Assembly: GCA_044229845.1 (NCBI GenBank)
Contig: JBGASG010000001.1
Span: 992,001 to 1,056,000, forward strand
Direction: 5' to 3'
DNA length: 64,000 nt
From: Candidatus Obscuribacteraceae bacterium
GTDB lineage: Bacteria > Cyanobacteriota > Vampirovibrionia > Obscuribacterales > Obscuribacteraceae
Shown here: positions 1 to 64,000 of the stretch, piece after piece
How the letters are laid out: every line of letters starts with the position of its first letter
Numbering within the stretch: the stretch's first letter is position 1
Made by a program: the position numbers and the translations under genes
Notes under the pieces: model-generated
Told to the model about the DNA's origin: nothing
The model's input: only the letters and a program-made list of their open reading frames with translations
Databases searched by the model: none

Positions 1-293
1 GGGATATAGGGATAATCAATCGCGGGGGAAGAACCGCTGGTGGTGGGCATCTCACCAAGTCCTTTTTTGCCACCACTCAAAATTGATGTGGCACTGCCAC
101 CTTGCTGCATCATCTCGTTGAAGAGATCAAGCCACGTCACAGACCCTGGATTTGTGTTAGTTGGCTTATCGTTGCCGTTGCCGCCATCTCCGTCGCCGCC
201 ATCTCCGTCGCCGCCATCTCCGTCTCCGTTTTGAGGACTTCCATCAGCGAAAACGCGGTCATTCACCAGGGCAGATGAAGCATCCAATGCCAT
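1..293 (-). CDS. Hypothetical protein, 5' part only (runs off the window start), with GDGDG repeats
   Basis: Manual translation: ATG at 293, AGGAG 8 nt upstream, frame open to position 1 (MALDASSALVNDRVFADGSPQNGDGDGGDGDGGDGDGGNGNDK...). Not in the ORF track because its stop lies outside the window. Confidence 0.55.
   Translation of the reverse strand, partial: MALDASSALVNDRVFADGSPQNGDGDGGDGDGGDGDGGNGNDKPTNTNPGSVTWLDLFNEMMQQGGSATSILSGGKKGLGEMPTTSGSSPAIDYPYI
180..224. repeat. 3 x 15-bp perfect tandem repeat GCCGCCATCTCCGTC
   Basis: Read directly; encodes DGDGG x3 on the minus strand. Confidence 0.9.
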
Positions 294-438
294 ATTCAAC
301 GCTCCTGCTACGCCAGTAGCGGTCGCAACAAGCCTGCCAAATTTCGCCGACAGGGGCTTGCCGTTGGATTGGTATGCGGGGAATACATGTGTCTATCCGC
401 CGCCGCATATTTCTGGACAACTTGTTTTCTCGAGACCC

Positions 439-1005
439 CTAGCCCTGGGCAGGGGGCAGTGTTTTGAGGTAATCGGGCAGGGGCGTGTCTTTCGGACGGT
501 TGGCTATCCAGACGCAGGCTTCCACACAGGCTTCGTGCAACTCAGTGTGGGGCTCGTCGCTGACCAGTGCTTCGTAGATTAATCGATAGGGCGCAATGTT
601 CTCCCCGTACCACAGGTAGACCTTCGGTTCGTCGTCGTCGCCGAAGTTGATCAGCAGGCGGTCCAGGTCTTGCGGCGGCACCGCATCGAATCCGCGCAGC
701 GCCTCGCCGACGGAATCGGCTCCGTGCGGCACATCAAATCCGGCGCGCCACTTGGCGCCGGCACCGAATGCGCCACCATGCTTGAAGGCGCGACCGCGGC
801 AGATCAGCAAAGAGTGCGGTGTGCGCTTGTAGGCCAGCCAGCCGGTCCAGTCTTTGGGAACCAGGTCGCCAAGCCGAGCTTCGAAGGACTGTTCAAGAAA
901 CTCCAGTAGCGCCAGGCATTCGATGGGAAACGTTGCCATGCCGCGTTCGCTGTTTGCCTTTGCCTTCAGCTCGGCTTCCAATTCAATGAGTCTGTTGTGG
1001 AGCAT
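439..1005 (-). CDS. Hypothetical protein (188 aa)
   Basis: ORF with globular composition; its start overlaps the end of the upstream TauE gene. No family recognised. Confidence 0.6.
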   Translation of the reverse strand: MLHNRLIELEAELKAKANSERGMATFPIECLALLEFLEQSFEARLGDLVPKDWTGWLAYKRTPHSLLICRGRAFKHGGAFGAGAKWRAGFDVPHGADSVGEALRGFDAVPPQDLDRLLINFGDDDEPKVYLWYGENIAPYRLIYEALVSDEPHTELHEACVEACVWIANRPKDTPLPDYLKTLPPAQG

Positions 1006-1876
1006 TTCCGGGGATGAGTTCTGGGAGGTGTGGAGCCGCGAATGTGATAGCGAGAATAATCAGTATGACACCGAATGTAATGCGCAGGTGGTCGTCTTTT
1101 GACTTCGTGGAGAAGTGACTGCCGATTTTGGCGCCCGGCACGGAGCCCACCAAGAGAGCCAGCGCCAGCGGCAAATCGACGTGACCGTAGCAGGCGTGAA
1201 TTATGGCGCCAGGCAGGGCGACGGCTCCTACCACCAACAAGGATGTGCCGAAGGCAACCTTGATTGGTGTGTGGAACAGATAGCAATAGAGTGGTATCAA
1301 AATAAATCCACCGCCGATGCCGAGGAAACCGGACAGAAACCCTGCAATACCACCGATGATGGTGGCGTGCACCACGTGCGAACGCGTGAACTCGGCGGGG
1401 TCGGGTTCTGACCCGGCAGTCCCTTCATCTGGGTCGGGAGCGGCGGCACGACGCAGACGCAAGCCAATGCCGGTGGCGAAGTCGATGCCGACGGTGATCA
1501 TCAAAAACGCCAGGCAGAAAATCACCACGGTGCCGCTGATGTCACGTTCCAGATAAGAGCTGAGAACTGTGCACACAACCGCGGGCAAGCCGGAGGCTAT
1601 CGCAAGTTTCTTCGAAAAAAGTTTCTTCTTGCTGTATGTAATCGCGCCCGACACCGCCGTCGGTATGATCATGCTCAGGGTTGTTCCGACCGCCACGTGC
1701 GGCTCGGCGCCGATCACCATAATCAAAAGTGGCGTCGACAGAACTCCGCCTCCGACGCCGAAGGCTCCGGAGAAAGCTCCTGCTGCCAGTCCGAGTGGCA
1801 ACGCCTTGAGGAGGGTGATGTAGTCAGGCACCGGGTTCATCAAACGCAATCTGCCGCAGCCGGCGGATTTTAACAT
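983..1876 (-). CDS. Sulfite exporter TauE/SafE family membrane protein (start may be ATG 1840)
   Basis: Duplicated GxxSGxFG(V/I)GGG motifs, AVGTTL and AFGTSL, about 8 hydrophobic segments. Confidence 0.9.
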   Translation of the reverse strand: MLKSAGCGRLRLMNPVPDYITLLKALPLGLAAGAFSGAFGVGGGVLSTPLLIMVIGAEPHVAVGTTLSMIIPTAVSGAITYSKKKLFSKKLAIASGLPAVVCTVLSSYLERDISGTVVIFCLAFLMITVGIDFATGIGLRLRRAAAPDPDEGTAGSEPDPAEFTRSHVVHATIIGGIAGFLSGFLGIGGGFILIPLYCYLFHTPIKVAFGTSLLVVGAVALPGAIIHACYGHVDLPLALALLVGSVPGAKIGSHFSTKSKDDHLRITFGVILIILAITFAAPHLPELIPGNAPQQTH

Positions 1877-1944
1877 GATTGATAGTTAATTCCCGGACGC
1901 TACAATAGCTGTGGAAAGGCTCCATTACCACCGACAATTACGCC

Positions 1945-3576
1945 ATGAGCGATCCACCATTTGGCGCAAATCCTGAAAAACGCGATCCCGTCGAGAAGAA
2001 GGCGGAGTCCGAGCAATCGGCTAAAGATGGCGTACCGGCTGAACTCAGGCAACTTGCCAATCAGAAACTCAAAGAAGAAAAAGGACTGGGCAAGGTCGAC
2101 CCTAACATCGACAAGGCGCTAGGAAAGCTCGATCTGGAGTTTTCTACGCGCGCCAATACGCAGTTTACGCTGCCCTTTGGGCAGAGCCGGCCCTTCCAAT
2201 TGCAGATGCGCAAATCGGAGTTCACGAAAGTCGATGAGAAGCCACTCGGCGACTTTAAATCGCAGGTGGACAATTTTTTAAAGGTAACAAAAACAACAGA
2301 TGACGAGAAACGGTCCAACGCCGCAAACACTGAACTGAACCGGACTCGCGACAATCTGGCCAACGCAACGACGACCGAGGATGCGGTCTCGAATGTGCTG
2401 CAGTTAGCAAGTCTATATAGCCACCTGCGTTATATTGAAGAAGCCAAACAGGCAATTAATCTGGCGTTGGGACTCGATCCCAATAACCTGCACGGGAAAC
2501 AACTGTTCAAGGAATTGGAGCGCATGCATCCAGCAGATATCGGAGCGGCAGCTGCTGCTATATCGGAACAAACCCTGACCAAAGCAAATTTGCGCAAGCG
2601 CATTGCCAATTTGTCCGGCGGGCGAGTGATCGTCCTCGGCGACTTGCTGATCGACGAGTTGTTGGAGGGCTCTCCGGAGCGCATCTCGCGTGAAGCGCCG
2701 GTGCTTATCCTCGAACACGTCGACACGCAGCTCATACCTGGTGGCGCCGCCAATACCGCCAACAATGTCGCCGCCCTCGGTGGCACATGTCATGCCATCG
2801 GCGTCTGCGGCAAAGACGAATATGCAATCAAGATGCAGAAGCTATTTGATGCGCAGCGCATCAAACATTCGCTGGTCGAAGATCCGACCCGACCGACGAC
2901 CGTGAAAACGCGCATCCTGTCTAAGTCGCATTCGTTCCGCCAGCAGTTGCTCAGACTCGACCGCATCTCGCACAAACCAATTTCCGCGATCATCGAAGAT
3001 TTGTTGGTCGACAGATTGAGAGCGGTCGCCGCCGATTATTCCGCGGTCATCCTCTCCGACTACAAAGGCGGCGTCATGACCGACGGCTTGATTCGTGCCT
3101 GCCGCCGCGTGGCTGCCGAGACGAACCTGAAAGTGATTGTCGACGCACAAGGTGATTTCGCGCGTTTTCAGGACGTGACGCTTCTGACGCCTAACCAGCC
3201 TGACTGCGAGGGCGCACTCGGTTTTGCCATCGACTCTAAAGAAACACTCTCCAACGCCGGGCAGCAACTGCTCATGATGACCGGCGCACAAGCGCTTTTG
3301 ATCACACGCGGCGGTGCCGGTATGGTGCTGTTCCAACAAGGCCAACCAATGGTCGAGTTGCCTGCTTTCAACAAGAGTGAAGTCTTCGATGTTACTGGTG
3401 CTGGAGACACGGTGGTTGCCACCATGGCGCTGGCGCTCGTAACCGGCTCCAACTTTGTGGAAGCGATGGCTTTAGGGAATCTCGCCGCCGGAATTGTCGT
3501 GAAAAAACCAGGTACTGCCGTCACATCACAAGCAGAGATGCTGGAAATCCTCGACTTGCTGAAAATTCAAGACTGA
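1945..3576 (+). CDS. RfaE/HldA-like heptose-7-phosphate kinase (PfkB family) with a ~220-aa N-terminal extension containing a TPR-like motif
   Basis: VLGDLLIDE..G..ERISREAPV, PGGAANTA, ILSDYKGG, LLTPN, DVTGAGDTV. No cytidylyltransferase domain. Confidence 0.85.
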   Translation: MSDPPFGANPEKRDPVEKKAESEQSAKDGVPAELRQLANQKLKEEKGLGKVDPNIDKALGKLDLEFSTRANTQFTLPFGQSRPFQLQMRKSEFTKVDEKPLGDFKSQVDNFLKVTKTTDDEKRSNAANTELNRTRDNLANATTTEDAVSNVLQLASLYSHLRYIEEAKQAINLALGLDPNNLHGKQLFKELERMHPADIGAAAAAISEQTLTKANLRKRIANLSGGRVIVLGDLLIDELLEGSPERISREAPVLILEHVDTQLIPGGAANTANNVAALGGTCHAIGVCGKDEYAIKMQKLFDAQRIKHSLVEDPTRPTTVKTRILSKSHSFRQQLLRLDRISHKPISAIIEDLLVDRLRAVAADYSAVILSDYKGGVMTDGLIRACRRVAAETNLKVIVDAQGDFARFQDVTLLTPNQPDCEGALGFAIDSKETLSNAGQQLLMMTGAQALLITRGGAGMVLFQQGQPMVELPAFNKSEVFDVTGAGDTVVATMALALVTGSNFVEAMALGNLAAGIVVKKPGTAVTSQAEMLEILDLLKIQD

Positions 3577-3698
3577 ACTCGAATCTTCGAGCACGCAAGA
3601 AGGTCTATATAATTCGCGCGTAGGATGGATGGAAGGTCGTTTTCGGTCGCTCATTCAGCCGAGCGGTGGACATGGACATGGTCCGGACTTTGGCTTGA

Positions 3699-4028
3699 TT
3701 ACGCGGTGAGCGCTTTCTGTGCCAGTTGGCGGATTTTTTCAGCTTCAGTGGTCGCTTTGCCGCTCCAGTTGGCCATCCCTGACAGATGTCCACCCATGTC
3801 GTCGGCGGCTTTGAGCAAATCTTCGGTGCTCATGCTGGCATAAGCAGCGCGCCAGTAATTTTCGTCGATGTCAGCCGGGGTCATGGCTGTCTTCCAGTTG
3901 AACTCATAGTTCGCACCAGCAGCAGCTCCGCCGGTCATTTCTTTTCCAACTTCTTCGTGGAACGCTTCGAGGTGAGCACTCTTGCCGCTCTTTGCGCCTT
4001 CAACGATAACTTGGCCGTCACTACTCAT
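3699..4028 (-). CDS. Hypothetical protein (109 aa)
   Basis: ATG ORF with GAGGA upstream; fills the gap between neighbours. Confidence 0.6.
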   Translation of the reverse strand: MSSDGQVIVEGAKSGKSAHLEAFHEEVGKEMTGGAAAGANYEFNWKTAMTPADIDENYWRAAYASMSTEDLLKAADDMGGHLSGMANWSGKATTEAEKIRQLAQKALTA

Positions 4029-4218
4029 TTTTCAGTGTCCTCTTGGTCTACCAGTGGTCGTGGTTATGTCTACCCGCAACCCTGAAATATTTGGACAGAG
4101 GTACTACGTAGTTTCCCCCCAACCAAATGGCGATCAGATATGCGTCAGATGCCCGAAACCCGCGCCCATTCCGAAAACTTGCTAGAATGAGCCCCGAAAA
4201 GATTTGCGAGGTAGACAC

Positions 4219-4866
4219 GTGACCAACGGCGATATAAAGGTATTCGGGCGCTTTAACGCACTGGATTTTGCCATCGTGCTGGCAGCAGCCGTGGCGCTTG
4301 CCGGGTTTGGGCTGGCGAAAGCCGGACACGCCGGCGTCAACAGCGCCATTCAGGGCACGAAGCGAATCAATATAGACATCTATTTCTCGGGGTTCAAAAC
4401 TCTGGACACCGGCCTTTTCAAGGTCGGCGAGAAGAGTTCTCTGACGATAAGAAACCAACCCGTCAAGCCACCCATGGACATCACCGCCGTCCGCCACACG
4501 CAAAAACAAGTGGCGTTTTTGGCGCCCAACGGCAAAGATGCCGTCTCCATGGACGATCCAGCCAACCCGCTGGCTCACGACTTTGTCGTGACTGTGGCTG
4601 ACGATGCGGACGTGACCGAAGACGGGTATGTAGTGCGCGGCAACAAGCTGAAAGTCGGCAATCAGGTAGAGCTCGAAGGCTTCAAGTACCGCACCCAGGG
4701 CGTCGTCGTGGATATCTATCCGCAAGATGAGCGCCCCGCCGGGTCAGCGCCTGCCTTCGGTAGCAAAAATGCTTCCAGCAGTGCGCCGGAACCGGCTGCC
4801 ACTGCGCCGGCTGCAGGCGGAAAGACCGCTGCCGGCAGCAAACCTAAGCCGGAAGCCACCCGTTAA
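4219..4866 (+). CDS. DUF4330-like membrane-anchored protein
   Basis: GRFNALDFAIV N-terminus plus TM helix; GNKLKVGNQVELEG..Y..G.V C-terminus; GTG start with GAGG. Confidence 0.75.
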   Translation: MTNGDIKVFGRFNALDFAIVLAAAVALAGFGLAKAGHAGVNSAIQGTKRINIDIYFSGFKTLDTGLFKVGEKSSLTIRNQPVKPPMDITAVRHTQKQVAFLAPNGKDAVSMDDPANPLAHDFVVTVADDADVTEDGYVVRGNKLKVGNQVELEGFKYRTQGVVVDIYPQDERPAGSAPAFGSKNASSSAPEPAATAPAAGGKTAAGSKPKPEATR

Positions 4867-6329
4867 TGACCGCTTCAATTATCAAACAAGTGCACGATCG
4901 GCTGATGCCGGTTCTGGCGCTCGATGCAGCCGATAGCCGCTGGGAGCGCACAGTCCATCGGTCTCTCCTGGCGTCGATCTGGTTCAAACTGCGAGAAACG
5001 CTTTCAGCGAAGCTGGCCAGCTGGGAAAAATTCGGTTCGCTCTGCCAGATGCTCAGCTATCTGGCTGTGGCTTTGCTGTTTGCGATCATCGCCGCACCGC
5101 AATTCGCCAGCGACAAAGAGATATTGGCTGTCCTCGTCATGGGTGCCTTCGGTCTGCGCGTGCTCGGTGCCATCTGCGCCGGGCGCGAAACCTACATACC
5201 ATCGGCCGTAGACATGGTCGTGCTCGCTTTTCTGGGTGCCAACATCATTGCTACAGGCGCATCGCACTACCTGGCTGACAGCATCAAAGGTCTCGCCAAG
5301 CTTATCGTCTACATTTGCGCGTATTTCCTTTTCGTCGGCATCCTGCAGCACAACACGAAGCAACGCACCCTAATGGTCTGGACGGCGTTGATCGCAGGCG
5401 GCACACTGGTCGCTCTCTACGGGCTCTATCAATTTAAGATCGGCGTGGCGCCGCTGGCGACCTGGGAAGACCCGAGCGTCGAAGACCAGGTGACGCGCAT
5501 TTATTCCACTCTCAACAATCCCAACTTGCTGGCGGGTTACTTGTTGCCTCTGGTGCCGGTATCGTTCGGACTGGCGATGGCTTCGGCTTGCGCGCAGGGA
5601 CGGAAGCGTTTGCTCGCTGTGCCGTTTCTTGGAACCACTGCCATCCTCGCCGTTGCTACGGTACTGACCGGCAGCCGAGGTGGCTATTTTGGACTGGCTG
5701 GTGTGGCGCTTGTGCTGGGCATCGTCAGCATCATGTGGGTGTGGCGCGCCTATCCGAAATTACGTCCTGTGGTAGTCGCCGCTGCAATTCTCGTGCCGAT
5801 TGCTGCCGTCGTGGTTATCTATCTCATCCCGTCGGTCCACCACCGCATCGACTCGATGTTTGCCGGACGCGAGCATTCATCCAACTCATATCGCTTCAAT
5901 GTCTGGATTTCGTCCTGGCAGATGTTTCTCGATAACTGGTGGTTCGGCATCGGTCCCGGTAATTCCACGTTCCGCCTTGCCTACGGGCTGTACATGCGCT
6001 CAGGCTTCGATGCCCTGGGTACGTACTGCGTGCCGCTGGAAGTGGCGGTGGAAGCCGGCATAATTGGTCTAGCGACGTTCGGGTGGTTGCTGATTACGGT
6101 GATGGCGCGCGCGCACCGGTGCTTCTGGTCAGATGCCGATCCGCAGATGCGTTGGCTGGCAGCCGGTGCCGCGGCGGCAATCACAGGCATGATGATGCAT
6201 GGTCTTGTCGACACGGTCTTTTATCGGCCGCAGGTGCAATTTATCTTCTGGCTGATGGTGGCATCGGTGGTGGCGCTCTCCGTCTGGATGAAAAACTCAT
6301 CCGTAGCGGACAGCTCATCCGTTTCTTAG
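4866..6329 (+). CDS. ictB: IctB family / O-antigen ligase-like membrane protein
   Basis: PLATWED, RIYSTLNNPNLLAGYL, TGSRGG, SSNSYRFNVW, GIGPGN, HGLVDTVFYRPQV. Confidence 0.85.
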   Translation: MTASIIKQVHDRLMPVLALDAADSRWERTVHRSLLASIWFKLRETLSAKLASWEKFGSLCQMLSYLAVALLFAIIAAPQFASDKEILAVLVMGAFGLRVLGAICAGRETYIPSAVDMVVLAFLGANIIATGASHYLADSIKGLAKLIVYICAYFLFVGILQHNTKQRTLMVWTALIAGGTLVALYGLYQFKIGVAPLATWEDPSVEDQVTRIYSTLNNPNLLAGYLLPLVPVSFGLAMASACAQGRKRLLAVPFLGTTAILAVATVLTGSRGGYFGLAGVALVLGIVSIMWVWRAYPKLRPVVVAAAILVPIAAVVVIYLIPSVHHRIDSMFAGREHSSNSYRFNVWISSWQMFLDNWWFGIGPGNSTFRLAYGLYMRSGFDALGTYCVPLEVAVEAGIIGLATFGWLLITVMARAHRCFWSDADPQMRWLAAGAAAAITGMMMHGLVDTVFYRPQVQFIFWLMVASVVALSVWMKNSSVADSSSVS

Positions 6330-6451
6330 ACACTCATTAATTTGCTTGAGCCTCAAACCCGCCGCCATGGCTGAGTTCAGGCGTTACATGTTCGTAGTAT
6401 TTGCAACCAGACTAGTGTCGCAGATGGTGCCAAGGGCTAAGATAATTTCTT

Positions 6452-6685
6452 GTACTGAGCGCTGGTGATTGGCAGCTTGCTGCCAAGTGGTGGTAAAGGC
6501 GATTAGAAGACTAGGGTAAATCCCAGTGTCGTTACTCTGCTCAGGAGATATCGTCGTTTTAGAAGCCGTCGGTCCATTATGGGCCGAGTGAAAGATTAAC
6601 CAACTTCCCGATGGCTTCTAAATGGAAACACAAATCGGACCTTGCGGTACCCTCGCACGCTGCGCGCGAGGGTATTGTTCTTTTT
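6452..6685 (+). ncRNA. Candidate structured small RNA, possibly 6S-like
   Basis: ORF-poor 350-nt gap; 15-bp stem 6558-6572/6608-6622; hairpin 6469-6486; TAAGATAAT at 6438-6446; plus-strand terminator at the end. Confidence 0.4.
6646..6685 (+). terminator. Intrinsic terminator
   Basis: GGTACCCTCGC / GCGAGGGTATT stem followed by GTTCTTTTT. Confidence 0.75.
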
Positions 6686-7484
6686 AGGCTTTGTCGAGAA
6701 ACGCGACTACGCGCGCCGGCGCCGCGCCGCAGCCGACGAGCAGCATCGGGAAGAAACTTACCTTGAACCCGTGTCCCGGCAATTTGTCCAGGTTGACCAG
6801 TTGCTGCACGACAAATACCTCGACGTCGCGATAGGCGTAGTGCGCCTCCCAAATAAAACGCTTGTCGCCGGACTTCAGAAAATCCTGAATCATCGCCAGA
6901 AATGGGCGGTCCCAGCCCAAAGCATCGGTACCCACAATTTTGGCGCCGCGTTCGGCTAGCCAGAGCGACGAATCACGCATCATGCCGGGATACTGGTACC
7001 GCGCCAGATCGGTGAGTTCGTACTTGTCATGGTCGGTGCGAATCAAAACCGCATCGCCTGATTTGATTTGCCGCCCGCATTTTTTCTCGGCTTCCTGCAA
7101 ATCTTCGATAGTGATGGGAGAGCTCGTACCGCGTTTGTGAGAAACGTCGAGGACGACGGCATCTACATCGATTAACTCTTCCAGTGCAATCTGATCTATC
7201 GTGCGCGCCGGTCTGCCTTCGCACGTCGAGCCGTAATGCCAGGGCGCGTCGACGTGGGTTCCGAGGTGACTGGAAATGGACAGGTCTTCTTCACTCCAGC
7301 CTTCGGATTCCGGTAAATCTTCAGGCTTGCAGCTGAAGATCGCGCACATGATCTGGGCGCCGCGTTTGTGGTCGATGAAATCAATGTCGGGCACAACAAT
7401 TCGCAGAAGCGGTTTGATGGCAGCCGGAAATGATGCCTTGTCAACGGCTTTCAACGGACGAGTCAAATCAACTAATTTAGACAC
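6684..7484 (-). CDS. Cyclase family / kynurenine formamidase-like metal hydrolase
   Basis: HLGTHVDAPWH motif, GDAVLIRT, VGTD, APARVVA. Confidence 0.9.
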   Translation of the reverse strand: MSKLVDLTRPLKAVDKASFPAAIKPLLRIVVPDIDFIDHKRGAQIMCAIFSCKPEDLPESEGWSEEDLSISSHLGTHVDAPWHYGSTCEGRPARTIDQIALEELIDVDAVVLDVSHKRGTSSPITIEDLQEAEKKCGRQIKSGDAVLIRTDHDKYELTDLARYQYPGMMRDSSLWLAERGAKIVGTDALGWDRPFLAMIQDFLKSGDKRFIWEAHYAYRDVEVFVVQQLVNLDKLPGHGFKVSFFPMLLVGCGAAPARVVAFLDKA

Positions 7485-7597
7485 GGTTTCCTCATCATCT
7501 TCTTCGACTGGCTCTGCGCGTTAGTTTGACGAAGTTTGGAGACGTCGTTATTAATTCAAGTTGCACGCGGTAACATAAGCGTAGCCCAGGAGCGTTT

Positions 7598-8071
7598 ATG
7601 CCGAAACTGTTCACCGTCACCGAAGCGCGCGAGCTGCTGCCCGAGTTGAGACGTCTGCTCGCAGAAGCTAACAGCGAACTAATGGAATTGGCCGACGTAG
7701 TTCGCAGCGCCAATGAGCGATACCTGGCTGCCGAAGAAAAGATGGATCAAGAGGGAAGCCCATCAGGAGCGGCTGGGGACGTGGAGAATTTGCGCGCGTG
7801 TCGTGCAGAATTTCAGAACGCAATTGAAGAATTGTCTCGAACGCAGAAAGATTACCTGCGCTGCCTCAACAAATGGGTCGATGAGATCTCGGCAAAGGGC
7901 GTGCTGCTGCGTGATTTGCAGGAGGGTCTGCTGGACTTTCCGGCGTCACAAAATGGCTTCGACTATTTCCTGTGTTGGAAAGTCGGAGAAAGTGACATCG
8001 ATCACTGGCATCCAACTGATGAGGGTTTCTCAGGACGTAAGCCACTGGTCACGCTCGACGACTATTGCTGA
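7598..8071 (+). CDS. DUF2203 family protein
   Basis: FTVTEARELLP, GLLDFP, LCWKVGE..I.HWH...EGFSGRKP; AGGAG RBS. Confidence 0.85.
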   Translation: MPKLFTVTEARELLPELRRLLAEANSELMELADVVRSANERYLAAEEKMDQEGSPSGAAGDVENLRACRAEFQNAIEELSRTQKDYLRCLNKWVDEISAKGVLLRDLQEGLLDFPASQNGFDYFLCWKVGESDIDHWHPTDEGFSGRKPLVTLDDYC

Positions 8072-8178
8072 GTTTGTATAACTTGACAACATCTTTTGTA
8101 TGCTGTTTTGAGGCTTATCATAGGCCCCAGTGTATAATTTTTTCTGCGGACGTAACGCTACGCGCAGCGGCTGAGTTG

Positions 8179-9906
8179 TTAGGCTGTCTGCGAGCGCTGG
8201 CGACCCGGGCAAGTTTCTTGCACGACCGCCTGGATGATTTCCATCAGTCCGCCCAGACCCTGACGTTCTTTCGCAGACACAATTACCGGATTGGGCAATT
8301 GACTGGATAGCCACATCAGATCTTCGTGGCGCGCTTTGTCCGCCTTGTTCAACACGGTGATCATCGGCTTGTCGATGGCATGCAGTTCGCTCAAGATGTC
8401 GTGCACGCTGACGATGTGTTCCATGACGCCCGGATGCGAAGCATCCACTACGTGCAGTATCACATCAGCCAGAGTTACTTCTTCAAGCGTGGCGCCGAAG
8501 GCGTTCACCAGATCTGGCGGCAGTTTCTTGATGAATCCGACTGTGTCGGTGAGCAGCACCGGACTGTTGTCCGGAAGAACCGTGCGCCGCGTCGCCGGAT
8601 CCAGTGTCGCGAACAGCTTGTCTTCGACCAGCGCTTCCGATTTCGTCAGCGCGTTGAGCAAAGTGGATTTGCCGGAGTTAGTGTAGCCGGTTAGTGCCAC
8701 CACGGGCAGGCTCTCGAAAATGCGTTTGCGGCGCTGCGTATCGCGATAACTGCGAATGCGTTCGGTCTCGCGCTCCAGGTGATTGATGCGATCGCGAATG
8801 CGACGGCGGTCGACTTCCAACTTGGTTTCGCCAGGACCCCTGGTCCCGATGCCGCCGCCCAGTCTGGACAGAGCATGTCCTTTACCCATCAGACGCGGAT
8901 ACAAATACTTGAGTTGCGCCAGTTCGACCTGCAGTTTTCCTTCTTTTGTATTGGCGCGTTGCGCGAATATATCCAGAATCAACTCAGTGCGATCCAAGAC
9001 TTTAACGCCGACGATATCTTCGAGGTTTCTTTGCTGATTGGCGCTGAGATCATTGTTGACGATCACCATATTGGCGCCGAATTCCTGCACCAGGAGCGCC
9101 AGCTCTTGCACCTTGCCCGAACCGAAATATTGACGCGGGTCTGGTTGCAAACGTGCCTGAGTCATACGTCCGCAGACGGTGGCGCCGGCGGTGCGCGCTA
9201 GTTGTGTCAGTTCGTCCAGATCATCTTCGATCTGCCACGCATCCGATCCTTCTGTTATCAGCGCTGCCAGGATGGTGCGTTCTTCGCCTTCTTTGACAGG
9301 CAGGCGCGGTGAGACGCGGCGGAACTCGTCTTCGAGGGCCGCGATCAGCTTGGCGAAATCTTCGTTTTGCGATTTGCGGGCAGTGGTTGCATCCAGCAAT
9401 TTCCAAAGATTGCCTTCGCTGTCGCGCGACGGCAGAAGGTGAGCGAATTGAACGCGGTCGGCAAAATCAATTTGATCGCCTTTGCTCTTACTGAAAGTGC
9501 CGTTTTGATCAACTTCGATAAATGCCAGTACGTCCAGGCGATTGCGCAGCAGGCACTGCAAATCTTCTTTGGACGGCGTGTTGCGCCCGCCGCTAGTTTT
9601 GCCGGCGAGATGCGTATAGATGATGCGGTGACCGCAAAGGCGGCCGGGTCCGACGCGCACGCCCTTCAATTCGGGAACGTTCACATCCTTAGGTTGGCCG
9701 ACTGTGACGTTGACCACTTGCCCCCGGCGGTTGGCGACGACGCACACGGGAGAGCCTATCTCATGAGATATCTCAGCCAGCGTTTCAGCCAGGTCGAGCG
9801 TTAATACTTTGTCTTCGGGAATTCGCTGTTGCAGCAGACGATTGAGCTTTTGAATCTCGGACTTCTTGAGACCTTTAGTTTTCGATAAATCGACTTTTCC
9901 GTGCAA
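8179..9906 (-). CDS. hflX: Ribosome-splitting GTPase HflX, long form
   Basis: LILDIFAQRA, GIGTRGPGETKLE, GYTNSGKST, LFATLD, DTVG, NKAD. Confidence 0.95.
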   Translation of the reverse strand: MHGKVDLSKTKGLKKSEIQKLNRLLQQRIPEDKVLTLDLAETLAEISHEIGSPVCVVANRRGQVVNVTVGQPKDVNVPELKGVRVGPGRLCGHRIIYTHLAGKTSGGRNTPSKEDLQCLLRNRLDVLAFIEVDQNGTFSKSKGDQIDFADRVQFAHLLPSRDSEGNLWKLLDATTARKSQNEDFAKLIAALEDEFRRVSPRLPVKEGEERTILAALITEGSDAWQIEDDLDELTQLARTAGATVCGRMTQARLQPDPRQYFGSGKVQELALLVQEFGANMVIVNNDLSANQQRNLEDIVGVKVLDRTELILDIFAQRANTKEGKLQVELAQLKYLYPRLMGKGHALSRLGGGIGTRGPGETKLEVDRRRIRDRINHLERETERIRSYRDTQRRKRIFESLPVVALTGYTNSGKSTLLNALTKSEALVEDKLFATLDPATRRTVLPDNSPVLLTDTVGFIKKLPPDLVNAFGATLEEVTLADVILHVVDASHPGVMEHIVSVHDILSELHAIDKPMITVLNKADKARHEDLMWLSSQLPNPVIVSAKERQGLGGLMEIIQAVVQETCPGRQRSQTA

Positions 9907-10069
9907 TCAGAATTCCTCTAGTTAGTAATGAAACGGGAGTGTGTCTGTATACCGGATCATACTCCTTGGACGCGCAAGCAGCCTGGAATTTAATGATCGC
10001 GCTGGCGAACTCGTCCTCGGGCTGTAGATCTTCAGACGCAAAGAGCTGAAGAAGGTGCCCGGCACAGCT

Positions 10070-10423
10070 TTATTGCAAACGCTGCGCCGTGTAGACCATG
10101 TCTTCGATGACCAGGCGATGCTCCACTCCGAAAGGAATCTGGCGGAAGCAAATGATGGTGTCTCCGGTACTCGAATCGATAAGCTGATCGTCTCCTACTC
10201 GCAATGCGAAGATCATATTGTTCGATAGCTGAACGCGCATCAAACCTGTGCGCTCGTCGCGTTCAGTATTAGTGATGTGGGCGAAACCACCAACCGTAAA
10301 TCCGACCAACCTTTTCATACCGTCGGCAAGAGTGCCGCCGCCATCGAGGGCGCCGCTCGGTTGCCAGGCTGACAACAGGAAAATCGCCGGCACGAGCACC
10401 CAAAGCAGAAGTTTCGTTTTCAT
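10070..10423 (-). CDS. Hypothetical secreted protein
   Basis: Signal-peptide-like MKTKLLLWVLVPAIFLLSAW from ATG 10423. Confidence 0.65.
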   Translation of the reverse strand: MKTKLLLWVLVPAIFLLSAWQPSGALDGGGTLADGMKRLVGFTVGGFAHITNTERDERTGLMRVQLSNNMIFALRVGDDQLIDSSTGDTIICFRQIPFGVEHRLVIEDMVYTAQRLQ

Positions 10424-10577
10424 GACGTCGCTCACCTTTCCGTTTCGTTTCCTGACACCTGTTATTCCCAGGTCAGGCATATAGGGTGGCGGTGACACCA
10501 CAATTTTTTGGAGTCAAAAAAGGGCGTTGTCGCCACGGGGGACTCCCGGAAGAAAAGACGCTGAGCCTATAGACAGA

Positions 10578-12035
10578 TCAGCAGGAGGCGGAGAGTTGGT
10601 GACGGAGCAGAGCGCGCCCTCCCGATTCGCCACATGATTTGGGCGACGGAATCAGTTTGCCCGGGTTGAGTAATTGCTGCGCGTTGAATGCGTCGCGCAC
10701 CCAGTTCATCGAAGCCAGTGTCGGCTCGTCGAAAGCGATGGACATCTCGAGCAACTTTTCGATGCCGATGCCGTGTTCGCCGGAGAGGGTGCCGCCCAGT
10801 TCCACGCACATCTCGAGGATTTCTTTGGCGCCCAGTAGGACGCGGCGCACTTCATCTTCGTTGTCCCGGTTGTACAAAAGGCAAGGGTGCAAATTGCCGT
10901 CGCCGGCATGATAGACGTTGGCGATGACGATTTTGTACTTGTCACTCGTCTTCTGAATGCGTTCGATTGCTTCGCGCAGACGCGAACGCGGAATCACGCC
11001 GTCCAGCACGTAGCCGTGCGGCGCCAGGCGCCCCATGGCGCCGAATGAGGTTTTTCGCGCCTTCCAGATTTGCGCGCGTTCTTTTTCGTCTTTGGCCCAG
11101 GTTATCGAAATGCACTGATTGGCTTGTGCGCACTTTTCGACTTCCTGGCGGTGCACTTCAATGCCGGCGCGCGGGCCGTCCAACTCGACGATCAGCAAAG
11201 CGCCTGCCTCGGTGTTCAAGCCCATGTGCAGCGATTCTTCCACACACCGCAAGGTCAGTTGATCGAGCATTTCCATGGCGGCCGGAATGACGCCGGCTGC
11301 CACTATATCTGATACCGCCTGCCCACCCGATTCGACCGATGGAAAGAATGCCAACATCGTCTCCACGCTCTGCGCGCGCGGAATGAGTCGCAGCCAGGCT
11401 TCCGTCGCTATACCCAGTGTGCCTTCGGAACCCAAAAACAATCCCAACAGATCCAGACCGAATGATTCGCGCGCCGGGCCACCAAATGTGGTGACACGTC
11501 CGTCCGGCAAGATCACCTTCACACCCAACACGTTGTTGGTGGTCAATCCGTACTTGAGAGTGTGCGCGCCGCCGGCGTTCTCTGCGATGTTTCCTCCAAT
11601 GGTCGATGCCACCTGACTGGAGGGATCGGGAGCGAAATACAAGTTGTGTTTGGCCGCTGCGCGTGAAACCGACAAATTGGGAACCCCCACTTCCACATGG
11701 GCGACAAAGTTGATCGGGTCGATAGACAAGATTTTCGTCAGACGCGTCAAGACCAGCGAGACGCCGCCGTAGATTGTGGTGGCACCACCGGAGAGTCCTG
11801 TGCCGGCGCCGCGCGGCGTGAATGAAACTCCGGCGCGATGGCACGCCATGATCACTGCGCGCGTTTCTTCAGTTGATGCCGGCAGCACGACGATGTCGGG
11901 GATTGCCGTGTCGAGCGTTTCGCCGTCTGATTCATAGACGGACAGATCGACAATCGACGTCAGAACATACTCGTCGCCGACAATGGCGCGCAGCTCTCTC
12001 TCTAATTCCGGATAAGTTCGCGGTTTGACGCGCAC
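10578..12035 (-). CDS. glcD: FAD-linked oxidase, glycolate oxidase subunit GlcD family
   Basis: PRGAGTGLSGG, PDPSSQ, TIGGNIAENAGG, GSEGTLG, HAGDGNLHP, GEHGIG. Confidence 0.85.
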   Translation of the reverse strand: MRVKPRTYPELERELRAIVGDEYVLTSIVDLSVYESDGETLDTAIPDIVVLPASTEETRAVIMACHRAGVSFTPRGAGTGLSGGATTIYGGVSLVLTRLTKILSIDPINFVAHVEVGVPNLSVSRAAAKHNLYFAPDPSSQVASTIGGNIAENAGGAHTLKYGLTTNNVLGVKVILPDGRVTTFGGPARESFGLDLLGLFLGSEGTLGIATEAWLRLIPRAQSVETMLAFFPSVESGGQAVSDIVAAGVIPAAMEMLDQLTLRCVEESLHMGLNTEAGALLIVELDGPRAGIEVHRQEVEKCAQANQCISITWAKDEKERAQIWKARKTSFGAMGRLAPHGYVLDGVIPRSRLREAIERIQKTSDKYKIVIANVYHAGDGNLHPCLLYNRDNEDEVRRVLLGAKEILEMCVELGGTLSGEHGIGIEKLLEMSIAFDEPTLASMNWVRDAFNAQQLLNPGKLIPSPKSCGESGGRALLRHQLSASC

Positions 12036-12061
12036 GGTTCTCGACGAAGACGACTTGGCTA

Positions 12062-12808
12062 CTACTGCTGCTGTCCCAGCCTTTCCTGATCGCCGGTAGT
12101 ATACTTGAAGCCGTTCGCCCCGTAGTTCTGCGCGAAGGTTCCATATTTCTGCACGAACTGCCGCCGAGAGCCCGGCGGAAACTGCAGGAGCATCTGGTCG
12201 CCGTCCAGAGACTTGACGGCCTGGAAAACAAGCACGTTGTAGAGCACGTTATTGCTTTTCTGCGCCATGTTCATCTGGGTGATGTGTCCGTCGCGCGTCA
12301 CGACGTAGCTCACCTGGCAGAGAAGCGGCTGGCTGTTGTGAAAAGCGGCTTTGGCGAAGAAGTTGTAGCGAGTGTATATAGCTTCGGCAACGCGACGGTG
12401 CCAGGCATCCCAGGCTAACTGCATGGCTGGATTGCCGCTGTCGGGATCGTTGGGATTGAACTGCGCCTGCGGCTGCTGTACCGGCTGCTGGGGCATGGCC
12501 TGTTCTTGTGGCGCCAGCGGCATGTTGTATGGGTTGCCGGTGGTCTGTGTGTTGCCTTGCAGCGGCTGCTGGTTGATCGCCTTCATCGCGTCGCTGGGCG
12601 CGTCAATGGCGTCCATGCCCGGCGTCGTGTCGTCTTTGTTGCTGAATGGGTCAGCTTCGATGTCTTTAGTGCGATTGAGTGCAGGCTGCTTCTGCTGCAT
12701 CATCTGGTCTTGCTGGACGTTGCCTTTCAGCACATCTGCCAGCACGGGCGGCATAGTGGTCGCAACCAGAGCCAAAACAACGGATAGGAAGAGTATTTTT
12801 CGGAGCAT
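12062..12808 (-). CDS. Secreted protein with Q/P-rich linker and TonB-C-like C-terminal domain
   Basis: Signal peptide; WDAWHRRVAEAI, VTRDGHI, SNNVLYN..V, FPPGS pattern. Confidence 0.65.
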   Translation of the reverse strand: MLRKILFLSVVLALVATTMPPVLADVLKGNVQQDQMMQQKQPALNRTKDIEADPFSNKDDTTPGMDAIDAPSDAMKAINQQPLQGNTQTTGNPYNMPLAPQEQAMPQQPVQQPQAQFNPNDPDSGNPAMQLAWDAWHRRVAEAIYTRYNFFAKAAFHNSQPLLCQVSYVVTRDGHITQMNMAQKSNNVLYNVLVFQAVKSLDGDQMLLQFPPGSRRQFVQKYGTFAQNYGANGFKYTTGDQERLGQQQ

Positions 12809-12953
12809 CGTGTATTCGCCGGGAAAAGATGTCAGGTGATCCACCCTGTCCCTACTTTAACGTTGACTAAGAATTAAGTAAAGGTGCTAAAGGTGGTTTC
12901 CCGCAAAGGGCTTTTCGTGGACTGGGCTGGCTTCTAGTACCATAGCGGTCTTC

Positions 12954-13751
12954 ATGTCTGCGTCCCAACCTACCATTGTCGACAGCCACGCCCACCTGGG
13001 CTGGGATTCGTTCGCTGAAGACCGCGACGAGGTGATCGCACGGGCATTTGAAAGTGGCGTCTCGCAGATTGTTCAGGCTGGCGTCTACCTGACCGGCATG
13101 GAAGAAACTGTCGCTATCGCCGAAGCCCATGCCAACATTTTCTTCGCTGTCGGGCTGCATCCGCACGAGGCAAAAGACTGGACCGATGCCGAGTCGCCGC
13201 GTGTGATTCGCGATTTTATGAGTCATCCAAAACTGGTTGCCATCGGGGAGTGTGGGCTGGACTATCACTACAACCACTCGGAGCAGGAGACGCAGCGGCG
13301 CGTTTTTGCTGAGCAGGTGAAACTGGCTCGGGAGCTGGATAAGCCGCTGATTCTGCACACGCGCGAGGCGTGGGATGACACATTCGAGATTTTGCGCCGC
13401 GTCGGCGAAGGCAAAGTACGTGGGGTTTTTCACTGTTTCACCGGCAGCCCGGACGTACTACCAGCAATCAGAGAAATCGACTTCTATGTTTCTTTCTCAG
13501 GCATAGTGACGTTTCCCAAGAGCACCGACATCCAGGCTGCGGCGAAAGAAGTAGCCGCAGACCGCATCATGGTTGAGACAGACTGTCCATATCTGGCGCC
13601 GCAGGGCTTCCGGGGTAAACGCAATGAGCCCGCGTATGTCTGGAAAGTGGCGGAAAAACTGGCCGAGCTGCGGGGCAGTGCTGTTGGCGACATTGCAGCC
13701 TCCACGTCACAAAATGCTCGCGCCTTGTTTCATTTGCCGCCACCGGCTTAA
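12954..13751 (+). CDS. tatD: TatD family hydrolase/DNase
   Basis: DSHAHL, GLHPH, AIGECGLDY, LHTREA, HCF, ETDCPYLAP. Confidence 0.95.
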   Translation: MSASQPTIVDSHAHLGWDSFAEDRDEVIARAFESGVSQIVQAGVYLTGMEETVAIAEAHANIFFAVGLHPHEAKDWTDAESPRVIRDFMSHPKLVAIGECGLDYHYNHSEQETQRRVFAEQVKLARELDKPLILHTREAWDDTFEILRRVGEGKVRGVFHCFTGSPDVLPAIREIDFYVSFSGIVTFPKSTDIQAAAKEVAADRIMVETDCPYLAPQGFRGKRNEPAYVWKVAEKLAELRGSAVGDIAASTSQNARALFHLPPPA

Positions 13752-14102
13752 CCCGCGAGACCGTCACGGACGCTGGTTTTTGTTAGTTTCATCACACGTA
13801 AAGCTTGTGTGTACAGAATTCCAATTGCGTTGTTGGAAAACTGCCCAGCAAAATTCAAACATCAACGCCGAGTTGGTCATCCAAGAATTTCGCCGGGAGC
13901 CCACAAGCTGCGCGGCGTGGCCCGAGAAAGTTTAGCCGAGCGGCCGGAGGTGCTTAGTCAAGCATCTCTGTTCCGTTTTTAGGTGGGTTGTGCGGACCAG
14001 TCAAGAAAGCTTGGAAGCCCTGACCGCGTTGGTTTTCGTGCGGAAAGCTGATACCATTTGTAGTGGCAAAGAGCCCTGACTCATTCCACGCGGTGGTAGT
14101 TT

Positions 14103-14121
14103 GTTGTCAGCGATTGACAAC
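14103..14121. promoter_or_regulatory. Palindrome GTTGTCA-N5-TGACAAC overlapping a TTGACA -35 box
   Basis: Perfect 7-bp inverted repeat about 115 nt upstream of the 14237 gene. Confidence 0.4.
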
Positions 14122-14236
14122 GCTCTCATGCCGTATATACAGCGAGAGTTCTCTATGAGATCTTTCTCGTAAGTAGTCTAGTCTTACTTGCTTTTGGGAA
14201 TAACGGCCCAAGAACGACTGGGGACCATTTCAAGAT

Positions 14237-15703
14237 ATGTTCAAACCCAAACGGACCGGAGCCCATCTAGCACCGCGCGAACTCTGTGTTGGCGTGCCCG
14301 ATGCAAATCTGCTGAAAGATTTGATGAACGATGCCGCCGGACACAAAAACGCCATGGTCAAACTGCCGATCAGGACCAACCTCGGCGGTTTCTTGCTAGT
14401 TGTACAGTGGCCTGAAGTTTCGCAGATGCCGACCTGGACGCTCTACGAGGGCGAAGCCGGCAATTCTGTGTTGTGGGCGTACGAACTGGATTCGTTCGAG
14501 ATGATCCAAACGACGCTGGGAATGACTTGCGATCCGCCGCCCGAGCCAGCTGCGGCTCCGGTTGCGCCAGTTTATGAAACGGGCGAGTCTCACTCTTATC
14601 GCTTTGGCGAAGACAAAGAAGAGCTTGGAAAAATGGACGAGTGGAAACCGGCTCCGGCTTCAGAGCCGCCCAAACCCGCAGAACCAGCTCCAATGCTCGA
14701 TCCTTACGGCGTGCCCATTCCGGTTGATGCTTACGGCAGACCAATCGAACAGGCACCAGCACCGGCACCGGCTCCAGCTCCAGCTCCAGCTCCGTATGGT
14801 GCCCCGGATCCGTATGGTCAGCCACAACAACCCTATCCGCTCGATCCGTATGGACAGCCGCAACCGGGTTATGGGCAGCCGCAACAGCCTTATGGCGCCC
14901 CGCAACCTGGTTATGGGCAACCGCAACAACCTGGTTACGGACAACCGCAACAACCTGGTTATGGACAACCGCAACAGCCTTACGGACAACCGCCTTACGG
15001 TGCGCCGCCGCAGCAACCTTACGGACAGCCCTATGGTGCTCCGCAACAGCCATATGGCCAACCGCCCTACGGTGCGCCACAACAACCTTACGGTGCGCCT
15101 GATCCGTATGGTCAGCCGCAACAACCGTTCGGCGCGCCACTAGATCCTTATGGCCAGCCGTATGGCGCGCAGCAGACTGCACAACCGAGCGTCTGGAACT
15201 CTCAAACAACCGGTCAGCAACAAAAGCCCAGTGGTCCTGCCGACAAAGTCGCCGTCAACATGCTGGTTCAGTACATCGACAAGCATCCGAAGACAATCAT
15301 CAGTGAGATGCTGGTCAGTGATGTGCTGCCCGGTTTCTGTGTTGACGCTGCGATGAAACTTCAGGAGATGGTATGCACCGGCAAGCTTGACGACAAGCTG
15401 GCTCTGGAAGTACTGAAGATGTCAGCTCACAAGAACGGTGCACTCGACGACGCCATGGTCGCCGAAGCCAAAGAAAAAGCCCGTGCCGAAGCGGGCGACT
15501 TCGATGTTGCAGAATTGCTCGATACAGCGAAGATTCACGACGCCGGTCCCGAAACTACCGATGCTGCGCGTCAGTGCGTGCGCTTGATCGCCGACGGAAA
15601 GATCGAGCAAGGCAAAGCGATTATTGCGTTGCACTACGTGCACCGCACCAAAGGCAAGCTGAAAGACGCCTTCTCCGATCTATCGATGGACGTGACAATC
15701 TAG
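14237..15703 (+). CDS. Hypothetical protein with a central PYGQPQQ low-complexity repeat region
   Basis: Long ORF with globular-looking N- and C-termini flanking P/Y/G/Q repeats. Confidence 0.8.
14790..15170 (+). repeat. Imperfect coding tandem repeats (P/G)YG(Q/A)PQQ
   Basis: Visible in both DNA and translation. Confidence 0.85.
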
Positions 15704-15723
15704 TCGCACCACATTCGGTGATG

Positions 15724-16362
15724 CTATGGGCGCAATCCGTTGAGCACCATCGCTGTGGCCTCTTGTTTGTGCTGCGCCATCATTTCTTTGTTGAGCAAGG
15801 GTTTGCCGTCCCAGAGATGTTTGACGTTTTCACGCGCACAGAAATAGAAGATGCACATGCCGACTATGTTGACGGCGGTGTGCTTTGGATCGGCATCTCG
15901 GAAGAGTTCGGCTTTCACGCCGCGCTCGATGATGTGCGCGATCGTTCCATATAAAGTGATCACGCCGAGCTTGTTGTAGTACTTGCCCTTGTTCTGGATG
16001 GCTTCATACATAAAAATGGCGGATAGCCGGGTGTGCTCGGCCGCACTGTCTATAAATTGATCAATCACCACCCGCAGAGCTTCATCGGCGGGCAGCGACT
16101 CCAGCTCCAGTCCTTGCAGCGCGCGCAGTCGGTCAAGAAAGGCACGTTCCAGAACCGCTTCGTACAGGCCTTCCTTGCTCTTGTAGTAGTAGTGAATCAT
16201 TGCCTTGGTCACGCCTGTGCGTGCGGCGATCGACTCGGTACGCGCCCCTAGGAGTCCGTTCTGGGCGAACTCCTCTTCGGCTGCATCGAGAATGCTGGCC
16301 TTAGTGGCTTCGGCATCGCGTTGGTGGGTGGCTGCTGGTCTTGGCATGGCTGGATGGCTCAC
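15724..16362 (-). CDS. TetR/AcrR family regulator
   Basis: ILDAAEEEFAQNG..GARTESIA..TGVTKAMIHYYYKSKEGLY; divergent from the efflux genes. Confidence 0.95.
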   Translation of the reverse strand: MSHPAMPRPAATHQRDAEATKASILDAAEEEFAQNGLLGARTESIAARTGVTKAMIHYYYKSKEGLYEAVLERAFLDRLRALQGLELESLPADEALRVVIDQFIDSAAEHTRLSAIFMYEAIQNKGKYYNKLGVITLYGTIAHIIERGVKAELFRDADPKHTAVNIVGMCIFYFCARENVKHLWDGKPLLNKEMMAQHKQEATAMVLNGLRP

Positions 16363-16371
16363 TGGCGCTTA

Positions 16372-16389
16372 ACTTACCATTTAGTAAGT
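16372..16389. promoter_or_regulatory. Putative TetR operator 1 (ACTTAC-N6-GTAAGT)
   Basis: Inverted repeat directly upstream of tetR; resembles operator 2. Confidence 0.65.
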
Positions 16390-16431
16390 ATATCACGGGT
16401 GTCGCCGTTCGGCTTAGTTCTAAACAGGGGC

Positions 16432-16481
16432 TTGCCATTTGGCGTTTTAAGAGGTAGTATAACTAACAGACTGGTTAGTTA
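16432..16481 (+). promoter_or_regulatory. Sigma70-type promoter (TTGCCA-N17-TAGTAT) with putative TetR operator 2 (TAACTAAC-N6-GTTAGTTA)
   Basis: Read directly; the operator at 16460-16481 covers the expected transcription start. Confidence 0.7.
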
Positions 16482-16515
16482 ATAGAATAACCCAGCTTTG
16501 GAAATCCTGTGCATC

Positions 16516-17817
16516 ATGCAAGCTTTAAAAATCCCAACTCCGAATGCCCTGCCCGAACTAAAAGAGATTCTGATTTCGCCGGCGCCGGTGAAGAAACTGG
16601 CGAACAAGCGCAATCTCAAATGGCTCATCGGTGGTTTGGCGGCCGGGGTGTTGGTTACCGGCGGATTGACCTACTGGCATTTTGCTTCCATGTGGGAAGA
16701 AACCGACAATGCCACCATCACCGGTCACGTTCATAACATCTCCTCGCGCGTTGAAGGTGTCGTCACTGATGTGCTCGTCGACGACAATCAGGTAGTTCCG
16801 GCGGGAACGCCGATAGTTCGCCTCGACACTCGCGACTTCCAGACGCAAGTAATGAATGCACAAGCGTCACTCGATCGCGCGCGCAGTCAATTAGATGTTG
16901 CCTCGCAAACGGTTGAGTCCACCGGGACATCAGCCGATGCCGCCACCACCAGCGCTGCCAGCGATTACGCAGACGCAGTGGCCGACGTGGCGCGCGCTCA
17001 GTCAGCCGTCAGCGACGCCAGAGCCGGTGTCGCCATGGCTCAAGCGAAAATGAAACAACAAGAAGCAGAGGTCGTGCGCGCCAAAAATGACTTCCTCAGA
17101 TATAAAGATCTGGAAGCCGAAGGTGCCATCAGCACGCAGCAACTTGATTCGGCCAAGCGTGACTTGGATGTAGCCAACGCTGCCATGACCGGTGCCAAAG
17201 ATAACTACACCCAGTCGGTGACGCGGGTGCAACAAGCCAGCGACAGCGTGAAACAAGCGCAAGCTAAAGTCCTGCGCTCACAGAGCACTGCACAGCAAGC
17301 CAAGTCGCAAGTGCAACAAACAGATGTACGTCGCAAGGAAGTTGCCGTAGCTAAAGCTGCCACCGAGGAGCAAGCTGCATCGCTGCGCTCCGCCCAGCTG
17401 AATCTGTCGTATGCCACCATCGTTGCTCCGGTGGAAGGAACCGTCGGCCGCAAGACAGTGGAAGTAGGACAACGCATCCAAGCCGGGCAGCCTCTCATGG
17501 CGCTCGTCAGCCCTGAGCGTTGGGTAGTTGCCAACTTCAAAGAAACACAACTGGCACGCATGAAGGCAGGACAAGAAGTCGAAGTTGAAGTCGACGCTCT
17601 GCCCGGCGCACACCTGAAAGGAACCCTGGATAGTTTCTCGCCGGCATCTGGTGCCCAGTTTGCCTTATTGCCGCCAGACAACGCGACCGGTAACTTCACC
17701 AAGATCGTTCAGCGGGTTCCGGTGAAAATCCTCCTCAGTAATGAGTCTATGAAGAAGTACGGCACTCGTATCACCCCTGGCATGTCTGTGATCGCCAAAG
17801 TGAGAGTTGCCGACTAG
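16516..17817 (+). CDS. emrA: HlyD/EmrA family membrane fusion protein
   Basis: ETDNA, V.DNQ.V..G, coiled coil, VANFKETQL, LLPPDNATGNFTKIVQRVPV. Confidence 0.9.
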   Translation: MQALKIPTPNALPELKEILISPAPVKKLANKRNLKWLIGGLAAGVLVTGGLTYWHFASMWEETDNATITGHVHNISSRVEGVVTDVLVDDNQVVPAGTPIVRLDTRDFQTQVMNAQASLDRARSQLDVASQTVESTGTSADAATTSAASDYADAVADVARAQSAVSDARAGVAMAQAKMKQQEAEVVRAKNDFLRYKDLEAEGAISTQQLDSAKRDLDVANAAMTGAKDNYTQSVTRVQQASDSVKQAQAKVLRSQSTAQQAKSQVQQTDVRRKEVAVAKAATEEQAASLRSAQLNLSYATIVAPVEGTVGRKTVEVGQRIQAGQPLMALVSPERWVVANFKETQLARMKAGQEVEVEVDALPGAHLKGTLDSFSPASGAQFALLPPDNATGNFTKIVQRVPVKILLSNESMKKYGTRITPGMSVIAKVRVAD

Positions 17818-17843
17818 TTCTAAAACTTTTGAGAGCCCGAGTA

Positions 17844-19475
17844 ATGTCAGCCCAATCACAACCGCAATCAAAATCGAATTTGCAAGCTGAAGCACAAGCG
17901 GTGACTAGACCCGATGCCGCCACGCTTGCCGATGCGGTGCCGATGAAAAGTTGGATCGCCGTTTTCGGTGTGGCACTGGGCGCTTTCATGGCGGTGCTCG
18001 ACATTCAGATCACCAACTCGTCCATGGCCGATATTCAGGGCACACTTGGTGCCACTCTTGATGAAGGTTCATGGATCGCCACCTCGTATCTGGTCGCTGA
18101 GATTATGGTGATACCGCTGACAGCTTTGTTTAGCCGCGTCTTCTCAACTCGCCGCTATCTGCTGGCTACGGCCGCGCTTTTCGTTGTGTTCTCTGTTGCC
18201 TGTGCTTTCTCGTGGAACCTGCAAGCGATGATTGTTTTCCGTATGGCTCAGGGCTTCACAGGTGGTGCGCTGATTCCTATGGCAATGACCACAATGATGA
18301 CCCAGCTTCCCAAAGCCAAGCAGCCCATCGGAATGGCAATCTTTGGACTCACTGCGACATTTGCTCCGTCCATCGGACCTGCGCTGGGCGGTTGGTTGAC
18401 CAGCAACTTCGGATGGAAATACATCTTCTTCCTCAACATACTGCCTGGCATCGCCATGATGTCCGCGATTGCTTATTCGTTTCCTAAACAAAAAATGCAG
18501 CTGGAAATTCTCAGGACAGTCGATTGGTTCAGCGTACTGGCAATGGCTGTCGGACTCGGTTCGCTGGAAGTCGTATTGGAAGAAGGCAATCGCAAAGACT
18601 GGTTCGGTTCGCCTCTGATTCTCAATCTGGCAATTGTCGCCGCTATTACGCTGACGTTCTTCCTCTGGCGCCAACTGACCGCCAAGCAACCATTTATCAA
18701 CTTGCGTTTGCTTGGCGAACGAAACTTCGGCGTCGGTGCCACCGCTAACGTTATCCTGGGGATGGGCATGTACGGCTCGATCTACGTGCTGCCGATGTAT
18801 TTGACCCAAATCCAGGGCTACGATGCGCAGCAGATCGGTGGCGTATTGATGTGGATGGGACTGCCTCAATTGTTTATCGTGCCGTTTATTCCTAAGCTGA
18901 TGCAGAAGATCGATCCGCGCATCATGATCGCGGTCGGATTAATCGTTTTCGGCGGCAGCTCTGTTATGAACGCGTTCATGACTGCCGACCACTCAGGCGA
19001 TCAACTGGCTTTTGCCCAGGTGGTGCGCGCGCTGGGTCAGCCGTTGATCATGATTCCGCTCTCGTCTCTGGCGATGTCGCGTATCGCGCCTGAGCAAGCA
19101 GCGTCCGCCTCCGCACTCTTCAATATGCTGCGCAACCTTGGCGGTTCCGTCGGCATTGCCCTGATCTCCACATTCCTGACCCGCCGCGAGCAGTTTCATT
19201 CCAATATCATTGGACAGTCGGTGACGTTGTTTGATCCAGCTACGCAAGATAGGCTGAATCAAATGACGGCCAGCTTCGCTGCTCGCGGCGCGGACATGTG
19301 GACGGCGCATCAACAAGCCTTTGCCATGATCGACCGGCTGGTGCGCCGCGAGTCATTCATCATGGCGTTCAACGATTGTTTCTTCTTTTTTGGCTGTGTC
19401 CTGATAGTTGCCGCCGGCACCGCGTTTATTTTGAAAAAGGCGCAGTCAGGCGGGTCCGCCGCCGGTGCCCATTAA
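17844..19475 (+). CDS. emrB: DHA2/EmrB family MFS efflux permease
   Basis: GAFMAVLDIQITN, WIATSYLVAE, APSIGPALGG, LEEGNRKDWF, RNLGGSVG. Confidence 0.9.
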   Translation: MSAQSQPQSKSNLQAEAQAVTRPDAATLADAVPMKSWIAVFGVALGAFMAVLDIQITNSSMADIQGTLGATLDEGSWIATSYLVAEIMVIPLTALFSRVFSTRRYLLATAALFVVFSVACAFSWNLQAMIVFRMAQGFTGGALIPMAMTTMMTQLPKAKQPIGMAIFGLTATFAPSIGPALGGWLTSNFGWKYIFFLNILPGIAMMSAIAYSFPKQKMQLEILRTVDWFSVLAMAVGLGSLEVVLEEGNRKDWFGSPLILNLAIVAAITLTFFLWRQLTAKQPFINLRLLGERNFGVGATANVILGMGMYGSIYVLPMYLTQIQGYDAQQIGGVLMWMGLPQLFIVPFIPKLMQKIDPRIMIAVGLIVFGGSSVMNAFMTADHSGDQLAFAQVVRALGQPLIMIPLSSLAMSRIAPEQAASASALFNMLRNLGGSVGIALISTFLTRREQFHSNIIGQSVTLFDPATQDRLNQMTASFAARGADMWTAHQQAFAMIDRLVRRESFIMAFNDCFFFFGCVLIVAAGTAFILKKAQSGGSAAGAH

Positions 19476-19703
19476 ACAGATCTCTACCGGCGCCATTGGA
19501 TCGAAGTCTCTGCGCCAGAGGGTCAAGCGGTCTGCATCAGTTTTGATGCAGGAGCTGTCGATTTTGCTTGCCGACTGCTCAAAAAACCGGTGTGCTGACG
19601 CAAAAATCGGGTTGGCTGCGTCAATACTGATGCAAACCATCTCGACGCACCCCTGAGCAGGTCGCAGCGCGCGTTGGTGTGGGACACCCTGTTGGTCAAT
19701 GAG

Positions 19704-21026
19704 TTACGGTGTCAGGCGGTTGCGGTCGCGTGGAAATAGCGACGCCAGCTTGACGTTTGGCAGACCAAGCAGTTGTTTGGCCAGGCGTTCCAGACCGATC
19801 GCCAGACCGCCGTGTGGTGGCATGCCGTACTTGAAGCACTGCAGGTAGTCGCCGAAGTCGGCAGGGTTCATGCCGCGTGCGGCGATACTGCCGACCAGTT
19901 GCTCGTATTCATGAATACGCTGTCCGCCGGTTGTGATCTCCAATCCGTTGTAGAGCAAGTCGAAACTGTGCGTCATGCCCTCAGCAGTCGGCATGGCGTA
20001 AAACGGACGCACGTCCTTCGGATAACTGGTCACATAAACCAGCGGCACACCTTCAGCGGTTTGGAAATGCTCGCACAAAAGTTTCTCAGCGTCGGCATCG
20101 AGGTCGAGGCTCTCAGCGTCCGCAGGGCGCTTCCACCCAAGTTTTGTGCGCAGCAAAGTGTGCGCCTCTTCCAGAGTCAGCTGCGGTATTTGCGAAAACA
20201 CGGGTACCGTGGCACCCCAGAGCGCTAACTCGTGCTCACAGTTCTCGCGCACCGAGGCAAACATGTGCTGCAGCAGTTTGACCTGCATTGCCATCACATC
20301 TTGCTCGCTCTCGATGAAACCCATCTCAAAGTCCATGCTGATGTATTCATTGAGGTGGCGTGTCGTGTCGTGCTCTTCGGCGCGGTACACTGGTCCGATT
20401 TCGAACACGCGTTCGAACACGCCGACCATCATTTGTTTGTAGAACTGCGGACTCTGGGCAAGAAACGCTTTTTTGCCGAAGTAGTCGACGGCGAACAGCG
20501 CCGCACCGCCCTCGGTGCCGGTGGCGACCAGCTTTGGCGAGTGGATTTCGGTAAATTGCTGCCCGGTGAGAAACTCACGAAAAGCCCGGCAGAACTCGGC
20601 TTCCAGTTTGAAGACGGCGCGCACTTTCTCGGCGCGCAGGGTCAAGGGACGGTAGTCGAGCATCGCGGAGAGCGACAGACTGTCTACCTTGGAAGACTTG
20701 TTGACTTCGACAGGTATGGTTTCACGGGACGCCGAGAGCGGTTCCACGGAGATCAGGTGGATTTCGTTGCTCGCGGGTTTTCCGTTGCTCTGCGCCGCAG
20801 CCACCCTGCCGGTGACGCGGACCGGGGTTTCCAAACCAAGCCCCGACACCTGCGCGACCAGAGCCTCGTTGTCTGCAATCAACTGAATGATGCCTGAGCG
20901 GTCGCGCAGCAGCACGAAGGCAATCTTGCCGAGTTTGCGAATGGCGTGCACGAAACCGCTGAGCGTCACTTCGCTGCCGACGCTCTGCTGGGGTACTTCT
21001 TCGACTAACGTCGCTTGGCTGTTCAT
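19704..21026 (-). CDS. aspS: Aspartate--tRNA(Asp/Asn) ligase, short archaeal-type, probably non-discriminating
   Basis: OB-fold (LRDRSG), LAQSPQFYKQ, motif 2 YRAEEHDTTRHLNEY, motif 3 PPHGGLAIGLERL; 440 aa, no GAD insert. Confidence 0.9.
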   Translation of the reverse strand: MNSQATLVEEVPQQSVGSEVTLSGFVHAIRKLGKIAFVLLRDRSGIIQLIADNEALVAQVSGLGLETPVRVTGRVAAAQSNGKPASNEIHLISVEPLSASRETIPVEVNKSSKVDSLSLSAMLDYRPLTLRAEKVRAVFKLEAEFCRAFREFLTGQQFTEIHSPKLVATGTEGGAALFAVDYFGKKAFLAQSPQFYKQMMVGVFERVFEIGPVYRAEEHDTTRHLNEYISMDFEMGFIESEQDVMAMQVKLLQHMFASVRENCEHELALWGATVPVFSQIPQLTLEEAHTLLRTKLGWKRPADAESLDLDADAEKLLCEHFQTAEGVPLVYVTSYPKDVRPFYAMPTAEGMTHSFDLLYNGLEITTGGQRIHEYEQLVGSIAARGMNPADFGDYLQCFKYGMPPHGGLAIGLERLAKQLLGLPNVKLASLFPRDRNRLTP

Positions 21027-21043
21027 GGTCTTCCTTTATCTCC

Positions 21044-21077
21044 AAAATAAAAAACCGCGAGGCTTGTGCTTCGCGGT
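21044..21077 (-). terminator. Attenuator terminator upstream of aspS
   Basis: Minus strand ACCGCGA-agcacaagcc-TCGCGGT followed by TTTTTATTTT, ending about 18 nt before the aspS ATG. Confidence 0.85.
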
Positions 21078-21105
21078 CCTGACTTGTTTGATGCTTCTTT
21101 GAGAA

Positions 21106-21237
21106 TTAGCGATGCAAACAGTAGGACCGCGAGCGGTCGTTATTGTCAGCATCGTTATTATTAGCGTTAGCCGCCGCAAAACTACCGAAGCTGGCGCTCC
21201 GGGCGTTATTTGCTTTAACTGTGGCTAGTGCTTGCAT
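21106..21237 (-). CDS. Asn/Asp-rich leader peptide of aspS (43 aa)
   Basis: MQALATVKANNARSASFGSFAAANANNNDADNNDRSRSYCLHR*; 9 of codons 24-34 are Asn or Asp; overlaps the antiterminator arm. Confidence 0.8.
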   Translation of the reverse strand: MQALATVKANNARSASFGSFAAANANNNDADNNDRSRSYCLHR

Positions 21238-21246
21238 ACAAGGCGA

Positions 21247-21276
21247 AGGATAATCCCGACCCCCCTGCCGCGTCAA
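21247..21276 (-). promoter_or_regulatory. Putative promoter for the aspS leader (TTGACG-N18-TATCCT)
   Basis: The -10 box ends 9 nt before the leader ATG, implying a near-leaderless transcript. Confidence 0.55.
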
Positions 21277-21300
21277 CTCATTGTGAATTTCTAAGGCCGC

Positions 21301-22572
21301 GTGTGGGGTATATTGGCTTTCGTGAGTTCGAATAAGCATCTCTACTATGTCACCAATCGCAAGGAGAGCAGCCCCGCTGGTGTCCACGCGGAGCCTGGGA
21401 AAAGCGGGCAGCGGTACAGGTTCTTTGGTCCTCATCGCAGTCAGGACCTTGCGGTCGGACAATTCGGAATCGAAAATGATGAGATCGTACTCACCAATTT
21501 GGCTGGAATCGAGTCCATCGAGATCACTCCTGACTCGCGTGTTGTTGTCTTCGTTCCGGGATACAACACGCGTTTTGCCGACAGTCTGGTGGTCCTAAGT
21601 CAATTACACCAAGCCCTTCTGTCCACGAGCGATCTGGTTTGTATTCTGTTTTCGTGGCCTTCAATGGGGTCTGCGTTCGCGTACATGCAGGATGAATGCT
21701 CCGTCCAGTTCAGTTACCCGCACTTCAAACTGTTGATCGATTCGATTGCGAAGCGATTAAGCAGCCACTCTCAGTTAAGCCTTGTAGGGCACAGTCTCGG
21801 CTGTCAGCTCGTGCATAGATATGTACTCGACAGAACTGCTCGCGAAGGCAAGTCTGCCGGCATGGTAGTTCTCTCTTCGCCTGACATAGACTATCAAACC
21901 GCTACGCTCGAGTCAGAGCGGCTAAAGTTCTCCGCGGGTATAGACTCGGGCTTCATTCTGGTGAGCGACGTGGATGGTCCTCTGGAAGTCTCGCGTTCGC
22001 TGCATGGTTATACGCGGTTGGGAAGACCATCTCTTTCGACGATGCGCAGTCTCTTTTGGGGAACGTTCCGCACCGGATCGCTCACGAACATTTTTTCCAC
22101 CATTGCTCATGTCCCGATATTTCTGATGGAGCAAGCGATCCGCTGGGTGAAATGCGGACTCAAAGACCCAGATCAAGTCTGGCAGGAGCAAAACCAGGGT
22201 AATGGAATCGCTTTTGCGGACAACATCTCGCTGTTCGATTTCACCAGGGCGGATCGCATGCAAAGGCGATTTGGACACACCGTGTGTGTTGATCTGGTGG
22301 CATCGCTTTTGAGTTCCGGAAGCCCACCGGCAGGGTGGGACCAACGGACAATCGTAAAGATACCCGACGAATACGGATATCGAGAATGTTTCCTCCTGCC
22401 GTATTCTCGACACAATCCCTACGGGCAAGATCAGGTGACGCTATTTAGTTACCGCCAATTGATCCCTCCGGCAAATGGACAGCAGCAGCTACATGGGGAG
22501 GCTGGGGGCGGGGTTGTCTTTGGTGACCTTGCTGTACCAGTCGCCGGGGTGGCGGACGACGATGCCGGCTAA
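21301..22572 (+). CDS. Alpha/beta hydrolase, DUF900-like
   Basis: YYVTNR, VFVPGYN, FSWPS, GHSLG nucleophile elbow, SPDID, RLG. Confidence 0.8.
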   Translation: MWGILAFVSSNKHLYYVTNRKESSPAGVHAEPGKSGQRYRFFGPHRSQDLAVGQFGIENDEIVLTNLAGIESIEITPDSRVVVFVPGYNTRFADSLVVLSQLHQALLSTSDLVCILFSWPSMGSAFAYMQDECSVQFSYPHFKLLIDSIAKRLSSHSQLSLVGHSLGCQLVHRYVLDRTAREGKSAGMVVLSSPDIDYQTATLESERLKFSAGIDSGFILVSDVDGPLEVSRSLHGYTRLGRPSLSTMRSLFWGTFRTGSLTNIFSTIAHVPIFLMEQAIRWVKCGLKDPDQVWQEQNQGNGIAFADNISLFDFTRADRMQRRFGHTVCVDLVASLLSSGSPPAGWDQRTIVKIPDEYGYRECFLLPYSRHNPYGQDQVTLFSYRQLIPPANGQQQLHGEAGGGVVFGDLAVPVAGVADDDAG

Positions 22573-23751
22573 TTCGAGCATCGTCAGAGTCGCTGACATT
22601 TCACCGGCCGGCATACCGGTGCGTTCGCACAGTACATCAAAGTGGGTCGGAACTTCGACGAGCAGATCATAGATTTCTTTCTCGCGTCCAAATAGTTCAA
22701 CGACTGTCGGTACCATATGTGGTGCTTCAACCTTCACCCAGTTCATTTCCTTGAGCAGGTCTTCGGCGCTGGCGATCAGGTGCGCTTTGCGATTGATTAC
22801 CAGCGCATTCGATCCCTTGAACGTGGGGCTGTCGATACGACCGGGAATGACAAACACTTCGCCGCCACTGTCGAAAGCCATGTGGGCCGTGATCAAAGCG
22901 CCGGAACTCTCTGGTGCTTCGACGATCGTGATGGCTTGGGAAATGCCGGCTACGATGCGGTTTCTCTGAGGAAACATCCACTTGTCCGGCTGTGTGCCGG
23001 GGAAATATTCGGACACAACGCAACCGTTGTTGGACAGAATGGCGTCATAGAGTTTTTTATTGGGTGGTGGGTAAATCACATCGACACCGCCGGCCAGCAC
23101 GGCAATAGTGACGCCACCACCTTCGATGGCGCCCCAGTGCGCTGCGGAGTCGATGCCTGACGCCATGCCGCTGGCGATGATGCACCCGGACTGCACCAGT
23201 TGTTGCGAGATGTCCCTGGCAGTCTTCAAACCGTATTGTGTCGCCTTGCGAGTCCCGACAATCGCGCACACATAATTAAGCCGTTGCGGCGGCGGGAAGT
23301 TGCCGCGCGCGTAAATCACCATCGGTGGTTCGTGGGCATGCCGCAGCTTAAAAGGGTAGGCAGGGTCGACGAAGGTTATCGCTTCCACGTCGGTTTTGCG
23401 CAGCCGAGCCAGAATTTCGTCTGGGTTGCAAGTTTTGCGAAACGCGGCAAGTTTCTTGAGTATCACCGGAGTGAATAGGTCTGCGCTGACGCCTCGCAAT
23501 TCGTCATCCGAAGCATGCCAGGCAACTTCCATGCTCCGAAAGCGGTCCAAGAGCAACGCGATTTTCTTACTGCCCAGCAGGTTATGGTCCTGCGTGAGTG
23601 CAAGCCAGTATTTCAGCTCGTCGTCGGGGACGCGGTCGTCTTTGTTGCTATAGCCCATAGCGGGCAATTGTACCAACTGCCACGGGGGCAATTCCTCACC
23701 TGGTTTTGCCCCTGGTTTTGCCCCACAGACAAAGGGTGAGCAGCATTTCAA
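22489..23751 (-). CDS. dprA: DNA-processing protein DprA (true start probably downstream of 23751)
   Basis: AIVGTRKAT.YG, SGMASGIDSAAH, SEYFPG, FPQRNRIVAG, SGALITA, C-terminal winged helix LTMLELAG. Confidence 0.95.
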   Translation of the reverse strand: MKCCSPFVCGAKPGAKPGEELPPWQLVQLPAMGYSNKDDRVPDDELKYWLALTQDHNLLGSKKIALLLDRFRSMEVAWHASDDELRGVSADLFTPVILKKLAAFRKTCNPDEILARLRKTDVEAITFVDPAYPFKLRHAHEPPMVIYARGNFPPPQRLNYVCAIVGTRKATQYGLKTARDISQQLVQSGCIIASGMASGIDSAAHWGAIEGGGVTIAVLAGGVDVIYPPPNKKLYDAILSNNGCVVSEYFPGTQPDKWMFPQRNRIVAGISQAITIVEAPESSGALITAHMAFDSGGEVFVIPGRIDSPTFKGSNALVINRKAHLIASAEDLLKEMNWVKVEAPHMVPTVVELFGREKEIYDLLVEVPTHFDVLCERTGMPAGEMSATLTMLELAGIVVRHPGDWYSKVTKDNPAPSLPM

Positions 23752-23843
23752 CTTCCTTCGTAGATTCCCCAGTTACAGACCCCTGATTCATTCCTATATT
23801 AGGTTCCTCATCTGCCGAACAATTTGAAAAGGTATCTCTGGAA

Positions 23844-24656
23844 GTGCGAATTCCCGGCTCTATTCCCGCCCTCATCGCCATGGCAGGCGCCACCCTGCTG
23901 CTGATGCTGGCGGGCGCGCAGATGCCGGTCGGAGCACAGCAGATGCAAGACTTTCAGCAACAGAGCGTCGACAACGCCAGTTTTTCTCTGCAAGCATCGA
24001 TGACCGAGCGCCCGCGCCTGACCCGCGAAGAAGTGAATCCGGCGGCGGTGGGTGTGCCGACCATAGCTCAGTCTCCGTTTGGCGGAGCGTCCGTCATGCC
24101 GGTTGATCCGACCATCGCCCTCAACTCATTGCCGATCCAGGCAGCCGTGGCGCCTGCTCTGCCCCCGGCTACTCGCCCGGCGCTCAAATCCACGGCAGCG
24201 ACAACGGTCCACAAAGTCCCGTCCGCCTCGCTCAACGCCCATGCCAAAGCTGGACCAAATGACGACCTCTACTCGGTCGATTGGTCGCAATGGGTCACCC
24301 AGCTTGCTGATCGCTGGTTTTTTAACCTCAAGCGCCTGGAAACCATGACCGGGCGTGACTTCCACAGCCCGCGTGCGGCTCAAATTCGCTTTACCTGCTA
24401 TCCTGACGGCACAATTGGGAATATTTCACTCGAGCAAAGCTCAGGGGTTCCCACTTACGATCAATTGCAGATCCAAGCCCTGGTCCAAACCATGCCCGTG
24501 CACCCGTTCCCCCACGGCACACTGCGCAAAAGTGTGACACTTGTGCAAGGATGGGAAGCACATCCCCGGCGTCCGGGTGAATCCGACTTCCAACCCGGCA
24601 GTTTTGGACAAGGCTTTCCGCAGGAGAAAGTGAACAGATGGAATTTATCGCGGTAG
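23844..24656 (+). CDS. Secreted protein with TonB-C-like C-terminal domain
   Basis: Signal peptide; WSQWVTQLADRW, FTCYPDGTI, QSSGVPTYD, PFP. Confidence 0.7.
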   Translation: MRIPGSIPALIAMAGATLLLMLAGAQMPVGAQQMQDFQQQSVDNASFSLQASMTERPRLTREEVNPAAVGVPTIAQSPFGGASVMPVDPTIALNSLPIQAAVAPALPPATRPALKSTAATTVHKVPSASLNAHAKAGPNDDLYSVDWSQWVTQLADRWFFNLKRLETMTGRDFHSPRAAQIRFTCYPDGTIGNISLEQSSGVPTYDQLQIQALVQTMPVHPFPHGTLRKSVTLVQGWEAHPRRPGESDFQPGSFGQGFPQEKVNRWNLSR

Positions 24657-26110
24657 CCGCGGTCTGCTTCAGATACGCAGTTTATTCACTGGTCGCACTT
24701 ACCATTCTCTGCTCGACATCAATAAATATGCCGGCTCTAGCTGCTGATAAGTTGTCTGGTCAAGATGCCGCTATGGTTGGCGAACTCGAGCAGCGTCTCT
24801 TCTTCGTCAAATATGCCGACCAGGACGGCGAAGAACGGGTCGCTCGCATTGAGAAGCAAGTGTTCGGCGAAGCGATGCAGCAGCCATTTTCTGACCGTCT
24901 GGCTCGATTGCGCCAGATGCTCGAAGAGAAGAAGTCGCAAGAGGCTGCTCAACAAGAGGAGCAACAGCGCCAGCAACAAGCGTTGCAGCAAAAGCAGCAG
25001 CAGCAAAAACAACAAGTAATGCAGCAGCAACAGCAGCAGAACGATTTCGATCGCGCCCGCGAGAACATCATTAATGCTCGCGAGCAGGAAATCGGACAAC
25101 TGCTTTCAGAAGGTGTTGAGCTGTGGCGTCAGAAGCGCGCTCAGGAAGCAACCCAGCGATTTGAACAGGTGTTGCGCCTTGATCCTTCTAATGCGGAGGC
25201 GCACTTCAGTCTCGGCATTATCGAAGAGTCGACCGGTAATTTTGTCGAGGCACTTTCGAGCTATCAGCAGGCGGCGCAGGCTCAACCGCAAGTAAAAGAG
25301 TACGGCGAGGCGGTAAAAACTCTCGAGAAGAAACTGGCGCAGAAGCAGGTTGCGCAGGGCCAGCAAGCGGCTCTGCGGATGCTGGCCGAATCAGCTTCGG
25401 CCGCCTTCAAGCAAGGTGAGTATGTGAAAGCGCTGGACCTCTATAAGTCGCTTGACGCAAAGGCACCAAATCAGGCGCTCGTGAAATACAACATCGGCAC
25501 TTTGTATTTGATGGTCAAAGACTCGCAGAACGCTCTCAAATACTATGAGCAGGCCGTGAAGTTGAATCCTTCCGAGCAGCGCTATGTGAAAGCCTATTCC
25601 GAGCTGAAGGGACAGGTCGACATACTGAATGAGCGCATTGCGGAGAACAATCGCCAGTCAGAGCAATTGAAAAATCCCGGAAAGGCACCGAAAGCTAAGA
25701 AGGACAAAAACGGTAATTTCAAGCAGATGACACCGGATCAGATTCCGGCGTTTCCCGGTATGCCGAAAGGACGAGCTAGTTTTGGCGGCAATTCGCTGCC
25801 GCAAGCGACTCAGGCGGCGCCGCAGAGCCCCGTATTTGGTGGCTACCTCAATACGCCATTGGCTGATGTGATGTCCAAGTATGGTCTCGTCGGCAAGGGT
25901 TCCAATGAAGGTGTGCGTGTCACCACTGTTGGTATCGCCAGTCGCGCTTCTGCCGCCGGCATTCAGCCCGGCGATTCGATTCGCGCGGTCGACGGCAACG
26001 AGGTCTACGATCCCAAGCAAGTCAATGAAATTCTCTCGCGCAAAGGATTCAATCAGCCCGTGCAAATGATGATTATGCGCAACGGCAACCTGGCAGTTAT
26101 CAATCTATAA
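24638..26110 (+). CDS. TPR repeat protein with poly-Q tract and C-terminal PDZ domain
   Basis: LDPSNAEAHFSLG, YNIGTLY..A..YYEQAVKLNP; SRASAAGIQPGDSIRAVDG. Confidence 0.85.
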   Translation: MEFIAVAAVCFRYAVYSLVALTILCSTSINMPALAADKLSGQDAAMVGELEQRLFFVKYADQDGEERVARIEKQVFGEAMQQPFSDRLARLRQMLEEKKSQEAAQQEEQQRQQQALQQKQQQQKQQVMQQQQQQNDFDRARENIINAREQEIGQLLSEGVELWRQKRAQEATQRFEQVLRLDPSNAEAHFSLGIIEESTGNFVEALSSYQQAAQAQPQVKEYGEAVKTLEKKLAQKQVAQGQQAALRMLAESASAAFKQGEYVKALDLYKSLDAKAPNQALVKYNIGTLYLMVKDSQNALKYYEQAVKLNPSEQRYVKAYSELKGQVDILNERIAENNRQSEQLKNPGKAPKAKKDKNGNFKQMTPDQIPAFPGMPKGRASFGGNSLPQATQAAPQSPVFGGYLNTPLADVMSKYGLVGKGSNEGVRVTTVGIASRASAAGIQPGDSIRAVDGNEVYDPKQVNEILSRKGFNQPVQMMIMRNGNLAVINL

Positions 26111-26114
26111 GTTA

Positions 26115-26954
26115 GTGAAACCGCGCTTTAGTCAGGGACACTTGCCTTCGTGCCAGACACTGGCGACGATTGGTGCGCTGTTGATGAACCAGCACGGTCA
26201 GCGAATGCTGCACGACATGGTGTCGCGGCAGGGTGACGATTACCTCGTCAAGTTTCCGGCGTTGAACGAGCCGGTACTGGTGCGAGCCGTGGAGTTTGGT
26301 ACGCGTGCGCCGGTCGGCTGGGATGTTGAGTTTTGCAATCGAGCGATTACCGCTCTGCGCAATGAATTCGACGGGGACGGCTACCTGTGGGTGATGCCGC
26401 TCGATCGCGGACCGTATGTTTCCGGTGATGATCTGGTGCAGGTGCTCGAGATTGCCTATGCCCGCTATCAGAAGGCGATGTTTCCTGAACGCTACGCCGA
26501 CGTGCCTGAGCAAACTCCGCTCGAGGTTTATCGAAACGGCAATTTCCACTTCCAGGCCGACGAGTCGATGCGCGATTTTACCGGATGGACGGTGAACACA
26601 CTTTACGGTGGTGCCAATGCCGCCGATAGTGTTTTGTCAATTGCCGACTATGCGGTCGAAAATGCCGAACACCTGGAGGCTGTCGAAAAGAAACTGGAAG
26701 AGCTCGCCGCAAATCGAGGCGGCTACGTTGCAACAGCGTGTTCGATTGGCCATCCGGCTTCCAAGACATATTTGGATCCGGGCAGCAAAATCAATCCATG
26801 GCATGACCATGTAATCAAGGAAGTGAACGCCAAAGAGCGAACTATTGCTCTAATCGACCCGTTCAACAGCCGAATTACCATGCTTCTTTACTTCGAAGAC
26901 TTCTTTCAGTACTTCTATTTGATTGCCGATGCTAAAGTACCCCTTAGTTCGTAA
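26115..26954 (+). CDS. Papain-fold (calpain/C2-like) cysteine peptidase
   Basis: QGHLPSC (Gln, Cys), WHDHV (His), LIDPFN; LEIAYA resembles the calpain LEKAYA motif. Confidence 0.6.
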   Translation: MKPRFSQGHLPSCQTLATIGALLMNQHGQRMLHDMVSRQGDDYLVKFPALNEPVLVRAVEFGTRAPVGWDVEFCNRAITALRNEFDGDGYLWVMPLDRGPYVSGDDLVQVLEIAYARYQKAMFPERYADVPEQTPLEVYRNGNFHFQADESMRDFTGWTVNTLYGGANAADSVLSIADYAVENAEHLEAVEKKLEELAANRGGYVATACSIGHPASKTYLDPGSKINPWHDHVIKEVNAKERTIALIDPFNSRITMLLYFEDFFQYFYLIADAKVPLSS

Positions 26955-26981
26955 TTTAACTCACCGGTCAAATCTGATGTC

Positions 26982-27974
26982 ATGGGAATCAAAATAATGC
27001 GCCGTTTCCTCCTGCCCCTTTTGTCGGCCCTGTTTGTCGCTGCGCCGCTGGCGTTGGTGCCCTCTGCACCGTGCTATGCCGAGACAGTGAAAAGTCAGTT
27101 CTCTGTACCAAGCAATCAGGCAGGCATCGATATACCGGCGCGCAGCTGGATTGATAATTCCGCTGCACCGAGGGTGGTGCTGCTCTGCGTGCACGGGCTG
27201 GGATTGAACAGCGATTCTTACGACGACTTTGCCCGCCGCGTGGCACCTAAAGGTATTGCTGTGTACGGCATGGATGTGCGGGGCTTCGGCGAGTGGCAGA
27301 AGGAAAAGGGACACACCAAGCTCAACTTCCCGCAAACCATCGATGATGTCGCCACGATGTTGAAGTATGTGCGTGAGAAAAATCCGGGACTGCCTGTGTT
27401 TTTGCTTGGTGAATCGATGGGCGGTGCGATTGCATTGCGCACGACGGCGCTGCACGGCGATCTGATGACCGGAACGGTTTCGTCGGTGCCGGCCAATGAA
27501 CGCTTTCAGCAGAAAATCACCGACGTGAAAGTGGCACTGCATGCCCTCGAAGGACTGAAGAAGAAGTTTGACGAAGGACAGCAGGTGATCGATCAAGCGA
27601 CAAAAAATCCGATGGAGCGGGAAGGCTGGAAAACCGATCCGCTGGATCGCTTGAATTTTTCACCGGTCGACTTGCTGCAGTTTCAAATATTCTGCAATGA
27701 AAACCACGAAGACGCGAAGCTGATTACGAAGACGCCGATCTGCGTTTTTCAAGGTGGTTCTGATACCTTGATCAAGCCGGAAGGGACGGAGCATCTTTTC
27801 ACGCAGATCGCGGTCAAGGACAAAATTATGATCGTCCTTGGTTATTCCGAACATTTGATGTTTGAAGAAACCCAATACATGGATCCCCGTCAGGCGATCG
27901 ATCATCTGATGGCGTGGATAGAGGATCACCTGCATGGTCAGCATACGGACGAGAAAACAAACGACGGCGACTAG
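26982..27974 (+). CDS. Secreted alpha/beta hydrolase, lysophospholipase-like
   Basis: HGLG, DVRGFG, GESMGG, D..I, EH. Confidence 0.9.
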   Translation: MGIKIMRRFLLPLLSALFVAAPLALVPSAPCYAETVKSQFSVPSNQAGIDIPARSWIDNSAAPRVVLLCVHGLGLNSDSYDDFARRVAPKGIAVYGMDVRGFGEWQKEKGHTKLNFPQTIDDVATMLKYVREKNPGLPVFLLGESMGGAIALRTTALHGDLMTGTVSSVPANERFQQKITDVKVALHALEGLKKKFDEGQQVIDQATKNPMEREGWKTDPLDRLNFSPVDLLQFQIFCNENHEDAKLITKTPICVFQGGSDTLIKPEGTEHLFTQIAVKDKIMIVLGYSEHLMFEETQYMDPRQAIDHLMAWIEDHLHGQHTDEKTNDGD

Positions 27975-27985
27975 TCTAGCCGCGG

Positions 27986-29215
27986 CTATTTTGCCGAAGG
28001 GTCGGCGATGTGTCCGACGAAGAGCAGTGTGTCGGTTTTGCTGTCGCGTAACGCGATGAAGTAGGGGCGATCAACAATCATGTTGAAGGGTTGCTCAGGC
28101 ATATGCATGGTTGCCGTTTTCATCATGCCGACGGAAGTTACAGCCGCGGCTTCGGTGCCTTCTTCGTTTACTTCCATGTAGGTCTTGTGCAGCACTTCAC
28201 TGATGCACGGATGCTCTGTTGAGTTCATGTCGGTGAAGTCGGCATTCTTTCGCGAGAATGCAACTTGCATGCCCATAGCCGAAAGCGGTGCCTTGAGTTT
28301 CATGTCGTCCGAGATGAGAAATTTCGGCATCGAGAGATTTCCTTCCTTGAAGCGAAATTGTCCCTTCCACTTACTCCAGGTCGTATCATTCAGTTGAGCT
28401 TCGAATGCATCGAGGGTTGTAGATTCTTTTGGCAGAAAGACATACATGCTGAGCCGCTTGTCTGCATAACCGAGATTGATCGCCTGGAAATCTGATGTTT
28501 CGAAGTATCGAAAATCGCTGCGGTGCATGTTCATCATCGGCATGTCTTTGCTTTGACCGCCGGCAAGGTGAAATGCTCGGGGTTGGGTGGCGTTCTTATC
28601 GAATTTGTTTTCCCAATTGCCTTTGAAATAGATGGCATTCACCAGGTAGAGGATAGCGTCGTCGGGAATTTTGTCCACGATCCGGGTAATCTTGCCGTGT
28701 GTGCTTTCAGAAACGAAGTTGTTGATTGCACCCGGACTCGATGGTGCCTTGAAGTCGAGCGCAGTAACACCGGCATTGAAGTACTGTTTGTTGGCGTTCA
28801 GAAACTGATCTTTGAATTTGATTTCCTTATCGGCAAAAAGCGCGTTGGCGATTGCTAGTTGGGTGTTAGCGCCAGGATTTTGCAGACTGTCCCGGACTTC
28901 TTTGCAGTGTGTCCCGATGTCAGCTTCGGTTCCCGTGAGATTAAGCACATCGCCCATGGCAGTTTTAGTGCCGCCGGCGGCACCCAGGTAGGTCATGGTG
29001 AGGGCGGTGGAGATGCTGTATGGAGAGATGAGCACGTTTTCGGTGCTGCGTCCTTTTGCCACCTCTTTGAAGATCTTGAGCGGAAAACTGGAGGTAACCG
29101 CTGTGGGTTGCGTGCCGGCAGCTTGCATTGCAGATGCTGCCCCCAGAACAGCGGTCAAAGCAATAGCCAGTGGGCGAGCGAGTTTCATTGCCAATCTCCG
29201 TAATTTGTCAGCCAA
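27986..29215 (-). CDS. Secreted serpin
   Basis: NVLISPYSI, NAIYFKGNW, EVNEEGTEAAAVT hinge, DRPY, LLFVG. Confidence 0.95.
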   Translation of the reverse strand: MADKLRRLAMKLARPLAIALTAVLGAASAMQAAGTQPTAVTSSFPLKIFKEVAKGRSTENVLISPYSISTALTMTYLGAAGGTKTAMGDVLNLTGTEADIGTHCKEVRDSLQNPGANTQLAIANALFADKEIKFKDQFLNANKQYFNAGVTALDFKAPSSPGAINNFVSESTHGKITRIVDKIPDDAILYLVNAIYFKGNWENKFDKNATQPRAFHLAGGQSKDMPMMNMHRSDFRYFETSDFQAINLGYADKRLSMYVFLPKESTTLDAFEAQLNDTTWSKWKGQFRFKEGNLSMPKFLISDDMKLKAPLSAMGMQVAFSRKNADFTDMNSTEHPCISEVLHKTYMEVNEEGTEAAAVTSVGMMKTATMHMPEQPFNMIVDRPYFIALRDSKTDTLLFVGHIADPSAK

Positions 29216-29294
29216 GAGCCAAAGGTCGCCAATAGCGCTAATTGTACGCCGTGGAAGTCGGCCTTAGTCCCGGGTTTTTACTGGCGTGTATTTA

Positions 29295-31424
29295 CTACTT
29301 GGACTCTGCGAGGGGGTAGAACGCAGACATATGCAACTGTTTCTCTTTGATTCCGGCTAACTTCTTGAAAGTGGAACTGGTTTTTTGTTCGCCTTTTTGA
29401 TCTAAGAATTTTGAGCACGCGTTCAAGGCGACAGCCGCTTCGCGCGAAGGACCGCAGATGTAATGAGCCAGCTTGCATGTCGCGACTGCATCTCTATAAA
29501 ACTGCTCAGCGTGAGGCTCATCACGCATCTGCTCGGACATCTTTGCGGATGAAACGAGAGTAGCAGCTAGCTGCCACGCATATAATCCAGGTTTGGTCTG
29601 ATAGCTGTCGATCGCCAATTGATTCATTTCCATTGCTTTCGGAAGATTATTTTGCTTTCGATAGATGTTTGCAGCTTGTGTGGCCGCCAACGCAAGCTCA
29701 CCCACTGCATTGGGTTTGCCGGAGCATATTTTTATGGCTTGATCGAGATCAGATAAAGCCTGGGAATCGGAATCGAGCAAATTAGCATGCGCGATCAGAA
29801 GGACCGCGTAGGAAACCCATTGAGTTCCCTTAGCCTTCTTCCAGCGTTGCATGCATGCATCAAGTTTGGTCCGGGCAGTTTCAGTATCGCCTTGCTCAAC
29901 GTACATCTGCGAAGTTTCTGCTTCGATAATAGCTTCTGGAAACGACTGATTGCTTTCTTCTGCTTTGACTATTTTCAAGGCGTTTTTCATGTCCTGCCTT
30001 GCTGCCTCGAAATCGGTTGCCGATGCAGCAGCCAGTTCCAGCCAACCATGACCGCGCAGGTGGAAGGATTTGCTGTCTTTGCACTCTTCGTCGGGAAGTG
30101 CGGAGGTGGCTTTGCGAAAGTCAGCCAGTGCAGTTTTGGTCTGCCCCAATTCAAAGTGTACGAGACCCAGCTCTTCCCATGCCGACGCTGTGAGCCCAGC
30201 GTACTTTTTACTGTCGGGTATTTCGGCGAGACATCTCTGGTAAAGCTGGATAGACTCAGGAAATCGTTCTGCCGCATACATGTGCCTGGCTTCGAACAAT
30301 GTCACCTGCGGCGCCGCTACGACCTGGCTAACGTCCATGCTGATACCGGGGAGAAGCTTTACAGCAATCAAGCCCGGATCTTTTTCTGGTAGCCACGACC
30401 GTGCTTTTTGCATCAACTGGGCGGCGGCCGCGAAGTCACCTTGAAAAACGCGGGTGTTAGCCGCGTGGATGAGTGCCATGGTTACATAAGGATCCCTGGT
30501 AATTCCTTTTTTGCGCAGGGCCGCTATGCGCCTGTCAGCCGCACTGACAACGCACTCTTCGGCTTCCTGGTATCTGCCTTTTTCGAGGAGCTTGGTCGCG
30601 AGGGCCATAGTGCAAAACAAGTGCCGACTGTCATCGGCTTCAAAGTGAGAGCTGACATCAGCGGCACTACTCCGCACTTGTTCGCTGGTTTGACTTTCGA
30701 CGAGGCCGTCCTGAATGAACTGCGGAAGCAATATTAGCCAGGCAACTTCAAACGGACGCCAGATGAGAGGCGCTACCAAAGATAGTGCAAGTGCCATGGA
30801 CACGATGCACTGGTTGAGCTTTCTTCTGTGAATCTTTGAGAGCGCGGTCGGATCTGTCTCGGTCAAGGACAAGATGATGTTTTCTTTTTGCAGCGCCAGT
30901 GGTTGTGTGGTTGTTGGTCCCAGAAAAAGCATCACTTGAGTTGAGCCATTGGCAGCGATTGTTTTGAAGCCTTTTCCACGCGCGGTGAAGAGTCTCTCTT
31001 CATCTGGTGCGGCATCGGCTGAGATCGCGGAAGCGGCTATTTTGATCAGCGGTACGCGTGTCGGCCAGGCGCCATCAAATTCCGCCGTGACTTCGCATGA
31101 GCGAGCGTGCACAATCTGTTCCAAGGCCGATACTTCTTTGATCCGAAACAGATGGTTCCAGAATATGTAAGTGAGAAACGCGCCAGTGAGCACCAATGGC
31201 AAGACCGGATAAAGGAACAGCGTTGGAGCGAGGTGAAGGGTATTTCTAGTTAACGGCGGCAGAACGATGAGCAACAGGCATAGAAACAGGGCCAACACGA
31301 AAAATGCAAACATGGCGACTGCGGTCAGTCCCAGAATCAAGACATACCTGCGCCGCGCAACGGCTATGATTGACTTCGTCGTTGATTGCTTAAACGAAGC
31401 GTTGCTTTTTGAGTTCGGCATCAT
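29295..31424 (-). CDS. Membrane-anchored TPR repeat protein (start uncertain)
   Basis: N-terminal TM segments followed by many TPR-like helical repeats. The ORF-track extension to 31649 overlaps the macrodomain gene and is probably not real. Confidence 0.75.
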   Translation of the reverse strand: MMPNSKSNASFKQSTTKSIIAVARRRYVLILGLTAVAMFAFFVLALFLCLLLIVLPPLTRNTLHLAPTLFLYPVLPLVLTGAFLTYIFWNHLFRIKEVSALEQIVHARSCEVTAEFDGAWPTRVPLIKIAASAISADAAPDEERLFTARGKGFKTIAANGSTQVMLFLGPTTTQPLALQKENIILSLTETDPTALSKIHRRKLNQCIVSMALALSLVAPLIWRPFEVAWLILLPQFIQDGLVESQTSEQVRSSAADVSSHFEADDSRHLFCTMALATKLLEKGRYQEAEECVVSAADRRIAALRKKGITRDPYVTMALIHAANTRVFQGDFAAAAQLMQKARSWLPEKDPGLIAVKLLPGISMDVSQVVAAPQVTLFEARHMYAAERFPESIQLYQRCLAEIPDSKKYAGLTASAWEELGLVHFELGQTKTALADFRKATSALPDEECKDSKSFHLRGHGWLELAAASATDFEAARQDMKNALKIVKAEESNQSFPEAIIEAETSQMYVEQGDTETARTKLDACMQRWKKAKGTQWVSYAVLLIAHANLLDSDSQALSDLDQAIKICSGKPNAVGELALAATQAANIYRKQNNLPKAMEMNQLAIDSYQTKPGLYAWQLAATLVSSAKMSEQMRDEPHAEQFYRDAVATCKLAHYICGPSREAAVALNACSKFLDQKGEQKTSSTFKKLAGIKEKQLHMSAFYPLAESK

Positions 31425-32004
31425 GAGCGCTGGCGGCTTCGACCGTGGCGAAGTTGGGCAATTGCCCCAGGACGATCTGGCAGTAGGCTTCGTACATTTG
31501 GAAGGCGGCAGTGGCCGGAGGCAGCCCGGTGCCCTGACCGAGATCGCCGAATGCCACGGAATCCAAACCCTCGGCACCGCGATGGCGGTCGGCTTCGCGA
31601 ATGTATGCTGCCACCGCTCGCAGTGCGGCGCGCGTCGCCAGGTAGGCATTCAATCCCGGGTTAGTCATGCGCAAGGGCACGCGTGTCGTCGGCGTGAGCA
31701 CAACGATGCGTGGACTGTCGATGCCACTGGTCATCACTTCAGCGTTGCCGACAGGCAGTTCGCCGGAGTACTTTTCAGTGATGATTTTTCGCGCTCGCGA
31801 TTCTAAGAGTCCGTCGGTTTTCTTATTCAGGTCTTCCGACAGCCCTTCTTCCATGATGCCGAAACTGTTTATCGGCAACACGACCGCCGACACGTCGAGT
31901 TCGAGAACGCTCTTGTCTTCGACTTTGACTCTGCCTGCGCGGTCGAAGAAGGACCGCCAGGCTTTGATGACATCGGGGTTGGTATCGGCTAGATAGACGT
32001 CCAT
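31390..32004 (-). CDS. Macrodomain (Appr-1''-p processing family) protein, divergent
   Basis: AVVLPINSFGIM, GELPVGNA, PTTRVP, NAYLATRAAL, LGQGTG, AAFQM. Confidence 0.8.
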   Translation of the reverse strand: MDVYLADTNPDVIKAWRSFFDRAGRVKVEDKSVLELDVSAVVLPINSFGIMEEGLSEDLNKKTDGLLESRARKIITEKYSGELPVGNAEVMTSGIDSPRIVVLTPTTRVPLRMTNPGLNAYLATRAALRAVAAYIREADRHRGAEGLDSVAFGDLGQGTGLPPATAAFQMYEAYCQIVLGQLPNFATVEAASAHDAELKKQRFV

Positions 32005-32025
32005 GATCGACTGTTATTCTACTCC

Positions 32026-35000
32026 TTACGTCGAGGCAGTCACGACATCTTTGGCGAGCGATTCGCACATCGGGCAACTGCGCAATTCCTTGGCAATCAT
32101 GCGGCGCGATTCGTTTCTGCCTTTGCACTCTTTGCATTCCTTCAGTTGTCTGAAGCAACGAGGACACTTGGTGGCGTCCGGCGTCACCGGGCAACTGCAA
32201 GCATGACACAGCACGATCGGCGGGCTATCGAAGATACAACGGTCACTACCCTTGGTGCACAGTGTCAGTTTCTCCAGAGGCGCAGCGCAGTACGGGCAAA
32301 TATCAGACCAGAGCGAACCGCAGAGGTCGCAACTGCAGCCACCGGGCATGGCTTCTTTCGGCAGGTTGATCACTTCCGGTTTCGGACGACCCTCCGCCAT
32401 ACAGCCGGGGCAGTACTGTTTCTTCTGCTCGAGAATGGCCAGACACTCTGGGCACTTGCGGCTGCCTTCTTCGATGACCTTTTGACATTGCGGGCACATG
32501 ATCTTGCCCGGCACGATGAAGGTCTTGATGCCGACGCGGAAGCAATCGGGGCAGAACTGGCGCAGTTCATTCAATGCCCGAGTAACATCGTGACCGCGAG
32601 CGCAGAGTTTCATTGCCGGCGGTTCTGGCTGCTTGTACGAGAGCCACTGCAGATATGGGTTGGGCTCAGCCACGAAGCGCACGTCAGTGTGCATAGGGTT
32701 GAGTTTGCGATCAGTGTTTTTGTAGAACGTCTCGTAATCGATGATCGATGTCAGCGATGCCAGTGAGTAGAGAGGATCGTATTGTTTGACGACAATACGG
32801 GGCTCGACATCCGAGAGCACCACATCGGTCGGGCGGAATGTGGGCACCGACTTCTGCATTTCTTCCATCAGCTTTTCAGGCACCTTGGTGCCGTTCAGTC
32901 CGAGGAATGTGATCGGCGAAGTGGCGGAAGCGACCTGGTGCGTCTGCACGAACCAGAGCGGGCTGCTGTGAGCCAGCATCAGTTGCATCAGATTCTCTGG
33001 AGCAAACTCGAAGACGATGCTCTTGCCGTCGGCGTCGGCATATGTAGGTTCTTTGAGGCGACCGGTCGCCGGGTCGATCGGGAAGAGTTCATCGAAGACA
33101 CGCTGTTTAACGAATTGGTGCAACTCGTGTTTTTGTTTCTCAGGTTTGGCGGCATTCTCGATATCCGGGTCTGCTTCAATTTCGAGCAGGCGGTATGAGA
33201 GTTCCGCATTGATCCGTTGCTTCATGGTGTCAGACAACTCGGGCACCACAGCCTTCCAGTCGCCGTTCAACCAGATAGGTGTCAGCAGGAAGTTGAGGAA
33301 ACGCTCCACTTCGCGTCTGCCGACCAGCGGTTTATCGATCAGCACGCGTTCGGTGCCGACGTCTTCCAATTCCGAAACCGCAGCCGAGAAGGCAGCGTCG
33401 TTTTTCTGATCTAGATCGGTGACCGAGGTGACCAGAGTCTTCAGACGTTCTTGAATTGTTTCCAGCACGGTGATCAGATCGCCATAAAGCGATCGCATCA
33501 TGCCGTACTGGCGCGTTTCTTTGCCGAGCCCGTCATAGTAGTCGGCAACTCGTTCGACCAGGATAGAAACGGTGTCGTTGACGATCGGCAATTGCATGTC
33601 GCTGCCGATGCGCTGCAACGAATCCAGCGCTTCCATCGGCCCGCGACGCGGGTCGCCGTCCATCTTCTTCTGAGCCGGCACTTGGGCTTGTTTTGTTTTG
33701 ATGCCGGCCAAAAGTTCTGCCACCCATTCGGATACGAATATGTAACCGTAGCGGGGATCGACGCAGTACATGCGGATCGTCGAATTGAGTGAGTTTTTGA
33801 ACGTCTGCAGCGTGTCCTTATAATAGGTGGCGTTGGCGCATTCGATTTCCAGCGGATTGTTGGGATCGACTTTTTCGGCTACGACTTGTTCGACCCACTG
33901 TTTGACGTTGTTCAAACACGCCGGTCTGTTGACACGAAACTCATCGAGGAAGTTGCGCGACAGGAAGCGGGCGTATGAGCTGTCATTGTTCAAGCTGTTG
34001 CGCAGCAGCAGGTGGTCTTCTACTTTGCCCAGGTGGTCGTTGATAAACTGTTTGGCGAGCACGCGTTCGGTGACGTCCGGATCGGGACGCAGCAGAAAAT
34101 CGACAACGGTCTGTACGATGCGTTGTTCGAGAAGCGATTTGTACTCCGCAAGTGGTGGCACCTTTGCGGATGAGACGCCGACCGCAGAATAAGAACGGTG
34201 CAAAGTGCGGTCATCAAATTGTTCAGGGTCACCGATATTGGTGAAGATGTTGCTGAGAATCGACTCGTTACGCTCGGTAATCGGCGACAGGATGTCTGTC
34301 ATGATCGTTTCCGAGATGTATTGCGCTATGCGGTCATCCGCCGCCATCGGCGTGTCTGAAGAAACCTGTCGCTGCGACACCACGGCGCCGCGCTTGTTTT
34401 TATTGCTGAACAGAAACGCAAAGTCAAATGGTGTGACATCGCGTTCGAAATCGACGAAGGTGTGATCCTTGCCACGGATTTTGTAGCTGCGCATCGGGCT
34501 GTTCATCAAATAATCCAGCTCGCGCAGAGCAGCGTAAGTGTTTGCGTTGATGCGTTTTAAGTGCTGGTTCTCAACGACCGATTCATAGACTTCGGGCAAA
34601 ACCAGCATACCCACGAAGCGGCGCGTCGAGGGGTCGACGCCCACGAGTTTGCGCAGCATGTATGCGATGTCCAGAAACATGCCGCTGCCGGTGCCGCCGC
34701 ACAGCGAGCAGATTACATAGATAAATTGCGTGCCGGGATCGATGGCGAATCCTTTGTATTCATCCCAGGCGGCCGGGTCTGAAACTTCCTGCGCGGCTTG
34801 CTGCAGCCAGCGGTAATTGGTGTAGAGGTTTTCGCCCTTGTAGAGTCCGATGCGGCCGAACATGCGCACCTGACCGGAGCCTTTGGCGGCCTTCGGAAAG
34901 TCGACGTTCATACCCGGGTCCGGATACCAATCTTTGATGTGGCGGTTTTCCGGAGCATCGAGGTTGGAGATGATTTTCGGCGTGTCGCTTTGATCAATGA

Positions 35001-35223
35001 CACGCGTTTCGCTGATGCCCAGTTGCACAATCTCGCCGGTGAGTTGACTGATTACCGGCGGGTTGCTCACGGCACCATCATCGGTGTCGATGGATAGCAG
35101 ACGTACCCAGGGCAGATTGTCGCGCTGATAGGTGTCGAGAATGCGGCGCTTCAAATGCGTGAGTGCACGCTTGCCCGTGCCTCCCAGACCGACGACGAGT
35201 GACGGAATAGTGCGAATTGCCAT
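32026..35223 (-). CDS. Large tubulin/FtsZ-like GTPase (Tubulin_2/FtsZl1 type) with helical middle and C-terminal zinc-ribbon array
   Basis: VGLGGTG, IDTD, GSGQVRMFGR, SLCGGTGSG, ANTYAALREL; about 10 CxxC motifs in the last ~195 aa. Confidence 0.9.
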   Translation of the reverse strand: MAIRTIPSLVVGLGGTGKRALTHLKRRILDTYQRDNLPWVRLLSIDTDDGAVSNPPVISQLTGEIVQLGISETRVIDQSDTPKIISNLDAPENRHIKDWYPDPGMNVDFPKAAKGSGQVRMFGRIGLYKGENLYTNYRWLQQAAQEVSDPAAWDEYKGFAIDPGTQFIYVICSLCGGTGSGMFLDIAYMLRKLVGVDPSTRRFVGMLVLPEVYESVVENQHLKRINANTYAALRELDYLMNSPMRSYKIRGKDHTFVDFERDVTPFDFAFLFSNKNKRGAVVSQRQVSSDTPMAADDRIAQYISETIMTDILSPITERNESILSNIFTNIGDPEQFDDRTLHRSYSAVGVSSAKVPPLAEYKSLLEQRIVQTVVDFLLRPDPDVTERVLAKQFINDHLGKVEDHLLLRNSLNNDSSYARFLSRNFLDEFRVNRPACLNNVKQWVEQVVAEKVDPNNPLEIECANATYYKDTLQTFKNSLNSTIRMYCVDPRYGYIFVSEWVAELLAGIKTKQAQVPAQKKMDGDPRRGPMEALDSLQRIGSDMQLPIVNDTVSILVERVADYYDGLGKETRQYGMMRSLYGDLITVLETIQERLKTLVTSVTDLDQKNDAAFSAAVSELEDVGTERVLIDKPLVGRREVERFLNFLLTPIWLNGDWKAVVPELSDTMKQRINAELSYRLLEIEADPDIENAAKPEKQKHELHQFVKQRVFDELFPIDPATGRLKEPTYADADGKSIVFEFAPENLMQLMLAHSSPLWFVQTHQVASATSPITFLGLNGTKVPEKLMEEMQKSVPTFRPTDVVLSDVEPRIVVKQYDPLYSLASLTSIIDYETFYKNTDRKLNPMHTDVRFVAEPNPYLQWLSYKQPEPPAMKLCARGHDVTRALNELRQFCPDCFRVGIKTFIVPGKIMCPQCQKVIEEGSRKCPECLAILEQKKQYCPGCMAEGRPKPEVINLPKEAMPGGCSCDLCGSLWSDICPYCAAPLEKLTLCTKGSDRCIFDSPPIVLCHACSCPVTPDATKCPRCFRQLKECKECKGRNESRRMIAKELRSCPMCESLAKDVVTAST

Positions 35224-35316
35224 GTTTTGTCTTTCAACTCCGCTTATGCGAAAGAGGTGCCGAGCTACATGCTCGGACTAATTACCTGTCCTATCGAGTT
35301 ACCAAACCAACGTGCA

Positions 35317-35523
35317 TCAATGACTGAAGAATACGGCCTTCCCAACCAGCAACAAAACGCCGATACCGAGTGTGATACCACTTGTGAGATTGGCCAGCTT
35401 GGTGGCTTTTTCCGGCAACCAGCGATTGTGTTTCACAAGAATGGTGTACACGGCGAAGCGCTCGATAATTGCGATGACAATAACCACGACGCCAAGTATT
35501 ACGTACCAGCTTGTCAATTCCAT
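35317..35523 (-). CDS. Small 2-TM membrane protein
   Basis: AAGGA RBS before ATG 35523; two hydrophobic segments. Confidence 0.65.
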   Translation of the reverse strand: MELTSWYVILGVVVIVIAIIERFAVYTILVKHNRWLPEKATKLANLTSGITLGIGVLLLVGKAVFFSH

Positions 35524-35649
35524 TGCGATGTTGTCCTTTTCCTGCGCCCTGCGCAAGTATAGCGAGATTGATCTTGATATAGCTGATACCCTTGCGGCCT
35601 GCCGATCAAACGCTTGAGAAGACGAAGAATTTGTGAATATGCTTGGTTT

Positions 35650-37458
35650 TCAGCGCCTGAGCCGCGCTACGGTCAAGATAAAACCTAAGACGAGCATCAG
35701 CGTCAGAAGCGCGATTAGCGGGATTGCGACCGGGCTTATTTCTTCCCATGCACTGGGCTGAATGCGCACGGCGTATGGGATTTCGTCGACAGACTTCATC
35801 GACGAATCGCCGTCGATGCGCACCTTAAAAACGCCGCGATACAGCCCTGGCGGCTGATCCGCCGGAACAGCCACTGGAATGGAAATCACTTTCGCTGTGT
35901 CGCCAGGTTCGAGTACTGCTTCGAACGGCTTGCCGCCGTTAATTTGGGACGGTTGAATCGTCGCAGATTGCTGCGCCGCGTCGTGGTGTTTTTCCGGAAC
36001 GAATTGCGCCGGTTGCGGCGTCAAAACTACTTTCGTGTCCGATTGAACTTTTTTGCCCACTCGAGCGTTTATAGATAGAGGCACTTTCGTAGAAGTAGGT
36101 TCCGGAAAGAAAAATCCGGGCTTTCTGACAGCTGTCTGTTTCTCCGTTTCCTCGAACAAAATACGGGAGGGCACAGTCACGCAATAACAAACCAATTCCG
36201 GGACCAGTGCGGTCGATACCAGGCGCACGGCACCAAAATAATTTCCTGGCTGGCATTTCGGGTCTACTTCAGCTACCAGTTCGATCGGTTGCCAGCTGGC
36301 GTTATTGTTTTTTTGCTTGAACGCCGGTGCCAGTTCGTACTGAGATTCTTTCAGATGAACTTTCATCATGCCGGACGGCAAAGTCGATGCTGGTTGTAGC
36401 GGTCCGGAGATCGACTTGCCGTTTTGTTTTACAGCGGTGAGCAGTTTCTGGCGCTCTGTCGGCGTCAGTCGCGGGGTTTCATCCGAAAGACCGGTAACCT
36501 TTTCCGGATAGCAAGAGCGCGAAGCTGCCTTGATTTCCGTCAGGCTTTGCGCGCCTTTGATTTCGCCGAAGTCGGCCAGTCCGCCGCTGGCTGCGTCCGC
36601 TATGTCGATTTTGGCGCGTAAGTCCGCGATGGTTTTCTGCACGGCCCGGTAGATGCGGTTGGCTACCGTCGAGCCGCCTTCGGTTGTCACGTCAAGGAAA
36701 TCGCCACCCAATATGGTGGCAAGTTCTTTGGCGGTAGTGGTGCCTGCCTTGCGATCAGGCAGGCGCTGCAACCCGATCACGCGCACTTGCAGTGTGTTGA
36801 CGCCCAGCTTATCGGTAAGGGCGCGCTGCTTGTCGACAAAAGTTCTGGCCACATCTTTCACTTTCAGTGATGCACCGGGTGGCGGTTCATCCCAGCCATC
36901 GGTGAGCATCACTACGAACGTGGTGGCACAGGGGTCGGCGCCTTTCGTCAACTCTTCAATCTTCGTGTACGCACTATCAAGTGCGCCGGCCATATAAGTA
37001 TCACCGTGTTTGTCTGCTTGCAGCTCGGCGTTGTTTGAGATGTGCGCCACCAGTTGCGCTCGATCGTCCGGCGAAGCGATGCTCGCCGGCCAGTCTGTTT
37101 TTGGTTCGATGGCGGTGCCGAATGTAATAAACGAGAGCTTGCTGTTAGGTGGTATCACGCGCTCGTCGTTGACGATGGCGCGCAGCGCATCGCGCAGTGC
37201 TTCAAACAACGTCACCTGCTTGCCGCCGGCACCGGTGACCATGGTGCGTTTCGATACCATGCTGCCCGAGACATCAATCAGAAATATATAGTTGATCGGA
37301 CGTTCAGCGGATTCGGATGGACCGGGAGACACGGTCGTTGAGGGTGCACCGATCTGGGCATGCGCAGGCGTAAATCCCGGCCACGGCAGCAACCAAGACA
37401 TCGACACCGCCAGCAAAAATGCCAGGGTGATGATGCGGCGACTCGACTTGCTGCGCAC
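35650..37458 (-). CDS. vWA domain protein with signal peptide, beta-rich region and C-terminal TM anchor
   Basis: MIDAS DVSGS, GDT, LTDG; hydrophobic N- and C-termini. Confidence 0.9.
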   Translation of the reverse strand: MRSKSSRRIITLAFLLAVSMSWLLPWPGFTPAHAQIGAPSTTVSPGPSESAERPINYIFLIDVSGSMVSKRTMVTGAGGKQVTLFEALRDALRAIVNDERVIPPNSKLSFITFGTAIEPKTDWPASIASPDDRAQLVAHISNNAELQADKHGDTYMAGALDSAYTKIEELTKGADPCATTFVVMLTDGWDEPPPGASLKVKDVARTFVDKQRALTDKLGVNTLQVRVIGLQRLPDRKAGTTTAKELATILGGDFLDVTTEGGSTVANRIYRAVQKTIADLRAKIDIADAASGGLADFGEIKGAQSLTEIKAASRSCYPEKVTGLSDETPRLTPTERQKLLTAVKQNGKSISGPLQPASTLPSGMMKVHLKESQYELAPAFKQKNNNASWQPIELVAEVDPKCQPGNYFGAVRLVSTALVPELVCYCVTVPSRILFEETEKQTAVRKPGFFFPEPTSTKVPLSINARVGKKVQSDTKVVLTPQPAQFVPEKHHDAAQQSATIQPSQINGGKPFEAVLEPGDTAKVISIPVAVPADQPPGLYRGVFKVRIDGDSSMKSVDEIPYAVRIQPSAWEEISPVAIPLIALLTLMLVLGFILTVARLRR

Positions 37459-37462
37459 TACT

Positions 37463-37909
37463 TCACGACTTCAAAACGAAGGGGCACCGGGTGCAGAACG
37501 CTTTGGCAAACTGCACCGGTTTCTCTTCAATATCAAGTGCATTCTGCACGCTGCAGTGCAGAGTGGCACCACACTTGGGGCACTCCAGTTCGCGGTTGCC
37601 CATCAGAATTGAGCGAATCAACTGCTGCTCCTGCGCCGCGGTGCTTTCTTCGTTGAAAGCTGTGCGCACCTCTACTTCTTGTAGCAGCGATGGCTCAATC
37701 ACCAGAGCCTTGCACAAAATCTGGCGGTCGGCTGCCGAGAGCCAGCCCTCCAGCCCTGCCTCAAGATCCTCTATGCGTTGCACCGTGAAGCGGCAAGACT
37801 TCGCAAGATCTTTCGTGGTCAGATTGCGGAATTCCCGCAGCTGTCTAAGGCGCTGCGCCAGAGTTGACGCCAGCGGCATATCCGAAGGTAGTCGTTTGAT
37901 TTGTGCCAT
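37463..37909 (-). CDS. XRE-family HTH protein with C-terminal zinc ribbon
   Basis: RLRQLRE..NLTTKDLAK....RIEDLEAG; CPKC...CTRC. Confidence 0.8.
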   Translation of the reverse strand: MAQIKRLPSDMPLASTLAQRLRQLREFRNLTTKDLAKSCRFTVQRIEDLEAGLEGWLSAADRQILCKALVIEPSLLQEVEVRTAFNEESTAAQEQQLIRSILMGNRELECPKCGATLHCSVQNALDIEEKPVQFAKAFCTRCPFVLKS

Positions 37910-37965
37910 GCGTAATTTCTAGCACGAATCGCCCGCCAAGATGTGGAGTACCGCAGACGACCAGA

Positions 37966-37996
37966 AGCCACGGAGCAACACAGATGCCCCGTGGCT
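37966..37996 (-). terminator. Probable terminator hairpin
   Basis: Minus strand AGCCACGGGGCA-N7-TGCTCCGTGGCT downstream of the 38060 ORF; weak U-tract. Confidence 0.5.
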
Positions 37997-38059
37997 ATAA
38001 ACTTCTTAATGCCTGACCGCCGCGCTATCTTGCATTGACGCGACGGAAAGATTTTGTTC

Positions 38060-38263
38060 TCAGCTGGCTTCGCTGGTGTCGTTTGCGATTTCGCTGGTTT
38101 TACTGCTGTGGCCGATCATCTTGTCGATCAGCTCGAAAATCGCCGCCGCCTCTTCCGACTTGCCTCGCGAGTGATACATGAACGCGATGGCTTTGAGCTC
38201 GGCGACTTCTCGTTCGTTGAGGGACTTCGGGTGTCCTGATTTGTTGCTCTTATCTGTGTTCAT
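38060..38263 (-). CDS. Small hypothetical protein with one TPR-like helix pair
   Basis: AFMYHSRGKSEEAAAIF. Confidence 0.5.
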   Translation of the reverse strand: MNTDKSNKSGHPKSLNEREVAELKAIAFMYHSRGKSEEAAAIFELIDKMIGHSSKTSEIANDTSEAS

Positions 38264-38457
38264 AGGACTCAACCCGGTGAAGTAGGCAACCCACGTGCCT
38301 GAGCGCGGGCGCCTATGAGTCAATTAAAATCCTCCTGGCACCGGGAAGGTAGATATGTTTTCCATATAGGAGTACATGTTTCCCGGAATCATGCGCAGGC
38401 GCGGCGCTTTCGGCTTCGTTAGACGCGCTGCATTACACGAAAATACTGCGTTAGACT

Positions 38458-39690
38458 GTGACAATGCGCAAATTTGAGAGAAGCCACCCCTGCGTTCTGT
38501 CGCCCGACGCCTTCAAGCAGGCGTTGCAGAAGTACGCCGTGCGGCATGTCAAGGGTGAGGCTGTATTTTCGCTGATCTCCGTGCGAGTGACGAATTTTGC
38601 CGATCTGTCGACTAAATACGGAGCAACGGCCACACTTGTGGCTGGTGACTCGTTGCTCGGAGCGTGCTTAAAAGGATTGCGCCAGCAGGACCGTGTTTGT
38701 CTACCTGCTGACGACTTTTTCCTGTTTCTTCTGCCGGAAGCTGATCAAAGTGGGGTCGAACAGGCCTGCGCGCGCATTATTCAGATTATTGCCGACGCGA
38801 AGTTGAAGCACGACGGCAATACGTTGAAGCCGGAGGGTGAGGTGCTCTCGACCCATCTCGGCGACGCAGTTTGTGACATTGATGCGATGTTGCATGACGT
38901 GGGGGCCACCCTGGACGAGCATGGAGAGATCATCAGGCGCACGCCTGAAGCTCAACAACGCACGATTGCCAGTGCGAATCTGGAGAGCTGGTTGCTGCGA
39001 TATGAAGGCTTTTCTGGACGAGACGGCGACAGCCCGCGCCCAGTCGTAGCGCGCGATTGCTGGAGCACCAGCCGCGTCAACATAAGGCGTGCGATACCAC
39101 AGGCGGAGACCGCTGTGCGCGCCGCTTGGGAAGATGTGGTTAAGCGTGCGCGTGTTCTTCAACACATCGAACATCCCTGCTTGAATCGGCTGATCGATTT
39201 TCACCCTGATGAGACGCACAGCAGTTTGTTTGTTGTCTGGCGATGTTTAGAGGGCGAGACTCTGTCCACCGCTCTAGCAAAAAAGTCCCTCCCGGTCAGC
39301 AGCGCCTTGCGCTGGATCGGCGAGCTGATCGGTGCGCTCGCTTACTTGCAGGGGTTGGTACCGCCGGCGGTGCCCTCCGAATTGACATCGCAATGTGTGA
39401 CGATACTTGGGGATGACATTGTCATTGACTGCAGTTTCGATGCATATGTCTTCAACGAGAATCCACCGGCGGAAGAGACATCGAGGCGTTTGCTGCTGCA
39501 GACCGCCGGGCTGATGGGCGAGATCACTGATGCTACCGAGAGTTCGCAGTTGCCGGCGGAGCTCACTCAGATCATTGATGACCTAAAAAAGGACAAGTTG
39601 CCGCCGGCTCTCAATACGATGCACAAATTGCGTTCGGCGGTGCGCAAAATCATAGAACGCGCCGAAACCGAGGTGAAAAAACATGCTTAA
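38458..39690 (+). CDS. Degenerate GGDEF domain fused to a Ser/Thr pseudokinase domain
   Basis: LRQQDRVCLPADDFFLFLLP (GGDEF motif lost); VLQHIEHPCL..LIDF, LEGETL, ALAYLQ, with no HRD or DFG motif. Confidence 0.7.
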   Translation: MTMRKFERSHPCVLSPDAFKQALQKYAVRHVKGEAVFSLISVRVTNFADLSTKYGATATLVAGDSLLGACLKGLRQQDRVCLPADDFFLFLLPEADQSGVEQACARIIQIIADAKLKHDGNTLKPEGEVLSTHLGDAVCDIDAMLHDVGATLDEHGEIIRRTPEAQQRTIASANLESWLLRYEGFSGRDGDSPRPVVARDCWSTSRVNIRRAIPQAETAVRAAWEDVVKRARVLQHIEHPCLNRLIDFHPDETHSSLFVVWRCLEGETLSTALAKKSLPVSSALRWIGELIGALAYLQGLVPPAVPSELTSQCVTILGDDIVIDCSFDAYVFNENPPAEETSRRLLLQTAGLMGEITDATESSQLPAELTQIIDDLKKDKLPPALNTMHKLRSAVRKIIERAETEVKKHA

Positions 39691-40873
39691 CTTCGGGAGA
39701 TTGATGCCGCAGATTGCGGAAGTCGGGCAGGAAAGCGTCAACGAGCTTGACTCGCAAGAGGCGCGTCTTTTGGCTGCGCAGGAAACATTCGACGAGGTCA
39801 CAGAAAATCCGGACTCCTTCGCAGTGCGCATGCTCGATAACGTCGATCATGCGCAGTGGCCGCTGTCGATTCCGCTGGAGCCGATTTCCACACAAAAATC
39901 CGTACAACCGCTGGCGTCACCGCATACGGTGGTAGCCTGCGACGGCTCGCAAATTCTGCCCAGCCATCACGAGGTCTATAGCTGTTATCTACTCAACATC
40001 GGCAGTGCGTTGATTACCTACGGTACTCTGCAGCCGCCTATTCTGGAATCGCAACCGCATCTGTATCACCGCCCGCATGAGTTGTATCCGTTGATCAATG
40101 GCCGGCGCATGCATGTCGATGAACAGTTTGTCGCCCTCGAACGCAATTTACTGGAATTGGAACAGGTCTGTCAGCGGGCCATTGCTGCTCGTGAGCGTTT
40201 GCAACCGGTGGTGGCATTCGTTGACGGCAGCCTGATTCCCTGGGGCATGCACGACATGCCATTGCCCTATCAGACCGAGTTCACCGTCCGCATCATCGGT
40301 GCATTGGAGCGCCTCAGGCAATATCAGGTGCCGATTGTCGGATACATCAGTCATAGTCGCAGTTCAGATTTGATCAACGATCTGCGTGTCTGGCGTTGTC
40401 CTTATCCCAAGGCGCGCTGTCGCGACCACTGCGGCTCGCTCAATGAGGAAGAGTACCCATGTTCGTCTCTCTGGCCGATGACCGACCGACAACTGTTGAT
40501 GGCGGCGTTGCCCAAGCATCGTCGCACCTGCGTCTTCAAATCGTCGGCCGCGGCGCTTGATGCGTTTCCTTTGCCTGAGAAAACCTGCTTTGCGTATCTC
40601 AACGTCGGACACGAAGTGGCGCGTCTGGAGTTTCCTCACTGGGTGTTCGCCGACCCGAAGTACTTCGAATTAATGCTATCGGCGACGCTCACTCAGGCTG
40701 ACAAGGGTATGGGTTATCCAGTCGCGCTGTCAGAAGCACATAATTTGGCTGTAATTCGCGCCAGTGACCGCAGCAAGTTTTTCGATCTGCTAACCAAACA
40801 TCTGGTCAGCCTGGGGGTCGGAAAAGTCCGCGTAAGCCCCAAAGAATCACGCAAACGGCGCAGCATAATCTAA
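39683..40873 (+). CDS. nurA: NurA domain nuclease
   Basis: ACDGSQ, FVDGSL, ARLEFP, GYPVALSEAHNLA. Confidence 0.85.
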   Translation: MLNFGRLMPQIAEVGQESVNELDSQEARLLAAQETFDEVTENPDSFAVRMLDNVDHAQWPLSIPLEPISTQKSVQPLASPHTVVACDGSQILPSHHEVYSCYLLNIGSALITYGTLQPPILESQPHLYHRPHELYPLINGRRMHVDEQFVALERNLLELEQVCQRAIAARERLQPVVAFVDGSLIPWGMHDMPLPYQTEFTVRIIGALERLRQYQVPIVGYISHSRSSDLINDLRVWRCPYPKARCRDHCGSLNEEEYPCSSLWPMTDRQLLMAALPKHRRTCVFKSSAAALDAFPLPEKTCFAYLNVGHEVARLEFPHWVFADPKYFELMLSATLTQADKGMGYPVALSEAHNLAVIRASDRSKFFDLLTKHLVSLGVGKVRVSPKESRKRRSII

Positions 40874-40992
40874 CGAAATTCTCAGCGAGCGCAGACCTAA
40901 AATGGCGCACATTCGCGGGTTGTCAGTTAGTGCTAATATCCGAGCAATTGCCAGTCTGCGTGACGTGCGCGGCAAGTTGTAAGGAGTCTGTT

Positions 40993-42174
40993 GTGTCTTT
41001 AGCTCTCGAAAAAGCTCTGGTGGCATCTCACCCCCTCAACGACATCGCTAAGAAAGTCGTTGCCGGAGAACGTATCTCCAAAGCAGACGCCATGCGTCTC
41101 TATGAGTCGAACGACATGGTGACGATTGGTGCTCTCGGCGAACACGCGCGTCAGCGCAAGGCAGGCGCCGGCAAAGAGAACTACGTCTATTACATCCACA
41201 ACATGCATCTCAACCCGACCAACTTCTGTGTTGAGACGTGCCGTTTCTGTTCGTACTCCAATCCGCTCAGCAAGTCTTATACATGGAACGTTGAGCAAGT
41301 CATGGAAAAAGCGCGTCAAGGCGTTGCTGATGGTATCAATGAAATCCACATGGTGGGCGGACTGAATCCCAAGTGCGACCTCAACTACTACGAAGAAGTC
41401 TTCCGCTCGATCAAAAAAGAATTTCCGCATTTGCATTTGAAAGCAATGACTGCGGTTGAGATCGAATACCTCGCCAATCTGGCACAGATATCTCAGCGTG
41501 AGTGCCTGGAACGCCTGATTCAAGCCGGTCTCGGCTCAATGCCGGGCGGCGGCGCCGAAATATTTGATGAGTCGGTACGCAAGAAAATGCGCGTCAAGAA
41601 AACTCCTGCCGATGTCTGGCTGGGGGTGCATGGTATCGCTCACGATCTCGGATTGAAGAGCAATGCCACCATGCTTACGGGTATCGGTGAAACAGATGAA
41701 CACAAGATCGACCACATGATGCTCCTGCGTGAACAGCAAGACAAATCGGGCGGCTTCATGTGTTTCATCCCGTTGAAGTGCTACTACGAAGGCACCACTA
41801 TCGAGCCGGGCGAAGTGCAAGAACCGAGCGGCTACGATTTGCTCAAAGATGTCGCGATATCACGGATGGTGCTGGATAACTTCCCGCATATCAAAGCATA
41901 TTGGATTCAGCTTGGTGAGTCGCTGGCGCAAGTGGCGCTCTCCTTTGGAGCCGACGACATGGACGGCACCATTCAAGAAGAGAAGATCACACACGCCGCC
42001 GGAGCCAAAACGCCGCTGCAACTGGCTAAAGAGCGCATGGAGTTTTTGATCGCCGAAGCCGGCTACACGCCCGTCGAGCGCGATACTCTCTATAACATCG
42101 TGCGCGTTGCGCAAGTGCAACCGACCTTCGGCGCTCCGCTGCCGGCAGCCAAAGTGCCGGTAGGCATCAGCTAA
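40993..42174 (+). CDS. mqnE: CofH/MqnE radical SAM protein, probably aminofutalosine synthase
   Basis: NPTNFCVETCRFC, EIHMVGG, MPGGGAEIF, HIKAYW, FGADDMDGT, PVERDTLY; AAGGAG before GTG 40993. Confidence 0.8.
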   Translation: MSLALEKALVASHPLNDIAKKVVAGERISKADAMRLYESNDMVTIGALGEHARQRKAGAGKENYVYYIHNMHLNPTNFCVETCRFCSYSNPLSKSYTWNVEQVMEKARQGVADGINEIHMVGGLNPKCDLNYYEEVFRSIKKEFPHLHLKAMTAVEIEYLANLAQISQRECLERLIQAGLGSMPGGGAEIFDESVRKKMRVKKTPADVWLGVHGIAHDLGLKSNATMLTGIGETDEHKIDHMMLLREQQDKSGGFMCFIPLKCYYEGTTIEPGEVQEPSGYDLLKDVAISRMVLDNFPHIKAYWIQLGESLAQVALSFGADDMDGTIQEEKITHAAGAKTPLQLAKERMEFLIAEAGYTPVERDTLYNIVRVAQVQPTFGAPLPAAKVPVGIS

Positions 42175-42391
42175 GATTTGCGAAAAGAAGCGCTGCCGCG
42201 GTGACGCCGCCGAGCAGCAGTCCCAGCGACGGCTCGCACTCGTCTCCGGCACTGGTCTTCGATTGACTGGTGGCCCTGTAGTGGGCCGCCCAACCTTCTC
42301 CTTTCGATAAAACGAGCCCTCGTGGCCCAGTGTTGGGCCAGATCATCGTATTCCGGCCGCGTAGTGGGCCAGTCACTAATGACGCAGCGTA

Positions 42392-43021
42392 TTACTTGCT
42401 CTTCTTAGCTGTTGTCGTCGGTGCGGCTTTGGCTTGCATTGCCTGCAGACCCTTGTGCTGCGCCGGTGCTGCCGCCGGTTTGTGCTGGGCAACTTTGTGT
42501 GCGACCGGACGCCGCGCTCGCCGTGCACCACCGCCGCCACCGCCCCAACTGCCGCTGGGACCGGCGCTCGATGTTTCAATCGAACCGTCGGCATTGCGTT
42601 TGACCGTGACACCACCGCCGCCACCATAGGATCCGCCACCGCCACCGCCGCCGGAATAACCTCCGCCGTCGCCGATCGGACCGTCATCGGTGAAGCCGCC
42701 GGGCGGGATGACTCCGCTGGGACCGGCACTATAAGTCTCTATGGAGCCGTCTTTGTTTCTGTGCAGCGATACGCCGCCTCCGCCTCCAGTACGGAAATTG
42801 GTCTTACCTCCCGACCTGGCCGGCGCCGGGCTATAGACAGGTGTAGGTGGAGGCGCCGCAGCGCCCGCTTCAACGCTGTCGTCGTCGATGGCTTCCCACT
42901 TGGTCGAGCCATCTGCGTTTTTGGAAGAACGGACCGTGTTGTCGGCTAAAACTATGGGTGCCAGGGAAAACAAACATATCAGCGCGACAAGGGTAAATCG
43001 CGCAATCTTGAATTGCACCAT
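42392..43021 (-). CDS. Secreted Gly-rich protein with three NxDGS repeats
   Basis: Signal peptide; KNADGSTK, RNKDGSIETYSAGPSG, RNADGSIETSSAGPSG; basic tail. Confidence 0.7.
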   Translation of the reverse strand: MVQFKIARFTLVALICLFSLAPIVLADNTVRSSKNADGSTKWEAIDDDSVEAGAAAPPPTPVYSPAPARSGGKTNFRTGGGGGVSLHRNKDGSIETYSAGPSGVIPPGGFTDDGPIGDGGGYSGGGGGGGSYGGGGGVTVKRNADGSIETSSAGPSGSWGGGGGGARRARRPVAHKVAQHKPAAAPAQHKGLQAMQAKAAPTTTAKKSK

Positions 43022-43400
43022 GGTTCGCCTCTTAGTAATTCATACAAGGGAAAAGTGAAACACCAGCGTAGCCTTGCCTGCCTGCGATGTCAAGCATTTA
43101 ATCTTCTTGTGCCCAGTTCGGAGCAGCTTCAACTAACGGGCGACCAGCTCCATCAGTTCTTTGCCGAACAGCTCTCGAGTCAGCCGCAACTGACGCGCTG
43201 GAAAGTCGCGCAGCGTCGCCGCACAACTGAGCCGAAGCTGCCAACCGCAAACGGGCGCCACTTCTTCCGCAGTTGGACGCAGCTGATTTCATAATCGGAC
43301 GGCGTATTTCACGCGTCCGCGTGCGTGGTTCTACTCTACCCAACCGGCCGTTGATGGCGTACATTTGGGCAAACCCGTTCCCCCACACTGAGGCAGCCCT

Positions 43401-44804
43401 ATGAGCGGCACCGGTAGGCTTTCAGACGCGGCATCCACAGACAGAGCATTGAAGTCAGCGGACATTGCAGCCGCATTCCTGAACGGGGAGCCTCCGACTC
43501 GCCGCCCCACAGCGACGCCGCAGTCCGTGGCTCCGGTAGAAACTGCAACCCAAGTTGGGGACGCGAGCACCACGGCAGCGGCTAAAGCGGCCTCTGCAGG
43601 AAACGGCGGAAAGCTCACCCGCCGCGACGAGATTACCCGTCTACTCGACCACCAGAGCAAGGAGCCGCTGTCCGACCGGGATCGGCGCGAAATGGGCGCC
43701 TGGTTGACCAGCCACTTTTCGCGACTGACTGAAGCCAACCTTGCCCTGGGCGATGGCGTCAGCAAAGACGATGTAATCGAAAGCTACGCATCGGCCAAAT
43801 GGAACGACAACAGTAGGTTCCTTTGGTCAGACATGCGCATGCTGAAGCGTGTAGCATCGCATTTCGATACTCTGGCGCTCGGCGGCACCACGGCAGATTC
43901 CGTGGAGAAGGAAGACATCGACACGGTGATCAAGCGCGGCACCGTCAAACGCAGCGACAACGACGTGACCACGACATTCCCCGACGGTAGTCTCACGCGC
44001 CGCACCAATAGCGGTGACCTGTTCAAGAAGGACGCGGATGGCTCGATGCACTTTCAGGCTTCAACCGTGCAGATGGAGTTGGCGGCCAACGGCTCCGGCT
44101 ATCTACGTATGCAAGCGCCCAAGCTATTTGGCGGCGGTTCAGAGCCCAAAGAGATCAAACTGACCCGCGGCTCCAACAATGGCTGGTCGGGAGTAACAGA
44201 AAACGGCGATCCGCTGGAACTCTCAATCGATGATCATTCCGTGCGAGTGCGCAGCGACGACATGGATATGCTGCTCACCACCAATGGTGGCTATATCCGC
44301 GATCCGGGCGATCCGAATTTTGCAATCTTCATCAACACCGACGGATCTCTGACCATGAACGAGGATGGCAAAGTTGCCACCATCGCACGCAATCCGGAAA
44401 ACGGCATTCTAATGTCCAAAGAACGCGACGGCAGCATCTCCGTCAAGTATCCCTTCGGTGCAGATTATTATCGCAACGCGGATGGCACCGCCGGTTTTGA
44501 CGGCACCCACGGATTGCCGAACGTCGGCATCAAAGCAGACGGCACCATAACTGTCTTTGACAAAGAAGCAGTAAAGGAAGCCGCCGTCACCAGGACGGCA
44601 GATGGTATCAGCCAAGCCAAACTGCAGAGCGGCGTGGTCGTCAATTACGACAGCGGGAAGAAACTCTTGTCGTTCGTCCTGCCGGTTGATCCCGATGACC
44701 CGTCCGTGAATGTCACCATGTCCTACGATGAAGGCGGCACATTCTCGTTGCGTCCGCCCGTAGGCGATTCAATAGAAATGAAACCACCCGTCATCAAGTA
44801 TTAA
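43401..44804 (+). CDS. Hypothetical protein with beta-hairpin (xxDGS/T) repeats
   Basis: 467-aa ORF with recurring PDGS/ADGS/TDGS/ADGT turns. Confidence 0.75.
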   Translation: MSGTGRLSDAASTDRALKSADIAAAFLNGEPPTRRPTATPQSVAPVETATQVGDASTTAAAKAASAGNGGKLTRRDEITRLLDHQSKEPLSDRDRREMGAWLTSHFSRLTEANLALGDGVSKDDVIESYASAKWNDNSRFLWSDMRMLKRVASHFDTLALGGTTADSVEKEDIDTVIKRGTVKRSDNDVTTTFPDGSLTRRTNSGDLFKKDADGSMHFQASTVQMELAANGSGYLRMQAPKLFGGGSEPKEIKLTRGSNNGWSGVTENGDPLELSIDDHSVRVRSDDMDMLLTTNGGYIRDPGDPNFAIFINTDGSLTMNEDGKVATIARNPENGILMSKERDGSISVKYPFGADYYRNADGTAGFDGTHGLPNVGIKADGTITVFDKEAVKEAAVTRTADGISQAKLQSGVVVNYDSGKKLLSFVLPVDPDDPSVNVTMSYDEGGTFSLRPPVGDSIEMKPPVIKY

Positions 44805-44819
44805 TCCAGCGTATCTCGA

Positions 44820-46493
44820 CTAATCCAGATTCGCCGCTTTGGCACGGTTGATGGCGGTGCGCACGTTTTTTGCGCCCTTGTCGTCATGGGCTTGCGTGAG
44901 CATCTTCACATAGTCCTCCATGGCGTATTCGTAGTCGAGCGGATTGGTCTGCAACACCCGTTTATACAGAGCCGTTGCGATGCGTTTGTTCGCCTGCGTA
45001 ATCGGATGGTTCTCGCCCCAGAAATTACGCGACGACAGCCAGGCCGTATATTGCGAGTGCGCCAGCGTTGAAGCGGCGCTCAGCGAATCGCGAGATTCAG
45101 GACCTGCCGCCTGGTCGTCTCGCATCAACCGCACCGTCTCTGCCACCATCGACGTGCGATAGCTCTCACTTGGTGCGCAAGTAATCGAGTCCCAGTATTC
45201 GAGATTTGGTGTCAGCATATCTATCTGTGCGCAGAGTTTGTCTTCTTCGCGACCGGCATCGTCGCGTTTCTTCACGAGCTTGAATTTGTGATAGCGCTCA
45301 GGTTTTGTGCTTGACCCTGGCGGATGTCCCCAGACCGATGCGTTGCCGCTGATTTCGTCGGCGCCGACCCAGGTCGATTCCAACCTCATGTTAGGCTCGC
45401 CGATGATGCGCATAACTAACTTGCCGTCGTCTCCAAAGATCCCTTCAACTCGTCCCCCGGCCGGAGTGAGTGTATCGCTGAAGTTGTAGCCTGAATATCC
45501 GTAGATGCGATCGCCGAGCTTCCAGAGTATCGCATGAATAACTGCCGGTCCTTCGGCCACGCCACCGCGCCTCGATAATCCATATTCAACTTTGATCGGC
45601 GGATCGAGCTGCAATTCCCACGACCTGCCGAACTCCGGATCCGGTCTCTGAAACGCGGCGAGCTCAGGCGGCTGCGGTCGATTTGGATTGATGTACGTAG
45701 CCATTCCCAGCGAACTGGTGTCTTCCTCGGGCACATCGAAACTGCTAATAATCGTCCCTTGATAGTTTTTTGGATCTGATACCGTAATCGATGCGTTCGT
45801 TTTGCCGGTTGCCGCAACACGTGTCAATGTGACATGCGCGGGACCGATATCGAATTCCATATTGGTTGATGGTGTCTTGGTCGGTTCGTACAAGGCTTTT
45901 ATGTCTACAGTCTTAATGCCGAAGTTGGTAATCAGCATCACGTGCGTCGAAGCGTCCCTGCCAACCACCAGCAATGGACTGTGGGACACCAGCGTGTACC
46001 GCATACCTTCCTCAGTCCTGGTGGGATACACGGGGTGACCATCTTCCCATGCGAATGCTCCGGATGTTGCTTTGCTTGTGGCGGACATCTCGGGTGCCGG
46101 TGCGTCCTTTGAAGTGACGCGCACCGCATAAACAGGATCGTCGCTGTTTTCCACATCTCGTCGTAACCCGAGGCATTCGATGCTGAACGTCTTTCCCGAA
46201 TCCCATACTTGCAAGCGATTGCTGAGCGGCAGCGAGTTGCCTTCTGTCCCCGCATAATTCAGGTGCACCACCGGACCTGATTCGTCGGCATCGATGTGCA
46301 AATGCGGCGTAAGTTCAATAGTGGAATTTCGATCTACCGACTGGACGCCTGACGGAAGCGGATACTGTTCGCCGCCGCTCAAACCCATGCCGCAACCACT
46401 GAGCGAGCCGAGCACCGCGAACGCAATTCCGAGCCTTCGAATCATAAGGAATTTTGGCATCTCTAAAAGCGTAGCAAACGGCGTACTGCTCAT
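44820..46493 (-). CDS. Hypothetical lipoprotein with a helical C-terminus
   Basis: Lipobox-like LSGC after a hydrophobic segment; 557-aa ORF. Confidence 0.7.
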   Translation of the reverse strand: MSSTPFATLLEMPKFLMIRRLGIAFAVLGSLSGCGMGLSGGEQYPLPSGVQSVDRNSTIELTPHLHIDADESGPVVHLNYAGTEGNSLPLSNRLQVWDSGKTFSIECLGLRRDVENSDDPVYAVRVTSKDAPAPEMSATSKATSGAFAWEDGHPVYPTRTEEGMRYTLVSHSPLLVVGRDASTHVMLITNFGIKTVDIKALYEPTKTPSTNMEFDIGPAHVTLTRVAATGKTNASITVSDPKNYQGTIISSFDVPEEDTSSLGMATYINPNRPQPPELAAFQRPDPEFGRSWELQLDPPIKVEYGLSRRGGVAEGPAVIHAILWKLGDRIYGYSGYNFSDTLTPAGGRVEGIFGDDGKLVMRIIGEPNMRLESTWVGADEISGNASVWGHPPGSSTKPERYHKFKLVKKRDDAGREEDKLCAQIDMLTPNLEYWDSITCAPSESYRTSMVAETVRLMRDDQAAGPESRDSLSAASTLAHSQYTAWLSSRNFWGENHPITQANKRIATALYKRVLQTNPLDYEYAMEDYVKMLTQAHDDKGAKNVRTAINRAKAANLD

Positions 46494-46860
46494 TCAACCA
46501 CGGGTTACGCCGAGTGCCACGGGGAGGAGTTCTGTTTTAATGCATACAGTCACTAGGGTAGGGCGTTCAGTTGGGATGTCGAGAAGGATTGAAATGCCGC
46601 CAATGTAGCGGAATGTGTCGCGTCTTATATGGTTTCCCACTACACAGAGCCGCTTACCGTGCGCCTCGGAGCGGGACTGACGTAGGCGAATGCCCGCAAC
46701 TCCCTCGCACGAATAATCGTGGAAAAGCGCACGCAGTGCAGCTTTCCTGGCACGCAAGCGCATGGGCAATTCGATGCTTCACCGCGGCCGGTGGCACTCT
46801 CCTCCGCTGGGGAAAGCCGCAGAACCTGCATTCCAAGCGCCTTTCCTACTTCTGCGTCCA

Positions 46861-46889
46861 TTGACAACCTTGTGAGCATTTGCTATTCT
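46861..46889 (+). promoter_or_regulatory. Sigma70-type promoter TTGACA-N17-TATTCT with extended -10 TG
   Basis: Near-consensus boxes at the correct spacing. Confidence 0.75.
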
Positions 46890-46895
46890 ACACTT

Positions 46896-47345
46896 TAGGA
46901 AACCGCATCACGACCCGTCGGAGATGAGACTTGCGGTCGTAGTTGCAAAACATTTGCAGGAAGGCAGGGGAGATTGAAATAGGAGGAACCAAACTCACAC
47001 TAGCAGGAATCGGTGTTTGTCCTTAGTACCACGAGCGATATCAACTTATCAGTTGATTGATGGCTAGATTGGCAGAAGTACGTAAGTACAAACAGCCGCT
47101 TCAGGAATTATTCAACGACAGAACACGCAGCACACGCTGGGGCTGGCAGAGCGAAGTCTCTGACGATGCTTGGCGGGTAATGGGAAGGAAGCCTCATTCC
47201 AAGACGAGGAAGGCGCCTTTTCTATCGACCTAAGCCAGCCTCAGCGTTGTTCCCAACAATCCTGACAAGGAGAGTTGTCGAAGTTCCGTTCTGGCAGCGA
47301 ATAGAGCACTGCGAGACCCCATATCTCGCATATCCGAACTCATAC
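46896..47345 (+). ncRNA. Candidate structured 5' leader RNA of the RHS operon
   Basis: About 470 nt with no ORF of 60 aa or more; 14-bp closing helix 47134-47147/47234-47247 plus several hairpins. Confidence 0.45.
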
Positions 47346-47367
47346 TCGCACGGAGGTGTGGTGCGTC

Positions 47368-47829
47368 ATGTTGCACGTCTTTAACGAGCACCATAAGCGG
47401 TGCTGTGCTTCAAAAGCGAAGTTTCGCCGCTTCGACCTGATAGAACAAATACTCTGGCTCACGGTAGTCCTCGGGGCAATTCTGCTGTTGATTTGTCTGG
47501 CGGCCCAGGCAGCCACCCGTGACCCCGTTTTCAGCCTGCCTTCCTCGACCTTGTCGAAGCCGGCTCAAGTGGCAATCAGTATTCCTTGTAATGGAGAAAC
47601 GCGCTACACCATCGACGGTACCACCCCCAGTGGCAGTAGCGCGCTCTATACAAAACCATTCCTGGTTAGCTGGACACAGACGGTAAAGGCTATCTCAATT
47701 GTGAGTGCTGTTTCTAGCAACGTCGTTTCCAAAACGTATACATTGGATTCGGCAAAGTTTCCCGCACCATCCGCTGGTGGCACCACCGCACCAGTGATTA
47801 ACTTACAACTTCCTACGACCGGTCAGTAA
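47368..47829 (+). CDS. Secreted chitobiase/beta-hexosaminidase C-terminal (Fn3-associated) domain protein
   Basis: PVFS, RYTIDGTTPS.SS.LYTKPF, TVKAI; GGAGG upstream. Confidence 0.8.
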   Translation: MLHVFNEHHKRCCASKAKFRRFDLIEQILWLTVVLGAILLLICLAAQAATRDPVFSLPSSTLSKPAQVAISIPCNGETRYTIDGTTPSGSSALYTKPFLVSWTQTVKAISIVSAVSSNVVSKTYTLDSAKFPAPSAGGTTAPVINLQLPTTGQ

Positions 47830-47849
47830 TCTGACAAAGAAGGAGAACT

Positions 47850-50800
47850 ATGTTTCGCAGAGTCAATCGTCGCCAGATATTCAGACAAGTCACGAGTTCG
47901 CTCATGACACTTCTGATTGCTTACCCGCAGGTGGTAGTACCTGTGGTGGCAGCTGAGCCTCCACACCCCGCGAGGCGCTCGGTGCACGCACCGAAGAAGA
48001 AACCTCACCATCCTATTGGTGCGGTCAGCGCTCAAGAGCGGGCGGCAATGGCGACGGCGCGAAAGCATCAGTTCGTTTTGTCAGCTGCTCCTACGGACGC
48101 AGAGATTTTCAGATCGAGGGCATTCTCAGAGCCACTGGTGCCTATGGCAGGATCACCAGTGGACGGAGAGAATGGCGAGCTTGCGAAGGCGCTGATTGCA
48201 TTCAAGGCAAAGAATGACCTGGAAGACGTGTCCGCGATCACTGCCTTTATGGATCAGCATCCGAATTCGCGCTGGAATGCGGCACTAGCACTAAATGTTG
48301 GACTAATTTGTAGAGAAACGGGCTTCATCAGTCGGGCGCTTGTACTCTTGAAGCGCGCCTGGGACGAATCAAAGAAGCGCAACGGCGAAGCGGAGTCCCG
48401 AATCGGGCAGCGAGCGATTTCGGAATTGCTATTTTTAGAAGGAACCATCGGTAGACTGGCTGAAATGAAGGCCGGGCTTCTCGATATCGGCGACCGTCCG
48501 ATGGTCGGATCGAACCGAGAGAGGGTTGATGCAGCGCGTGACGCTGTTCAGGTTATGGAAAAGGCGCCAGGCGTTGCGTTCAGATGCGGTCCACGCGCCG
48601 TCCAGACGTTACTTGAGCAGAAGCAGGGCGCGCCTGTGCCCGCTGATTCGTTCATCAGATCGGCGCAGTCAACAAGCAAGGGAAACTCATTGCTTGAGGT
48701 CAAGCAATTGGCTGAGCGAGGCGGTTTGCAAATGCAAGTAGCCAAGCGCGCGCCGGGTGCAGAAGTATTGCTGCCTGCTGTCATGCACTGGAAGGCAGGA
48801 CACTATGGAGCATTGACAGCGTCGGCCGGCGATAAATTCCACGTTGAAGATCCGACTTTTGACCGTAACGGTCCGTTGTGGATAAGTAAAACTGCAATTG
48901 ATTCGGAGAGCGACGGGTTCTTCCTTGTGCGCGCTGGGCAGCTACCAGCCGGCTGGCAATCCGTATCAAATGAAGAGGCTGCGACTGTATTTGGAAAGGG
49001 CTACATGCAAACGAGTAACGAGAATAAGAGCTCGTCTGCGCCGATCGTTTCGTTTGCCCCTCCAGGCAAACATGTTTGGGCAATAAGCGTGCCATCGCAG
49101 TCGCCAAGTAAAACGCCAAGCAACACGGCAAGCCCACCGCAGTCGTCGAATCCCGGCGACCCATCTGATGATGATTCGTGCACTGTGGGCAAGGGGGCGC
49201 ACAATTTTGAAGCGCAGGACTGGAATGGCAATTGGACAGACATAACTCCTATGGCAGTGGCAGACTGCTGGGCCATGCAGTGCGAACTAAAGATCTCAGA
49301 TGTGCCGCTAGGTTACAACTTGCCAATCGGACCTGCGATGGGCTTTTCTGTCAATTACAATCAGAATGAGATCGAGCAACCGACCACCTTTACTTTCTCA
49401 AATTTGGGACCGAACTGGTCGACAAACTGGGTGTCGTGGATCAGTGTAGATGGTTCCGATAAAGCAACAGTACATCTGCGCGGCGGCGGGGTTGAACCAC
49501 ACATATACAGTGGCAATTCGGGGGATCCATACTCACCGGATTTGTATTCGCAAGCTGATATCGAGGTCCCCAGTGCTGGCGTCTATCATCGGATGCTTGC
49601 TGATGGCTCCATCGAAGTATTCGACCTCGATGACGGCAACGACAATTTCTTTATGACAGAAGTAATTGATTCGTCGGGTAACTCGACGACGATTCAATAC
49701 GATGTCGACTTCCGAATCGCTTCTGTCACAGATATGAATGGCAATGTCAGCACGTTCGACCACGCTTCAAACAATCCACTCGATAGCGACTTCTATTTGA
49801 TCTCGGCGATCCACGATCCATTTGGAAGATCGTGTTCATTTTTCTATGATGGAAATGGATTTCTCGAAACGATCACCGATCTTGTTGGCATCGAATCAAG
49901 CTTTACGTACGATGTTGGGACTGGCTTCATAGAGTCGATGACGACGCCATACGGCACGAGTTCATTTGACAGTTACTCAATTACAGCGGGTTACATTTAT
50001 CCCGGTAGGGGTTTGAGTATTTCATACCCTGATGGCACCAGTTCTGTAATTGAGCACACATTGGATCACGAAAACGAAACGCATTATTGGGACCGCGAGG
50101 CCATGGCACGCTACCCAAATGATCCAACCAACCGGATATTTTCGCACTGCCGCAAGACAACGTGGTTTGCTGAGGGTTTCTCAGCTAATGTTGCGCCAAT
50201 TGCACGTGCTTCAAAGAATCCGCTTGAGTCTCAGATTGCATACACGTACCCGAATCAAATCTTTTCAGGCTTCTACGACACACTAAACCGGCCGAGCGCA
50301 ATCACGCAACGAAATGACTATAATTTGAAAGCGCGTTTTTCGATTACGGGCACCATCACGCCAGGAGATATTCTCTCGGTGCGGATCTGGAATAACCTGC
50401 TGCCGGGTACAGTGAATACGGTATCCTATACGGTGCAGAGCGGAGACACCGCCAACGATATACTCGAAGAATTGGGCGACCTGGTCAACAACGACAGCGA
50501 ATTTCTCAAGCGCGGAATCTACGCTGAAATGGACGATGGCTACCTGGTCGTAACTCCCGAAGATGTCTATTACAGTTATCCGCAGGCGCTGACATCAGGC
50601 GGCGCTACCGAGACTTTCACAGCGGAGCTGGAACAGGACTGGAGCCGCTCTCCCGTGAGCATAGTTTTCGGCGGCACACCAACTGCCGGTGACATTGTCT
50701 ACTTGCACTCGGCTTATCCACCTACCTACCCAGTCTTCTCGTACACTGTCGTCAGTGGAGACACGCTGGAAACGATCGCTCAGAAAGTTGCATACATGCT

Positions 50801-53800
50801 AACGGATGACTCGTTCAGTCGTTCCCATAATTGCTCCTTCTCTGCGAGCGGTAACAAGATCTTTTGTCACTTGGGCTGGGGAGTCGGTGCGTTCTGGGCT
50901 AACTACTCAGGCAACACGACAGCCGGGACCAGCGCTGTGACCGATCAAACCCAATCGCTGTACGAGTGGAACGTACTTGGTTATCCCACCAAAGTCACCG
51001 ATCCCGCCGGGCGCGAGATTTCCTACGAGTACGCCGCAAACAATATTGATTTGGAGGAAATTCACGAAACTCGCGACAGCAATGACTTCGTCCTTGCGAC
51101 TTTTACATATAACAGCCAGCACCTGCCGCTGACAAAAATAGACGGCTCAGGACAAGAGACCGACATGACATACAATGTCTTCGGGCAGCTCACCTCTGTC
51201 ACGGATACCCTGTCTAATGTGACGACGTACGAATATACCTCAACGGAGACAGCCACCATTGGCGGCACCATCAGCTCGGGCAACCAGGCAAGCATCACCG
51301 TGTCTGATCCGGATCTGCCTGGTGGCTCGGAGACGGTATCTCACACCGCTACGCCGGGGCAAACGGCTAGCAACGTCGCTGCATCATTGGCTTCCAATAT
51401 CAATGGCAATACAGATCTGCAGACCCTCGGCGTTTCGGCGAGTGCAAGTGGTGCAGACTTGACCATCAAGTCTGTTTCGGTCAACGCGACGAGCTATAGC
51501 CAGGCGGTAACTGGCGGCGTGACCGTCTCCCTGTCGCCGGTCGCCTATGGCTTCCTGACAAAAATAACCGGTCCGCTTCAAGAAGACGATGTCACAACCC
51601 TGGTCTGGAATGAAAACGGAACGCTCGCGTCAAGCACGGATGCGGAAGGTTACACATTGTCGTTTGACTACGATGACATGGATCGTTTGGTCAAAACGAC
51701 ATTTCCTGATCAGACCACGCAGCAGATAGTGTTCCAAGACCTTGATGCGATCTTCTTCATAGATAGACTGGGGAGGACCACACAACGGTCATTCGACAAC
51801 ATGGACCAGCTCGCATTCGAGATTGATCCGCTGGGCAGAAAGACATCCTATAACTGGTGCTCTTGTGGATCTTTGAGCACACTAGTCGATGCTGTTGGAC
51901 ACACAACGACCTGGAATCACGATTTACAGGGACGAGTCATTGAAAAAATCCTGGAGGACGGTTCAACCACAAAGTACATCTGGGAAGCCAATCGCAGCGT
52001 GCTTCAACTGAAGCGCGACGCTCTTGGACAAGAATCACAGTACTATCACAATTGGGACGGCAGTTTAAATTCCGTCCACTACGAAAATGCGGTGAACGCC
52101 ACGTCCACCGTTCTCAATACGTACGACATGCATTTCAACCGTCTGATTCAAGCCCGCAATGGCTGGGGCACCTACGATTACGAATACAACGATTACATTA
52201 CTGACCCGACCGATCCTCCCATCACAGGTGGTGGCAGGCTGGCGACGATTACAAATACCGTTATCCCGAATTCCGACATAGCTTTTGAATATGACGAAAT
52301 GGGAAGAACGACAAACCGCTCCATAGATGGTGCAAACAATTCCATCGATTGGGTTTACGATGGAATGTCTCGGGTCCTTTCAGAGACGAACGAACTCGGG
52401 CAATTCGACTTCACCTATGTGGATGATGGCGTCGGCGTTTCCAAAGGGCAATCACGGCTCGCCAGCATCGCTTATCCGAATGGTCAAACGACCAACTTCG
52501 ATTGGTACGAAAACGATCAAGATCAACGCTTACGCGAGATAAAGAACTTAGATCCAAATTCGCAAGCTCTCTCGCAATTCAACTACGCGCAAGATCCTTC
52601 GGGACAGATCACCCGTTGGATGCAACAGCAGAAGAGTCGACACCTCGGTTTCGGACTTGATTACGATTCCGCAGGTCAACTCACCGGGGCGGTCAGTGGC
52701 AAGGGCGTTCTGCCCGCACCATTCGCAGACCAGCATTTCTTCTCGTACGACTCCGCTGCCAATCGCACCGGCGTGCAAACCAGCCAGGTCCAAAATCTGG
52801 TTATCGCTGGCAGTAAGACCACCAGTGATGTCATCACTGTCACGGCAACTGACAGCGGTCTGAGCGGCGGCACTGAAGCGGTCGCGTACACAGTGCTTTC
52901 AGGAGACACGTTAACGACGATTGCGGCCAATCTGGCTGCAACGATTACTGCAAACTCCGATTGCCAGTCGGTCGGCATCGATGCCGTTTCGAGCGGCACA
53001 ACCGTGACGATCAGATCGAAGTCACCGAATGTGACTACCTTTGCGACGAGCTTGAGTGGTGGTGCGACAGAAACCGCCAGCCTTGGTGTGAATGCCGCCG
53101 TGCATAACGCCACTATCGGAGGAACACCAACCACGAGCGACGTTGTTCAAATAACTGTCCACGACCCAGCTCTCGGCGGCGGTTCGACCAGCGTCAGCCG
53201 CACCGTCCAGGGCGGGGACACGTTGACCTCAATTGCGACTGCACTAACTTCCTCTATAAATGGAAGCGGCAGCCTCTCCGGCGCCGGCATCACCGCTACA
53301 TCTAATGGACCTGTGATCGCGATCCAGTCGCTCTCTCCGAATGTGACAACGTTCACGAAATCAGTGACGGGCGCAGGCACGGAAACCGTGGCTATGGGTC
53401 CAAGCCTCAACGGCACAGTCAAAGCATTGATTGCCGGGAGTAAGACAACATCAGATGTCTTAACGCTCACCGTTTTCGATCCGGGGCTATCCGGCGGGTC
53501 TAAGGGTGTTTCGTACACAGTCCAAAGCGGAGACAACCTGACCTCTATCGCGAGCGGGTTCGCCTCCGCAATCAACGCGGACACGGATCTGCAAGGCATA
53601 GGCGTAACAGCCAGTGCCTCAAGCACCACGCTGACCGTGACATCCGTGTCTCGCAACGCCACCAGCTATCTTCCGTCGAGAAGTAGCAGCGCAACCGAAA
53701 CCATTCTCTGGGACCTCCCAGCGAACGGCACGGTGACGGCTGTCATTGGCGGGACCAAGACAACAGGCAATGTACTCACGATAACGACCTACGACGCTGG

Positions 53801-55373
53801 CTTGGCCGGCGGCTCTAAGGCCGTAAATTACACGGTCCAGAGCGGCGACACGCTGAATTCCATTGCTTCGGGAGTTGCGACCAACATCAATGCCGACACG
53901 GACCTCCAAGGGGTAAGTGTGTCCGCTGTTGCGGTCACTCCGACCTCTGGCGTCTCGGTCGTCAACCTGATTTCAGCGTCCAAGAACGCGACCACATATG
54001 CCAAGTCCCTGAGCGGAGGAGCTACCGAGACGATTGCGCTAAGCAAAAACGTCGGGGTTTCTCAAGCCACATTCAACAATGTGAACGAGCTGACCGGGGT
54101 TTCTGCCGGTGGCAACGCCCGATTCCAAGGAAACACGGACAGACCGGTCTTGCCGGTCACCGTGGCAGGCAATGCCGTTGACATGCCGACATCCCAGAGT
54201 TTCTCTGGAAATGCAGCTCTGTCGTCTGGCAGTAACAGCGTCTCTGTAAGCGCAACCGCCGGAGGCGGAAGCGGCACAACCACGAACGCGCACAAGCTGG
54301 AAGTGGTTGGTGCGGGCACTCAAACGCTCACCTTCGATGACAACGGCAACATGACCAGTGATGGTACGAATACCTTCGTATGGGACGCGGAAAACCGTTT
54401 GATTCAGATCACGTATCCAAGCGCGAACAACAAGACTGAGTTCACGTACTCGCCGACTGGGGGCCGGGTCAAGATTGTCGAGACGGTCTCGGGCTCTGTG
54501 ACTTCGACGAAGCAATTTGTTAGCGGGGAGGAGCGTGATGGAAGTGGCAATGTGACTAAAATGTTTTTCTCGCAAGGAGTACAGGACGGAGCGGATAGCT
54601 ACTTCTATACAAAGGACCACTTAGGCTCCATCCGCGCACTAGTGGATGATTCGGGAATTGTTCAGGGGGCATTCGCTTTCGATCCCTATGGCAGATCAAC
54701 CCGACTTGAGGGCACCGTCGATAGTGATTTTGGATTTGCTGGCATGTATCTGCACGCCAGAAGCGGGCTGGGACTGACAGCGTTCAGAGCATACAGCTCA
54801 ACCTATGCACAGTGGTTGAGTCGAGATCCTGTTGCATCGGCTGGCGATTCATATACCTACGCGGGAAATAGACCCACAATAGCGAAGGATCCATTGGGGC
54901 TGCTTTATACGCTCGAGATTGATCCTTCGGGAACAGAGGTTTGGATCACGCTGCCATTAAGTTTTGAGGGCGACGGGGTCTCGCAGGATCGCATCAATCA
55001 ATACATCCAAGGGATTGAATCCACCTGGTCTAACCAGTTTGGAAAATACAATGTCCACATGAAAGTAGTTCAGCCGCCTAAGGGGCAACCGTGTAATTCC
55101 ATCTCTTTGCGAAAGTTTGGTCGACGGTCAAAGAGCAGTTACGAAAAATCAAATGGTAAATGGATTAACTGGATTATGGACTTGATGGGACCAGGATGGT
55201 CGGCGGCGCATGAAGCCGGGCATCTAATGGGGTTGGACGACACCTACTTTTTCATTGGCGACGTTGGCATTCCAGGAACAGGGTCCGACGATATCATGGG
55301 TGGCAAGCCAGGGTCCAAGCCGAATGAAGGTGTAATTCAGCAAATTATCAACAACTCTACACCGATACCGTGA
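47850..55373 (+). CDS. RHS/YD-repeat protein (2507 aa): signal peptide, C39-like peptidase, RHS shell with seven inserted repeats, C-terminal HExxH domain
   Basis: AAGGAG RBS; CGP...HW..GHY...EDP; YD repeats; DHLGSIR, FDPYG, WLSRDP, YTYAGNRP...DPLGL; AHEAGHLMGLDD. Confidence 0.92.
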   Translation: MFRRVNRRQIFRQVTSSLMTLLIAYPQVVVPVVAAEPPHPARRSVHAPKKKPHHPIGAVSAQERAAMATARKHQFVLSAAPTDAEIFRSRAFSEPLVPMAGSPVDGENGELAKALIAFKAKNDLEDVSAITAFMDQHPNSRWNAALALNVGLICRETGFISRALVLLKRAWDESKKRNGEAESRIGQRAISELLFLEGTIGRLAEMKAGLLDIGDRPMVGSNRERVDAARDAVQVMEKAPGVAFRCGPRAVQTLLEQKQGAPVPADSFIRSAQSTSKGNSLLEVKQLAERGGLQMQVAKRAPGAEVLLPAVMHWKAGHYGALTASAGDKFHVEDPTFDRNGPLWISKTAIDSESDGFFLVRAGQLPAGWQSVSNEEAATVFGKGYMQTSNENKSSSAPIVSFAPPGKHVWAISVPSQSPSKTPSNTASPPQSSNPGDPSDDDSCTVGKGAHNFEAQDWNGNWTDITPMAVADCWAMQCELKISDVPLGYNLPIGPAMGFSVNYNQNEIEQPTTFTFSNLGPNWSTNWVSWISVDGSDKATVHLRGGGVEPHIYSGNSGDPYSPDLYSQADIEVPSAGVYHRMLADGSIEVFDLDDGNDNFFMTEVIDSSGNSTTIQYDVDFRIASVTDMNGNVSTFDHASNNPLDSDFYLISAIHDPFGRSCSFFYDGNGFLETITDLVGIESSFTYDVGTGFIESMTTPYGTSSFDSYSITAGYIYPGRGLSISYPDGTSSVIEHTLDHENETHYWDREAMARYPNDPTNRIFSHCRKTTWFAEGFSANVAPIARASKNPLESQIAYTYPNQIFSGFYDTLNRPSAITQRNDYNLKARFSITGTITPGDILSVRIWNNLLPGTVNTVSYTVQSGDTANDILEELGDLVNNDSEFLKRGIYAEMDDGYLVVTPEDVYYSYPQALTSGGATETFTAELEQDWSRSPVSIVFGGTPTAGDIVYLHSAYPPTYPVFSYTVVSGDTLETIAQKVAYMLTDDSFSRSHNCSFSASGNKIFCHLGWGVGAFWANYSGNTTAGTSAVTDQTQSLYEWNVLGYPTKVTDPAGREISYEYAANNIDLEEIHETRDSNDFVLATFTYNSQHLPLTKIDGSGQETDMTYNVFGQLTSVTDTLSNVTTYEYTSTETATIGGTISSGNQASITVSDPDLPGGSETVSHTATPGQTASNVAASLASNINGNTDLQTLGVSASASGADLTIKSVSVNATSYSQAVTGGVTVSLSPVAYGFLTKITGPLQEDDVTTLVWNENGTLASSTDAEGYTLSFDYDDMDRLVKTTFPDQTTQQIVFQDLDAIFFIDRLGRTTQRSFDNMDQLAFEIDPLGRKTSYNWCSCGSLSTLVDAVGHTTTWNHDLQGRVIEKILEDGSTTKYIWEANRSVLQLKRDALGQESQYYHNWDGSLNSVHYENAVNATSTVLNTYDMHFNRLIQARNGWGTYDYEYNDYITDPTDPPITGGGRLATITNTVIPNSDIAFEYDEMGRTTNRSIDGANNSIDWVYDGMSRVLSETNELGQFDFTYVDDGVGVSKGQSRLASIAYPNGQTTNFDWYENDQDQRLREIKNLDPNSQALSQFNYAQDPSGQITRWMQQQKSRHLGFGLDYDSAGQLTGAVSGKGVLPAPFADQHFFSYDSAANRTGVQTSQVQNLVIAGSKTTSDVITVTATDSGLSGGTEAVAYTVLSGDTLTTIAANLAATITANSDCQSVGIDAVSSGTTVTIRSKSPNVTTFATSLSGGATETASLGVNAAVHNATIGGTPTTSDVVQITVHDPALGGGSTSVSRTVQGGDTLTSIATALTSSINGSGSLSGAGITATSNGPVIAIQSLSPNVTTFTKSVTGAGTETVAMGPSLNGTVKALIAGSKTTSDVLTLTVFDPGLSGGSKGVSYTVQSGDNLTSIASGFASAINADTDLQGIGVTASASSTTLTVTSVSRNATSYLPSRSSSATETILWDLPANGTVTAVIGGTKTTGNVLTITTYDAGLAGGSKAVNYTVQSGDTLNSIASGVATNINADTDLQGVSVSAVAVTPTSGVSVVNLISASKNATTYAKSLSGGATETIALSKNVGVSQATFNNVNELTGVSAGGNARFQGNTDRPVLPVTVAGNAVDMPTSQSFSGNAALSSGSNSVSVSATAGGGSGTTTNAHKLEVVGAGTQTLTFDDNGNMTSDGTNTFVWDAENRLIQITYPSANNKTEFTYSPTGGRVKIVETVSGSVTSTKQFVSGEERDGSGNVTKMFFSQGVQDGADSYFYTKDHLGSIRALVDDSGIVQGAFAFDPYGRSTRLEGTVDSDFGFAGMYLHARSGLGLTAFRAYSSTYAQWLSRDPVASAGDSYTYAGNRPTIAKDPLGLLYTLEIDPSGTEVWITLPLSFEGDGVSQDRINQYIQGIESTWSNQFGKYNVHMKVVQPPKGQPCNSISLRKFGRRSKSSYEKSNGKWINWIMDLMGPGWSAAHEAGHLMGLDDTYFFIGDVGIPGTGSDDIMGGKPGSKPNEGVIQQIINNSTPIP

Positions 55374-55824
55374 ACTTAGAGGATGCGACACAACGTTTTG
55401 TCTTCAGAATCGCTAGCCGGAGCAGTAGTGTTATCCCAATGATGGTGGAAACTATCAGAGTCAGAAGCGCTACACCCCAGCTATCTGAAGCAACCCAAGG
55501 CACATGATTTCTGTTCATAATCGTAATCGTGCTCTGGCGAAACTGCCAGGGCACGTGCACATACATGCAATCTGAAACAGGACGACCACTGAACTGGACT
55601 GACCACAGCTCTTGCAGATTGCAGGTAGAGGCATCCGCAAATCCCACGCGCTCGATCATCTTGGCTGATTGCGCATTCGAAATTAACGCCCTGAAATTGG
55701 CATAGTCAAGGCGGCGGCCATGCTGGGTAGGATCGTGCAACCAAAGGCAAGCCCACGCAATGACAATAGCAAGAGAACTCAAGCCAATCAGACGCCGCCA
55801 CTTTCGCACCATCGCATCTTTCAT
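55357..55824 (-). CDS. Hypothetical 2-TM membrane protein
   Basis: Two hydrophobic helices flanking a soluble loop; convergent with the RHS gene. Confidence 0.55.
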   Translation of the reverse strand: MKDAMVRKWRRLIGLSSLAIVIAWACLWLHDPTQHGRRLDYANFRALISNAQSAKMIERVGFADASTCNLQELWSVQFSGRPVSDCMYVHVPWQFRQSTITIMNRNHVPWVASDSWGVALLTLIVSTIIGITLLLRLAILKTKRCVASSKFTVSV

Positions 55825-56320
55825 CGGAGAACGCCCAAAGCAAAACGACTTTACTCCATAACAATAAACTGGAATTTTGTGGATGGGAAGCGTGTTTCTC
55901 CCACATTGCCGTGTTCCGACGGTGCCAGGCTACAGACTTTTGGTGATTTTAGTGGCTGATCGAACGCGGAACGGGCTACTTTGCGCCGCATAGATGACCA
56001 TTTCCGAGGACCTTTTTTCTCGAAAGTGGTATCAAAACCGGCACTTTGCCGCAATTCGACGCATGCACTTGTGTTTGAAGGACTACTGGAACGAATCCGT
56101 ACCCACTGCTGCACTCGCGTAGGGACCGCTGCCTGAAGCACCCGAAAGCGGACCACGCCTCCACCTCGCTTTGATGCTATCATCCTGAAATAGCCTTGCT
56201 GGACAGCGCTTCCGATTATCACTCGTTGCTCTGGCGGGGCGGTTTTCGCTTGGAAAAAGACATGGGTGTGGGGACTCAGGGATAGTTGTGTCAGTTTTGA
56301 CAGTGCGGGATCTGCTCTTA

Positions 56321-56413
56321 GCGCCTACCCTGCGCCTACCGTTTTGACTTCGCCCCAATATCACTACTGCCGCCTACCGTCGCCTACTTTTAATCTGCCT
56401 ACCGCGCCTACCG
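56321..56413. repeat. Six GCCTAC(C) direct repeats in three tandem pairs; probable integrase arm-type sites
   Basis: Pairs at 56321-56340, 56371-56388 and 56397-56413, immediately upstream of the integrase. Confidence 0.7.
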
Positions 56414-56431
56414 CTTTGGAGGAAACCAATC

Positions 56432-57673
56432 ATGCCCAGACTGACCGCCAACTTCATAAACACAAAAGTAGAAATGCCCGGACCTGGCAAAACCCTCTTC
56501 TACAGGGACTCTGAGCTTACCGGCTTCGGTCTGAAAGTGACCAGCACCAAGATGACTTACTTCGCTGAGGCCAGGGTGAATGGATGTAGCCGAAGAGTCA
56601 CGCTTGGTAATGCAAAGTTATCACCACCTGAAGAAGCCAGAAAAATGGCATTAGCGATATTAGGGAAGATGGCAGCCGGTCATGATCCGACGAAGGAGAA
56701 GCAGCGGCGCAAACGTGTGTCACTTACCTTGGGTGAGGCGTTCGATGAGTACATGGCGGCAAAGACGCTTCGTCCGAATACGGTTGCATCGTTCAATCGA
56801 GTGATGAATCAGAACCTAGGTGACTGGCTCGCCAAGCCAGTTACCTCCATCACTCGCAGCATGGTGCTGGAGCGGTACAGCCAGCTGGGCAGTGGCAGCA
56901 AGAAGGGAACATCCGGCAAAGCCAATGCCAATCTGACGATGCAGGTCTTGCGGTCCGTCCTCAATTACGTCTCCTACAAATATGCAGAGCAGGGTGAGCC
57001 GCTGATCGCCGATAACCCGGTTCGGGTCCTCCGGCAGACAAAGGCCTGGCACCGGATTCCTCAACGGCAGGGAATCATTCCAGATCACAAACTTCGAGAC
57101 TGGGTTTTGTCAGTTTTGTCACTAAGGAATCCCGCCGCTCGTGACTATCATCTCGTGCTCTTGTTCACAGGATTGCGGAGAAACGAAGGCGCTCAACTTG
57201 AGTGGCGTGATGTTGATTTGGAGGCGAAGACATTGACCATCAGGGCCGAGAACAACAAGAGCGCCAGGGAAGCAAGGCTACCGTTGAGCGACTTCCTGTA
57301 CGAGTTGTTTGCTCGCAGATTCGCGGAAAACAATGGATCTAGTTTTGTATTCGCTGGATGGAAAGGAAAGGGACGGTACTACGGGTGCTACCAATCGCTT
57401 AGAAAAATGCGTGAGCAATCTGGATGCGATTTCATTTTGCACGATATAAGGCGGACGTTCCTGACCATGGCAGAGCGGCTGGACATTCCGCACTACGCAC
57501 TGAAGAAACTGGCCAACCACACGATTTACGGTGATGTTACCGGCTCCTACCTCGTGATCGATGTCGAGCGCTTGCGTGAACCGATGCAGAAAATCACAGA
57601 CCGGTTTCTGGAATTGATCGGCGAGATAGCGACACCCGGCACTAGAAATGTCCCAGAATCGTCTAACCGGTAA
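56432..57673 (+). CDS. Tyrosine integrase with N-terminal arm-binding domain
   Basis: RDSELTGFGLKV, RRVTLG; catalytic TGLRRNE, K, HDIRRT, NH, Y; GGAGG RBS. Confidence 0.95.
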   Translation: MPRLTANFINTKVEMPGPGKTLFYRDSELTGFGLKVTSTKMTYFAEARVNGCSRRVTLGNAKLSPPEEARKMALAILGKMAAGHDPTKEKQRRKRVSLTLGEAFDEYMAAKTLRPNTVASFNRVMNQNLGDWLAKPVTSITRSMVLERYSQLGSGSKKGTSGKANANLTMQVLRSVLNYVSYKYAEQGEPLIADNPVRVLRQTKAWHRIPQRQGIIPDHKLRDWVLSVLSLRNPAARDYHLVLLFTGLRRNEGAQLEWRDVDLEAKTLTIRAENNKSAREARLPLSDFLYELFARRFAENNGSSFVFAGWKGKGRYYGCYQSLRKMREQSGCDFILHDIRRTFLTMAERLDIPHYALKKLANHTIYGDVTGSYLVIDVERLREPMQKITDRFLELIGEIATPGTRNVPESSNR

Positions 57674-57860
57674 AGGTTTTCATTAAGTTCGGTACAGTTG
57701 CCGCCCTCGGCTTGGGCGCATTTTATATGCGCTCTCTGCGGCCAATCAGCGGTCGTTTGAATATGCTGGCGGATCGCATACTCATGGTCGGATAGATCTG
57801 ATGCGCATTCTTGGCAGCATCGACTACAATTGATCCGTTGGCTTACGAAAGGAAATTTGA

Positions 57861-58856
57861 ATGGGTTTCGCTGGTCTCCCGGTTGCATTCGGTGTGCCGC
57901 GCCGTTCGCGGATATCGCGAGCCTTTGCCGAAGCGGTAAGCCGTCTGGAACTGAACCCTGACAGAGTTGCCGAGGCATCTCAACATTATGGCGGTATCAA
58001 GGAGTTTATCGAAAGTGCTCTTCCTGGCGTTCGAGTGACGCAAGTCGGCTCATTCCAGCGACAAACTAAAATTCGTCCCGTCAGTTCTCATCGGCTGCGC
58101 AACTTGCTTATAGATGCAGAGATCACGCCGATAGACTTGGACATTCTTGTTTCCTTTGGTCCGGTTACGCGTTGGGTAAATGACGGCAGTGCCAGTGGTC
58201 CCGAGGACCTGCTTCGAGTGCTCTACGCCGCAGTGCGGTCAAGCAAGCGTTATCAGGTGCTGGAGCCAACGATTGATTCGCCGGTCATCACCATGTCGTA
58301 TTCGAACGAGTTCAGCATGGAACTGATTCCATGCACGGTAGATCAAGTCTCATCATTGCCTCCGAGAATTTGTAGACCATATCTGGTGCCGTACAGCGGT
58401 GGATGGAAATGGGCTGACTACGATTACGACGCTGAACTGATAACGCGTTGCAACAAGCAAAGCGGTGGAAAACTGATCCCATCGATTAAGTTGTGCAAAG
58501 GCTTCGTGCGCAACCATGGATTGCCCTTCAAGTCGTTCCACGTTGAGATTTTGTGCGTCGCAGTTTTTGACCGGCTGATGCAAGCGTACAGGTATCATTG
58601 GTCTTACGAAGAATTTTTTGTGGAGTTCCTGAAGTTACTGCCAGTGGCACTCTTCGAACCGGCTAAATTAGCTGGGAGCTATTCCGACGAGCAAATGGTC
58701 GCCGGTCAAGATGCCTCTCAAAGCTTCCTCCTAGTCATGAAAATCGCAGAAGCTGCTGGAAGTTTGCTAGTACTGCCTGACACGGAAAACACAGTGTCTC
58801 TCTGGTCGCAGTTCTACGGGTATCCCTTTCCTTCGAGCACGCTGTGGCTGAGCTAA
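57861..58856 (+). CDS. cGAS/DncV-like (SMODS) nucleotidyltransferase
   Basis: GSFQRQTKIRP, DLDILV, MELIP, YLVP, IKLCKG, FKSFHVEIL; AAAGGA RBS. Confidence 0.85.
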   Translation: MGFAGLPVAFGVPRRSRISRAFAEAVSRLELNPDRVAEASQHYGGIKEFIESALPGVRVTQVGSFQRQTKIRPVSSHRLRNLLIDAEITPIDLDILVSFGPVTRWVNDGSASGPEDLLRVLYAAVRSSKRYQVLEPTIDSPVITMSYSNEFSMELIPCTVDQVSSLPPRICRPYLVPYSGGWKWADYDYDAELITRCNKQSGGKLIPSIKLCKGFVRNHGLPFKSFHVEILCVAVFDRLMQAYRYHWSYEEFFVEFLKLLPVALFEPAKLAGSYSDEQMVAGQDASQSFLLVMKIAEAAGSLLVLPDTENTVSLWSQFYGYPFPSSTLWLS

Positions 58857-59383
58857 GGTTAGATGATTTGCTTTACCAGTGTCGCTCTCTGGAAGAGCAG
58901 TGTCTTTTCGCTGCGCAAGGTCATTACGAAACGGCAAAGACGAAAAAGAAGTTGCGGCTGATCTGTGTCGTGATACCGGCACTCATTGCAGCAGCCGGGT
59001 CCGGGGCAGCCTTGATGGGAGGAATTATCCCGTCAAATTTGCAGTCAACAGTGAGCGTTATTACCGCCCTTGCTGCGATAGTTGCGGCACTTTCCGCCTT
59101 GTTTGAAGTCGATGGACAATCTTCCAAGCATCTCTACATTGGACACCAGTTCAATGCCCTGAGGTTGGAAGTAAATCACCTCCATAAGATAGAAGCTTTG
59201 GCAATGCCACTGACTGAAACGAGTGCACGGTTAGAGCGATACCTAGTCGAATACAGGACGTTGGTTAGAACGAGCGATCTGACCGACCAAAAGGCTTTCG
59301 AACGAGCAAGAAAGGCCATCGAGGAGGGCATCCACGAGCCTTCTGAAATCGCTCCTTTGAAGCTGCCGCCCCCATCGAACTAA
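58844..59383 (+). CDS. SLATT domain 2-TM effector
   Basis: EQCLFAAQGHY..A, two TM helices, H...G..F..LR; overlaps the NTase stop. Confidence 0.8.
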   Translation: MAELRLDDLLYQCRSLEEQCLFAAQGHYETAKTKKKLRLICVVIPALIAAAGSGAALMGGIIPSNLQSTVSVITALAAIVAALSALFEVDGQSSKHLYIGHQFNALRLEVNHLHKIEALAMPLTETSARLERYLVEYRTLVRTSDLTDQKAFERARKAIEEGIHEPSEIAPLKLPPPSN

Positions 59384-59391
59384 CTGGCGAT

Positions 59392-59622
59392 TCACTTCAC
59401 CAGGCTGACGCCAGCGAAAGTGACATCGACGTCAAATATCTGCGCAATGCGTACGAGAGTCCGCAAGCTCGGATTCTGCACGCCGCGTTCCAACTGCGAG
59501 ACGTAAGCCCGGTCACACTCTAGTTCGCCGGCCAGGTCATCCTGTGTCCAGCTGTTCGCCTTCCTGAGTTCTCTCAGGCGGGCGGCGAATCGTTCGACTG
59601 GGTCTGCTTGCTTCACAAGCAC
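59392..59622 (-). CDS. XRE family transcriptional regulator
   Basis: RLRELRK...WTQDDLA.....RAYVSQLERG..NPSL.TL..IA. Confidence 0.9.
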   Translation of the reverse strand: MLVKQADPVERFAARLRELRKANSWTQDDLAGELECDRAYVSQLERGVQNPSLRTLVRIAQIFDVDVTFAGVSLVK

Positions 59623-59717
59623 ATTTAATCTTCGGAAGCCATAGCTTTCCAGAAGTAATAACTTCCGCTCGCGGTATATTTTGAAAACCGCTACGCTGCG
59701 AACAGCGGGAGGATGCC

Positions 59718-60809
59718 ATGAGCGAAAGCCCCAAGTCTGAGGAAAAGCCGCAAACTGGAAAACCAGCAAAGAAATCGAGGGCCGCGCTGATTGTCATCGC
59801 GTGCATACTTGTGCTGGGTTTGGCTGGCGCTGCAGCCATGGTTTTCATTGGCGGAGGGATTTGGTTGGTTAGCCAGCAATCCACTGTACGGAGATCGTTG
59901 GACCCGCTAGTGGGTTTTGGCCCGTATTTCATCGGAATGACCTTTGAGGAGTTCGAGAAAATACCAGCGCCCGAATCAGCTGGGGGTGTAAACGGGCTGC
60001 GTCCCATGCTGGAGAGATCAAACAATCCTGGTGGCATGCGATGCTACTTCGCACGAGGTGATGTTCCGCCGTTTATTGTGATGTCGCCACCGGATTTCAT
60101 TTTCGTCAAGCCGAGCGGTTCGGATCAGGCGAGCCTGGTGGGCATAAGAGGCTTTATTGACTGGAGCGATGTCGATGAACTAGTCGTCGCATTGCGCAAG
60201 AGATACGGCACACCGACCGTTGACCATCCGAGAGACGCTTACAACAAGTTTCACCTGGAGTGGGAATCGGGTAGCAAGAGAGTTTTGTTCAAGAGCCAGG
60301 ATTCGGGCTATTTGCCGCTGCTCAGATTTGAAGACCAAGAAATGTATGCCGTCTATGCGAAGGAAGAGACTGCTTGGGAAGAGCGGGTTCAGAAAGAGAA
60401 AGATGAACGCGAACAGCTCGCACGCCAGGCAGCTGAAGAAGCGGAAGCCACCAAGCAGAAGCAGAAACTCGAAGAGGAAACTGCGGACACGATCAGACGA
60501 CTGAAATCTCGCTTGATTGAAGTGCGTCAATGGATCACCGCGCATGACAAAATGGTCGCTGATGGCAAGGTTCAAAGACGCAAATTGCAGGCGTTTCGGT
60601 GGAAGCAGCAGCATCCTGACAGCGAGTACACCGATGAACAATTTGAACGCGACGAAGCTGACGATGTTGAGCAGCGAAAGTTAACGCAAAGCGAGACAGA
60701 TCGGCTGAGTCAAAAAGAACAGGAAGTATTGTCACGACTGCGCGAACTTGGGGTATCTGAAACAGAGCTTTCAGCGGTGTCAGACGACAATGCCGCTACA
60801 AATCCGTAG
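59718..60809 (+). CDS. Hypothetical membrane-anchored protein with C-terminal coiled coil
   Basis: N-terminal TM; E/K/Q-rich C-terminal half; GGAGG RBS. Confidence 0.75.
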   Translation: MSESPKSEEKPQTGKPAKKSRAALIVIACILVLGLAGAAAMVFIGGGIWLVSQQSTVRRSLDPLVGFGPYFIGMTFEEFEKIPAPESAGGVNGLRPMLERSNNPGGMRCYFARGDVPPFIVMSPPDFIFVKPSGSDQASLVGIRGFIDWSDVDELVVALRKRYGTPTVDHPRDAYNKFHLEWESGSKRVLFKSQDSGYLPLLRFEDQEMYAVYAKEETAWEERVQKEKDEREQLARQAAEEAEATKQKQKLEEETADTIRRLKSRLIEVRQWITAHDKMVADGKVQRRKLQAFRWKQQHPDSEYTDEQFERDEADDVEQRKLTQSETDRLSQKEQEVLSRLRELGVSETELSAVSDDNAATNP

Positions 60810-61362
60810 AGTCGCTTCTCTTTCGCTGAGCGATTTTCATTCTGACCAATTCCACGCAAAGGCGCTCCGCCTCTCTTTCTTCGGCAAAAGAGAATTGACT
60901 TGTGTCTTTTTCGGTTTCATCGCTGGCTTGAATTTGAGCGATTCGATCAAGCGTGTTAAAGCTCAACTCGGAAAGCTTGGTCAACCCAGTCACCAAACTC
61001 GATACCGCAATGCTGGCATTGTAGCTGGTGATTTTGTTCTTCCGGATTTCATCAGCCAGTTTCTCCATGATCATTTGCCCGATTCGATCAAGGCGTTCAA
61101 TCTTGGTCAGCGTCTTGCGGCATTCATCGACCAGAGAGAGCGCGGTCGCTGCTGACCGGGAAGAATCGCTTACCTCAAAGAGCTTGCGCCACTGGTAGAT
61201 CTGGTTTGTCGGGATGCCGTGTTTCTTCGAGACCGCATACACGGTGCTGCCAGGTTCTGCGCACTCTTGGACGATTGCCATCTTCTCATCATCAGTCCAG
61301 CGGCGACGACGAATCGGACCAGGTGAATTGATCTGTTCATTCTCATTGCCATTTTGTTCCAT
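60796..61362 (-). CDS. HTH_Tnp_1-like HTH protein with helical C-terminus
   Basis: RRRWTDDEKMAIV.E...PG.TV..V.KKHGI..NQIYQWRK. Confidence 0.75.
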   Translation of the reverse strand: MEQNGNENEQINSPGPIRRRRWTDDEKMAIVQECAEPGSTVYAVSKKHGIPTNQIYQWRKLFEVSDSSRSAATALSLVDECRKTLTKIERLDRIGQMIMEKLADEIRKNKITSYNASIAVSSLVTGLTKLSELSFNTLDRIAQIQASDETEKDTSQFSFAEEREAERLCVELVRMKIAQRKRSDSTDL

Positions 61363-61482
61363 CGAATTAGCTCCACTGCTTGTTACTAGTCGTCGCCGAT
61401 ATCTGTCTACCCTTGCCGCTTTCGCCGGTCGTCCCAGGTCAGCAAGGCGATGTGGGACACTTATCGATAACGAATGCCTCGC

Positions 61483-61668
61483 TCACTGTTGCGGGTATGC
61501 TGATATTCCGAGCGCCAAGGCAACGACCTCAGTGTCGGTCATCTCGCTCACGACAATTGCGTACCTGACAATGCCTTCGTATGGAAATTCAAGATCGGTG
61601 CGGAGGGCAAGTCCGATGGCGTCCGCAGAGAGATGTTTTTTGAATCCCTCAGGTCCGCTTTTGTACAT
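61483..61668 (-). CDS. Small hypothetical protein
   Basis: GAGGA RBS, ATG start, co-oriented with the element's genes. Confidence 0.45.
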   Translation of the reverse strand: MYKSGPEGFKKHLSADAIGLALRTDLEFPYEGIVRYAIVVSEMTDTEVVALALGISAYPQQ

Positions 61669-61773
61669 TCAAAAGTTCCTCATTGAGTTGGATGCAGGCT
61701 GTGTTAGCCAATGATTCGCGAAAGATAAACTGCCAGGCAAAGATAAATGAAGAGCAGATACGCGCTCTGAAAT

Positions 61774-62688
61774 TCATGAGGCATTGCGCCTGCTTGCCAG
61801 CAACAGCCGAATAATGTCGCGGTTTCGATGAACCTGACTAGGTCCGCCGAAGACGCAGCAGAACTTCGACCCGTCTGCCTTGATGCGCAAATTGTCTTGA
61901 TGCCGATCATGTCCCTCAAGAGCGCAGATTGGGCATTGAGCGACTAACTCGCCACCACGGGAAATGGCATCCATGTAGTTGAGAATTTGAAACTGGACGC
62001 GCGGAGCGAACTGATTTCTGGGTGTTCTGGACAGATGCGGTGCTGGTCGGTGGGCTTCGGCTTCCCTAATGGCATCAGCCGCTTTGTTCAGCGGTTGACG
62101 CGCAAGCCACTCAAGTTGAACAGCTACGTCCCGTTCAACGCCATCGAACCAGGATCGTGCGCCATTGGCGTCCGGTTTCAGGTTGAATCCCAAGGGACCG
62201 CGAACCTGACTCAACCCTGTGGCAGATTTTGGGAAGCGTTCGATCCCGGAGACATTCGCAAGCCGCATGAATGTGTCTGCGAGGATTATCAATTCTTCGG
62301 CTGAAACCGGTGCGTCAAACAGGACCCATAGATGTCCGTCCCGTCCGGTTCTTCTGCCTTCGCGAATAACATGCACGCCCCATGATCGAAGAGAAGAGTC
62401 AAGTCTGTCCATGGAACCGTCTTCAACGTCAGAGTCAAAGCAGATCCATTTTGATCTAGCGTCACCGTCAATGGCTGGCCACGCACAAGTCACCCGCCCC
62501 TCCAGGTGATCCCGCACGAGTTCCGATGAGACGGGGCGATAGGAGAATGCGTCTTCCCGAGTTTTCATTTCCGGCTTCTGGCAGGCATAACCACTGTTAC
62601 CGGATGCCTGGTTGACCCACTGCCTCCCCCAGATATCAACTCGGTTTACGAAGCGCTCCATGTAGATCGCGATCAGGTCGTTGTTCAT
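61774..62688 (-). CDS. Archaeo-eukaryotic primase domain protein (TOTE-primase-like) with C-terminal Zn finger
   Basis: F.NR.D.W..QW, HLEG, WICFDSD, GHLWVLF, ERFPK; CPIC...H.D...CC. Start taken at ATG 62688. Confidence 0.75.
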   Translation of the reverse strand: MNNDLIAIYMERFVNRVDIWGRQWVNQASGNSGYACQKPEMKTREDAFSYRPVSSELVRDHLEGRVTCAWPAIDGDARSKWICFDSDVEDGSMDRLDSSLRSWGVHVIREGRRTGRDGHLWVLFDAPVSAEELIILADTFMRLANVSGIERFPKSATGLSQVRGPLGFNLKPDANGARSWFDGVERDVAVQLEWLARQPLNKAADAIREAEAHRPAPHLSRTPRNQFAPRVQFQILNYMDAISRGGELVAQCPICALEGHDRHQDNLRIKADGSKFCCVFGGPSQVHRNRDIIRLLLASRRNAS

Positions 62689-62720
62689 CTTTATTGTCTT
62701 GTCTCCGTTATATTTGCAAA

Positions 62721-62853
62721 CACGCGTCCGACGCGTCCAGCCGCCCAAGACACATTTCATTTGGACGTGATGGGAAAGCAGCAGCGCCCTGACGCGTCCA
62801 TCCTGATGTGCCATTCCGCCACCATCTGGACGCCTTGGGCGCTTTGGGCGCGT
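62721..62853. repeat. GACGCGTCC-type 9-mer repeats, direct and inverted; candidate origin iterons
   Basis: Direct copies at 62721-62738 (x2) and 62791-62799; degenerate inverted trio at 62827-62853. Confidence 0.6.
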
Positions 62854-62854
62854 G

Positions 62855-64000
62855 CTAGCCGCCACCTTCACCATCCAATCTGGAAATGGAAATCTTCCGG
62901 CTACCACTTTTACTGAACTGGATTTCCAGTCCGTGACGTTGCCGCAGAAAAGGGGCCAATCGGCGCAACTTGCTGCTAAGCTGCTGTGCATTGGTTGGAA
63001 ACCATCGAGGAAGTTTGTCGCCTGGAGAGCCAGATTTTTCAATCAACAATTCCCGGAGGTCGGTGGCAGAATTTTGAATTGGTAGATCAAGGTCGAGTAT
63101 CAACTGCGTTAACTGGTCATCCAATGCCACCGCTGCCAGTGCCTGACGATTGCCATTGTATACATCGAGGAAACGGCCGCCGGGTAACCCGAGCGCTCTT
63201 TCAACCGCCACCCCATACTTCGCAAAATCAGCCATTCTTGGGCTGCGGTCAATTTTAACCCCTGGTAGCTCTCGAAGGGTTTTCGACAACACAAACAAGA
63301 TGGCTCCCAGAAATTTAGCTTCGTTGGCGTCGAAGTTTGTCCAGAATTCCGACTCCGGAAGACGATCCTTCTCATCAATTCTCGGACAATCGATCTGAAT
63401 CGCGCGATCAACCATGTCGTTTCTGAGGGACAGATCGTCAATGGTATTGAGAAGAACCAGGCGTTGAGCTTGAAAGATCGTCTCGCTTTCATCTTGGTAG
63501 AGCGTACGGTAACTGCTACCTCCCCCCGTGGTTAACCGACAAATGGCGTCACTTATTTCAACGGAGATTCTGGAGACGTTGTCGAATGCAACAATCCAGC
63601 CGTTGCTGGCTGCGATCCACAGATCCTGCTCACTCTTGGGAGCGGTTCGAAGTGGTGCCTTGGATGGATCTACCAGCTTGCGAAAGATCCGGCAAAGGGT
63701 GCTTTTTGCGCTGCCCTGCTCCCCGACGACCAGAACCACAACGTAAGGTCCAGCCGGACGGAATGCTGAAAGCAACGAGACTAGAAAAAGCAGCCACTCG
63801 CCATCATCCTTTATATTGCAGAAGTCTCGGAGCCGGTTCAGCGTCTCAAGGGCTTGTGCATCGTTTTCAGGTAGGATTGGGTTTGGCAGAACCCGCATAC
63901 CCGACTTGGTCAGGAAGCGCACAGACGCGTCCGATGCGTCCGACGCGTCCACCACCCCAAAACGATCAACCCTAAAGACTGTTCCTGCATCATCGGCGAG
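62855..64000 (-). CDS. Primase-associated P-loop NTPase/helicase-like protein, 5' truncated by the window end
   Basis: GEQGSAKST Walker A, VAFDNVS Walker B, DAICRLTTGGG...RTLY, DR; frame open to 64000. Confidence 0.85.
   Translation of the reverse strand, partial: LADDAGTVFRVDRFGVVDASDASDASVRFLTKSGMRVLPNPILPENDAQALETLNRLRDFCNIKDDGEWLLFLVSLLSAFRPAGPYVVVLVVGEQGSAKSTLCRIFRKLVDPSKAPLRTAPKSEQDLWIAASNGWIVAFDNVSRISVEISDAICRLTTGGGSSYRTLYQDESETIFQAQRLVLLNTIDDLSLRNDMVDRAIQIDCPRIDEKDRLPESEFWTNFDANEAKFLGAILFVLSKTLRELPGVKIDRSPRMADFAKYGVAVERALGLPGGRFLDVYNGNRQALAAVALDDQLTQLILDLDLPIQNSATDLRELLIEKSGSPGDKLPRWFPTNAQQLSSKLRRLAPFLRQRHGLEIQFSKSGSRKISISRLDGEGGG

Follow-up and report, generated by a model that had tools for sequence, protein, structure and literature searches.

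A putative two-input asparagine/aspartate leader-peptide attenuator upstream of an archaeal-type aspartyl-tRNA synthetase gene in Obscuribacterales

The window analyzed here, a 64,000-nucleotide stretch of the genome of a Candidatus Obscuribacteraceae bacterium (contig JBGASG010000001.1), carries on its minus strand the gene aspS2 (19704-21026), identified from NCBIfam and the ORF map as an archaeal-type aspartate-tRNA(Asp/Asn) ligase of 440 amino acids. It is probably monocistronic because the next long ORF is convergent. The surroundings are ordinary: a TetR-family regulator divergent from an EmrA/EmrB-type efflux pair (15724-19475, convergent with aspS2) and dprA (22489-23751). A DUF900 alpha/beta hydrolase gene (21301-22572, plus strand) is divergent, and the promoter regions of the two genes may overlap. 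The features described below are all on the minus strand, in window coordinates. A sigma-70-type promoter recognized from sequence (21247-21276), composed of TTGACG (21276-21271), an N18 spacer and TATCCT (21252-21247), is the sole promoter-like site in 20900-21600, where 0.4 would be expected, and transcription would start at about 21240. Nine nucleotides past the -10 box lies the near-leaderless ATG, without a Shine-Dalgarno site, of a 43-amino acid leader ORF (21106-21237, stop TAA at 21108-21106), which contains eight Asn and three Asp codons. Six of the Asn and all three Asp codons are gathered in the tract NANNNDADNND (21136-21168). As had been proposed, the ORF is hidden from view, since the ORF map gives it as the tail of a longer ORF of 118 amino acids.

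The tract is followed by a set of overlapping inverted repeats. A weak 1:2 hairpin, GACCG/CGGTC (21125-21138, -6.9 kcal/mol), is a candidate pause or protector element. Segment 2 (21115-21134), the 5' arm of a predicted antiterminator, consists of the core TCGCGGTCCT (21132-21123) and the extension TGTTTG (21120-21115). Segment 3 (21068-21090), which would serve both as antiterminator 3' arm and terminator 5' arm, contains CAAACA (21090-21085), pairing with TGTTTG, and AGGACCGCGA (21080-21071), the complement of TCGCGGTCCT. The intrinsic terminator (21044-21080) is built of a hairpin at 21080-21054 with a predicted energy of -16.7 kcal/mol and a U tract at 21054-21044; its stem is interrupted, and it is not among the five matches of a simple terminator scan. 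A purine-rich ribosome-binding region for aspS2 (21030-21043, GGAG at 21043-21040), recognized from sequence, comes next. ORF, tract, antiterminator with its extension, small hairpin, terminator and promoter are thus all located where the original prediction had put them. Rfam gave no match at E<=5 over 19000-23000, including the T-box (RF00230), which the same search detects before related aspS genes of Bacillota, and searches of NCBIfam and Pfam with the leader peptide gave nothing at E<=0.01.

Sixteen RNA runs contained 5-19% of words, and assembled contigs of four of them were placed on the locus. The leader is covered by RNA contigs in two of these four, from two studies whose libraries may hold DNA. 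Run X9 gave a single 240-nt contig (21016-21255) that includes 10 nt of aspS2 and reaches 15 nt upstream of the predicted start and, at its other end, about 30 nt past the terminator, and run X1 gave two contigs across the leader and the start of aspS2. Runs X3 and X10 contain pieces inside aspS2 only, and missing cover elsewhere is no evidence. The contigs give no clean transcript ends.

Within the order the aspS2 orthologue was found in 91 of 107 genomes, and in a sample of 401 genomes across the phylum it was found in three, the present one included. We examined 89 of the 91 loci and 88 had upstream DNA (G015 and G049 were excluded for lack of it and G027 because its contig ends at the start codon). 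An ORF rich in Asn and Asp (N/D) ending before a terminator was found in 85 of these 88 loci from 27 genera, although such counts overstate independence because the genomes are kin. Together with covariation of the antiterminator over 25 genera, described below, this is what the proposed alignment of upstream regions was expected to reveal. Tracts have a median of six Asn and two Asp codons, with at least one of each amino acid in all 85. Since the definition of the tract favours N/D, its codon totals (AAT 357, AAC 156, GAT 106, GAC 102, any other at most 9) have to be read with that in mind. A promoter of the same kind (TTGA/TTTAC-type -35, N16-18, TANNNT) precedes 77 of the 85 leaders, and in all 77 the tract frame has a start codon between promoter and tract and stays open, while the other two frames do so in 25 and 16 loci. 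The stop codon lies 22-42 nt ahead of the terminator arm in 78/78 scored loci, and in 43 of the 78 the sequence that pairs with the terminator arm starts 9 nt past the last N/D codon, the distance in the present locus being 6 nt.

Leaders have 5-12 N/D per 12 codons (at least six in 83/85), while the maximum upstream of bacterial aspS genes is six, reached in two of 31 loci, and 13 loci upstream of asnS, gatB, gatA and asnB have 3-6 and no N/D leader. In the present genome the leader tract reaches 8 N/D per 10 codons against a maximum of 7 among 112,666 other small ORFs, the leader itself having fallen outside the length filter of that scan.

Folding of the leader is better than expected from composition (z -3.44, none of 200 shuffles equally good). 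Both conformations were recovered as the original prediction had anticipated, with the mutually exclusive antiterminator at -31.2 kcal/mol (z -6.8, 50 shuffles) and the terminator at the energy given above. Across 78 loci the antiterminator energy has a median z of -3.8. A terminator hairpin with a U-rich tail is present in all 85 leader loci by a permissive search and in 78 by a fixed motif. The terminator arm was counted as paired in 64 of 78 loci, but since the same is seen in 45% of shuffles this count is weak, and we relied instead on energy z-scores, a ribosome-position model and covariation. The model combines equilibrium folding with a ribosome that covers 7 nt beyond the A site (9 nt in a variant). 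The predicted median pairing of the terminator arm with upstream RNA is 0.80 when the ribosome stalls 2-6 codons before the end of the tract, 0.67 at its last codon and 0.16 at the stop codon; the values for the present locus are 0.95, 0.40 and 0.26. The modelled difference between stall and stop exceeds 0.3 in 75 of 85 loci (77 with 9-nt cover), and the modelled switch is weak in genera g32 (0.19) and g4 (0.22) and in G072, a close relative with a pairing of 0.66 at the stop codon.

In the absence of a ribosome the equilibrium model favours the antiterminator, with a median of 0.76 and a value of 0.94 here, where the two folds are predicted at -34.4 (antiterminator) and -30.2 kcal/mol. The GACCG/CGGTC hairpin, which had been put forward as a protector, does exist, but by equilibrium folding it loses to the antiterminator and lacks the strength to keep ribosome-free RNA OFF. 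It would therefore be at best a pause signal, with repression coming from the translating ribosome, and the model needs efficient coupled translation. Untranslated RNA is accordingly predicted to be ON, so that removal of the leader ATG should raise output and not lower it. Super-attenuation by a strong 1:2 protector is a trait of trp and his leaders and is not required of all attenuators; with the weak protector seen here, unlike in trp and his, it is not predicted.

Pairing between the antiterminator flanks is better preserved within genera than when arms are exchanged between them: 6.28 within versus 5.12 between 25 genera for Watson-Crick pairs (3 of 10,000 permutations) and 7.36 versus 6.43 when G-U pairs are included (14 of 10,000), both results being somewhat inflated by kinship among genera. 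Both arms were anchored on the GC core, which left out 18 of the 85 loci without an anchor and thereby genera g15 and g37. In genus g26 the antiterminator core itself is changed, and in one of its genomes (G059) the change is on both strands.

The product of the downstream gene matches NF003483 with 543.7 bits (cut-off 353) and TIGR00458 with 422.9 (cut-off 368.4), and among solved structures it is closest to that of the non-discriminating AspRS2 from Thermus thermophilus (1N9W/3KFU, E 1.9e-126). We take the signature of non-discriminating enzymes to be His or Gln in place of Trp, together with a Pro in loop L1, in the anticodon domain. At the first site the present protein has His where 3NEL has Trp, and 30 orthologues have His (13), Gln (9) or Tyr (8) but never Trp; the Pro column, which aligns poorly, is present in six of the 30. 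By its family scores aspS2 encodes an archaeal-type AspRS, and its activity is presumed to be non-discriminating. In a tree of 69 AspRS sequences all 30 full-length proteins from leader-bearing loci form one clade (support 0.97), and those of the leaderless loci G038, G040 and G053 fall outside it. In G038 and G040 a distantly related leaderless aspS2 (L299, L300) lies directly behind an ORF that, judging by its motif, we presume to be amidinotransferase-like; asnS was found in none of three genomes of their genus.

Contrary to the expectation that asnS would be lacking, it is present here (505-amino acid product) and in 92 of 107 genomes. A second, bacterial aspS is found here and in 98 of the 107 genomes overall. 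Its products have Leu at the expected His site in 31/31 sequences and vary at the expected Gly site, two sites that we take to be the discrimination positions of bacterial AspRS. A gene of the asnB family occurs in 61 of 61 genomes, a set made up of those with a completeness of at least 90% and the present one, although the substrate amidated by its product may not be free Asp. The present genome yielded no asnA. With AsnRS, an AsnB-family enzyme and a bacterial AspRS in place, aspS2 is most likely a back-up enzyme that probably opens an indirect route to Asn-tRNA.

That route needs GatCAB, and the presumed gatCAB set was only partly recovered. The genome has gatA, but gatB was not found in its 88%-complete assembly nor in G072. 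It is known from 80 of 107 genomes, which makes it scarcer than asnS (92) or aspS2 (91), and it was found in neither of the two genomes of this genus; several of g2 and g32 lack it too. The gene adjoining gatB in relatives is also missing from the present assembly. As no GlnRS above cut-off is found in this genome, GatCAB should be necessary, and an assembly gap is a likelier explanation than real loss, although G072 lacks gatB as well.

We propose that the attenuator senses the supply of Asn-tRNA(Asn) and Asp-tRNA(Asp). With both tRNAs charged, the ribosome would reach the leader stop codon and cover segment 2, so that the terminator would form and the transcript would end at about 21046. With either tRNA in short supply it would stall in the N/D tract, segment 2 would pair with the 5' arm of the terminator and aspS2 would be transcribed. 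In Asn shortage AspRS2 would then make Asp-tRNA(Asn) for GatCAB, the indirect route, and in shortage of Asp-tRNA it would add charging capacity. The predicted Asn/Asp leader-peptide attenuator before a non-discriminating AspRS came through every sequence test (85 of 88 loci, frame, spacing, switch geometry, covariation), and on this evidence, in part modelled, we regard a two-input, ribosome-mediated Asn/Asp attenuator of aspS2 as probable and a leader-peptide attenuator, for either input, as very probable. Against the attenuator reading stands the ilvB leader of Streptomyces coelicolor, which looks similar but showed no response to codon changes (PMC1262725). The idea that the leader monitors the products of its own enzyme needs amending: the codons are indeed those for Asn and Asp, but what they would read is Asn-tRNA(Asn) and not the enzyme's own Asp-tRNA(Asn). 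Asn-tRNA(Asn) is the product of AspRS together with GatCAB, or of AsnRS.

An attenuator that senses only Asn, with Asp codons serving base pairing or having drifted from AAY, seems unlikely to us, although several observations are in accordance with it. Asn codons outnumber Asp codons (513 to 208), a bacterial AspRS is present in the great majority of the genomes, and in the present locus the last Asp codon helps to form the 1:2 hairpin, so that a stall there frees the antiterminator poorly (0.40/0.18). However, each of the 85 tracts holds at least one Asp, GAT and GAC are used equally, and other one-step neighbours of AAY are rare, to the extent that the tract definition, which favours N/D, allows such a comparison. 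Furthermore, a modelled stall works at 202 of the 208 Asp codons, and in Bacillota it is Asp that dominates the leaders of related aspS genes.

Three further explanations dispense with the sensing of tRNA charging. The tract could act as a spacer without structure or be bound by a protein, for example by the synthetase in autoregulation, within an RNA switch independent of translation, with the ORF only incidental. This would be in line with Shine-Dalgarno sites that are weak or absent and start positions that vary in many relatives, and with the absence of conservation in the peptide outside the tract. Yet a start codon and an open frame accompany the tract in its own frame only, the distance from stop codon to terminator arm is kept in every scored locus, third codon positions within tracts vary freely and Rfam has nothing to offer at E<=5, all of which makes such a switch very unlikely. 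Arrest by the nascent peptide, in the manner of TnaC or ErmCL, with a small molecule or antibiotic sensed in the exit tunnel, could be suspected from the R-x-R-like residues right after the tract in many leaders. Those Arg codons, however, coincide with the pairing core CGC/GCGG, and leaders with an altered RNA core have Trp-Trp or Leu-Val-Ala in their place. Tract length and order vary, and the control residues correspond to the tRNAs that the enzyme encoded downstream takes as substrates; we consider peptide arrest highly improbable. Finally, a constitutive terminator beside an unregulated (AAT)n microsatellite would account for one locus at a contig edge (G028) with a pure run of 18 AAT, but not for mixed synonymous codons, kept frame, kept spacing and antiterminator covariation, and being largely refuted by conservation it deserves almost no credence. 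The two-input attenuator is the reading we retain in what follows.

Classical leader-peptide attenuators are those of E. coli trp, his, thr and pheST, of which the thr leader reads two amino acids, Thr and Ile. The present leader resembles them in its short ORF carrying a cluster of control codons, in the antiterminator and terminator with a repeated GC core and U tract, in a downstream gene that would supply the sensed aminoacyl-tRNA and, as in thr, in combining two amino acids in one leader. It differs in having Asn and Asp as control codons, in preceding a back-up, non-discriminating synthetase and in its occurrence in non-photosynthetic Cyanobacteriota. The attenuators of this class in E. 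coli are named in the accessible part of PMC1262725. Closer in terms of the gene controlled are the Cys leader uORFC-8-2, which precedes cysS in Rhodobacterales (PMC8632094, in part), and, in Streptomyces lividans, alaL, thrL, trpL2 and leuL2 before the Ala, Thr, Trp and Leu synthetases, together with the Met leader metL (PMC8079986, in part). As far as these partial sources go, they too combine a leader peptide and hairpins before an aminoacyl-tRNA synthetase gene, and several are leaderless transcripts, as is predicted here, but each senses one amino acid, and not two as proposed here. The available texts of both papers contain no mention of aspS or asparagine. An aspS leader has been predicted in Shewanella and, in the portions of PMC2659441 at hand, is not described as a peptide. 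Searches of an open-licence library and of Rfam returned no Asn/Asp leader peptide, subscription attenuator surveys and paper supplements being outside the search, and, as had been supposed, the Asn/Asp input appears to be undescribed.

On the side of the enzyme, a second, archaeal-type AspRS together with GatCAB makes Asn on tRNA beside AsnRS in Thermus and Deinococcus, according to the available part of PMC4206432. The present AspRS2, likewise an archaeal-type second enzyme beside AsnRS and a probable GatCAB, is similar to that of Thermus thermophilus and Deinococcus radiodurans, but these genera, in the same partial source, are without Asn synthetase, while here an AsnB-family gene is present and no GlnRS is over cut-off. 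A parallel in regulation combines redundant direct and indirect Asn routes with one element that reads both tRNA(Asn) and tRNA(Asp). In Clostridium acetobutylicum aspS2-gatCAB is under the control of T-boxes, one of them a two-codon T-box, as reportedly described by Saad in 2012 and 2013. There uncharged tRNA binds the RNA directly, whereas in the present leader, which has no T-box, the ribosome would be the sensor.

Related aspS genes elsewhere are preceded by leaders of other designs. A pattern derived from Lachnospiraceae, which contains NRDDD by construction, has 36 matches with an aspS-like gene downstream in 35. In Lachnospiraceae and other Bacillota (L256-L291; L026, L028, L029, L050, L068, L079) an LNRDDD leader of 11-19 codons is followed by alternative hairpins, a terminator and an aspS2-like gene, and no T-box was found in the 12 of these loci that were scanned. 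The gap between terminator and aspS holds a second conserved element in L027, L028, L051, L068, L264 and L271, an ATG led by GGTGAT and then a GGACATA/TATGTCC hairpin. In Paenibacillaceae all seven loci recovered consist of a T-box and then a D/N-rich uORF overlapping the start of aspS, an arrangement found in three further Bacillota loci; in these groups (L292-L298; L019, L021, L022, L024, L031) the uORF, which contains a D/N run and is preceded by a strong Shine-Dalgarno site, ends at or overlaps the aspS start, which makes tandem control of transcription and translation possible. Three scanned Clostridium loci have a T-box alone. Cultured species are among the carriers of both the Lachnospiraceae and the Paenibacillus version. 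In another family of the phylum (L191, L192) uORFs of 21-22 codons with a DAD motif and GC-rich hairpins precede aspS2. Each group of loci with one leader type forms a separate clade in the AspRS tree, and an independent origin of the leaders is suggested because their RNA structures are unlike.

Within the present genome a strict genome-wide leader scan found Leu and Met leaders of similar design. The Met-rich leader (10869-10973 of L193, minus strand; near 200.4 kb of contig C3 of G000) has 34 amino acids, the run MMMSMNM and a terminator of -24 kcal/mol, and precedes a cystathionine gamma-synthase gene (NF005871 over cut-off) and a short aspartokinase-like gene. At least three Met per 10 codons are found in 27 of the best 30 loci of the order. 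The Leu-rich leader (2737-2826 of L193, minus strand; near 192.3 kb of the same contig) has 29 amino acids and a terminator of -19.3 kcal/mol and lies before a leuA-like gene.

To our knowledge, the way in which cells with both AsnRS and a non-discriminating AspRS choose the indirect route is known only for T-box organisms. The leader described here offers a ribosome-based answer to the choice between the direct and the indirect, error-prone routes to Asn-tRNA, and it is also independent sequence evidence for AspRS2 serving tRNA(Asn). We give an even chance to the wider reading, taken as a whole, in which a default-ON two-input attenuator leaves to the ribosome the choice of the direct or the tRNA-dependent Asn route and is one of at least three separately built Asp/Asn sensors on a mobile aspS2, namely the Obscuribacterales leader, the Lachnospiraceae LNRDDD leader with its own hairpins, and the T-box with a D/N-rich uORF running into the aspS start in Paenibacillus and Symbiobacteriaceae. 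If this reading holds, Asn and Asp would join the amino acids read by leader peptides, and a lineage of Cyanobacteriota would be running a set of attenuators for Asn/Asp, Met and Leu.
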